A stretch of DNA of 32,000 bases from Aliivibrio fischeri ES114. Its GTDB lineage: Bacteria; Pseudomonadota; Gammaproteobacteria; Enterobacterales; Vibrionaceae. Where the stretch lies: assembly GCF_000011805.1 (NCBI RefSeq), contig NC_006841.2; one strand, given 5' to 3'. Position 1 is the first letter of the stretch; each line of letters starts with the position of its first letter. Positions 1 to 32,000 of this stretch are shown piece after piece. The position numbers were made by a program, and so were the translations under genes. A model generated the notes under the pieces. The model worked only from the letters and a program-made list of their open reading frames with translations, did not search any database and was not told the origin of the DNA.

Positions 1-5
1 AGTCG

Positions 6-443
6 TTGTGTCGACTGATGGTTGCTCAATGTACGCCAAATCGTTGTAAGAATGCAGGTGCTGTATTGTTCTATGTTCCATATGCACTTCGCTGTTACTT
101 TATCCTAGGAGACTTTTCTGAAGTAAATCTTAAGAGAATGAAGGAGTTATATGCATTATTAAACCCTGAAAATTTGATTGAGGTATTGGATTGCCACTTT
201 TTCTTCCACCAACTCTTTGGCTTTCCCAAAAAGTTGGTGAGAATCATAGAAGATGCAGATAAACAGTCAGCTCAATCGTCTATGGATGTTAAAGCGTTTG
301 TCTTTGCAATTAAACAAGCAAACACAATGACAATGGGAGCGATTAACAAGTTTGAATATTTACCAAGTATTAAATCAGATAGTGCTTGGAAAAAATTGCC
401 GTGGTTGAAGTGGCAGTTGAGCACGATGAAAAACATAATGTAA
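6..443 (+). CDS. hypothetical protein, probably the C-terminal part of a longer ORF (island cargo)
   Basis: ORF track. The frame has no stop between the window edge and position 6, so the real start may lie outside the window. No motif recognised. Confidence 0.3.
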   Translation: MCRLMVAQCTPNRCKNAGAVLFYVPYALRCYFILGDFSEVNLKRMKELYALLNPENLIEVLDCHFFFHQLFGFPKKLVRIIEDADKQSAQSSMDVKAFVFAIKQANTMTMGAINKFEYLPSIKSDSAWKKLPWLKWQLSTMKNIM

Positions 444-680
444 GGATATGGGAATGTTGAGATAAGGATAAATGTTTGATGAGCAGTTGAAGTTTGAATC
501 TAGCAAGACTTAACATTTGATTAAAAATTATCTTCAAATTGAAGAACGATAATACATATTCTTATATTCTGGAAGATATTAGTTAGAGTAATATTTTAAA
601 TACTATGATTATTAATCAAAAATATGGATTGTATAATCGAGTCCAGTAGCGGCTTTAATTTATTTAATGAAGAGGCAGCT

Positions 681-1880
681 TTACGCTGCCTCATCTATAT
701 AATTACTCCACCAGCACATAATCTCTTTTCTTTGTTCTAAATAATCAGAACGGTTGTAACTGGCTCTCACTTCATTTTGGTCGGCATGTGATAAACAAGC
801 TTCAATCAATAAACTATCAAAACCGTACTCGTGAAGGGCAGTAGAAGCTATAGCACGCAATCCATGAGCAACTAACTCATCTTTTAGCCCAAGACTACGC
901 TTTATGGCTGCATTTGCTGTAAACAAGCTTACATGGCTATTTATATCTCGCTCACCAGGAAAGACATAATCACATCGTTTGCTTTGTAATCGAATCTGAT
1001 TCAGAATGTTGATTGCTTGTGATGTCAGCGGTATACGGTGTTCTTTTCTGCGTTTCATATTCTCAGCAGGGATAGTCCATACGCCTTTTTCTAAATCAAT
1101 ATCTATCCAGCGAGTTGTTGCCGCTTCCTTTGGGCGCGTCATTGTGTGTAGCTGCCATAAAATGAGCAATTTAGTTTTAGTTTGTATTGTTGAACATGAA
1201 TGCAGTCGTTTTAAAAAATCAGGTAATTGCTCTGGCCGAATAGTAGGCATGTGCAAAACTGTATTTTTACGAAAAACTTTAATTATTTTTGCTAATGGAT
1301 TTGCGTGTATTAAACCGTGGTTAACTGAGTAATCCATGATTTGGTTAAGGCTTTGGCAAATTCGTTTAACCGTCGAGTATTTACCTTCTTTTTCTAGAGG
1401 TCGTAATACATCTATTGTTTCTACAGCAGTGATCGTAGCAACAGGAATTTTGCTCATATGAGGGAAAATATATTTTTCTAATGTCCGCCATTCCCGGTAT
1501 GAATGCGCAGGAGAAACCGTTTCTTTTTTTCGTTCAAACCATTGTTCTGCAACTACGATAAAAGTCGACGTCTGTACTCTTTTCGCCTCAAGCTCTTTAC
1601 TTTGTTCAAATGACTTAGGGTTGATTTTTTGAGCTAAGAGTGTTCGGTACTCAGTTGTTTTGGATCGAGCATTAGCAAGAGATAATTCAGGATAAGGGCC
1701 AAGTGCTATTTTCTGAATCTTTCTTGTTACAGGGTCACTGAATTTAAATTGCCATGATTTAGCCCCAGTTGGACGTACACGCAATTGTAATCCTTCACCA
1801 TCAGATAATGTAAATTCTTTCCCTGTTGGTGCTGCTGATTTTATCTTTCTATCAGTAAGACGAATTACTTGACGAGCCAT
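681..1880 (-). CDS. site-specific tyrosine integrase, P4-like with an N-terminal DUF4102 arm-binding domain
   Basis: The N-terminus (LTDRKIKSA..GKEFTLSDGEGLQLRVRPTGAKSWQFKF) is the typical DUF4102 arm-binding signature. The C-terminus has HGLRAIASTAL and a later SYNRSDY tyrosine region typical of the phage integrase family. Confidence 0.9.
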   Translation of the reverse strand: MARQVIRLTDRKIKSAAPTGKEFTLSDGEGLQLRVRPTGAKSWQFKFSDPVTRKIQKIALGPYPELSLANARSKTTEYRTLLAQKINPKSFEQSKELEAKRVQTSTFIVVAEQWFERKKETVSPAHSYREWRTLEKYIFPHMSKIPVATITAVETIDVLRPLEKEGKYSTVKRICQSLNQIMDYSVNHGLIHANPLAKIIKVFRKNTVLHMPTIRPEQLPDFLKRLHSCSTIQTKTKLLILWQLHTMTRPKEAATTRWIDIDLEKGVWTIPAENMKRRKEHRIPLTSQAINILNQIRLQSKRCDYVFPGERDINSHVSLFTANAAIKRSLGLKDELVAHGLRAIASTALHEYGFDSLLIEACLSHADQNEVRASYNRSDYLEQRKEIMCWWSNYIDEAA

Positions 1881-1930
1881 GATGATTACCTCAAAACTAG
1901 ATAGAAACAGTATATATTAGTTTTGGATCA

Positions 1931-1972
1931 TGGGGTACATCCTGGGGTACTAAAAATGCTGGCTTGGGGTAC
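1931..1972 (+). promoter_or_regulatory. three direct TGGGGTAC repeats upstream of the integrase start (candidate arm-type or operator sites)
   Basis: TGGGGTAC occurs at 1931-1938, 1943-1950 and 1965-1972, spaced 12 and 22 bp (start to start). They lie 50-90 bp upstream of the integrase ATG at 1880. Confidence 0.35.
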
Positions 1973-2184
1973 TATTTAGTGGACGTTAATGGATTTACTT
2001 TTGGTTTAAATTGTTGTTTTTATTTGCATTTGTTGTATTTTATTGGATTCTATTGAATCTCGTTACTTTAGACCCGGGAACCATTGGATGGACATGGCGT
2101 GAATCCTTTAAAAACGAAAAGAGTTATTTTAACGGTAAAGTGGAAAGTGTAAAGAGCTCCTTGTATTGCTTGGTGATTTAGTAT

Positions 2185-2212
2185 GAAAAAAACGGCCTAA
2201 ATAGGCCGTTTA
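2185..2212 (-). terminator. rho-independent terminator downstream of the lipoprotein gene
   Basis: Read on the minus strand: AAACGGCC-TATTT-AGGCCGTTT followed by a T-run. Confidence 0.6.
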
Positions 2213-2236
2213 AATTAATCCTAAGCTTAATGATGT

Positions 2237-2686
2237 TTATAAAGTGGCAACAACAGTATTATCAACGATATCTATCATTTGTTTTATTTCACTGCCTAGT
2301 GCTGAAGGGTACCAAATTTCCACCCAAACCTTATCGACGTGATTTGGAAGCATCATGCTACTTTTAAATTCGGTACTGTCATTCATTGGGGTTAGAATGA
2401 TTTGAGATGTATAGTCTACGGCACCTTCATTAAATTCAGTGTAGATAGACATAAAACCTCGATCACTTTGAGAGCTTGCAACAGAAAGGTCGAAAGTGAC
2501 TTCTCGCTCTGTTGAGAATGTAAAGCCTTCCGGCACCGACAACTCACTTGTTTTAATACCGCTTTCTTTTTTAGGTACGTCTGCCGCTGCAGGTGCTGCT
2601 CCCCCCGATGTACCAGATGACGAATCACTACATGCAGAAAGAAAAGTAATGATGGCGATACTTAGTAATATATTAATTCGTTTCAT
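2237..2686 (-). CDS. lipoprotein of unknown function
   Basis: Signal peptide with lipobox (ITFLSAC) followed by a Ser/Gly/Ala-rich linker. It sits 12 bp downstream of the LruC-like gene, so the two are probably co-transcribed. Confidence 0.6.
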   Translation of the reverse strand: MKRINILLSIAIITFLSACSDSSSGTSGGAAPAAADVPKKESGIKTSELSVPEGFTFSTEREVTFDLSVASSQSDRGFMSIYTEFNEGAVDYTSQIILTPMNDSTEFKSSMMLPNHVDKVWVEIWYPSALGSEIKQMIDIVDNTVVATL

Positions 2687-2698
2687 AAATCCTCCTTG

Positions 2699-4810
2699 TT
2701 AGTCAGCTGTTGACCAAGTATTACTAGCTGTAGGGTTAAGGTACCAAGTTGTTTTTTCTGTACCGCCTGATGTTGCCCATTCAGCGAAGTCTGGGTAAGC
2801 ATCACCAATATCAATATATTCTGATGGATGATTCCAAGGTGATGAAATTAATATCCCCCATGGAAGATTTCCGGTTGTACGATAGTATTTACTTGTTGCA
2901 GGGTCTGAATCATCCTGAGCAATACCATAGAAACTGCTCACCAATGTCCCTCTACTTGTTGGTGGGAAATCCGCTGTGTGAATTTCTAAATCTGTTCCTG
3001 GCGCTGTAGAGAAGCTATCACCGTGATACAAGCCATAGCCTGCTGCAAAGATGAATGGGTCGGCACCATTTAGAGGCAATAGTGAACTTACACTAGGCTC
3101 ACTGCCATCATTGAAAGGAAGTGAGATGCTAAATGTCATCTGCTCTGATTCAAGTGATGCACTACATGATGGATTTGTACGGTGGAATTTACACTCTTCG
3201 TTAATGATTATGTCTTCTCGTAGATTTAATGAGGCAACAACAACCAAGTCTCCACCAGGAGAGGCGATAGATTTGTCTTCGCCAGTAAATGGTGAAATAT
3301 TCGCTCGAGTCACGCCATTTTTTTCTAAACGAGCCAATGATAGGTTTATATCCGATTCAGAGAAACCATTCAGTTTCCAACCTAGACCGTTACCATAAGA
3401 TGCGCCGTATGCCATGATGGTCCCAGTGATATCAAATCGTAATACTTCACCATCTTTACTCACAATAGTAGTTCGGTAATAGGCAACCACATCATTTAAG
3501 TCAAAATCACCAATTTCAGGCCAGTTATCCTCAAATGCTGCAGTATAATAACCAGAATGCTGAATTGTTGTTCCCGGGTCAGTAACGTCAAATACATAGT
3601 CTTCGACCTCACCATCACCAACGTAACCCGAGCTTGGTATATTAGGGTTACTTGATAAACGGAAACGAGTTTGTACAGAACCTATAGTTGCGCTATCGCT
3701 GACTCTAATTGGAACGATTTGTACGCCACTCACTATTGGGTGGTTTGTTAAAATTTGTTCACCTTCATCAAATGAACCGTTCATATCCCAGTCAGCCCAT
3801 GCTTGTAAATAACCACTGCCACTGGCATTTACATTAATTAAGGCGTCTAAGCCTTTTTCTAAACTGGTTAAGATAGTGATACCGTCATCGTCGTTACCGT
3901 CAACATCAAGATCATCACCATTTGATGCAATCCCTGGTTGGCCATCGGTATCTGCATCGACGCTACTACCTAAGTAAAGGGTACTTGTCATAGCATGTTC
4001 TGCACCGTCATTTGATTTTAAAGTGTTGTAACTATCTGGAGCATCACCAAAATCAGATTCATCAGAGCTTCCAATTGGCGGAGTAAAGTCATCAAGATCC
4101 CAGTTACCATCAAAAGCAGAAAAAATTGGGTTTGGCAAAGGGCTGTTGCTAGCGGTAACGGTTTCAAATTGAAGAGTCACAATAGACGTGTTTTTATAGG
4201 TGAATTTTACAGCACCTGAAGTGTCGGTTTCATTATAGTTTGTACCAGGACCTGTGAATAAAACAGAAAGACCATCAGGACTTTCTTCTGCTGTTAGACT
4301 TGCTCCAGCAGAGCCGGTTTGATAGCTGAAAAAACCTTCATTTTTATATACACGAACTTGCTCTGATTGTACTGGCTCACCATCGATATCATAACCAATC
4401 ATCTCAAATTCAGGGATAGTATAAGGGATTGAAAAAGTACCAGACAATCCATCGGTTCCATCAAAAAATTCAAAAGTATAAATAAGACCAGCAGGACCTG
4501 GAGAGTTTGTTTGGTAGAGGAAGCCAATATCTCCACTAGGTTGTGTTGAACCTTCTTTATAATTAGGTGTGTGATATAGGAAAGTGGCATCACCAATAAT
4601 TCGGCTGCTTATCTTTGCATCAATAGTTTTACCATTATGAACACCAACATTTAGGAAGTGCATAACAGGGCCATCATATGAGGGGCCAAAACTATTATTT
4701 AAATTCGTGTCTTCAATATGATTTGAAAAATCCAAATCAACGATGGTTGCATGAATAGGAATACTCGCAGTAGCGAGGGCAATAATCGGTATAAGTTGTT
4801 TGTATTTCAT
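2699..4810 (-). CDS. large secreted protein with a GEVED-like motif and an LruC/DUF4842-like C-terminal domain
   Basis: N-terminal signal peptide. An Asp-rich calcium-binding-like segment (DADTDGQPGIASNGDDLDVDGNDDDG). A GDGEVEDY motif. A DFDLNDVV motif typical of LruC-domain proteins. Confidence 0.65.
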   Translation of the reverse strand: MKYKQLIPIIALATASIPIHATIVDLDFSNHIEDTNLNNSFGPSYDGPVMHFLNVGVHNGKTIDAKISSRIIGDATFLYHTPNYKEGSTQPSGDIGFLYQTNSPGPAGLIYTFEFFDGTDGLSGTFSIPYTIPEFEMIGYDIDGEPVQSEQVRVYKNEGFFSYQTGSAGASLTAEESPDGLSVLFTGPGTNYNETDTSGAVKFTYKNTSIVTLQFETVTASNSPLPNPIFSAFDGNWDLDDFTPPIGSSDESDFGDAPDSYNTLKSNDGAEHAMTSTLYLGSSVDADTDGQPGIASNGDDLDVDGNDDDGITILTSLEKGLDALINVNASGSGYLQAWADWDMNGSFDEGEQILTNHPIVSGVQIVPIRVSDSATIGSVQTRFRLSSNPNIPSSGYVGDGEVEDYVFDVTDPGTTIQHSGYYTAAFEDNWPEIGDFDLNDVVAYYRTTIVSKDGEVLRFDITGTIMAYGASYGNGLGWKLNGFSESDINLSLARLEKNGVTRANISPFTGEDKSIASPGGDLVVVASLNLREDIIINEECKFHRTNPSCSASLESEQMTFSISLPFNDGSEPSVSSLLPLNGADPFIFAAGYGLYHGDSFSTAPGTDLEIHTADFPPTSRGTLVSSFYGIAQDDSDPATSKYYRTTGNLPWGILISSPWNHPSEYIDIGDAYPDFAEWATSGGTEKTTWYLNPTASNTWSTAD

Positions 4811-5124
4811 AGTCAGCCTCTACTCAATCTTGATGAGATGCTCTCAAAAAATGAAAACTCTAACAGGTGAAAAAACTCGATGTTTTATTCGATTATCTAT
4901 GTATCAAGCAATACACATACCATTTAGAGTTAGTAGAGGGGAATTAAATTTAATTTATTGAAATATCGAGTTTTAATTTTTTATTTCTGTGCAGTATAGG
5001 TATGAGTTCTGTTTAGATAAGTAGGGCTATCCTCAATATAGGAATCAATATGAGAATATAAATTTTACAAGTGATTTTTGAGTAACAGACTAATATACAT
5101 TAATCTGCTACTCATTAAGAAGGG

Positions 5125-5925
5125 TTAAGCCGCTTGATGATTTTGTTCGTGTAAAGGTAGGGGTTTTCCAAGCAAAAAGCCTTGGAAATAACCAATATTT
5201 AGTTTTTTCATTAACTCATACTGATGAGGTGTTTCAACGCCTTCAACAATAGTTAATGCCTCCTGTTTTTTGGCGATAGAAAGGGCGGATAACAGAGGGG
5301 CTTTGATACCACCTTCATACTTTAATAGTAGCTCTCTATCGATTTTAATGACGTTTGGGTTTAATTGTGAAACTCTCTGCGCGGAAGAGGCTTCCGAGCC
5401 ATAATCGTCAATAGCGACAAAAAAATCGTGTTTTTTGATCATTTCAATAGCATTGATTAGTCTCTTTTCATCTTGATAATGAAACTCTACTAATTCAAAT
5501 ACAATGTTTTGTGGAGATAGGTTTAAAGCACTGATCCGTGACTCTAATAGCATTGCATTTATATCAGGTAAATGACTGGTATAAAGAAGGACTGCGGATT
5601 CAGGTAAAACATTTAAAAACAGTTTGCAACCTAATGGAGCAAAGGTAGAAAAATTTCGAATATGAATAACACGGCTTAAGCGCTCGATATTTAGTATCTG
5701 TTCTAAAGTGCGAGATAAGTCCGAAAAGAAAAGGTCAGGTCTGATTGGTTGATCATTTGAGTCTTGAATTCTAAGTAATGCTTCATAACCAAAAATATTC
5801 ATTTGTTTATCAAATATTGGTTGGAAAACACTTCTCAAAATGAAGCCGTCATATTGAGCGCAATATGAACCTGCGTCATCAATGAATAAATGAGTTTGAA
5901 ACTCGTCCTGTGTTGCCAATAGCAT
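5125..5925 (-). CDS. stand-alone EAL-domain protein (putative c-di-GMP phosphodiesterase)
   Basis: Motifs YEALLR, AIDDYG, EGVET and GYFQG are present. The ORF track starts at 6027, but the internal ATG at 5925 has a strong AAGGAG Shine-Dalgarno 6 nt upstream (5932-5937), so I place the start there. Confidence 0.85.
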   Translation of the reverse strand: MLLATQDEFQTHLFIDDAGSYCAQYDGFILRSVFQPIFDKQMNIFGYEALLRIQDSNDQPIRPDLFFSDLSRTLEQILNIERLSRVIHIRNFSTFAPLGCKLFLNVLPESAVLLYTSHLPDINAMLLESRISALNLSPQNIVFELVEFHYQDEKRLINAIEMIKKHDFFVAIDDYGSEASSAQRVSQLNPNVIKIDRELLLKYEGGIKAPLLSALSIAKKQEALTIVEGVETPHQYELMKKLNIGYFQGFLLGKPLPLHEQNHQAA

Positions 5926-6041
5926 TCGTAACTCCTTATACGTTCCAGTATTGATATCTGAATCAATTAAATTAAGCAAATGAACGAAAAGGAAAAATCG
6001 AGTGAAATCACAGATTAAGTGTTTCAAAGTTAAGAAATTAG

Positions 6042-6068
6042 AAGCCCATTTACATCATAAATGGGCTT
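6042..6068 (-). terminator. hairpin downstream of the DUF2797 gene
   Basis: AAGCCCATTTA-CATCA-TAAATGGGCTT, an 11-bp perfect stem with T-rich flanks. Confidence 0.45.
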
Positions 6069-6075
6069 TTATTAG

Positions 6076-6903
6076 TTACGCTGTCACGGTAACTTCGTAA
6101 GAGCCAAATTTACGGATGTTGATAACACCTGTATCAAACAGTAGGTATTGACCTTTAATGCCATTAAGAACGCCTGTGACTTCAGGGTTTTTATCAAAGT
6201 TATGGCTTACGATTTTTGTCGGGAACTCATTAACAGGAAACGCGATATCAAGAATGTGCTCGTCTAATAATTCAACAGAATCGTCACCATGCTCAGCTTG
6301 AATCTTTGCAATTGCCGTTTCAACTTGAGGCAATAGTTCTAAAGCCGCTTCTTTTAAAGGAAGTGGATCACCGTTACCTTTTAATAGCGTGCGCCAATTG
6401 GTTTTATCTGCAATGAGTTTTGCTAACTCAATCTCAACTAGGCCTGAAATTAAGCGGTTTTTCACTTTAGCGATAGGCAAACCTTGAGTTGCGCCTTGAT
6501 CAATCCAGCGTGTAGGAATTTGAGTGTGACGGGTAATGCCGACTTTCATACTCGATGTATTTGAAAGATAAACATAGTGATCAACAAAACAATTATCTTC
6601 ACCCCATTGAGGCTCACGGCATGTACCTTCTGCGAAATGGCATGTTTCAGGTTTCATTATGCACATATCGCAACTTGCTAGCTTTTTCATACATACAAAG
6701 CAATGACCTTGGGAGTAGCTTTTTTTGGTTTTCTTGCCGCATGAGCAACAAAAGATATTACCTGTATGAGTAAGAGTTAGCGTTTTACCGATTAAAGGGT
6801 TTAAGCTGATTTCTTCATCTCTGACAGGTAGACGATATTGGACGGTTCCTTCAGATAAAGAAGAACGCATTTTTGCTAATGTTCCAGTAATTTGAATGCT
6901 CAT
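6076..6903 (-). CDS. DUF2797-like Cys-rich conserved protein
   Basis: Cys cluster CCSCGKKTKKSYSQGHCFVCMKKLASCDMC...CHFAEGTC, as in DUF2797 family proteins (family assignment from memory). Confidence 0.6.
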   Translation of the reverse strand: MSIQITGTLAKMRSSLSEGTVQYRLPVRDEEISLNPLIGKTLTLTHTGNIFCCSCGKKTKKSYSQGHCFVCMKKLASCDMCIMKPETCHFAEGTCREPQWGEDNCFVDHYVYLSNTSSMKVGITRHTQIPTRWIDQGATQGLPIAKVKNRLISGLVEIELAKLIADKTNWRTLLKGNGDPLPLKEAALELLPQVETAIAKIQAEHGDDSVELLDEHILDIAFPVNEFPTKIVSHNFDKNPEVTGVLNGIKGQYLLFDTGVINIRKFGSYEVTVTA

Positions 6904-7093
6904 GAACTTTCTACTTTTATTTTTATAAATGAATGTTTATTAGAATAAAACCATTGTAACAAAGTCATGAAAGAGTGTAAGAGCTCAAATGAATATTTAT
7001 ATGCAAGGATAAACGACAATTATGATATACTCGTCACATTAGACCAGAATGACTGGTTATTTATCAATAATACTCGAAATTGGAGTGCAGCTT

Positions 7094-8431
7094 TTGCAAT
7101 TTAAAGATTTAGGTTTAGATAATCGCCTATTAAAAAATCTCGCTCACCAGAACATTAAAACACCAACTGAAATTCAACGTAAAGCTGTTCCTGTTGCTAT
7201 TGCAGGTAAAGATGTTCTTGCGTCGTCAAAAACAGGTTCAGGTAAAACACTGGCATTCGTTTTACCAATGCTTCACAAATCACTGAAAACGAAATCTTTC
7301 TCAAAGAATGATCCTCGAGCAGTGATTCTTGCGCCTACACGTGAATTAGCAAAACAAGTATACAGTCATTTACGTGCAATGCTTGGTGGCTTAACTTATG
7401 ACGCGACATTGATTACAGGCGGTGAGAACTTTAATGACCAAGTGAATGCATTACGCAAGCACCCTAAGTTCATTGTTGCCACTCCAGGACGTTTAGCTGA
7501 CCACCTTGAGCATCAATCTCTGTACCTTGATGGTTTAGAAACACTGATCCTTGATGAAGCTGACCGTATGTTAGATCTTGGTTTTGCTGAGCATTTGCAA
7601 AAGATTCATAAAGCAGCAAGTCACCGTCGTCGTCAAACATTAATGTTCTCAGCAACGCTTGATCACGATGCAGTGAATAAGTTCGCAGGTAACATGCTAG
7701 ATAATCCAAAGCGTATCTCTGTAGGTTTATCGAATGATGAGCACAAAGACATTACGCAACGTTTCTATCTATGTGACCATTTAGATCACAAACAAGCGAT
7801 CTTAAACAAAATCATTGAGACTGAAGATTACTTCCAAATCATGATTTTCACAGCAACACGCTCCGATACTGATCGTTTAACTAAACTATTAAACGAAGAA
7901 AACTTAAAAGCTGTAGCGCTAAGTGGTGATATGAACCAAACCGCTCGTAATAACATTATGAGTCAGTTTGAGCGTCGTGTTCACAAAATCTTAGTAACAA
8001 CCGATGTTGCTTCTCGTGGTTTAGACTTAACAAGTGTAACGCACGTAATTAACTTTGATATGCCTAAGCATATGGAAGAGTATGTTCACCGTGTTGGTCG
8101 TACAGGCCGTGCAGGTAAGAAAGGTACTGCGATTTCTCTTGTTGGTCCAAAAGACTGGGAAAGCTTTAAACGTGTAGAAACCTTCTTACAACAAGATTTG
8201 TCTTTCTCTGTATTTGAAGAATTAAAAGGCAAATTTAAAGGATTGAAACCGAAACATAAGCGTACGTTTGTGAAAAAAGGTGATCCTAAGAAATTTAAAG
8301 CGAAGGGTAATCAAAACAAACCTAAAGCGCCTAAGAAACGTGATAACTCGTTCCATACAAATGTGGCAGTTGGCGATCAGGTATTTATGCCAAAGAAAAA
8401 GCCCAAGCAAATTGTGGTTGATGACGAGTAA
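7094..8431 (+). CDS. DEAD-box ATP-dependent RNA helicase with a Lys-rich C-terminal tail
   Basis: Q motif (TPTEIQ), Walker A SKTGSGKT, PTRELA, DEAD, SAT and HRVGRTGRAG. The track starts at ATG 7049. I prefer the in-frame TTG at 7094, which has GGAG 8 nt upstream and gives the usual M-QFKDLGL helicase N-terminus. Confidence 0.85.
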   Translation: MQFKDLGLDNRLLKNLAHQNIKTPTEIQRKAVPVAIAGKDVLASSKTGSGKTLAFVLPMLHKSLKTKSFSKNDPRAVILAPTRELAKQVYSHLRAMLGGLTYDATLITGGENFNDQVNALRKHPKFIVATPGRLADHLEHQSLYLDGLETLILDEADRMLDLGFAEHLQKIHKAASHRRRQTLMFSATLDHDAVNKFAGNMLDNPKRISVGLSNDEHKDITQRFYLCDHLDHKQAILNKIIETEDYFQIMIFTATRSDTDRLTKLLNEENLKAVALSGDMNQTARNNIMSQFERRVHKILVTTDVASRGLDLTSVTHVINFDMPKHMEEYVHRVGRTGRAGKKGTAISLVGPKDWESFKRVETFLQQDLSFSVFEELKGKFKGLKPKHKRTFVKKGDPKKFKAKGNQNKPKAPKKRDNSFHTNVAVGDQVFMPKKKPKQIVVDDE

Positions 8432-8469
8432 GAGCTATCTAGTTTACTTTTATAGAGTAAATCAGAAAT

Positions 8470-8508
8470 AAAAAATGACAAGGGAGCGAACTTCCTTGTC
8501 ATTTTTTT
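8470..8508. terminator. bidirectional rho-independent terminator between the helicase gene and ppnP
   Basis: A-run, then TGACAAGG...CCTTGTCA stem, then T7 run. Confidence 0.6.
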
Positions 8509-8576
8509 AAACTAAAAACGAGTAATAGTGTGAAATCAGTATTGTGATTTAATACTAATTTGGTTAGTTACTCGTA

Positions 8577-8858
8577 TTACAAATACTCACATAAATACGC
8601 AGTTTCGATTTCTACTTTTACTTCAAATGAGGAGTTACCTTCAACTGAGAAATCTTCACCAGAAGAGAAAGTAACCCAGTCAGCATCTGTTGAGCGTTTA
8701 ATGGTAAGAGCACCAGTAATAACACTCATTTTTTCAGCAGCAGCTGTGCCAAAAGTGTAGTTACCCGGTAACATTACACCTACAGAAATTGCGTTACTGT
8801 TTTGTTCAAATCCAATAGATTTTACTTTATCTTCAAAATAGCTATTTACGGTTAACAT
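8577..8858 (-). CDS. ppnP: pyrimidine/purine nucleoside phosphorylase PpnP (YaiE/DUF1255)
   Basis: 93 aa, MLTVNSYFEDKVKSIGF...YLCEYL. It is collinear with E. coli YaiE as I recall it. Confidence 0.85.
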   Translation of the reverse strand: MLTVNSYFEDKVKSIGFEQNSNAISVGVMLPGNYTFGTAAAEKMSVITGALTIKRSTDADWVTFSSGEDFSVEGNSSFEVKVEIETAYLCEYL

Positions 8859-8919
8859 GTGACATCCTTGAAATTAAAATCGAGTAAACAATATGTTATT
8901 CGACCATTATTTTCAATAG

Positions 8920-9732
8920 TTACTTGATATAACCAAGTGATTGGATGGTTTTAGTTGCTTCTGGTGAAGCAATGTAATTCATAAACTCTGTCGATTCTTT
9001 AGATACTGTTTGGTTCTTGTATACAAATAAGAAAGGGTGGGAAAGAGAATATTTATTTTCCATAATAGCTTCTTGGCTTGGTAGTACGTTATCTACTTTT
9101 AGTACACGGAGTTGAGCAAGATCACCAAGTGTTCCAGCAGATACATAGCCAATAGCATAAGGGTTGCGTGAAACAATGCTCTTAACCATACCCGTACCAT
9201 TAACAACAAGAGCGTTATCGCTAATATCTGATACAGTGAATGAGTTGATTTCTTGTGTTAAACCAAAGTGTTTTTCAAACGAGAAGCGAGAGCCTGAAGC
9301 AATTTCACGTGAAATTACAGAGATCTTACGATCGGTGCCACCCAATTCTTTCCAGTTTTTAATATCACCGTGATAGATTTTCCAGATGTTCTCTGTAGAT
9401 AATTCAGTAATTGGGTTGTCAGGGTGGACAACAATTGCGATGGCATCATAAGCGATAAGAGTTGAACTTAATGTCTCTTTTTCTTTGTCTGTTAACTCAC
9501 GAGAGCTGATAGCAAGATTTACTGTGTCATCAACCAGTAGTTTAATGCCTGCACTTGAACCAATACTTTGCAAATCAACAAGTGGTTTATTGTCTTTATT
9601 GTATTCATCAATAAAGGGTTCCAATAGTGTAGAAACAGATGTAGAACCTGCAATTACTGTATTTGCAGCAAAAGTTGAGGAGCTAAAAAGTAACGCTGTA
9701 AATATGGTGGTGTAACTAAACGCTTTGAACAT
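8920..9732 (-). CDS. PstS-family periplasmic phosphate/anion-binding protein (orphan)
   Basis: Signal peptide followed by GSTSV...SIGSSAGI...REIASGSR motifs typical of type-2 PBP phosphate binders. No pstCAB genes are adjacent. Confidence 0.65.
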   Translation of the reverse strand: MFKAFSYTTIFTALLFSSSTFAANTVIAGSTSVSTLLEPFIDEYNKDNKPLVDLQSIGSSAGIKLLVDDTVNLAISSRELTDKEKETLSSTLIAYDAIAIVVHPDNPITELSTENIWKIYHGDIKNWKELGGTDRKISVISREIASGSRFSFEKHFGLTQEINSFTVSDISDNALVVNGTGMVKSIVSRNPYAIGYVSAGTLGDLAQLRVLKVDNVLPSQEAIMENKYSLSHPFLFVYKNQTVSKESTEFMNYIASPEATKTIQSLGYIK

Positions 9733-9794
9733 GACCTAAATCCATAATGAAAAAAAAGCATCATAGTCGGGAAGTGTTACACCATTGTGACAAA

Positions 9795-10595
9795 TTAACC
9801 TTGAAGTGAATCACGAAATTCTTTTGGGGTGATCCCTTTTACGGACTTAAAACTCGTACTAAAGTGTGCCGCTGTTTTAAAACCTGTGTCATAAGCGATT
9901 TCAGTGATGGTTTTTCGAGTCAGTCTTAGTTGTGTTGCCGCATAATTAATGCGTTTTACTTTAACCAAATGAGCAAAAGAAAGTTGATCTGATTGAAGTT
10001 TACGTTTTAATGTTGATGCAGACATCCCTAATTTGGGAGCAACCATATCAATGGTTAAATCTGCTGATATATGCTCTTCTACGTATCTTATCAGTTGCTG
10101 AGAAGTCGTTAATACCGATATTTTTTGGATAAAAGGAATCAGACACGGTTGTTTATTTACCATTTCACTAAGCAGCGCTAAGGTCAAAAACTCAAGAGTG
10201 TCGTTGTTGTCGTTATTAGCTAATTGTTCCTTTAGCAATTCGAGTAGTTTGACTACTGACGTATCATTAGCAGTAAAGATGAAGGTATCCGAATTACATG
10301 GAGCATGAGCAGGGGCATTACTGTAGGACAAAAATTTTTGAAATAAAGCAACGTCGATAACAACAGATTGTGCTTTAAAATTGTTGTTATCGTTTGTCAT
10401 TTTTATTTTTGAAATATCGCCAGAGCTATATAACAAAAAATCACCAGCATTAAGGGTAATATCGTCACCCGTTCTATCTCGGTAATGAAATTGACCAGAA
10501 GTTACAATGAAAATACCATTACGCTCAACAGGGTAGCGATCTGACTTTCTTCTGGTATGAGTATTAAACTCGTGTAACTGGACTGGAGACATCAT
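9795..10595 (-). CDS. AraC-family transcriptional regulator (cupin domain plus HTH)
   Basis: The C-terminal double HTH (TIDMVAPKLGMSASTLKRKL...ITEIAYDTGFKTAAHFSTSFK) is an AraC signature. Confidence 0.85.
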   Translation of the reverse strand: MMSPVQLHEFNTHTRRKSDRYPVERNGIFIVTSGQFHYRDRTGDDITLNAGDFLLYSSGDISKIKMTNDNNNFKAQSVVIDVALFQKFLSYSNAPAHAPCNSDTFIFTANDTSVVKLLELLKEQLANNDNNDTLEFLTLALLSEMVNKQPCLIPFIQKISVLTTSQQLIRYVEEHISADLTIDMVAPKLGMSASTLKRKLQSDQLSFAHLVKVKRINYAATQLRLTRKTITEIAYDTGFKTAAHFSTSFKSVKGITPKEFRDSLQG

Positions 10596-10721
10596 GATTT
10601 CCCTCTATTATCATTGAAAATTAGTGTAAACTTACTTATTGAAAAATCAAGAGTATTAGTTTGAAGTCTTGAAAAATGAATAGAAAATTAAGACTTACTT
10701 CAACCTACAGAATGGAATTAT

Positions 10722-12434
10722 ATGGGTAGCCCACGATTACGAAAGCAATTTGAAAAACTATATGGTCACTATCATCTATCGTCAGAAGGTGTTCAAATTG
10801 ACGATATTGCTGATCTGCTGTGTTGTACACGCCGTAATACCCGTATGGTTCTTAAAAAAATGTCTGAAGAAAAATGGATTGATTGGATCCCTGCGGTTGG
10901 TCGAGGCAAGAGTTCTGTTCTCGAATTCTTATCTACGCCTGATACGGTCTATCTCTCCCTTGCTCGACGTAATATTGAAGAAGGTAAACTAGACGTCGCA
11001 CTTGATATTTTGGATGGTAACCAAGACGCATTACTTGATTTGATTCATAAAGTATTGGGTGTATCTCATGAAAAGGGCAAACAAGTTGTTAAACTGCCAT
11101 ATTACCGCCAACTGAATCTATTAAAACCATCGTTAGCTATTCGTCGTTCAGAACAGCATTTAATGCAGCAAATTTTCAATGGGCTTACTCAGTGGAATAA
11201 AAATGGTGAAGTTGAAGCGGACATTGCTCACCATTGGGAAATGCTTTCACCTACACATTGGCGTTTTTATTTAAGACCAAGTATCTATTTTCATGATGGA
11301 AAGCCACTTACCTTTGAAGACATTAAAGAAACGTTTAATCATTTAAAAAATAATTATGTGTTTAGTCATATTGAAGAAATAGTTAGCCCAAACTTAAACA
11401 TAATCGATTTTGTATTGAATAAAGACGACTATTACTTTGATTCAAAATTAGCTCAATTTAACGCTAAATTAGTTCCAACGACCAGTCATGACAATCAAGA
11501 ACAACAGCGTTTACCAATTGGAAGTGGGCCTTATAAAGTTGCTGAAAATACAGATAAAAAATTAATCTTAGTTGCCAATGAGCAGTATTTTGGTTATCGA
11601 CCGCTTATCGATTCTGTGGAAGTATGGACATTACCTGAGATTGCACCTATTCAACTCAAGTTGGGGTTGGAAGTGTACGAAGGAAATGAACAATCTCTTG
11701 ATTCATATGGTGAAACTGTTGATGTAGATCGTGGTTGTAGCTACTTATTATTTAACCGGAAAAATGGCATCGCAAAAGATCAAAATTGGTTAAGTTATCT
11801 ATTAAATACGATCACACCGTTATTCTTATTGAATGAGCTTCAAAACTCATCCATGAATGGTATTGGATTGTTTAATGCATATGGATTATTACCTGGCTTT
11901 CAGCACTGTTTAAATCGAAATATAGCGCCATTTGAATTACCAGAAAGAGGGAGTGTCGTTCACTTAGGTTTTGAGAATGAACATCCGTTATACCCATTAC
12001 TAGGGAAGATCATAAAGCAGCGATTAGATAAAGATGGAATTATTTTAAAGATACATCAATTTGATACCCTAGATTTACTTGATTTAGATAAGGCTGCCAC
12101 CATTGATATTTGGCTACGAGGTATGAGCTTGGGGACTCAATGCCCAGAAGCATTATTATCTTGGTTATTTGCCTTTGATGAAATTGAACGTGCAATGCCT
12201 GAGAACGATTTTAAAACGGTGTCTGATATGATTGAAAAATGGCAATCAACGTCACAGTGTCACTTTCCAGTAAACGATATTTGTCGATTTTTGGTTGATT
12301 GTGGTCAAATTAATCCATTATTTCATGGTTGGATGGGAATAAGTGAAGACACAAATAACAGCATTCAAAATGCTTCATGCAATGGATTAGGCTGGTTTGA
12401 TTTTGAGAAGGTTTGGATTAAACCAACCTTATAA
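10722..12434 (+). CDS. SgrR-family regulator (N-terminal winged HTH fused to a solute-binding-protein domain)
   Basis: The N-terminus (LRKQFEKLY...IADLLCCTRRNTRMVLKKMSEEKWIDWIPAVGRGKSS) matches the SgrR N-terminal domain pattern. The long C-terminus resembles family-5 solute-binding proteins. Confidence 0.75.
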   Translation: MGSPRLRKQFEKLYGHYHLSSEGVQIDDIADLLCCTRRNTRMVLKKMSEEKWIDWIPAVGRGKSSVLEFLSTPDTVYLSLARRNIEEGKLDVALDILDGNQDALLDLIHKVLGVSHEKGKQVVKLPYYRQLNLLKPSLAIRRSEQHLMQQIFNGLTQWNKNGEVEADIAHHWEMLSPTHWRFYLRPSIYFHDGKPLTFEDIKETFNHLKNNYVFSHIEEIVSPNLNIIDFVLNKDDYYFDSKLAQFNAKLVPTTSHDNQEQQRLPIGSGPYKVAENTDKKLILVANEQYFGYRPLIDSVEVWTLPEIAPIQLKLGLEVYEGNEQSLDSYGETVDVDRGCSYLLFNRKNGIAKDQNWLSYLLNTITPLFLLNELQNSSMNGIGLFNAYGLLPGFQHCLNRNIAPFELPERGSVVHLGFENEHPLYPLLGKIIKQRLDKDGIILKIHQFDTLDLLDLDKAATIDIWLRGMSLGTQCPEALLSWLFAFDEIERAMPENDFKTVSDMIEKWQSTSQCHFPVNDICRFLVDCGQINPLFHGWMGISEDTNNSIQNASCNGLGWFDFEKVWIKPTL

Positions 12435-12481
12435 TAAGAATGCTTACCACCACGATATGATGCGTGGTGGCACTATGCATG

Positions 12482-13447
12482 TTATTTTTTGTAAAATGCG
12501 CGAATGGCTTGAGCTAGGTTAGCCTTAACTTCTTTTGTTATTGAACACGTATTTTCACAAGGAAGCGCTGCTAATAACTCTGAAACTAATCGGTCTGTTG
12601 GTTGAGGTGTTAAAGCTTGCCAGTCTTCAAGTAATGGACGATTGATATGTGAAGGCAAAGAACCCAGTGTTCCTACATCATTTTGATCGTGAACTAATAA
12701 GCCTGCCGTGGTTCCTTTGTCTAAGGTCAATACCTGATAGAAATAAAGTGTGTGGTAATTCAATTGAGTTTGTTTTTGTTCTTTGGTTATTTCATTTGTT
12801 TTCAGTAAGTGTGAGCTAAGAATATGCACATAAGTATCAATCACTTTTGTTGCAAATTGTTTTGTGAATAATTCGCCATTTTCGCCTTCCGGATTAAATC
12901 CTTCCAAATAAAAATGACTAACACCTCTGCGTTTTTTTAATGCTGGGATATCGAAATAGTGATTACCTGCCTTAGTTCCTTCTAAATAGTACGATTTTGC
13001 TGCAACTTTTACTGTTTGATCAAAGTATTCTTTGTCTTCTTTATCAAAGTGAGAAGGGTTCAAATCAGCCATGATTCGCCAATAACTAGTACCATCTTTT
13101 AATTCCGTTAAACTAAAATGCATATGAATCGATGGTGCGAGGGGGTTATTAGGGTGGATAATGGTAGAAAGAGCAGTAGCGCTGTTATAATGTTTGCTAG
13201 CATCGTCTTCGTATTGAATTTGTGAAACATTGATGGATGCTCGATTAAATATTCCACCATCAATGGCTTCAAAGCGCTCGCCACCACCATGACTTCCATT
13301 ATCTCTTAGCCACTCTACGGCTTTAAATTCGGTTGATTGTGATGTTAGACTGCTTGCTTTTAAAAGCTCAAATTTAAAATAAGATTGAATACTTCTGAGC
13401 AGTTGTAATGCACTTTGAGCATCGGGGTTTTTAGCATAAATCCGCAT
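12482..13447 (-). CDS. divergent coproporphyrinogen III oxidase (HemF)-family protein
   Basis: Blocks HGGGERF..GGIF..A.INVS, IIHPNNP..PS.H and DKGT..GL align by eye with E. coli HemF. Other HemF blocks are poorly conserved. Confidence 0.5.
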   Translation of the reverse strand: MRIYAKNPDAQSALQLLRSIQSYFKFELLKASSLTSQSTEFKAVEWLRDNGSHGGGERFEAIDGGIFNRASINVSQIQYEDDASKHYNSATALSTIIHPNNPLAPSIHMHFSLTELKDGTSYWRIMADLNPSHFDKEDKEYFDQTVKVAAKSYYLEGTKAGNHYFDIPALKKRRGVSHFYLEGFNPEGENGELFTKQFATKVIDTYVHILSSHLLKTNEITKEQKQTQLNYHTLYFYQVLTLDKGTTAGLLVHDQNDVGTLGSLPSHINRPLLEDWQALTPQPTDRLVSELLAALPCENTCSITKEVKANLAQAIRAFYKK

Positions 13448-13534
13448 AAAAAGACCTTAATAAACCAAGTAATATAGAAAAGGTTAAACACTTATTAATT
13501 GAGTGTAAAATAAAGCCTTTGTATATAGCAACCT

Positions 13535-13801
13535 ATGAAATGGAAAGAAATGGCGAAACCAAATAAGAAAGGCCCCATAAAAACCATTATGATCTTTTGT
13601 GCAAAATGTAGGGCACCTTTATATAAATATAGAAAAGGAGGTAAAGGTGCTTTAGTGAAGTGTTTTGTCGAGAGAATAGTTGAAGATCACACGAATAAAC
13701 AATGTGAATGTCCCAACTGTCAATCAACCTTTGCTAGAGAAACCCTTATTAGAGGTACTCCCGCATATAAAATGATAGGTGGTAAAGTCATGGCAAAGTA
13801 A
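13535..13801 (+). CDS. small zinc-ribbon protein, unknown function
   Basis: CAKC...CECPNC motif pairs. Lys-rich. Confidence 0.4.
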   Translation: MKWKEMAKPNKKGPIKTIMIFCAKCRAPLYKYRKGGKGALVKCFVERIVEDHTNKQCECPNCQSTFARETLIRGTPAYKMIGGKVMAK

Positions 13802-13932
13802 GACTTTGTCAATTTAAGCCCACTTTGAAGAAAAGATGAACAGTTGTAAAAATAAACTATTCGTATTCATTTGGAACTATAATATACTGATAACTTATGC
13901 TTTATTATATTTTTTTCTCTTAGGGGTTTACG

Positions 13933-15378
13933 TTGCTCAATAAGCGCTTTCTATTTTCGACTTTATTGCTATTAAGCTTCTCATCTCATGCAGATAGCTT
14001 AGCAACAAAGATCGATAATTTTAAAAAAGCATTTAAAAAGCAACAAGCTGTCGAAATATATGACATTCGCTTAATACAAAAAGAATATCCTACCGTATTA
14101 TTGTCACCTGATACTTTGTTACCTCAGACGGCCTCATATCCATTTAAGCAATTACAAAGACTGTACCGTAGTGCACAAACATGTACTGGACCTTGGCCTG
14201 TAAGTCCATTAGTGGGTGAGCCTCTTGTTTTGATCCGTGCAATGTGTCGAGGTATAAAATTACCAACAAGTTGGTTTGCACGATCAGGAATGATTCACCC
14301 TGGTGGTGGCTCTTATGCATATCGATATGTTCAATTACACCCAGATGCAAAAGAGCATTTGTCGCCGTATATGCATATAAAAGAAAGAGCTGTCGCTAGT
14401 GAAGGAACATTATTGCATCATTTACAAATGATGGATGATACAGCAATTAGAGCCATCATTAGTGGTTCAGATACTATCATTGCTGACGATTTATTGTGGC
14501 TACGTAAAGGCAGTCGTTATTATTTATACCCAACAGAGTTAAAGAATAAGTATTTAGAAAATTACCAACTTGAAGCGACCTTATTTAAGCAAGGGGCAAA
14601 TTGCTATGTAAGAAATGGTAATGTGTGTTGGCAAGATCAAACAGACTCCAAGACATTGTCTTATATTGTATTGTTTTTGGTGTTCATTAATGTCTGTTTG
14701 GCGATAGGTTGGGGTATCTCTCAGTGGAACGGTAAACGTAGAGAGATGAGAAGTCGAATGTTAGTCTTACAAATTCTAACACACGAATTGAGAACGCCAA
14801 TCGCAAGTTTGGGATTAACCGTTGAAGGGTTTCGACGACAGTTTGAAGCATTGCCGGAATCCTTGTACGATGAATTTAGACGTTTATGTGAAGATTCAAG
14901 GCGTTTACGTCAATTAGCTGAAGCAAGTAAAGATTATTTACAGTCGGATGATAAAGGGTTCTCAACAGATTGGATACCGTCTGTTGAAGAATGGCTCAGC
15001 TATCGTTGTTTGGAGTATACTCAACCAGTTGAATTTAAGATAAATAAAGATGCCTCAATAAAAGTTAATTTATATTGGTTAGGCAATTGTATAGATAATT
15101 TAGTTAGTAATGCTCATAAATACGGTGTACCACCAGTTATTTTGAACGTTACTGTAGAACAGAAAAAATTAAGAATTGAAGTCATTGATGGCGGACAATT
15201 AACAAAACGTGATTGGAAAGAATTAAAAACACCTTTTGTTAGTAAAGCAGGATTAGGCCTTGGTCTAACTATTGTTGAGTCAATGATTAAAAGAATGGGC
15301 GGAACCATGACTCTTCAGGGGCCACCAACGACATTTATATTGGAGATACCTTGTGAAACAGACAATCCTACTTGTTGA
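13933..15378 (+). CDS. sensor histidine kinase (VxrA/WigK-like position)
   Basis: TTG start. Signal/TM segment, large periplasmic domain and a second TM segment. H-box THELRTPI, N-box NLVSNAHKYG and G-box GLGLGL. Confidence 0.85.
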   Translation: MLNKRFLFSTLLLLSFSSHADSLATKIDNFKKAFKKQQAVEIYDIRLIQKEYPTVLLSPDTLLPQTASYPFKQLQRLYRSAQTCTGPWPVSPLVGEPLVLIRAMCRGIKLPTSWFARSGMIHPGGGSYAYRYVQLHPDAKEHLSPYMHIKERAVASEGTLLHHLQMMDDTAIRAIISGSDTIIADDLLWLRKGSRYYLYPTELKNKYLENYQLEATLFKQGANCYVRNGNVCWQDQTDSKTLSYIVLFLVFINVCLAIGWGISQWNGKRREMRSRMLVLQILTHELRTPIASLGLTVEGFRRQFEALPESLYDEFRRLCEDSRRLRQLAEASKDYLQSDDKGFSTDWIPSVEEWLSYRCLEYTQPVEFKINKDASIKVNLYWLGNCIDNLVSNAHKYGVPPVILNVTVEQKKLRIEVIDGGQLTKRDWKELKTPFVSKAGLGLGLTIVESMIKRMGGTMTLQGPPTTFILEIPCETDNPTC

Positions 15379-16009
15379 AGACGATAAAAATTTAGCGGAC
15401 GGACTGATTGTCAGCTTAGAAGAAGCGGGTTATCGCTGTTTACATTCTGAAAATGCGGCAAATGTATCTGGTCTTTGGAGCGAAGCAGATATTGTAATTC
15501 TTGACCGTCAGCTTCCTGAAGGCGACTCATTAACTTGGTTAAGCCAATGGAAACAAATAAAAGATGTTCCAGTTATTTTATTAACAGCTCTTGTTTCTGT
15601 TAGAGACAAAGTAACAGGTTTAGACTCAGGCGCTAATGATTATTTAACTAAGCCTTTTGCTGAAGCGGAATTGTTGGCTCGTTTACGTGCGCACTTACGT
15701 TCACCAGAAACCGATGAAGTAAAATCTAAATTGGTAGTGGGCAACCTAGCCATTGATACTTCTACTCGTGATGTGGTTAATTCAGGTGAGAACGTTACAT
15801 TAACTCGAACTGAGTTTGATCTTTTACTTTTCTTAGCATCAAACCTTGGAAAAGTGTTTACTCGTGATGAGCTCTTAGATCAAGTGTGGGGTTACAATCA
15901 TTTTCCTACAACACGTACGGTAGATACCCATATTCTTCAGTTACGTCAAAAGATTGTTGGAATAGAAATTGAAACATTGCGTGGCGTTGGCTACAAAATG
16001 AAAGCGTAA
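15353..16009 (+). CDS. OmpR-family response regulator (VxrB/WigR-like position)
   Basis: GTG start overlapping the kinase gene by 26 nt. Receiver domain (LLVEDD...ILDRQLP...KP) plus a winged-helix C-terminus (LTRTEFDLLLFL...RGVGYK). Confidence 0.9.
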   Translation: MKQTILLVEDDKNLADGLIVSLEEAGYRCLHSENAANVSGLWSEADIVILDRQLPEGDSLTWLSQWKQIKDVPVILLTALVSVRDKVTGLDSGANDYLTKPFAEAELLARLRAHLRSPETDEVKSKLVVGNLAIDTSTRDVVNSGENVTLTRTEFDLLLFLASNLGKVFTRDELLDQVWGYNHFPTTRTVDTHILQLRQKIVGIEIETLRGVGYKMKA

Positions 16010-16013
16010 TTTT

Positions 16014-16922
16014 ATGATGTTTATGCGTAAGTTTTTCGTTTTTTGCTCATTAGTTTGTGCATCATACACATCTTTTGCAAATTCGGTGGATTGGTTCAAT
16101 GAGCAATCCGCATTGTATACTGCGCATAAGCAATTTTTAGAGGGTCATGCAAGAAAAGGCTTTGCCACTTCAATAGAAGTTTTGCAGAACTCGGCTAATG
16201 AGAATATCACCAATAATATAGATAAATTACTTAGCTCTGCTATTTCAGTAAACTGTGGGAGAGATTTATCTAATAAAGTAATACCGAACTGGTTAAAATC
16301 AGTAAGTGTACAACGTGTTATTATTCAAAGCCCGGGAAGGTTGCATCATCGATTAATTGTTAAGTTTGATACGAAAAAACCTATATCAAGTCTTTCATTT
16401 ATTAAATGGCCACAAGAAGAGCAACTCACTAACCCGTCAATTAAAACGACACCGACACAAGATGAAAGAATCACGCAATATACTTATGCCAGTGAGTCTT
16501 TGAATAATCGAATTCAAAATGGACTGTATAAGTTGATAATTATTGCGGATGATAAAGAAAAAACACAATGGGAATCATGGGTTGTTTTAACGACACCAAA
16601 AACAGAAATGCAAGTGGCGTGGTTAGGCAAAGATAAATGGAAAACGACACAAACAGGTTTACTTAAATCGAATTGTCCATTACCTGAAATGGCTGTTGGT
16701 ATTTATGACCATCAAGATAATGAGTATATAAAGTTATGGGAACAGACCTACGAAGAGAAGTTTCCTAAATCATTACCTTCGACAAATGTGTTACCAGGCA
16801 GCTATATTTTAAGTGTGTCGTTTAATCATAAAAGGTTTCAAGGACCGATTTCCATCCAAGAAATTCAGGCAATAACCAAAGTAATGAATTTTGGTTCAGA
16901 TGAAAATACAGAGAGTAAATAA
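16014..16922 (+). CDS. secreted protein of unknown function in the two-component operon (VxrC position, possibly DUF2861)
   Basis: Signal peptide. It starts 4 nt after the response regulator stop, and its stop overlaps the next start (TAATG). Family name is from memory and uncertain. Confidence 0.5.
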
Positions 16923-17083
16923 TGTTAGATTTACCAACATTAACCCATGAAGAACAGCAACAAGCAGTAGAGAAAATCCAAGAACTGATGCGCCAAGGCG
17001 TTGGTAGTGGAGAGGCCATTAAAATTATTTCAGACCAAATTAGAGCTGAAATTGCTGAGAAAGAGAAAAAAAACTCTAACTAA
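16922..17083 (+). CDS. yoaH: YoaH/UPF0181-family small protein (53 aa), absent from the ORF track
   Basis: My translation is [53 protein letters not shown]. It closely parallels E. coli YoaH (..[30 protein letters not shown]..) as I recall it. The ATG overlaps the upstream TAA. Confidence 0.8.
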
Positions 17084-17093
17084 TTATTATTTT

Positions 17094-17121
17094 AAAGCCG
17101 AGCTAACCCCTCGGCTTTTTT
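17094..17121 (+). terminator. rho-independent terminator of the HK-RR-secreted protein-yoaH operon
   Basis: AAAGCCGAG-CTAACCC-CTCGGCTTT followed by a T-run. Confidence 0.75.
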
Positions 17122-17249
17122 GTATGCATTAATATTTAAGCCAAATATCAAAAAGACATCACTAGTATCAATATTTTGATTTATTTCATTAAAGTTAACT
17201 TTTTCTATGTCGATAAGTAGAGAAGTGATTTTTTTAATGGGTTAATCAA

Positions 17250-18449
17250 ATGAAACAGTGGATAAAAATTGGCTTACTTTCGTGTGCGACGGTAGCTTCT
17301 TCTCAAGTATCAGCAACAAATTTCAGCGTTGATGGTCGAATTGATGCTATGGGTGGCGCTGGTACTGCAGCCGCTGACTATCTTACTGGTGTTTTTTATA
17401 ATCCAGCTTTAGTTGCAATATATAGTCGTAAAGATGATGCAGGTCTTTTATTACCGAGTGCCGGTCTACAAGTCATGGACCAAGGCGGTATGGTGGATGA
17501 TGTTGACCAAGTACAGAAAGGTTTTTCGAAAATACCATCTGACCCAACAGGTGCTGCAGCTGATATAGAAAACGGTCTAAGAAATTTAAATGGTGATGCT
17601 CTGAGCTTTAGTATGGGAGCTGGGATGGCTGTTGCTATTCCTAACCGTTATTTATCAATGGCATTTTATGGCAAAACTTCAGTTGAGGGCATTACGTTAC
17701 CTGATGTTGATGCGCTTGGTTTGCCGGCAGATCCAACTAAACCACTTCAACTTGCAGATACTACTGCGGTAGGTACTGTTGCTTTAGGCTTAGCAGAAGC
17801 GGGTGTTGCCTTTGCGGGTTACACAAATTTCCTAGGACAAAATATCACTATTGGTGTAACACCAAAAATTCAAAGTTACTTAACGTATACCTATGTAGAA
17901 GCTGTAAACAATTTTGACTTTAAAGACTTTGATAAAAACAAAACAACAGATAACTCATTCAATGTAGATGTTGGTGCAGTATGGTTTTACGGTCCTTGGC
18001 GTTTTGCTGCAGCAGGTAAAAACCTGATTAAAAATGAAATTGAAACCAAAGAAATCACCGTTAATTTTGCTGATAGTCAAACTCATGGTCGTAGTTACGG
18101 TAGCAAAACATATAAATATAACTATGAACTTACCCCGACTTATACTGCGGGCGTAGCATTCATGACTAACTACTTTATTGTTACTGCAGATTTAGACTTA
18201 AACGAACAAGAGCGTTTTGTTGGTTTAGATGATAATGTTCAAATGTTCAGAGCGGGTGCAGAAATCGATTTACTGTACCAAATTCAGCTACGTGGTGGAT
18301 TCAAAAAAGATCTTGCGGGTACTTATGATGACGCATTTACAGCAGGTATTGGTTTCTCGCCACTTAACATGTTCCATTTTGACTTAGCAGCGATTTACTC
18401 AGTAGATTCAACCTATGGTGTATCTGTGAACATGGCTTACGAATACTAG
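17250..18449 (+). CDS. outer-membrane beta-barrel protein (TraF_2-like family)
   Basis: Signal peptide, alternating beta-strand pattern and a C-terminal aromatic signature (VNMAYEY). Family assignment is tentative. Confidence 0.55.
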   Translation: MKQWIKIGLLSCATVASSQVSATNFSVDGRIDAMGGAGTAAADYLTGVFYNPALVAIYSRKDDAGLLLPSAGLQVMDQGGMVDDVDQVQKGFSKIPSDPTGAAADIENGLRNLNGDALSFSMGAGMAVAIPNRYLSMAFYGKTSVEGITLPDVDALGLPADPTKPLQLADTTAVGTVALGLAEAGVAFAGYTNFLGQNITIGVTPKIQSYLTYTYVEAVNNFDFKDFDKNKTTDNSFNVDVGAVWFYGPWRFAAAGKNLIKNEIETKEITVNFADSQTHGRSYGSKTYKYNYELTPTYTAGVAFMTNYFIVTADLDLNEQERFVGLDDNVQMFRAGAEIDLLYQIQLRGGFKKDLAGTYDDAFTAGIGFSPLNMFHFDLAAIYSVDSTYGVSVNMAYEY

Positions 18450-18527
18450 ATAAAACGCCTTTTTAGTAGAAAAATGAGTAACCGCTTGTAATAATAGTGG
18501 TTACCTTACTTTAAAAAGATACAGATT

Positions 18528-19064
18528 ATGACTCAAAAAGCGAAAATCGGCATTGTAACCGTAAGTGATCGTGCAAGTGTTGGTATTTATGAAGATATTT
18601 CAGGACCAGCTATTATTGAAACACTAAACGATTATCTAACATCTGAGTGGGAACCTGTGTATGTGGTTATTCCAGATGAGCAGGATGTAATTGAAAAAAC
18701 ACTGATTGAATTAGCTGATGAAAAAAACTGTTGTTTAGTTGTTACGACAGGTGGTACAGGTCCAGCCAAGCGTGACGTCACTCCAGAAGCAACGGAAGCG
18801 GTATGTGACCGTATGATGCCAGGTTTTGGTGAATTAATGCGTGCAGAATCATTAAAGTTTGTGCCAACAGCTATTTTATCTCGTCAAACTGCGGGTTTAC
18901 GTAAAGATTCATTAATTGTAAATCTACCTGGTAAACCAAAATCAATTCGTGAATGTTTAGATGCGGTTTTTCCTGCAATTCCATATTGTATCGATCTAAT
19001 GGAAGGGCCATTTCTTGAGTGTAATGAAGAAGTGATTAAACCATTTAGACCAAAAGCAAAATAA
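18528..19064 (+). CDS. mog: molybdopterin adenylyltransferase MogA
   Basis: IGIVTVSDRAS..GIYED, TTGGTGPAKRDVTPEAT and PGFGE...NLPGKPKSI are collinear with E. coli MogA. Confidence 0.9.
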   Translation: MTQKAKIGIVTVSDRASVGIYEDISGPAIIETLNDYLTSEWEPVYVVIPDEQDVIEKTLIELADEKNCCLVVTTGGTGPAKRDVTPEATEAVCDRMMPGFGELMRAESLKFVPTAILSRQTAGLRKDSLIVNLPGKPKSIRECLDAVFPAIPYCIDLMEGPFLECNEEVIKPFRPKAK

Positions 19065-19072
19065 CCAATAAA

Positions 19073-19097
19073 AAGCCAACGTAACTGTTGGCTTTTT
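19073..19097. terminator. bidirectional terminator between mog and the small secreted protein gene
   Basis: A-run, then GCCAAC-GTAACT-GTTGGC, then a T-run. Confidence 0.6.
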
Positions 19098-19320
19098 AAC
19101 ATCCTTTTTCTTTCCTTAATTTCTTTAGTGCCTTTTTCTCTTTTAATCTCTCTTTGTATTCCTTTCCCTCGCTAAAGCTAAGTAGCTTATTCACATGAGT
19201 TAATGTTCTATTTAATGTCTCACAACGTTTTGGTTGATGTTCTTTGTAGTATTTTTGAACTGATTTTGCTGATGATGGAAAAGCGCATAAAACAGCTAAA
19301 AAGAGAATGAGAGTTCGCAT
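19096..19320 (-). CDS. small secreted Lys-rich protein, unknown function
   Basis: Signal peptide (LILFLAVLCAFPSSA) followed by a charged helical region. Confidence 0.4.
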   Translation of the reverse strand: MRTLILFLAVLCAFPSSAKSVQKYYKEHQPKRCETLNRTLTHVNKLLSFSEGKEYKERLKEKKALKKLRKEKGC

Positions 19321-19636
19321 ACGATCGCCTTATAAAATAAGAACTAGTATATAAGAAAGCGGTATAAAGTAAGTTTTCGTATCAAAAATTTCGAATGAAA
19401 ATAAACATTCAAAGTATGAATGGTAATTGATGAAGTTATAAGTGTTACTTGGATCACTTTGTCGATGATTTGTTTGCAATTGCTGAACCGTATAGAGTAT
19501 TTTTAGTTATACTCACCGAATACGATTAAGTTATATCTATTAATAATTTAATTAATACAATCCTGAAGATGTATATTCGATTAAATATCTTAGTTTCTAA
19601 AGTAATTAAATTGGTTTATGAGGAGAGTTAACGCGG

Positions 19637-21601
19637 ATGAAGTGGATAGAAAATGCATCATTGCGCCAGCGTTTATCTTTACCAATAATCATATTTGCAC
19701 TGAGTTTATTCGTTATGTTTCATGGTTATAACTATGTAAGCACGTATAAAACAGAAAAAGATAATTTAATTAATCGTATTAAGATTTTATCGATTGGAGT
19801 CAGTATTAACCTAAAACCGGCTTTAATTTTAGGTGATAAAGCAACTGCCAGTAAAATTTTAGATGCGTTTAGTGCAGACGAAGCAATATTACAGGCTGTC
19901 GTGATGGACAATGACGGTCAAATATTTATCGAATATAAAAACACAACCCAATTATCACATGCACCTAATGCCGAATTAAAACAACAAATGTTAATTGATG
20001 GGTATGCTATAGGTGACCATTTCATTTATGTGTCTATTCCGTTTGCTTTAAATCCACAAGAAACAGCACAAATGAATCTGATTGTTTCAAAAGACATACT
20101 AGATGAAACTCGAGATACCGCATTAAAGATGTTTATCTTTATGCTTCTGTTATTTGTTATTTGCGGCTACTTCATTATTTGTAAAATACAAAAGTGGGTT
20201 ATTACTCCTGTCAGCAGCTTAAATCATGCAATGCAAGGGATCATAACGAGAGGTGTGTTCGATGAGCGTCCACAAGTTGTTACGCATGATGAATTAGGTG
20301 ATTTAACCGCTTCATTTAATAAAATGACAAGTAAACTTGAAGAGCGTCAAAAGCAATTAAGCTATGTGTTAAAAAAAGTGGAACATGAGAGAGATTTTGG
20401 AGAGCAAATTATCACTGCTGTTCAACATGCACTTTTTGTTATTGATAAAAAAGGGCTTATTATTTTAAGTAATGAAGCATCGAAAGTGATGTTTCCTAGT
20501 TTGTCGATTAATTTATTTGAAAGTCGTAATTTACTCGATGTGATACAGCCAAGTAATGAAGAAGATTTATTAGAGATTATCGATAATCGTAAAGAAGTGG
20601 ATGATTTACTTATTCAGACATGTGATAGCAAGACACTACAAATCACATCAAGAGTGCTATCAAATCAAAATCAAGTATTACTTTCAATGGTTGACGTTAC
20701 TGAGGCTTTACGAAGTCGAACTCAACAGAAATTGGCAGCAAATGTATTTAAAAATAGCCAAGACGGTGTGTTGATATACGACGCGGATGGAAAGCTAACA
20801 CTGATGAATCCTGCATTTACCGATATCTTTGGTTATCAAATGAGTGAGTTAAGTAATATACCCATGTTAACGTTATTCGATGGTCATCATTTCACAACAT
20901 CGACGAGTTTGATCACAGAGTCAATTCAGCGTTTTGGTCAATGGCATGGTGAAGTCTTAGAAAAAGATAAATACGGTGCAGAGCTTCCTTTGTATGTTAA
21001 GGCAAGTAAGATAATTGATACTGAACAATATGGTCAAAATAGCTATATATTTATATTTACAAACTTATCTGATGTTAAAGAAAAAGAGAGACTGGATCAT
21101 TTAGCACATCATGACGTATTAACTGGCCTGCCTAATAGAGCAAAATTTTATCAAGCAGCGAATGACACAATATTGCTGAAAGAAGGGAGCATAGGTCAGA
21201 TGGGACTTTGCTACCTTGATCTTGATGGATTTAAACAAATTAATGACACTTATGGGCATGATGCTGGTGATGAAGTGTTAAGAGTAGTTGCAAAGCGCTT
21301 AGAACACGCGGTAAGAGCGAATGATTTGGCATCGCGTTTAGCTGGCGATGAGTTTGTGCTATTTATTAATCCGGTTGCTAATAGAGAGCAATTGATTGAG
21401 TTAGCAGATAGAGTCATCTTTTCAATCCAAGCACCAATTACATATAAAGGTACTTTATTGTCAGTTAATGTCAGTATAGGCATTACAATCGCTGATTATA
21501 ATGATGGTAAAGATGTTGATGCACTGTTAAAAGAATCAGATAAAGCCATGTATGAGGCAAAATTAACAGGCAAAGGAAAGTATATGTTTCACAAAATTTG
21601 A
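19637..21601 (+). CDS. membrane sensor diguanylate cyclase (TM-sensor-TM, HAMP, PAS, GGDEF domain with an AGDEF motif)
   Basis: Two TM segments flank a ~150-aa domain. HAMP-like segment (DELGDLTASFNKM). PAS-like region. The GGDEF domain reads LDLDGFKQINDTYGHDAGD ... RAND-LASRL-AGDEF. Confidence 0.85.
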   Translation: MKWIENASLRQRLSLPIIIFALSLFVMFHGYNYVSTYKTEKDNLINRIKILSIGVSINLKPALILGDKATASKILDAFSADEAILQAVVMDNDGQIFIEYKNTTQLSHAPNAELKQQMLIDGYAIGDHFIYVSIPFALNPQETAQMNLIVSKDILDETRDTALKMFIFMLLLFVICGYFIICKIQKWVITPVSSLNHAMQGIITRGVFDERPQVVTHDELGDLTASFNKMTSKLEERQKQLSYVLKKVEHERDFGEQIITAVQHALFVIDKKGLIILSNEASKVMFPSLSINLFESRNLLDVIQPSNEEDLLEIIDNRKEVDDLLIQTCDSKTLQITSRVLSNQNQVLLSMVDVTEALRSRTQQKLAANVFKNSQDGVLIYDADGKLTLMNPAFTDIFGYQMSELSNIPMLTLFDGHHFTTSTSLITESIQRFGQWHGEVLEKDKYGAELPLYVKASKIIDTEQYGQNSYIFIFTNLSDVKEKERLDHLAHHDVLTGLPNRAKFYQAANDTILLKEGSIGQMGLCYLDLDGFKQINDTYGHDAGDEVLRVVAKRLEHAVRANDLASRLAGDEFVLFINPVANREQLIELADRVIFSIQAPITYKGTLLSVNVSIGITIADYNDGKDVDALLKESDKAMYEAKLTGKGKYMFHKI

Positions 21602-21701
21602 CAAAAGTTTTACAAAATTGAGTTATATCTATTTAATTAATGCCATATGATGTTATATTAATCAGGTCTTTTAATTTTCAACACGAAATAAGGTAAGTTT
21701 A

Positions 21702-21782
21702 ATGGAAATTTTATTATTGGTTGCATTTGTTATCGCTGGTGCAATTATGGTAAAGAAAGAAAAAGCAGAGCAATCTAAGTAA
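21702..21782 (+). CDS. candidate 26-aa single-TM micro-protein (MEILLLVAFVIAGAIMVKKEKAEQSK)
   Basis: ATG preceded by AAGG with an 8-nt spacer. Hydrophobic helix plus charged tail. A strong terminator lies 40 nt downstream. Not in the ORF track because it is under 60 aa. Confidence 0.3.
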   Translation: MEILLLVAFVIAGAIMVKKEKAEQSK

Positions 21783-21822
21783 TATAGATATCCCTTTTAT
21801 AAAACAATTTTGTATCTATATT

Positions 21823-21859
21823 AAACCAAGATAAATCAAGTGTTTATCTTGGTTTTTTT
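21823..21859 (+). terminator. rho-independent terminator
   Basis: Perfect 12-bp stem AACCAAGATAAA / TTTATCTTGGTT with a 7-nt loop, followed by a T-run. Confidence 0.75.
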
Positions 21860-21890
21860 ATGCCTCATGAAGTATTTACACTGATTGGTT

Positions 21891-24569
21891 TTACAGTTCC
21901 AAAAACATATCAACAACACCATCGCTCATTTGAATATCTACTGAGAAGCCTAGATGTTGTGCAAGCCCGATCATTCCGTGGTTTGCAGGCATTGTCATTC
22001 CCGTCATTACTTTAATGCCAATACTTTGGCAATAACGAATAATTTTCTCCATTAAGATTTTTCCTAAGCCTAGACCTTTTAGATCTGATCTAACTAACAC
22101 GGCAAATTCAGTGTTTGTATGATTCGGATCAGAAAGAGCTCGAACAACAGCAATAATAATTTCTTCACCATCTATTTGTTTGGTTGCAACGAACGCCATT
22201 TCTCGGTCGTAATCAATCTGCGTAAAATTGGCAAGGGCTTCGTGATTAAACTCACCAACTTCTGAGAAGAAACGTTTATATAAATCATCATGTGATACTT
22301 GAGAAATAAAAGAAGCATGTTTAGGCTCATCTTCGGGAAGAATAGGGCGAAGTAAAACAGAGCTGCCATCTTTAAGCTGTGCAAATTCTTCTAATTCATT
22401 AGGATAAGGTCTGATTGCTAATCGCTTATGAATATCTCCGTTAAAATGTTGTACTTTCATCGAAGAATCTATAATCGTGAGCTCCATACCAGAAACAAGA
22501 AGCGGGTGTATATCAAGTTCAACAATCTCAGGACAATCAAGTATCATTTGTGACAAGCGCACGAGAAAAGCACTTAAATCAAATAAACTCATTTTGTTAG
22601 GAGAGTTGCGGTTATGAATGATATTTTCTTTAATCGCATGCTTAATTAGGTTTTCAGCCAATGCCATATTCAAAGGTGGTAAGGCTACCGCTGCATTATT
22701 ATTAAGATCCCACTCAGATCCACCTTCACCCAATAAGATCACAGGACCAAAGACAGGATCTTGGCAGACCTTTATTCTTAGTTCTTGAGATCCTGCTCTT
22801 GCTGCCATCTTTTGAACACTTAATCCTGAAATTCGCGCGGATGGATAGCTTAATGAAACTCGGTCGAGTATTGATTGTGCGGCGGTTATCACTTCTTCAT
22901 TGGTGTTTAAGTTTAATACGACACCTTGTATATCAGATTTATGTGGAATGTCTGGTGATCGCAATTTTACTGCGACAGGATAACCGATCTTGTCTGCGAC
23001 ATAGCCGGTTTCAACTGGATCTTCAGTTATCCATGTGTCCAATGTTTTGAAACCATAGCAAGAGTAAAGAGCTTGGGTTTCATGCGTATCTAATTCAGTA
23101 AGGTTATGCGTAACACAGTTTTCTAACCATTCACGAGCCATTTGTGCGTCATGTTTACTAATGTGACCTGATGACACTGGAGTCTCTATCAATAAACCTT
23201 GGTTTCTATGATATTCAACCAGATGTAAAAATGCAGATACAGAGCTTTCAGGTGTTCTATATGTTGGTATTCCGGCTTGCGTAAAGAGTAATCGAGCTTC
23301 TTTTGAAGAGGTTTCTCCTGACCAGTTCGTTAATATGGTAAATTTAGCTTTGCGTTTATGATTTTGAATCAAGCTTATTAATTTTTCAGCGGTTCTTGTT
23401 GCGTTTGAAACCGCTGATGGGCTGTGCATAATGAGTATGGCATCGCAATCATCACTGTCTAGCAGGGCATTAACCGCATCACAGTAACGTACGTCATTGG
23501 CATCACCCCCGATATCAATAGGATTAGCATGGGACCAGTTTTCTGGTAGTGTCTTATTTAACTTTTGGATTAGTGATTCACTAAACTCAGCTAATTTGCC
23601 ACCTTGCTGCATGAGACTATCAACTGCCATTATTGCTGGGCCGCCACCATTAGTCACAATTGCTAATCGATGACCTCTAAATGGGATAGGGTGTGCAAGT
23701 GTTTCTACAGCAGCGAAGAGCTCGTGAGTATTAGATACTCTAAGCATTCCAGCCCGTCTGATTGCAGAATCGTAAACCGCATCCAAGCTCAATTGACCAT
23801 TGGTATGTAACTGAGCCGCTTTACTTCCAGCGACAGAACGCCCACTTTTTACAACCAAAATACGTCGATTACGAGCTGCTGCACGAGCGGCAGACATGAA
23901 CTGACGAGCATCTTTAATTGAATCGATATATAAAAGTATGGCTTCTGTTTTTGAATCAGTACAAAGGGTATCGAGCAATTCACTGAAATCAATATCAAGC
24001 CCATCACCTAGTGAAACAAAAGCTGAAAACCCGATATTTTTTTCATTTGCCCAATCTAAAATTGTCGTACATACAGCAGCTGACTGAGATATAAAAGCAA
24101 TGTTTCCTTTGTTGGCGTTTATTGGTGAAAATGATGCGTTTAAATTAATCCAAGGAAGGATAATCCCTAAACTGTTTGGCCCTAAGATCCTCATGTTATA
24201 TTTTGCCGCAATACGTTTTGCTTCATAAGGCAAAGGCTCACCAATGCCATTACAGTACAAGTTCATGTCAGAAGATAAAATGATGGCGCAACGAACGCCT
24301 TTCTCTCCTAGCTCTTCAATAATGGCGATGTTCTTTTTTGCTTCTGTACATAAAATGGCAAAATCAGGTGTAATAGGTAGTTCAGAAATTTGTTTATATG
24401 CCAGGATGCCACAAACGGATTTATAACTTGGATGAACAGGCATTATTGGTCCATTAAATCCACCTTCTAATAAGTTACGCGTCACAATATGTCCGGCTCT
24501 ATCAGGGTGAATAGAAGCACCAATAACAGCAATGGATTCCGGGCGTAGTAATTGTTTTAAATCTGGCAT
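21891..24569 (-). CDS. patZ: protein lysine acetyltransferase PatZ/YfiQ (ADP-forming acyl-CoA synthetase-like domains plus a C-terminal GNAT domain)
   Basis: 892 aa. N-terminal CoA-binding region (PESIAVIGAS), succinyl-CoA-ligase-like and ATP-grasp regions, and a C-terminal GNAT domain (KGLGLGKILMEKII). Confidence 0.85.
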   Translation of the reverse strand: MPDLKQLLRPESIAVIGASIHPDRAGHIVTRNLLEGGFNGPIMPVHPSYKSVCGILAYKQISELPITPDFAILCTEAKKNIAIIEELGEKGVRCAIILSSDMNLYCNGIGEPLPYEAKRIAAKYNMRILGPNSLGIILPWINLNASFSPINANKGNIAFISQSAAVCTTILDWANEKNIGFSAFVSLGDGLDIDFSELLDTLCTDSKTEAILLYIDSIKDARQFMSAARAAARNRRILVVKSGRSVAGSKAAQLHTNGQLSLDAVYDSAIRRAGMLRVSNTHELFAAVETLAHPIPFRGHRLAIVTNGGGPAIMAVDSLMQQGGKLAEFSESLIQKLNKTLPENWSHANPIDIGGDANDVRYCDAVNALLDSDDCDAILIMHSPSAVSNATRTAEKLISLIQNHKRKAKFTILTNWSGETSSKEARLLFTQAGIPTYRTPESSVSAFLHLVEYHRNQGLLIETPVSSGHISKHDAQMAREWLENCVTHNLTELDTHETQALYSCYGFKTLDTWITEDPVETGYVADKIGYPVAVKLRSPDIPHKSDIQGVVLNLNTNEEVITAAQSILDRVSLSYPSARISGLSVQKMAARAGSQELRIKVCQDPVFGPVILLGEGGSEWDLNNNAAVALPPLNMALAENLIKHAIKENIIHNRNSPNKMSLFDLSAFLVRLSQMILDCPEIVELDIHPLLVSGMELTIIDSSMKVQHFNGDIHKRLAIRPYPNELEEFAQLKDGSSVLLRPILPEDEPKHASFISQVSHDDLYKRFFSEVGEFNHEALANFTQIDYDREMAFVATKQIDGEEIIIAVVRALSDPNHTNTEFAVLVRSDLKGLGLGKILMEKIIRYCQSIGIKVMTGMTMPANHGMIGLAQHLGFSVDIQMSDGVVDMFLEL

Positions 24570-24793
24570 ATAAACGTCCTTTATTCCTTTATATAAGAAT
24601 AAGATAGCTGACTAGAATAGATTTGACGCTGTTAAAAGCAAATAAACGAAGACCAGCGCACAAAATAACCAAAAAAATCAAGTATTGAGCACAAAGATAT
24701 GAGTAATTTGGTACTTCATTAGCTAAAGACTTGATTGTCAGTACTATCGGGTGCAGAATTACGACAACAGCATGACAATTATTGTGAATTAAA

Positions 24794-25354
24794 ATGAAAA
24801 GAATCATTCCTATTACGTTAACCGCACTGCTAGCAGGATGTACAAGCAGTTCGTATACCACAAACATTACTACTGATTCATCTGAAGAGGTGTATCAAGT
24901 TACTCAGCCGATTGAGCAAGAAGAAACCACTTTTGAAGAAACAGAGGTTGTTGCTGTATCTGAAGCTGAAAAACCTGTTGTTAAATTAACCCCAGAAGAA
25001 ACAGCAACACCAGAAGCAAGCGATGCTGCTGTTAAGATTTTACCACCAACGGAAAAGCAACAAGATATGCATAACCGCTATGGTTATACACTTCAAATTC
25101 TGGCTCTAAGTCGTAAGACAGATCTTTCTACTTACGCTGCTAAACTTTCTGGTGAGCAGCCTGTGTGGATGAACCGTAAAACAGTAAATAATATGCCTTG
25201 GTATACAATTTTATACGGTGATTACGCAACACCTGCAGAAGCACGTGCTGCAATTAAACAACTTCCTGCTGACATTCAAGCGTACGGCCCGTTTGTAAGA
25301 AGTATTAATAGCATTAAACAATCAGATAACCCTGAATTACATAAGTTAAATTAA
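24794..25354 (+). CDS. SPOR-domain lipoprotein
   Basis: Lipobox LLAGC, an acidic low-complexity linker and a C-terminal SPOR domain (YTLQILALS...WYTILYGDYATPAEARAAIKQLP). Confidence 0.75.
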   Translation: MKRIIPITLTALLAGCTSSSYTTNITTDSSEEVYQVTQPIEQEETTFEETEVVAVSEAEKPVVKLTPEETATPEASDAAVKILPPTEKQQDMHNRYGYTLQILALSRKTDLSTYAAKLSGEQPVWMNRKTVNNMPWYTILYGDYATPAEARAAIKQLPADIQAYGPFVRSINSIKQSDNPELHKLN

Positions 25355-25405
25355 TCATAATCGGTGCATCTAAATATGCACCGATTGCTTTTTATAGTGA
25401 AAATT

Positions 25406-26398
25406 ATGACTCATATCCTTTTACTTTGTGGCGGTGGCGGCACTGAACACGAAGTTTCATTAGTTTCTTCAAAATATATCTCTCAACAACTTTCTGAACT
25501 TGATGCATTTGAAATTACGCATCTTGAGATTAAAGATGAAGGTTGGTTTCATATTGAATCTGGCTTGAAGTACGAACTACGTTCAGACAAAACATTATTA
25601 AGCGGTGAGACAGTTAGCTCTCCAGTAGATTACGTTGTTCCGTGTATTCATGGTTACCCTGGTGAAACCGGCGATATTCAATCTATGCTAGATATGCTTA
25701 GTATTCCTTATTTAGGATGTGACGCTGAATCAAGTACAAATAGCTTCAATAAGATCACATCTAAACTTTGGTATGATGCGCTTGGTATCCCAAATACACC
25801 GTACTTATTCTTAACTGAGAATAATGAAGAAACTCATCAGTCAGCATTAGCGGCATTTAAGCAATGGGGCGGACTATTTGTAAAAGCTGCATGTCAGGGG
25901 TCTTCAGTTGGTTGTTACAAGGTAACGTCAGAAGCTGAATTATCAAAAGCAATTAATGATGCATTTGGTTATTCACAACAAGTACTTGTTGAAAAAGCAG
26001 TTAAACCTCGTGAGCTTGAAGTTGCAGCATACGAAATCGATGGTCAACTATTTACGACGGCTCCAGGTGAAGTAACGGCACCAGACGGTGCTTTCTATAC
26101 TTATGATGAAAAATACGGTAGCGGTAGCCATTCAACGACATCTTTGGATGCACAGAATCTTACTGAAGAGCAAGTTAAGCTGATCGATCAATACAGTCGT
26201 AAAGTGTTCACTCAAATGAAGCTTAAAGATCTTTCTCGTATTGATTTCTTCCTAACGGATGATAATGAAATTTACTTAAATGAAGTGAATACATTTCCAG
26301 GAATGACGCCAATTTCTATGTTCCCTAAATTATTAGAACATAATGGCGATTGTTTCAAAACCTTCTTACAAAAAGCAGTACTTAACGCGATTAAGTAA
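25406..26398 (+). CDS. ddl: D-alanine--D-alanine ligase
   Basis: MTHILLLCGGGGTEHEVSL is the typical Ddl N-terminus, followed by an ATP-grasp core and EVNTFPGMT. The track starts at GTG 25364 (14 codons upstream). ATG 25406 gives the canonical N-terminus. Confidence 0.9.
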   Translation: MTHILLLCGGGGTEHEVSLVSSKYISQQLSELDAFEITHLEIKDEGWFHIESGLKYELRSDKTLLSGETVSSPVDYVVPCIHGYPGETGDIQSMLDMLSIPYLGCDAESSTNSFNKITSKLWYDALGIPNTPYLFLTENNEETHQSALAAFKQWGGLFVKAACQGSSVGCYKVTSEAELSKAINDAFGYSQQVLVEKAVKPRELEVAAYEIDGQLFTTAPGEVTAPDGAFYTYDEKYGSGSHSTTSLDAQNLTEEQVKLIDQYSRKVFTQMKLKDLSRIDFFLTDDNEIYLNEVNTFPGMTPISMFPKLLEHNGDCFKTFLQKAVLNAIK

Positions 26399-26413
26399 GT
26401 TTGGTTTAAATGG

Positions 26414-26441
26414 AAAAAGCCTGATAATTCAGGCTTTTTTT
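26414..26441. terminator. bidirectional terminator shared by ddl and the recombinase gene
   Basis: AAAAAGCCTGA-TAAT-TCAGGCTTTTT with A and T runs on either side. It overlaps the recombinase stop codon. Confidence 0.7.
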
Positions 26442-27343
26442 GTTTTAAATACAGACTTTTGTCTCTCAGAACGTTCCGTATTACCAATATATTGGTTTGG
26501 CATTGCAGGACTTACCCAACGACCCATCTCTTGTATCTCGTGAATAGAATAACCACGCTGTGCGAGTTCTTTTGTTGCACCTACACGTGCAGATAAACCT
26601 GAAAAGTTTATTTCAAGGTTCAATAACTCATTTGCTCTACGAAATATACGGTATATAGAAGAATCATTTAAACCGTTAACTGCCACATTTTGATGTCTAT
26701 CTATAGCTCTAAATAAATGACCATCATAGATATTTGAATGTTGAAGCCATCTATTGAGTAACTCGGTTGTTTCTTCTGAAATAGCGTAATAATTCTGATG
26801 GATTTGTACCAAGCATGAATTTGTTTCGTCGTTAAAACAAATATCGTCAAGTTGTAAGTCTCGAAGTTCTCCGCGCTTTAGTAGTAATTCAAACATTAAA
26901 TACCAAATGGCAAGATCACGAATGTCTTTGAGTTCAACTGAGTTGAATAATTGATGTCTGAGTTCATCCAGCATATCAGAGGAAATACCTTCCGTTTGTT
27001 TATTATCATTGACCTTATCGACTCTTATTTTTCCTAGTGCAGACTTTACCTGAATGGATTGTGTTGGGTCTTTATACTCAAATGCCGTATGAATATGAGA
27101 TATCGAAATCAGTGCACGTTTTATCGAAGCAAGCTTTTTCACTTTTGCCTGTTTTTCTATGAAGATGCGTATAGCCGTTGTAGAGGCGGGTAGAGCGATA
27201 ACATTATTCAACTGGCAAAATTCGACAAAATTATTCCAATCATTTTTAAATGAAATAAGACTGTTATTTGAGTATTGCTTTGTTAAACACGTTGCTAGTG
27301 TATCGATATCTAATTGTGCTGATAAAAAGTGTTTTTTGTCCAT
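26429..27343 (-). CDS. Cre-like tyrosine recombinase
   Basis: SGLSARVGATKELAQRGYSIHEIQEMGRWVSPAMPNQYIGN parallels Cre SGHSARVGAARDMARAGVSIPEIMQAGGWTNVNIVMNYIRN. The N-terminal FCQLNN..LPA parallels Cre WCKLNN..FPA (Cre sequence from memory). Confidence 0.8.
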   Translation of the reverse strand: MDKKHFLSAQLDIDTLATCLTKQYSNNSLISFKNDWNNFVEFCQLNNVIALPASTTAIRIFIEKQAKVKKLASIKRALISISHIHTAFEYKDPTQSIQVKSALGKIRVDKVNDNKQTEGISSDMLDELRHQLFNSVELKDIRDLAIWYLMFELLLKRGELRDLQLDDICFNDETNSCLVQIHQNYYAISEETTELLNRWLQHSNIYDGHLFRAIDRHQNVAVNGLNDSSIYRIFRRANELLNLEINFSGLSARVGATKELAQRGYSIHEIQEMGRWVSPAMPNQYIGNTERSERQKSVFKTKKA

Positions 27344-27486
27344 TCTGATGCACCATAACTTATGCCTTTAATTAATATAACACAGTTTCATATTTGAGGT
27401 AAGATCACGAAAAACAAAGAATTAACTAGTATTTAGAGAAGATTTATTTAACCCTTAACTTATGTTGAAACACGAAGAGAAAACCT

Positions 27487-27837
27487 ATGAAGAAGACATT
27501 ATACAAAGGATTCTTTATTGAAAACAAAACAGGAATTCCAGATGATTGGAAGGTTTTGATAAGAACTCATGTGTTACACGGTCACTTAAGTGCGGTAAAG
27601 AAAAGCATTGATTGGTGGAATGAAACCGGCACGATTATCGATCCAAAAGAATTTGGTGATATGGGTGAATCAGCGCTTAATGAAAAGCGTAGTCAATTTA
27701 AATCCGAAGAATACAAAGGATTTACCATTAAGAATGATACGGGTGAACCTAAGACTTGGTACTGCTTATATCAAGGAAAATTAGCAAAAGGCTCGTTATC
27801 TGCAATTAAAAGCTTTTTGGATAAACATGAAAAATAA
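27487..27837 (+). CDS. small protein made of two tandem ~40-aa YKGF..N.TG.P..W modules, unknown function
   Basis: Residues 6-43 and 76-113 align at about 50% identity (YKGFFIENKTGIPDDW...LSAVKKSID versus YKGFTIKNDTGEPKTW...LSAIKSFLD). Confidence 0.5.
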   Translation: MKKTLYKGFFIENKTGIPDDWKVLIRTHVLHGHLSAVKKSIDWWNETGTIIDPKEFGDMGESALNEKRSQFKSEEYKGFTIKNDTGEPKTWYCLYQGKLAKGSLSAIKSFLDKHEK

Positions 27838-27876
27838 ATTACAATCTTAATATCTTTAAAAAATCCGAGATTAATT

Positions 27877-28188
27877 ATGTCTTTAGTATATTCAACAGAT
27901 GTTGGCCGAATCAAACAAGAAGAACCAAAAGCAGAACGTCCAAAAGGTGACGGTATTGTACGTATTCAACGTGAAACCAAAGGACGTAAAGGTAAAGGCG
28001 TTTGCGTTGTAACGGGTTTGGATATGGAAGATACTCAGCTTAAGTTGCTTGCAGCTCAACTTAAAAAAGTATGTGGTTGTGGCGGCTCTGTAAAAGATGG
28101 CGACATTGAAATCCAAGGCGATAACCGAGAAAAGATTAAAGACTTTCTAACTAAACAAGGCCACACAGTTAAATTAGCTGGTGGCTAA
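27877..28188 (+). CDS. yciH: SUI1-family translation initiation factor YciH
   Basis: LVYSTDVGRI...RPKGDGIVRIQRETKGRKGKGVCVVTGL...KKVCGCGGSVKDG.IEIQGD...VKLAGG is collinear with E. coli YciH. Confidence 0.9.
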   Translation: MSLVYSTDVGRIKQEEPKAERPKGDGIVRIQRETKGRKGKGVCVVTGLDMEDTQLKLLAAQLKKVCGCGGSVKDGDIEIQGDNREKIKDFLTKQGHTVKLAGG

Positions 28189-28353
28189 TAGAACGTTGTT
28201 AGAGTTAAGCTAATAATCAAACGATGAATACGAAGTATTATTGAATGATTATTAGCTATTTTATGGTAAATAGCCTTATGGTTAAATACGTTGAGAAAGC
28301 ATTAAGAACAAAGGGGAGAATTCGTAATAAGATATTATTTATTACCAAACTCT

Positions 28354-28381
28354 ATTTAACATAAGATATATAATGCGCACT
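28354..28381 (-). other. dif: chromosome dimer resolution site dif (XerC arm, 6-bp centre, XerD arm)
   Basis: The minus strand reads AGTGCGCATTA TATATC TTATGTTAAAT. Both 11-bp arms are identical to V. cholerae dif1 as I recall it. The XerD arm is also identical to E. coli dif. Confidence 0.8.
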
Positions 28382-28438
28382 AGAATGCGGTAAATGAACA
28401 CGAGGAATATGAGGAAATTTATTACGAAGTCTGTTTAT

Positions 28439-28485
28439 AAAAAAACCATGATGGAACACCGCACTCATACTGGTGTCCATCATGG
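28439..28485 (-). terminator. long hairpin plus T-run on the minus strand (terminator and/or ssDNA signal), unit 1
   Basis: CCATGATGGAACACC / GGTGTCCATCATGG arms with loop GCACTCATACT. An A7 run on the plus strand gives T7 after the stem on the minus strand. Confidence 0.55.
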
Positions 28486-28636
28486 GTAATTATCAACACA
28501 AGGCTAGTGGTGTCATTCGATAATTATAAAAAGATTTATTTGGCTAATAAATCTCTATTTATACTCTCACATATTAACATCTATAGTGTTGATGATTATG
28601 AAAAAAAAATAGCAAAAAATGCAATATTGATACGCG

Positions 28637-28720
28637 CTAGCGTATTAATTTAATCTTACGAGCCTTTCTGTCTATTAAATAGAAAAAGCGCCCATTTCTA
28701 TAAATACATTGAACACTCAT
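28637..28720 (-). CDS. candidate 27-aa basic micro-protein (MSVQCIYRNGRFFYLIDRKARKIKLIR), unit 1
   Basis: ATG preceded by GAGG with a 7-nt spacer. The same ORF is conserved in unit 2 and in the prophage. Confidence 0.4.
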   Translation of the reverse strand: MSVQCIYRNGRFFYLIDRKARKIKLIR

Positions 28721-28912
28721 AAACAAACCTCAACACGTTTAAAACCTATCTTTAATGCAGCTCGCAAGCGGCTAAAAATACGCTCACCGCCTCGTTGGGC
28801 CTCTAAAACGTATTTATCAATCAAAAAGGTTATAACCAGAACCTAGAGGATTAATTAATTACCATCTTTGCTTTTTTTAAAGAACATAATCAAATCTTAA
28901 ATTTGATTGTTA

Positions 28913-28940
28913 ACATCACATAATTCATATAATGCGCACT
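28913..28940 (-). other. dif-like junction site (XerC arm plus phage-type centre and degenerate XerD arm)
   Basis: The minus strand reads AGTGCGCATTA TATGAA TTATGTGATGT. Confidence 0.7.
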
Positions 28941-28997
28941 AGAATGTGGTAAATGAACATGAGGAATATGAGGAAATTTATTACGAAGTCTGTTTAT

Positions 28998-29043
28998 AAA
29001 AAAACCATGATGGAACACCATATCCATATGGTGTCCATCATGG
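28998..29043 (-). terminator. the same hairpin, unit 2
   Basis: Same arms as unit 1. The tip is ATAT-CC-ATAT, which lengthens the stem. Confidence 0.55.
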
Positions 29044-29194
29044 GTAATTATCAACACAAGGCTAGTGGTGTCATTCGATAATTATAAAAAGATTTATTTG
29101 GCTAATAAATCTCTATTTATACTCTCACATATTAACATCTATAGTGTTGATGATTATGAAAAAAAAATAGCAAAAAATGCAATATTGATACGCG

Positions 29195-29278
29195 CTAGCG
29201 TATTAATTTAATCTTACGAGCCTTTCTGTCTATTAAATAGAAAAAGCGCCCATTTCTATAAATACATTGAACACTCAT
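29195..29278 (-). CDS. candidate 27-aa basic micro-protein, unit 2
   Basis: Identical to the unit 1 copy. GAGG lies at 29286-29289 (minus strand), 7 nt from the ATG at 29278. Confidence 0.4.
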   Translation of the reverse strand: MSVQCIYRNGRFFYLIDRKARKIKLIR

Positions 29279-29470
29279 AAACAAACCTCAACACGTTTAA
29301 AACCTATCTTTAATGCAGCTCGCAAGCGGCTAAAAATACGCTCACCGCCTCGTTGGGCCTCTAAAACGTATTTATCAATCAAAAAGGTTATAACCAGAAC
29401 CTAGAGGATTAATTAATTACCATCTTTGCTTTTTTTAAAGAACATAATCAAATCTTAAATTTGATTGTTA

Positions 29471-29498
29471 ACATCACATAATTCATATAATGCGCACT
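29471..29498 (-). other. dif-like junction site at the prophage/mini-element boundary
   Basis: The minus strand reads AGTGCGCATTA TATGAA TTATGTGATGT, identical to 28913-28940. Confidence 0.7.
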
Positions 29499-29555
29499 AG
29501 AATGTGGTAAATGAACATGAGGAATATGAGGAAATTTATTACGAAGTCTGTTTAT

Positions 29556-29601
29556 AAAAAAACCATGATGGAACACCATATCCATATGGTGTCCATCATG
29601 G
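29556..29601 (-). terminator. the same hairpin in the prophage, about 300 nt downstream of zot
   Basis: Identical to the unit 2 version. It is the likely terminator of the morphogenesis operon. Confidence 0.6.
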
Positions 29602-29750
29602 GTAATTATCAACACAAAGGTGGTATTACTCGATAATTAAAAAGATTTATCTTTGGGGGTATAAATCTGTATTTAGATTCCCACATATTAGCAACAGTAG
29701 GTTCGTTGATTATGAAAAACAACAGCAAAAAAATGCAATATTGATACGCG

Positions 29751-29831
29751 CTAGCGTATTAATTTAATCTTACGAGCCTTTCTGTCTATCAAATAGAAAA
29801 AACGCCCATTTCTATAAATACATTGAACCAT
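29751..29831 (-). CDS. candidate 26-aa basic micro-protein (MVQCIYRNGRFFYLIDRKARKIKLIR), prophage copy
   Basis: ATG at 29831 preceded by AAGGA (29839-29843) with a 7-nt spacer. An upstream in-frame ATG at 29849 would give 32 aa. The only two nucleotide differences from the mini-element copies are synonymous (CGC/CGT, TTA/TTG). Confidence 0.4.
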   Translation of the reverse strand: MVQCIYRNGRFFYLIDRKARKIKLIR

Positions 29832-29900
29832 TTTGTTATCCTTACTCATTTTTATAGATTAGGTTCGCTACGCTCAGCGAATCCATAAAAATCGAGCTTA

Positions 29901-31085
29901 TTAAAAAACACTCGAGACATTAATCAATGAATCGTCTTTCTCTGATTTAATCGGCGCACCCCGACGAACTGGAGCTATTAAGGCTAACTGTCTTATCTTA
30001 TCAAAGACTAAAAACTCATTATAATCAGGCATTGAAAGCACCGAATAACGGTAACTGTAATTAAAAAGCTCAGTTGGTACAGAGCCTTGCTGTGATTCAA
30101 AATACACCGTTAAGCCTTTGAACTTATCAAAGCCAGTGGCAAAAATGCCCTTGTATTCTAAATCAGGGAATTGATTCACTATCTGATAATTCCCCCCATC
30201 ATAAGTGACGCTGTTATCTTGAAAGCAAATCCCACGAACACAAAAGCTAGGCAGCGAATGACTAGGAACTTGAGTAGAAGTAATGGTGCTTTGCTCATTT
30301 GTTGAAACCTGTTTTTCATAATTTCCCCCTGTAATTAACTCATTATCATAAAGACCATAAAATGAATAAGAGAACAAACTTATAATGAAAAGTGACAGGA
30401 TAACTATTTTTCTGTCTTTCCAGAAAGGCGTACCAGCTAACGTATCCCTAGCCTTGCCCGTTGTTGTGCTCTGATACATTTTAAAAACGTACTTAGGTAC
30501 TTTTTTAATCTCTCTGGTTGTAGCGTGAGAGTCTTGTAAGCCTGAATTGGTAGCATCATGGGTTGTTAAGGTAAATTTAGCTCCTAGACCCATTGTGGCG
30601 CGGTTAAAGTGCCTATAACCAATTTCCGCAGCGTCACGTATCATTCCATGAACCTTGCTAATATTCGGTGTTGTGAGGCAAATATCCCAACCATGGTGAC
30701 GATGCATATCAAATGCTACCTCAAAAGTTTCTGGACGCCCTTCTTCGACTAAATCTGAAGGTGTATCAAGAGCTTTTAGGTTGGCCATAGTTAATTTAGG
30801 CGACCAAATTCGACCGCATTCATCAATAAAAATAAACGCATCTTTAGGTGCCCAATGCCAAAACTTAGCAAGATGAATACGGCCATTAGGATGGTCCGTG
30901 TCTACAAAAATAAAAACAATATCCGATTCATTAATACCAAGGTGTTTAGCGATAACCCCTAGCTTTAAACCACGGATATTAGTAACTATAGGACGGCCTG
31001 ATTTAATCGCAGGAAGAAGCCTAAGCCAGAGTGCTCCCGATGTTTTATAAGAGCCAGGCGCGCCATGATGAACAAAGATACTCAT
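29901..31085 (-). CDS. zot: Zot-like assembly ATPase (inovirus pI)
   Basis: MSIFVHHGAPGSYKTSGALWLRLLPAIKSGRPIVTN... is nearly identical to the N-terminus of V. cholerae Zot as I recall it. Walker A GAPGSYKT and a central TM segment (ILSLFIISLFSYSFYGL). Confidence 0.9.
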   Translation of the reverse strand: MSIFVHHGAPGSYKTSGALWLRLLPAIKSGRPIVTNIRGLKLGVIAKHLGINESDIVFIFVDTDHPNGRIHLAKFWHWAPKDAFIFIDECGRIWSPKLTMANLKALDTPSDLVEEGRPETFEVAFDMHRHHGWDICLTTPNISKVHGMIRDAAEIGYRHFNRATMGLGAKFTLTTHDATNSGLQDSHATTREIKKVPKYVFKMYQSTTTGKARDTLAGTPFWKDRKIVILSLFIISLFSYSFYGLYDNELITGGNYEKQVSTNEQSTITSTQVPSHSLPSFCVRGICFQDNSVTYDGGNYQIVNQFPDLEYKGIFATGFDKFKGLTVYFESQQGSVPTELFNYSYRYSVLSMPDYNEFLVFDKIRQLALIAPVRRGAPIKSEKDDSLINVSSVF

Positions 31086-31366
31086 AATTTAAAAACCTGA
31101 AGTGAAAAGCGAGTTAATAGAGCCTGAATTAAAATAGCAAATACTTTATCTAAACCAAGGTAAAACAGAATGCCACTATATTGTGGCGGTAACATATCTA
31201 TGGCAGATTGAATTTGAGGATAAATAGAAAACATAGAAACAATGTTATTAGATACATCCCAAAAGAATTTGATAATAAATAATTTGCTTTCTAAAAACAT
31301 CTCGGCTAATTCAATAACTAAAAAAGCCACACCATCAACAAACCAAGAGTAAATATAATCCAACAT
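31082..31366 (-). CDS. ace: Ace-like small hydrophobic minor coat protein (pVI analogue)
   Basis: 94-aa hydrophobic protein. Its stop overlaps the zot start by 4 nt, and it occupies the position of CTXphi ace. Confidence 0.65.
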   Translation of the reverse strand: MLDYIYSWFVDGVAFLVIELAEMFLESKLFIIKFFWDVSNNIVSMFSIYPQIQSAIDMLPPQYSGILFYLGLDKVFAILIQALLTRFSLQVFKL

Positions 31367-31372
31367 ATAGCG

Positions 31373-32000
31373 CTACCTTAAAAATATAATCATAGCTGCA
31401 AAGATATAAGCCGCAGCAAGTAATATCTTTCTAATTAAATCCAGATGCTCATTAAATACGGAAAAATCCAAACAGAAATTATAATCAAATGCATCGATAT
31501 AACTACAGAACGAAGGTATGGATGCATGACCAATAAACTCATGCTCTTTTGATTTTGATATTAACGATTCAATTTCATTTTTAAATTTAATTTTCGTTTG
31601 CTCATAACTATTTAATGCAGTTTGAATAGGAATAGAGCACGATTCTTGAGTACAGCTACCCATAACTAAAGAGCCTAATCCGCCTATTTCTGATTTAATT
31701 GAATTAAGAATACTTGTGTAATCTTTTCCACTCCCAGAGCCGCCGCTCCCAGAGTTCATATTGTCATTAATCAGCTTAATCGAAGCGTTAATATCTTGAA
31801 GATTATAATTGATATTTGAATTAGTCATTTCAAGGTTTTGAGAGAGGTTATCAATTTTATCATTAAGCTGAAGAAAGTTTTTATTATCAGAAGAATGAAA
31901 ACCAGAAAGTTGATCGCTCATTTGAATATATCGTTGTGTATTTCTATCCATAGATTCACGTAGATTTACATCTATAGAAGCTGCATATGATAACGTTTTT
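31373..32000 (-). CDS. pIII/OrfU-like minor coat (receptor-binding) protein, N-terminus probably outside the window
   Basis: Gly/Ser linker (SGSGGSGSGK) and a C-terminal hydrophobic anchor (ILLAAAYIFAAMIIFLR). The track starts at ATG 31951, but the frame stays open to position 32000. Confidence 0.6.
   Translation of the reverse strand, partial: KTLSYAASIDVNLRESMDRNTQRYIQMSDQLSGFHSSDNKNFLQLNDKIDNLSQNLEMTNSNINYNLQDINASIKLINDNMNSGSGGSGSGKDYTSILNSIKSEIGGLGSLVMGSCTQESCSIPIQTALNSYEQTKIKFKNEIESLISKSKEHEFIGHASIPSFCSYIDAFDYNFCLDFSVFNEHLDLIRKILLAAAYIFAAMIIFLR

Follow-up and report, generated by a model that had tools for sequence, protein, structure and literature searches.

Tandem units beside dif on chromosome II

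The window analysed is a 32,000-bp stretch of Aliivibrio fischeri ES114 chromosome II in which two tandem 558-bp, nearly gene-free units lie between dif and a CTX-type prophage. The array runs in the order native dif, unit 1, unit 2 and prophage, with the units arranged head-to-tail and each of these features on the minus strand. The native site, dif2 (28354-28381), has the sequence AGTGCGCATTA-TATATC-TTATGTTAAAT and was regenerated after the integrations. Eight other A. fischeri strains with no prophage at this locus have an identical 28-mer there, and a ninth strain (L010) carries the centre variant TGTATA. An insert of approximately 3 kb, unrelated to the units and with no second Xer site, was observed beside dif2 in another genome, L007.

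Unit 1 (28371-28929), which adjoins dif, measures 559 bp between XerC-cleavage points and carries a variant of the long hairpin loop, designated u1. Unit 2 (28930-29487), of 558 bp, is identical to the prophage over its first 130 nt and to unit 1 over the rest. Differences between the two units are confined to positions 28388 and 28401 and to one hairpin loop (28461-28470), giving seven defined differing positions that form a coherent mosaic, and the final 459 nt are identical. The array was missed by TRF because the longest period that the program considers is 500.

Each unit is closed by a hybrid Xer site, AGTGCGCATTA-TATGAA-TTATGTGATGT when read as the reverse complement of the window strand. 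Hybrid site 1 (28913-28940, minus strand) separates the units, and hybrid site 2 (29471-29498, minus strand), identical to it, forms the junction between unit 2 and the prophage. The XerC arm AGTGCGCATTA is identical to that of dif, and the XerD arm TTATGTGATGT matches dif at 8 of 11 positions. In the centre, TATGAA shares with the TATATC of dif the TAT beside the XerC arm, and the other three of the six positions all differ. [quoted passage not shown] Inspection of the ORFs showed that replication and morphogenesis genes are also absent from the units. An earlier note on this DNA, made from the sequence alone, had described the head-to-tail pair of 559 and 558 bp, the closing hybrid site with its non-dif centre and degenerate XerD arm, and the lack of such genes in an Xer-generated array at dif, and all of this description holds.

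The neighbouring prophage begins with its post-zot end (29488-29900, minus strand), followed on the same strand by zot (29901-31085; AAW87646.1 of A. fischeri ES114), whose product is 63% identical to CTXφ Zot. The segment 31082-32000 contains an ace-like gene (DUF2523; 31082-31366, minus strand) and the C-terminal part of an OrfU/pIII-like gene, also on the minus strand, that runs past the window end at 32000. Beyond that position lie a cep-like gene, rstB, rstA, rstR, and ig-1 with ori(+) and attP1/attP2. The gene order, with rstR, a Rep_trans RstA and RstB at one end and DUF2523 and Zot at the other, identifies the prophage as CTX-type. All Zot relatives in viral contigs were at the level of V. 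cholerae CTXφ (about 63%), and a large protein search found one closer relative, P0002 (67%). The prophage Zot itself was found only in ES114 data.

The far end of the prophage was obtained through an exact-protein look-up as positions 5282-6064 of L001, a contig from an ES114-derived sample (SRR3826939). The 11-nt centre of attP1 is located at L001 5271 and the inverted attP2 at L001 5424-5452, and the reconstructed junction of the prophage circle folds as a forked hairpin, as for the double inverted attP of CTX-type phages. A 27-nt hairpin at L001 5997-6023, the prophage's ori(+) nick hairpin, lies upstream of rstR. V. cholerae CTX-family contigs contain it at 100% identity within their ori(+) region, and a variant of it is present in the nearest relative, L031. 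The prophage has an RstA-type ori(+). The unit has no such feature: the best match to a 12-mer of the nick hairpin ACCCCCGTCTAGTATTACGGGGGTAAA in the unit contained four mismatches, a score reached by 498 of 500 shuffled sequences.

Sequence content of the units

The earlier note had assigned approximately 345 bp of each unit to homology with the prophage post-zot end. This extent was found to be about 350 bp on the XerC-arm side, reaching to about 29849 in the prophage and 88-90% identical overall, and the homology proved to be mosaic. Unit 2 opens with 130 nt (28930-29059) that match 29488-29617 at 100% identity; identity drops to roughly 65-80% across a middle stretch of approximately 100 nt and returns to 100% in a 61-nt block. 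The crossover interval of this mosaic spans 31 nt. The 61-nt block (29173-29233, no strand assigned) is shared exactly by unit 1 (28615-28675) and the prophage (29729-29789). Within it lie a 10-bp hairpin and the 3' end of a micro-ORF, and short-read contigs break at this block.

The micro-ORF encodes 27 aa, MSVQCIYRNGRFFYLIDRKARKIKLIR, on the minus strand at 29195-29278 in unit 2 and 28637-28720 in unit 1, with a prophage copy at 29751-29849. A Shine-Dalgarno-like GAGG lies 7 nt upstream of the ATG. The boundary of the homology between unit and prophage falls exactly at the start codon, such that the unit brings its own fresh GAGG. The micro-ORF appears to be the sole coding capacity of the unit, and a 27-aa basic peptide is its candidate product. 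It gave no Pfam or PHROG match and no tblastn match in phages, and a degenerate DNA pattern derived from it found no match in viral contigs. The earlier note, which itself listed the 27-aa ORF, had the units acting without coding capacity; that wording has to be qualified, as the micro-ORF is conserved and has a Shine-Dalgarno-like motif of its own.

The hairpins noted earlier were likewise recovered. A long hairpin followed by T7 on the phage plus strand is located at 29005-29043 (minus strand), with copies in unit 1 (28446-28485) and the prophage (29563-29601). Its stems are identical in the units and the prophage, and the loop differs in unit 1. Folding of this hairpin gave a z score of about -5, and that of the whole unit as ssDNA of the phage plus strand was -5.2. 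On these features the hairpin may be described as terminator-like or packaging-signal-like. The sole Rfam match was ctRNA_pND324 on the prophage copy, at 30.4 bits against a gathering score of 45; this sub-threshold identity was rejected and the match read as a generic hairpin with a U-run. Promoter-like sites in the unit were not enriched over shuffled sequences.

The remaining 192 bp (29279-29470 and 28721-28912, minus strand) are specific to the unit, with a G+C-rich core and a small hairpin (29446-29466) adjoining the XerD arm. No further copy is present in the window besides those in the two units, in agreement with the earlier note, which had gone on to propose that this segment corresponds to the opposite, ori-proximal end of the prophage. 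That proposal failed. BLAST of the 192 bp against L001 5282-6064 returned nothing, even at word size 7, the outcome that the earlier note had named as refuting its interpretation, and no part of the 21-kb prophage locus showed similarity. The expectation that both ends of a deletion miniphage derive from its helper is therefore not borne out by the unit.

No parent was found elsewhere. Searches with blastn of 50,697 phage records, at settings for distant similarity, and of 72,556 plasmids gave no unit match, and no viral contig matched the attP flank, the 192-bp core or the shared block. A 23-mer scan of genome contigs yielded a lone chance match of 23 nt inside a Roizmanbacteria ORF; scans of metagenomes yielded 0 matches and then a single 21-nt chance match in a contig of 76% G+C. 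Contigs of P0002, the closer Zot relative, contained neither unit-like DNA nor the micro-ORF. Unit ORFs of 45, 48, 55 and 43 aa had no record as called genes in an exact-match look-up. The unit is known from one strain only, the dif2 loci of 10 other A. fischeri genomes being without it.

Mobility and origin of the units

With one Xer site per unit, the attP is a single double-stranded site. VGJ-type sites are defined by an attP centre that matches dif only beside the XerC arm (PMC4246890), and in the unit the homology is likewise next to the XerC arm only. The pair of inverted dif-like sites that forms the forked ssDNA attP(+) of CTX-type phages and RS1 is absent from the unit and present in the prophage. 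Neither does the unit resemble TLC-type sites, in which the centre is almost that of dif and the XerD arm has very little similarity. The sequence supports classification of the unit as a single double-stranded, VGJ-type attP element, which the host XerCD recombinase is apparently able to insert and remove. Beyond the attP, the unit has neither a homologue of the VGJ-type XafV (ORF136) beside it nor a full filamentous genome with Rep, coat and Zot-like assembly genes. XafV is encoded by every VGJ-type IMEX surveyed, and a bare attP-VGJ integrates poorly; the absence of the XafV gene is a point against VGJ-like integration of the unit.

Both units are absent from L001. This contig matches the window at 100% identity along 9,598 bp of chromosomal and 2,501 bp of prophage sequence, compared with 94-98% for other strains. 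Where its prophage meets dif, the base 6 nt from the XerC arm is of prophage type and the centre is that of dif, which places the crossover in a 17-bp interval spanning the XerC cleavage point. The junction supports an exchange of exactly XerC type, and L001 thereby supplies the presence or absence, with a junction at the Xer cleavage point, by which mobility of an IMEX is recognised. Ten of the junction's 31-mers are absent from the window, so that the junction is no product of assembly collapse. If the L001 sample were mismatch-repair-deficient, homeologous recombination at the very edge of the homology could, strictly speaking, also account for it.

In approximately 20 sibling assemblies the contigs end at window position 29760, the branch point predicted at k=31 if the units are present; short-read assemblies cannot count unit copies. 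A further look-up, with the ace-like protein, led back to the two representative places already recovered and to no independent assembly with another copy number. The unit-less sample differs from its siblings by one SNP. Judging from the sibling samples and the 2005 reference, which carries the units, the polymorphism appears to represent loss rather than gain. The SRR38269xx runs seem to belong to the ES114 mutation-accumulation project, and the supplements of the mutation-accumulation paper contain no event of 558, 559, 1116 or 1117 bp.

The account considered probable overall is that the unit is a VGJ-type attP element from a filamentous-phage end, reversibly handled by Xer and duplicated by unequal exchange. 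It would be a miniature, probably defective IMEX: an attP-bearing, non-coding phage end that is kin to the resident prophage only in the zot-distal 350 bp or so, plus the 192 bp. As the sequence shows, a CTX-type prophage integrated first at ES114 dif2, and a single-attP element of approximately 558 bp then came to sit between it and the regenerated dif. XerC would exchange one pair of strands and replication would resolve the junction, reversibly, as for VGJφ. Unit 2 most likely arose later, through unequal homologous exchange between the prophage post-zot end and a single unit, which would leave it prophage-type in the XerC-proximal 130 nt and unit-type elsewhere. In this array the unit is most likely a passenger or fossil.

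A scar formed in situ is possible but unlikely. Here a second, full-length prophage of VGJ type would have integrated after the CTX-like one and been reduced by an illegitimate internal deletion to its two ends, which would remain excisable through the flanking Xer sites that they retain; it would never have moved as 558 bp. Such a history accounts for the missing genes and origin, the single-strain distribution and the kinship of one end to an inovirus post-zot region, and IMEX arrays are often remodelled. The deletion endpoint, however, would need to coincide exactly with the micro-ORF start codon and bring a GAGG at the right spacing, which is unlike a random scar and hints at a selected compact element rather than a fossil, and none of the collections searched yielded a parent phage that has this attP or ends in the 192 bp. 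The resident prophage is not the parent, since its double inverted attP contrasts with the single site of the unit.

It is distinctly improbable that the unit is an active miniphage or satellite, a 558-nt rolling circle packaged by a filamentous helper (the neighbour or another ES114 inovirus) and integrated by XerCD. The strong folding of the unit as plus-strand ssDNA, a post-zot hairpin that is shared with the prophage and could be a packaging signal, the recurrence of the unit's motif-plus-hairpin in prophage ig-1 and the designed look of the micro-ORF boundary would all suit such an element, and, given an origin, a tandem array would permit origin-to-origin rolling-circle release. Yet nothing in the unit corresponds to the conserved RstA nick hairpin, the 192 bp are unrelated to the helper's origin region, and neither the phage records nor the viral contigs searched showed similarity. 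Restriction to one strain among the dif2 loci compared also speaks against an infectious element, and homologous exchange accounts better than a second infection for the tandem copy.

A related proposal, which we rate as very unlikely, makes the unit the smallest self-contained IMEX, consisting of attP, a leader or promoter, and a gene for a 27-aa basic peptide placed last before attP, much where xafT and xafV lie in other IMEXs. The peptide or the conserved hairpins would then help the unit to integrate and excise by Xer, or to be packaged by a filamentous helper, and the unit would be a sub-kilobase phage satellite and not a fossil.

There is only the slightest chance that the duplication is a mis-assembly of the reference. 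The inability of short reads to count copies would leave room for it, but seven defined differences between the copies form a coherent mosaic, some 20 independent Illumina assemblies branch where a unit variant and the prophage must coexist, and the unit-less junction uses k-mers absent from the reference.

CTXφ requires a tandem partner to release its genome (PMC4439123), and the units lie directly downstream of the prophage in the rolling-circle direction, but the suggestion that they act like RS1 in letting a single non-excisable prophage release ssDNA genomes has almost nothing left to recommend it, since termination needs a second ori(+), the nick hairpin (100% conserved between prophage and CTXφ) and rst genes are absent from the units, and the prophage XerC arm is followed by the unit centre and XerD arm instead of attP1/attP2. 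Without the nick hairpin the unit can be neither an RS1-like downstream origin nor a substrate of RstA, and the earlier suggestions to this effect are set aside. The unit gives the prophage no second origin; with no second ori(+) downstream, the ES114 CTX-like prophage is probably locked in the chromosome, and it would be unsafe to assume that the units rescue it.

Movement of the unit as a circle of 558 bp, if it occurs, would put the natural lower size limit for elements that exploit Xer about five-fold below RS1. It would also mean that a VGJ-type attP with no Xer activation factor is enough for insertion and removal in vivo. As a model, ES114 is genetically tractable, and the archived mutation-accumulation reads probably hold copy-number and excision data, so that rates should be measurable directly.

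Comparison with known systems

No IMEX of this small size was found in the literature searched, as the earlier note had anticipated. The pdif modules of Acinetobacter are described as small DNA segments flanked by XerC/XerD sites and presumably moved by host Xer recombination, as is proposed for the unit. Those accounts place them on plasmids, with inversely oriented pdif sites and resistance or other genes, and give them no phage derivation; the unit, unlike them, is located at chromosomal dif.

Miniphages, or defective interfering particles, of the Ff group (f1/M13) are sub-kilobase, helper-dependent and limited to the structured intergenic region of a filamentous phage. Such particles by definition retain the ori(+), (-) origin and packaging signal of the helper from which they derive, and they do not integrate. 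The unit, in contrast, lacks the ori(+) of its neighbour and has 192 bp unrelated to it.

The RS1 satellite of CTXφ, of about 2.7 kb, is likewise small, non-autonomous and in tandem with a CTX-type prophage at dif. It differs in carrying rstR, rstA, rstB, rstC, ig-1 with ori(+) and a CTX-type attP, none of which is present in the unit. TLCφ, of about 4.7 kb, is a satellite IMEX that has in common with the unit a double-stranded attP, a degenerate XerD arm and reversibility. Its centre is almost identical to that of dif and recombination proceeds XerD-first via XafT, whereas the centre of the unit differs at three of six positions; TLCφ also has its own replication module and the Cri replication protein, while the unit has no Xaf or Rep gene.

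VGJφ-type IMEXs (the group of VGJφ, VEJφ, VSK, fs2 and f237) are phages of 6-8 kb with replication and morphogenesis genes and XafV next to attP, none of which is found in the 558 bp of the unit, and they share no sequence similarity with it. The likeness lies in the single double-stranded attP with its match to dif beside the XerC arm only, in an integration expected to proceed by XerC catalysis and replication alone and to be reversible, and in the company of a CTX-type prophage, with which both are found.

The dif2 locus and its neighbours

The dif2 site (28354-28381, minus strand) follows a SUI1/YciH gene (27877-28188) and reads AGTGCGCATTA-TATATC-TTATGTTAAAT. Because the identical 28-mer was found at the same locus in eight other A. 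fischeri strains, none of which has an adjoining prophage, this sequence is the genuine dif of A. fischeri ES114 chromosome II; a ninth strain, L010, carries the centre variant TGTATA. Two units lie head-to-tail next to dif2, unit 1 at 28371-28929 (559 bp) and unit 2 at 28930-29487 (558 bp), and each ends in the hybrid site AGTGCGCATTA-TATGAA-TTATGTGATGT. On re-examination, the tandem units, hybrid sites and neighbouring prophage described in an earlier note on this DNA proved accurate in all details. Outside the IMEX array, ~1 kb from dif2, a 304-aa ORF (26429-27343, minus strand) with a weak Phage_integrase domain (4e-13) keeps its position in every A. fischeri strain examined. In A. fischeri strain L007 (GCA_054880835.1), a ~3-kb insert at 10506-13500 directly adjoins dif2 and contains two ORFs of 138 and 213 aa with no assigned function; it was rejected as an IMEX on its Xer sites, as it has no second one.

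The prophage carries zot (29901-31085, minus strand; AAW87646.1/WP_011263425.1), whose product has 63% identity to CTXφ Zot. On the same strand, at higher window coordinates, are an ace-like gene (DUF2523) and then one of pIII type, which is cut off by the window edge. Prophage sequence beyond 32000 was recovered from ES114-derived contigs by an exact-protein look-up of Zot, which was seen only in ES114 data. The gene order is that of CTXφ: rstR (HTH, reversed), RstA (Rep_trans), RstB, cep-like, pIII-like, ace-like and zot. At the far junction the sequence reads chromosome-AGTGCGCATTA-TATCCCATGAT-TTATGTTGAG, and a second, inverted Xer site (reverse complement AATGCGCATTA-TACGAT-TTATGTTACGG) is located ~125 nt inward. 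When folded, the rebuilt circular junction formed a forked hairpin with the XerC and XerD arms paired around a bubble. The prophage attP is a CTX-type attP(+), a type that integrates irreversibly as ssDNA (PMC4246890), and the prophage is a 'CTX-II' inovirus by Ma and Zhang's classification (terminal genes rstR and zot). Its closest relative, L031 (Logan DRR671598, Zot 67%), has an AAA_21 ATPase gene 3' of zot (6424-7710), possibly cargo or a defence gene of the variable region.

Absence of the units from one derivative and probable origin of the second copy

Contig L001 (Logan, SRR3826939) matched the window at 100.000% identity across 9,598 bp of chromosomal and 2,501 bp of prophage sequence, compared with 94-98% for other A. 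fischeri strains over the same region. Given this identity and the restriction of this Zot to ES114 data, L001 represents the same clone as ES114. Both units are missing from L001, and the prophage end directly abuts AGTGCGCATTA-TATATC-TTATGTTAAAT. At this junction a prophage-type base is found at a distance of 6 nt from the XerC arm, which places the exchange within 17 bp containing the XerC cleavage point. Collapsed assembly of reference-type reads was rejected as an explanation, since ten 31-mers at the junction do not occur in the window. In the same run series, approximately 20 sibling assemblies terminate at window position 29760, the exact k=31 graph branch point computed for a unit variant alongside the prophage. 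Together with the L001 junction, these contig ends indicate that most samples contain the units and that at least one lacks them exactly. The run series may come from an ES114 mutation-accumulation study (PMC5854121), which it fits by date and size. L001 differs from its siblings by one C/T SNP in 11.3 kb, at L001 5962, 35 nt upstream of the nick hairpin described below; this may be coincidence or the sign of a mismatch-repair-deficient line.

The last 459 nt of the two units are identical. Over the 130 nt that adjoin the XerC arm, the sequence of unit 2 is exactly that of the prophage, and unit 1 has two SNPs and a different long-hairpin loop. Such a mosaic is the expected outcome if, on sister chromosomes, one resident unit underwent unequal homologous exchange with the post-zot end of the prophage, the crossover falling in a 31-nt interval (29029-29059). 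Xer-mediated sister exchange would be expected to leave two unit-type copies, and so would one circle integrating twice in separate events. As the mosaic fits homologous exchange rather than either alternative, the tandem state is probably secondary and does not count as evidence for repeated infection.

Relation of the units to the prophage

Two readings in the earlier note, that the units derive from the neighbouring prophage and that they provide it with an RS1-like origin, were judged on tests which that note had named beforehand. The 192-bp unit-specific segment (28721-28912 and 29279-29470) had been assigned to the opposite, origin-proximal end of the prophage. This was not borne out: BLAST at word sizes down to 7 found no similarity to the retrieved far end (L001 5282-6064) or to the whole 21-kb locus. 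Each unit also has one Xer site, versus the inverted pair of the prophage. With an unrelated 192 bp and a single site, the unit is not a deletion miniphage of its neighbour.

A 27-nt hairpin, ACCCCCGT-CTAGTATT-ACGGGGGTAAA, lies just upstream of the rstR 3' end (L001 5997-6023) and is 100% identical in V. cholerae CTX-family contigs (L017 3878-3904). It is the sole DNA identity between the two phages, the flanking DNA being unalignable. In the V. cholerae contigs it falls immediately upstream of rstR, within the stretch where the 167-bp ori(+) is reported to lie, and it is presumed to be the RstA nick hairpin. In L031 (~6153-6177) the stem is unchanged and the loop is TCTGTATT in place of CTAGTATT. 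The unit contains no counterpart; the best 12-mer match had four mismatches, and 498 of 500 shuffles did as well. A CTX-type prophage requires a downstream second ori(+) for its rolling-circle release (PMC4439123). Judged by their sequence, the units cannot supply this second origin, nor can RstA start replication on them, so the proposal that they act as the tandem partner enabling ssDNA release fails. No second origin was found within 9.6 kb past dif, and by analogy with CTXφ the prophage of ES114 probably cannot leave its site.

Contents and classification of the unit

Along the phage plus strand (window minus strand), the unit consists of the attP site, a small hairpin and a G+C-richer core, then GAGG, 7 nt and the ATG of a 27-aa ORF, MSVQCIYRNGRFFYLIDRKARKIKLIR. 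The ORF stop codon lies inside a 10-bp hairpin within a 61-nt block that the three copies share without any difference. Next come ~100 nt of diverged sequence, containing a motif-plus-hairpin also found in prophage ig-1, a long hairpin (z about -5) with T7, and a final ~65 nt to the XerC arm. The prophage copy of the ORF has its own AAGGA-7nt-ATG and differs from that of the unit by two synonymous and no non-synonymous changes. There is modest evidence at this level that the ORF is a real micro-gene. Unit-prophage homology starts at its start codon, a boundary that is awkward for a random-deletion origin of the unit. The peptide matched no Pfam or PHROG family and had no homologue in phages (tblastn) or viral contigs (degenerate DNA pattern).

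The ~35-nt motif, TGTTGCTAAT.T.TGGGA.T.TAAATA.AGATTT and then an A/T hairpin, is found in prophage ig-1 (L001 5494-5545) and post-zot end (~29640-29700, minus strand), on either side of attP in the circular phage, and in more diverged form in each unit (28520-28590 and 29078-29148). A sub-threshold Rfam match to ctRNA_pND324 (29550-29633, minus strand; 30.4 bits, gathering score 45) covers the long hairpin and T-run of the prophage end, and a -10-like GATAAT lies immediately upstream of the long hairpin in all three copies. A short hairpin RNA from this region is conceivable.

Searches of phage records, plasmids, viral contigs, species-representative genomes and metagenomes found no relatives of the unit, the 192-bp segment, the attP flank or the shared block, and the unit is missing from ten other A. 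fischeri dif2 loci. The literature searched contained no described IMEX as small as this one, in line with the earlier note, which knew of none. The feature is real and unusual: an element of 558 bp, with a Xer site of the VGJ type, that went in after a CTX-type prophage, was probably duplicated through homologous exchange, and has been lost precisely from a clonal derivative. The most fitting description is a miniature IMEX, probably a defective one.

The XerC arm of the unit is that of dif2, its XerD arm agrees at 8 of 11 positions, and its centre, TATGAA, shares with TATATC of dif2 only the three bases adjoining the XerC arm. Assignment to the TLC type was rejected, as the attP centre of that type is almost identical to dif and that of the unit is not. 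The VGJ type is defined by a single double-stranded site without centre homology on the XerD side, and integrates reversibly through one XerC strand-exchange pair, the junction being resolved by replication (PMC4246890). The unit is like this type in having one double-stranded site with centre homology restricted to the XerC side. Integration through a bare attP-VGJ is ~1000-fold lower than through attP-CTX, and all VGJ-type IMEXs surveyed encode the 136-aa activator XafV adjoining attP; unlike them, the unit has no space for a XafV gene.

Follow-up and report, generated by a model that had tools for sequence, protein, structure and literature searches.

Three copies of a 101-nt block, against an expectation of zero, are found in the window (the whole stretch analyzed here, 32,000 nt of chromosome II of Aliivibrio fischeri ES114 at dif2), one near the right end of a CTX-II-type filamentous prophage and one in each of two neighboring mini-elements, and in each copy the block holds the shared coding part of a micro-ORF for a short basic peptide (Table 1). 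This block may be a small cassette with a translated and functional orphan micro-gene. We favor this reading tentatively, for a candidate gene whose translation we infer from its sequence, and the best argument for translation is that start signals in two largely unrelated contexts suggest it.

Table 1. Features of the dif2 locus of A. fischeri ES114 (coordinates of the window)
Feature	Coordinates	Strand	Remarks
Functional chromosomal dif2	28354-28381	-	+ strand reads ATTTAACATAA GATATA TAATGCGCACT (XerD arm, central region, XerC arm)
Mini-element 1	28371-28929	-	559 bp; direct-repeat families D1 and D2 with 558/559-nt spacing; alignment A1; XerC-arm matches
Mini-element 2	28930-29487	-	558 bp; mosaic, from segment identities
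Prophage, right part	29488-32000	-	CTX-II-type filamentous prophage; continues beyond the window; 67% nt identity to CTXphi zot/ace/orfU
zot	29901-31085	-	Prophage gene, right part
ace-like	31082-31366	-	Prophage gene, right part
orfU-like	from 31373	-	Prophage gene, right part
Conserved 101-nt block, prophage	29728-29828	-	78 nt of ORF with stop, 23 nt after the stop
Conserved 101-nt block, mini-element 2	29172-29272	-	Equivalent of prophage block
Conserved 101-nt block, mini-element 1	28614-28714	-	Equivalent of prophage block
Micro-ORF, mini-element 1	28637-28720	-	27 aa + stop, MSVQCIYRNGRFFYLIDRKARKIKLIR
Micro-ORF, mini-element 2	29195-29278	-	27 aa + stop, identical to the mini-element 1 copy
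Micro-ORF, prophage	29751-29849	-	Two possible starts: ATG at 29849 (32 aa, MSKDNKMVQC...) and ATG at 29831 (26 aa)
15-nt insertion AAGGATAACAAAATG	29829-29843	-	In frame, prophage only; between the common ATGAGT and GTTCAATG; alignment A1
Shine-Dalgarno GAGG (GAGGT), mini-element 1	28728-28731	-	7-nt spacer TTTGTTT, then ATG
Shine-Dalgarno GAGG, mini-element 2	29286-29289	-	Same motif as in mini-element 1
Shine-Dalgarno AAGGA, prophage	29839-29843	-	7-nt spacer TAACAAA, then ATG
Small hairpin, prophage	29744-29759	-	ATACGC-TAGC-GCGTAT; -6.8 kcal/mol as RNA, z = -0.6; weak
Small hairpin, mini-elements	29188-29203 and 28630-28645	-	Same ATACGC-TAGC-GCGTAT
Strong hairpin, prophage	29563-29601	-	39 nt, then T7 on the phage strand; DNA fold -16.7 kcal/mol, z = -4.4, 0/200 shuffles as good
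Strong hairpin, mini-elements	29005-29043 and 28446-28485	-	Counterparts of 29563-29601
Hairpin immediately 3' of the zot stop	29848-29892	-	Inverted repeat I1; its 3' arm extends over the first ATG (32-aa version)

Organization of the dif2 locus

The two mini-elements are placed between the prophage and the functional dif, whose XerC arm is supplied by mini-element 1. A 28-mer identical to dif2 is the sole dif-like site in 8/10 other A. fischeri strains with empty sites. Each mini-element has a single double-stranded dif-like site; matches to the XerC arm are found solely at 28370-28380, 28929-28939, and 29487-29497, and no other XerC-arm-like site (two or fewer mismatches) was found inside the mini-elements. 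At the mini-element junctions (28913-28940 and 29471-29498), the sequence is AGTGCGCATTA TATGAA TTATGTGATGT, with a perfect XerC arm, a recognizable XerD arm (TTATGT...), and a central region that matches dif on the XerC side only (TAT).

Mini-element 1, in the phage orientation, has its central region and a degenerate XerD arm ahead of a unique stretch of about 215 nt, followed by the micro-ORF block, a mid region, the big hairpin, and finally the XerC arm. Mini-element 2 is identical to it in the unique part, the block, and the mid region, and over its last 133 nt it matches the prophage end without a difference; one of the two copies appears to have arisen via unequal crossover. The 558-bp elements contain no ORF longer than 55 aa and no similarity to the phage protein families of PHROGs. 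Also, they have no match to the ig-1/ori region or to rstA of the prophage, the only matches being those of modules A and B, and they are devoid of the phage ori(+) and of replication or structural genes. An origin of the mini-elements as internal deletions of the present prophage was rejected, the 215-nt unique part being unmatched in the complete prophage, as was a role as RS1-like providers of a second ori(+), there being no ori hairpin in them. Promoter-like sites in the mini-element are no commoner than in shuffled sequences.

The full prophage is present in contig L017, with genes for rstR-like, rstA (Rep_trans), rstB, cep-like, orfU, DUF2523, and Zot products according to gene calls and Pfam, and two members of the Zot cluster (P0001 and P0192) are on contigs with the same gene context that likewise end in the block. 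An assembly identical to ES114 is without both mini-elements, apparently via an exchange within a 14-nt core. Moreover, in L017 and two similar contigs (short-read assemblies, with no circular form seen), the prophage XerC arm is directly joined to the chromosomal central region, and a prophage-type SNP located 7 nt from the XerC arm is kept at this junction. Such a junction, as read in short-read assemblies, would be compatible with a precise Xer excision of the mini-elements. When ten other A. fischeri dif2 regions were compared, the element was limited to one strain.

Start signals of the micro-ORF

The three minus-strand copies of the micro-ORF announced in the preliminary description are present in the sequence, the comparison being effectively one of two independent micro-ORF sequences, with two of the three copies identical. 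The same description held that the homology between mini-elements and prophage stops at the start region, and indeed 36 of the 59 nt upstream of ATGAGT are mismatched; a homology that starts at the start codon in this way is typical of module boundaries at gene borders. It had also proposed that each context has its own Shine-Dalgarno sequence 7 nt 5' of an ATG, GAGG in the mini-elements and AAGGA in the prophage, and that the two versions of the ORF are separated by an in-frame 15-nt indel, both of which are borne out. The extra sequence in the prophage, AAGGATAACAAAATG, brings with it the AAGGA motif, the 7-nt spacer, and a second ATG. For comparison, an in-frame ATG before a stop, with a Shine-Dalgarno 4-mer 5-10 nt upstream, is found in 0.4-0.6% of arbitrary upstream contexts of this window. 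In the predicted prophage mRNA, the AAGGA motif and the second AUG are unpaired and the first AUG is buried in a hairpin, and the second ATG (29831) is the likely start of the prophage micro-ORF. A 35-aa ORF that overlaps the start of the mini-element micro-ORF (ATGA) was dismissed, having a TTG start, no Shine-Dalgarno sequence, and no homologues.

In the prophage, the micro-ORF is located 70 nt 3' of the zot stop codon, co-directional with zot, and about 150 nt 5' of the strong terminator-like hairpin, which is likely the intrinsic terminator of the zot operon and/or a hairpin of the packaging or (-)origin type. If the cassette is indeed a translated gene, the prophage micro-ORF would close the rightward structural operon as its last cistron (...ace-zot-microORF), sitting in the slot that is used by ctxAB in CTXphi, and its translation would begin at the second AUG, provided by the 15-nt insertion together with the AAGGA motif. 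The mini-elements would carry the same cassette behind a different and unrelated leader with its own GAGG(T) motif, and the micro-ORF is their sole ORF with credible start signals.

Conservation of the block and a possible cis-acting role

Between mini-elements and prophage, 2 of the 101 nt of the block are mismatched versus 31 of 109 nt, plus four gaps, in the next segment, taken as the following 113 nt (Fisher P = 2.5e-8). The open frame alone means little, because about 20% of the sequences obtained by dinucleotide shuffling of the region contain a complete ATG ORF of 26 codons or more. In the shared coding part there are two differences in 78 nt (CGT/CGC for Arg and TTG/TTA for Leu; alignment A1), and both are synonymous, as had been noticed before. 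Nonetheless, as an argument for coding this has almost no power with two changes, the probability that both would be synonymous being 0.04 when all changes are considered and 0.11 for transitions only. Regarding the unit of conservation, the ORF is conserved as formerly described, yet so is the sequence beyond it, with 0/23 differences past the stop codon in a segment formed by the 3' arm of the small hairpin and CAATATTGCATTTTTT. Likewise, the stop codon TAG was correctly placed inside a hairpin loop, but the hairpin that surrounds it is no stronger than those of shuffles (z = -0.6).

These features bear on a rather unlikely alternative, the best placed of the competing explanations, in which the block would act in cis, as a DNA or RNA element belonging to the right end of the phage, with an incidental ORF. 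Under this alternative the mini-elements must share with the helper phage sequences that phage or host proteins recognize, and the candidates are the start of a packaging or (-)origin module, a protein-binding site of ATAGA/TCTAT dyads, and a decayed dif-like copy of attP2. The 23 unchanged nucleotides agree with it, since they run into ATTGCATTTT, the first part of the module that is duplicated after attP2 at the other prophage end. The 3' end of the ORF and the hairpin also align weakly with attP2 (CGTAAgATtAAAT..TAATaCGC versus CGTAAcATaAAT..TAATgCGC; P = 0.02-0.10), and both substitutions are in predicted loops, those of weak hairpins in the DNA fold. Moreover, a cis-acting nature is clear for the other parts conserved between mini-elements and phage, namely the XerC-arm flank and the big hairpin, and the peptide family has no members elsewhere.

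However, on the phage strand the block as single-stranded DNA has no better a fold than shuffled sequences (z = -1.1 and -0.8), and a purely structural DNA role is not indicated because the block is not unusually structured in this form; with z-scores about -1, a strong single-stranded structure was rejected. The small hairpin is weak, and the attP2-like stretch cannot work as a Xer site because its central region would be 3 nt. Also, the ori(+) nick hairpin of the CTX type is elsewhere, next to rstR (L017 ~5998-6020), and is missing from the mini-elements, so that the block was rejected as ori(+). Finally, a cis-acting element leaves unexplained the two independent Shine-Dalgarno-ATG contexts and the in-frame indel that bears a Shine-Dalgarno sequence. 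A long-range pairing of the mini-element, AGCGTATT...CTTGCGAGC, with the 3' end of the ORF in a circular fold was also discarded; it is like many AT-rich inverted repeats and is missing in the prophage.

Less likely readings: neutral shared ancestry and regulatory translation

It is unlikely that the block is neutral. The right end of a related CTX-II phage would then be the source of the mini-elements, recent shared ancestry or recombination would account for the near-identity, and the frame, the Shine-Dalgarno-like motifs, and the synonymous changes would be coincidences in AT-rich DNA. Recombination between the prophage end and a mini-element end is demonstrable, the last 133 nt of mini-element 2 being of the prophage type, and the element is confined to one strain; moreover, the ORF length is ordinary (about 20% of shuffles) and, with transitions only, the substitution test does not reach significance (P = 0.11). 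Against this, the block is placed between non-homologous DNA and a mid region that is 72% identical, and because of these flanks a gene conversion limited to 101 nt would be poorly supported. Also, we estimate that two contexts with a Shine-Dalgarno-ATG pair, an indel in frame, and changes that are all synonymous would occur together by chance with a probability of roughly 1e-3 or less, post-hoc selection being allowed for.

A regulatory role similar to that of a uORF, in which translation matters and the peptide does not, and ribosomes open or close the stop-codon hairpin, altering the downstream RNA or single-stranded DNA structure, is very improbable: the stop codon in the hairpin loop, the ribosome-binding sites, and the absence of a protein family would agree with it, but there is no sense-strand gene downstream ahead of the strong terminator, the stop-codon hairpin is weak, and an alternative terminator/antiterminator pairing was looked for and not found.

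The peptide and the search for relatives

As first described, 8 of the 27 residues of the peptide (30%) are Arg or Lys, and the peptide, basic and not hydrophobic, is not a coat protein. An AlphaFold2 prediction from the single sequence gives three beta strands, with a mean pLDDT of 67 that rises to about 80 in residues 11-20. The product of the putative micro-gene would then be a strongly basic peptide of 26-27 residues, folded as a small beta sheet of three strands with one end rich in Lys and Arg, which may bind nucleic acid. Its target would most likely be the adjacent right-end module common to phage and mini-elements (hairpins, attP side), and with such a target the peptide would serve packaging, hitchhiking, or the handling of the Xer site instead of being part of the virion. 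Any one named function is a guess with little probability.

The micro-ORF remains a candidate gene because no relatives were found in any collection searched. With the peptide as query, tblastn against INPHARED phages (E <= 10) gave 0 matches, as did the comparisons with Pfam and with PHROGs, and phmmer against 1.84e9 protein representatives returned only multi-repeat LVIVD propeller proteins. This likeness was rejected as homology, the scores being summed over repeats and the peptide missing the Pfam model. At the nucleotide level, blastn of 28340-32000 against INPHARED phages matched solely zot/ace/orfU of CTXphi, blastn of the mini-element against PLSDB plasmids gave no match, and no Rfam covariance model matched 27800-30400 at E <= 1. 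In IMG/VR, neither the hairpin, nor a degenerate ORF pattern, nor the inverted-repeat arm unique to the mini-elements had a match, and a scan of metagenome contigs for the hairpin gave none either; the sole metagenome match of the degenerate ORF pattern (L032) was taken as chance, its sequence belonging to an unrelated leader region. The ten other A. fischeri dif2 regions likewise yielded no homologue of the block. By exact look-up, the 32-aa prophage product was not found as a gene record in any assembly, and three other ORFs of the mini-elements had no record. The Zot scan of genome contigs gave V. cholerae only, and no such ORF follows zot in its two nearest relatives by Zot, which are 67% and 62-63% identical.

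Comparison with known dif-integrated elements

Gene order in the prophage (rstR, rstA, rstB, cep, orfU, ace, and zot) matches that of the CTXphi/CTX-II inoviruses, which are Affertcholeramvirus-like and XerCD-integrated at dif, and its Zot protein is 62-63% identical to theirs. The ori(+) nick hairpin of CTXphi, CCCCCGTCTAGTATTACGGGGG, is identical in the L017 prophage, next to rstR (RstA nick position from PMC4439123). CTX-II phages are defined by the termini rstR and zot (PMC12715192), and between these termini the prophage has the core gene set (rstR, rstA (Rep_trans), rstB, major coat, pIII-like, ace-like, and zot), with no ctxAB and no xafT. It also has a folded double attP of the CTXphi type. 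A CTX-type attP consists of inverted attP1 (long central region) and attP2 (5-7 nt) sites, about 90-110 nt apart, that form a forked hairpin on the (+) strand (PMC4246890). This arrangement is found in L017 at 5271-5450, where two inverted dif-like sites read AGTGCGCATTA-TATCCCATGAT-TTATGTTGAGT ... CCGTAACATAA-ATCGTA-TAATGCGCATT, and in the DNA fold their two arms pair around a 5-nt bulge (z = -4.35). However, CTXphi carries ctxAB after zot, whereas the ES114 prophage is without ctxAB and has the micro-ORF there. Also unlike the ES114 prophage, neither CTXphi nor the 67% Zot relative (L020) has a homologue of the block, and the available text on the CTX-II type describes no micro-gene.

The mini-elements are of a different kind. 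IMEXs of the VGJphi type have a single double-stranded dif-like attP and a reversible, XerC-only exchange (PMC4246890). The mini-elements match this type of attachment, with a single double-stranded dif-like site, a perfect XerC arm, dif identity in the central region on the XerC side only, and no second inverted site. Nonetheless, VGJphi is a complete 7.5-kb phage, whereas the mini-elements encode no replication or morphogenesis function. They differ as well from the TLC type, where exchange is XerD-first, the XerD arm is degenerate, and the central region is identical to that of dif. TLCphi is reportedly a satellite IMEX with XafT, a small protein dedicated to Xer recombination, and XafT would be a precedent for the earlier idea that the micro-ORF peptide is a Xer accessory factor. 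However, XafT belongs to DUF3653 and the peptide has no similarity to it (Pfam and PHROGs gave nothing).

RS1 (rstR-rstA-rstB-rstC) is a smaller element in tandem with a CTX-type prophage at dif, with common end sequences and a small extra gene, rstC (an antirepressor of 74 aa), before the end repeat. The mini-elements are like RS1 in being small, in tandem with a CTX-type prophage at dif, with phage-shared ends and one small candidate gene, but RS1 has 2.7 kb and replicates via rstA and ori(+), whereas they have 558 bp and neither rstA, the ori(+) hairpin, nor similarity to rstC. The rolling-circle replication module of RS1/TLC-like satellites (rstA or cri, plus ori(+)) is absent from them. 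Ff miniphages (defective interfering particles) are tiny derivatives that keep only intergenic cis elements; they retain the (+) origin, unlike the mini-elements. Functional proteins of about 30 aa exist in filamentous phages, pVII and pIX of Ff having 33 and 32 aa, but these are hydrophobic membrane proteins and the micro-ORF peptide is basic and not hydrophobic.

Should the peptide prove real, a CTX-family phage in a much-studied symbiosis model strain (a squid symbiont) would gain an unannotated micro-protein, and the mini-elements would be minimal Xer-dependent elements with one tiny gene, offering a clean system for the needs of a hitchhiker that exploits both a filamentous helper phage and its host's machinery for dimer resolution. 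It is improbable that the mini-elements are the smallest protein-coding Xer-exploiting integrative mobile elements so far, composed of a single promoter, a micro-gene, a terminator, and an attP and devoid of replication functions, whose sole product, a basic beta-sheet peptide of 27 residues common to them and the helper CTX-II phage, lets them ride the phage or manipulate XerCD at dif. A conceivable route would be mimicry by the peptide of the basic XerD-activating patch of FtsK-gamma. Because ES114 is genetically tractable, the micro-ORF and the array are directly testable. Even with an untranslated micro-ORF, the array would be informative, with a CTX-type (irreversible) prophage beside VGJ-type (putatively excisable) 558-bp elements that share its right-end module, and with both mini-elements precisely absent from some ES114-derived assemblies.

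Conservation and start signals of the micro-ORF

Three copies of a minus-strand micro-ORF had been described in two mini-elements (mini1 and mini2) and in the adjoining CTX-II-type filamentous prophage, and their coordinates, start signals, indel and substitutions are all correct in the sequence. The ORF is conserved, as claimed, but it is not the conserved unit by itself. This unit is a block of 101 nt: the 78 nt that the versions share up to and including the stop contain two substitutions and the following 23 nt none, so that conservation does not end at the stop codon. The next 113 alignment columns contain 31 mismatches and 4 gaps (Fisher P = 2.5e-8 for the difference in conservation), and the last 133 nt, from a strong hairpin to the XerC arm, are conserved again (prophage and mini2, 100%; mini1, 6 mismatches). 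The only two substitutions in the shared coding part are synonymous, which for these two events alone has a chance probability of 0.04 (all changes) to 0.11 (transitions only); both sit in loops of weak hairpins. By itself the open frame is no evidence, because a complete ATG ORF of 26 codons or more occurs in ~20% of dinucleotide-shuffled versions of the region; also, the small hairpin that holds the stop is no more stable than those of shuffled sequences.

The strongest argument for translation of the micro-ORF is its start region. The mini/prophage homology stops there, with 36 of 59 positions differing upstream of ATGAGT, and each version has its own Shine-Dalgarno sequence (SD) and start, being GAGG(T)-7 nt-ATG in the minis and AAGGA-7 nt-ATG, which makes up the 15-nt in-frame insertion, in the prophage. 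Of arbitrary upstream contexts in this window, only 0.4-0.6% offer an SD 4-mer placed 5-10 nt ahead of an in-frame ATG that lies within 8 codons and is reached before any stop. The predicted fold of the prophage mRNA hides the first AUG (29849) in a strong hairpin after the zot stop, within its 3' arm, and leaves AAGGA and the second AUG (29831) single-stranded. Moreover, the micro-ORF lies 70 nt beyond zot in the same direction and ~150 nt before a 39-nt hairpin with T7 behind it (z = -4.4), which makes it plausibly the last cistron of the operon, in the slot where CTXphi has ctxAB. We tentatively prefer a translated, functional micro-gene, a reading to which we give slightly less than an even chance. 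The micro-ORF is a well-formed candidate gene, strain-restricted and orphan, easily testable in a tractable model strain; no description of a micro-gene after zot was found in the literature.

Features of the dif2 region and of related contigs
Feature	Coordinates	Strand	Remarks
Tyrosine recombinase gene	26429-27343	minus	304 aa; Phage_integrase domain; ~1 kb from dif2
dif2	28354-28381	plus	reads ATTTAACATAA-GATATA-TAATGCGCACT; single dif-like site by yciH in 8 of 10 other A. fischeri strains
mini1	28371-28929		559 bp
mini2	28930-29487		558 bp
Filamentous prophage	29488 to beyond window end		genes on minus strand
Micro-ORF copies	28637-28720; 29195-29278; 29751-29849	minus	mini1; mini2; prophage
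35-codon TTG-start frame	28717-28824, repeated 29275-29382	minus	in mini-unique region; TGA overlaps micro-ORF start (ATGA)
Hairpin directly 3' of zot stop	29848-29892		13-bp stem and inner hairpin; sequesters first ATG of 32-aa version
Mosaic comparison	mini2 28930-29487 vs mini1 28371-28929 and prophage end 29488-29625
Module copies	L017 5448-5640 vs window 29560-29740	minus	one after micro-ORF, other after attP2
RstA ori(+) nick hairpin CCCCCGTCTAGTATTACGGGGG	L017 ~5998-6020; L033 3567-3588; L020 6152-6173		L017, contig with identical prophage; L033, CTXphi; L020, 67% Zot relative (variant)

Homologue searches and the peptide

A TBLASTN search with the peptide gave no homologue in phage genomes, and blastn found none of the micro-ORF or the block there. 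No homologue was present in the plasmids searched, in IMG/VR (three patterns) or in ten other A. fischeri dif2 regions, and PHROGs and Rfam gave no match; in metagenome contigs, one pattern had no match and another a single chance match. After zot, no ORF comparable to the micro-ORF is present in the nearest Zot relatives, L020 (67%) and CTXphi (62-63%). Among 1.84 billion protein representatives, phmmer detected no true homologue, the only scoring proteins being LVIVD beta-propeller proteins of 700-2600 aa (E to 1e-18). In this case several weak repeat matches are summed and the peptide does not match the Pfam model, which shows that the scores reflect beta-hairpin-like composition and not homology. 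The contigs retrieved through this Zot or through the two variants in its cluster add no divergence, because all have the ES114 gene context and a base-by-base comparison, made for L017 alone, showed it to be essentially ES114-identical.

With 30% Arg/Lys, no hydrophobic span and three beta strands in a single-sequence structure model (mean pLDDT 67, low-to-moderate confidence), our best guess is that the peptide would bind nucleic acid, acting on the shared right-end module.

Alternative readings of the block

The block could instead be a cis-acting element in which the frame is incidental, which we consider rather unlikely. Module A, the stretch of the right end that extends from the block's last 12 nt (ATTGCATTTT) as far as the strong hairpin, is paralogous to the sequence following attP2 at the other prophage end (module B). 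The module comprises ATTGCATTTT, TGCTAAT(A/G)T(G/A)TGGGA..TAAATA.AGATTT and a strong hairpin with a T-run; in the circular prophage genome one copy lies on each side of the attP hairpin, and candidate functions are a packaging signal or a (-)origin. The place of attP2 in module B corresponds in module A to the micro-ORF 3' end and the small hairpin. Given this position and the weak alignment of the two stretches (P = 0.02-0.10), the last part of the frame might be derived from a dif-like site that has decayed. As a working dif-like site it is ruled out by its 3-nt 'central region'. The block is not ori(+), and as ssDNA on the phage strand it is not notably structured (z about -1). A cis role has no specific support and fails to explain the two ribosome-binding sites. 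That the block is neutral sequence hitchhiking with the elements is unlikely, and regulatory translation without a peptide function is very improbable.

The dif2 locus and its mini-elements

The chromosomal genes in this window encode proteins identical to those of ES114 chromosome II (YciH AAW87643, tyrosine recombinase AAW87641 and others), and ES114 Zot AAW87646 is a member of the prophage Zot's cluster. The site at 28354-28381 is dif2, since 8 of 10 other A. fischeri strains have this 28-mer as their only dif-like site adjoining yciH and the site is unoccupied in all 10. To its right lie three elements, all terminated by an identical XerC arm. The tyrosine recombinase gene, which does not belong to the IMEX array, keeps its place in every A. 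fischeri strain examined, with the site occupied or empty. In another A. fischeri strain (GCA_054880835.1; contig L024, 10500-13500), an unrelated insertion of ~2.8 kb, containing a 138-aa and a 213-aa ORF, lies beside dif2, and a strict regular expression detected no second XerC-arm motif in it.

In phage orientation, each mini opens with TATGAA-TTATGTGATGT, a central region plus degenerate XerD arm, followed by ~215 nt with no match in the complete prophage or any collection searched. Homology to the right end of the prophage covers the final ~340 nt (micro-ORF block, mid region, strong hairpin and XerC-arm flank). The attachment site is of the double-stranded VGJ type, because the minis have no second, inverted dif-like site, their XerC arm is perfect and their central region matches dif on the XerC side only. 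The minis have neither rstA nor an ori(+) hairpin, and they are neither phages nor replicating satellites. Their 35-codon TTG-start frame, without SD or homologues, is probably not a gene, and promoter-like matches in the mini are at chance level only. The literature yielded no description of 558-bp non-replicative dif-site elements sharing a phage right end.

Array dynamics and the prophage

Mini2 is a mosaic: it matches mini1 exactly in the unique part, block and mid region, and matches the prophage exactly over its last 133 nt (strong hairpin to XerC arm), where it differs from mini1 by 6 mismatches and 1 indel. Unequal crossover between the right ends of the prophage and mini1 would create exactly this tandem copy, so the second mini need not be a separate integration. 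In L017 and two similar contigs (ES114-identical short-read assemblies, n=3), the prophage XerC arm is joined straight to the chromosomal dif central region. The L017 junction (11560-11620) brings together the equivalents of window 29476-29500 and 28354-28370, retains a prophage-type SNP 7 nt from the XerC arm, and differs from the window solely at 29482-29484 (TTC -> GAT). Both minis are absent from this arrangement, which implies a precise exchange within the 14-nt core; such a junction may be a Xer recombination signature or the state before mini integration. Most other contigs end within the block, as expected with minis present. Run numbers suggest that the contigs come from the ES114 mutation-accumulation lines of PMC5854121, and high IMEX array turnover is documented in V. 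cholerae mutation-accumulation-type lines (PMC6105331).

The prophage shares 67% nucleotide identity with CTXphi across zot, ace and orfU. Its complete gene set, seen in L017, is rstR-like, rstA (Rep_trans), rstB, cep-like, orfU, DUF2523 (ace-like) and zot, without ctxAB or xafT. It is of an already known kind, and the ES114 genome paper had reportedly noted it. Two inverted dif-like sites ~110 nt apart at its left end are predicted to fold, as ssDNA, into the forked hairpin expected for a CTX-type attP(+) (z = -4.35; criteria in PMC4246890). The CTXphi ori(+) nick hairpin, CCCCCGTCTAG^TATTACGGGGG (nick position from PMC4439123), is identical in the prophage, where it adjoins rstR, despite proteins only ~60-65% identical; the 67% Zot relative has the variant CCCCCGTTCTGTATTACGGGGG.
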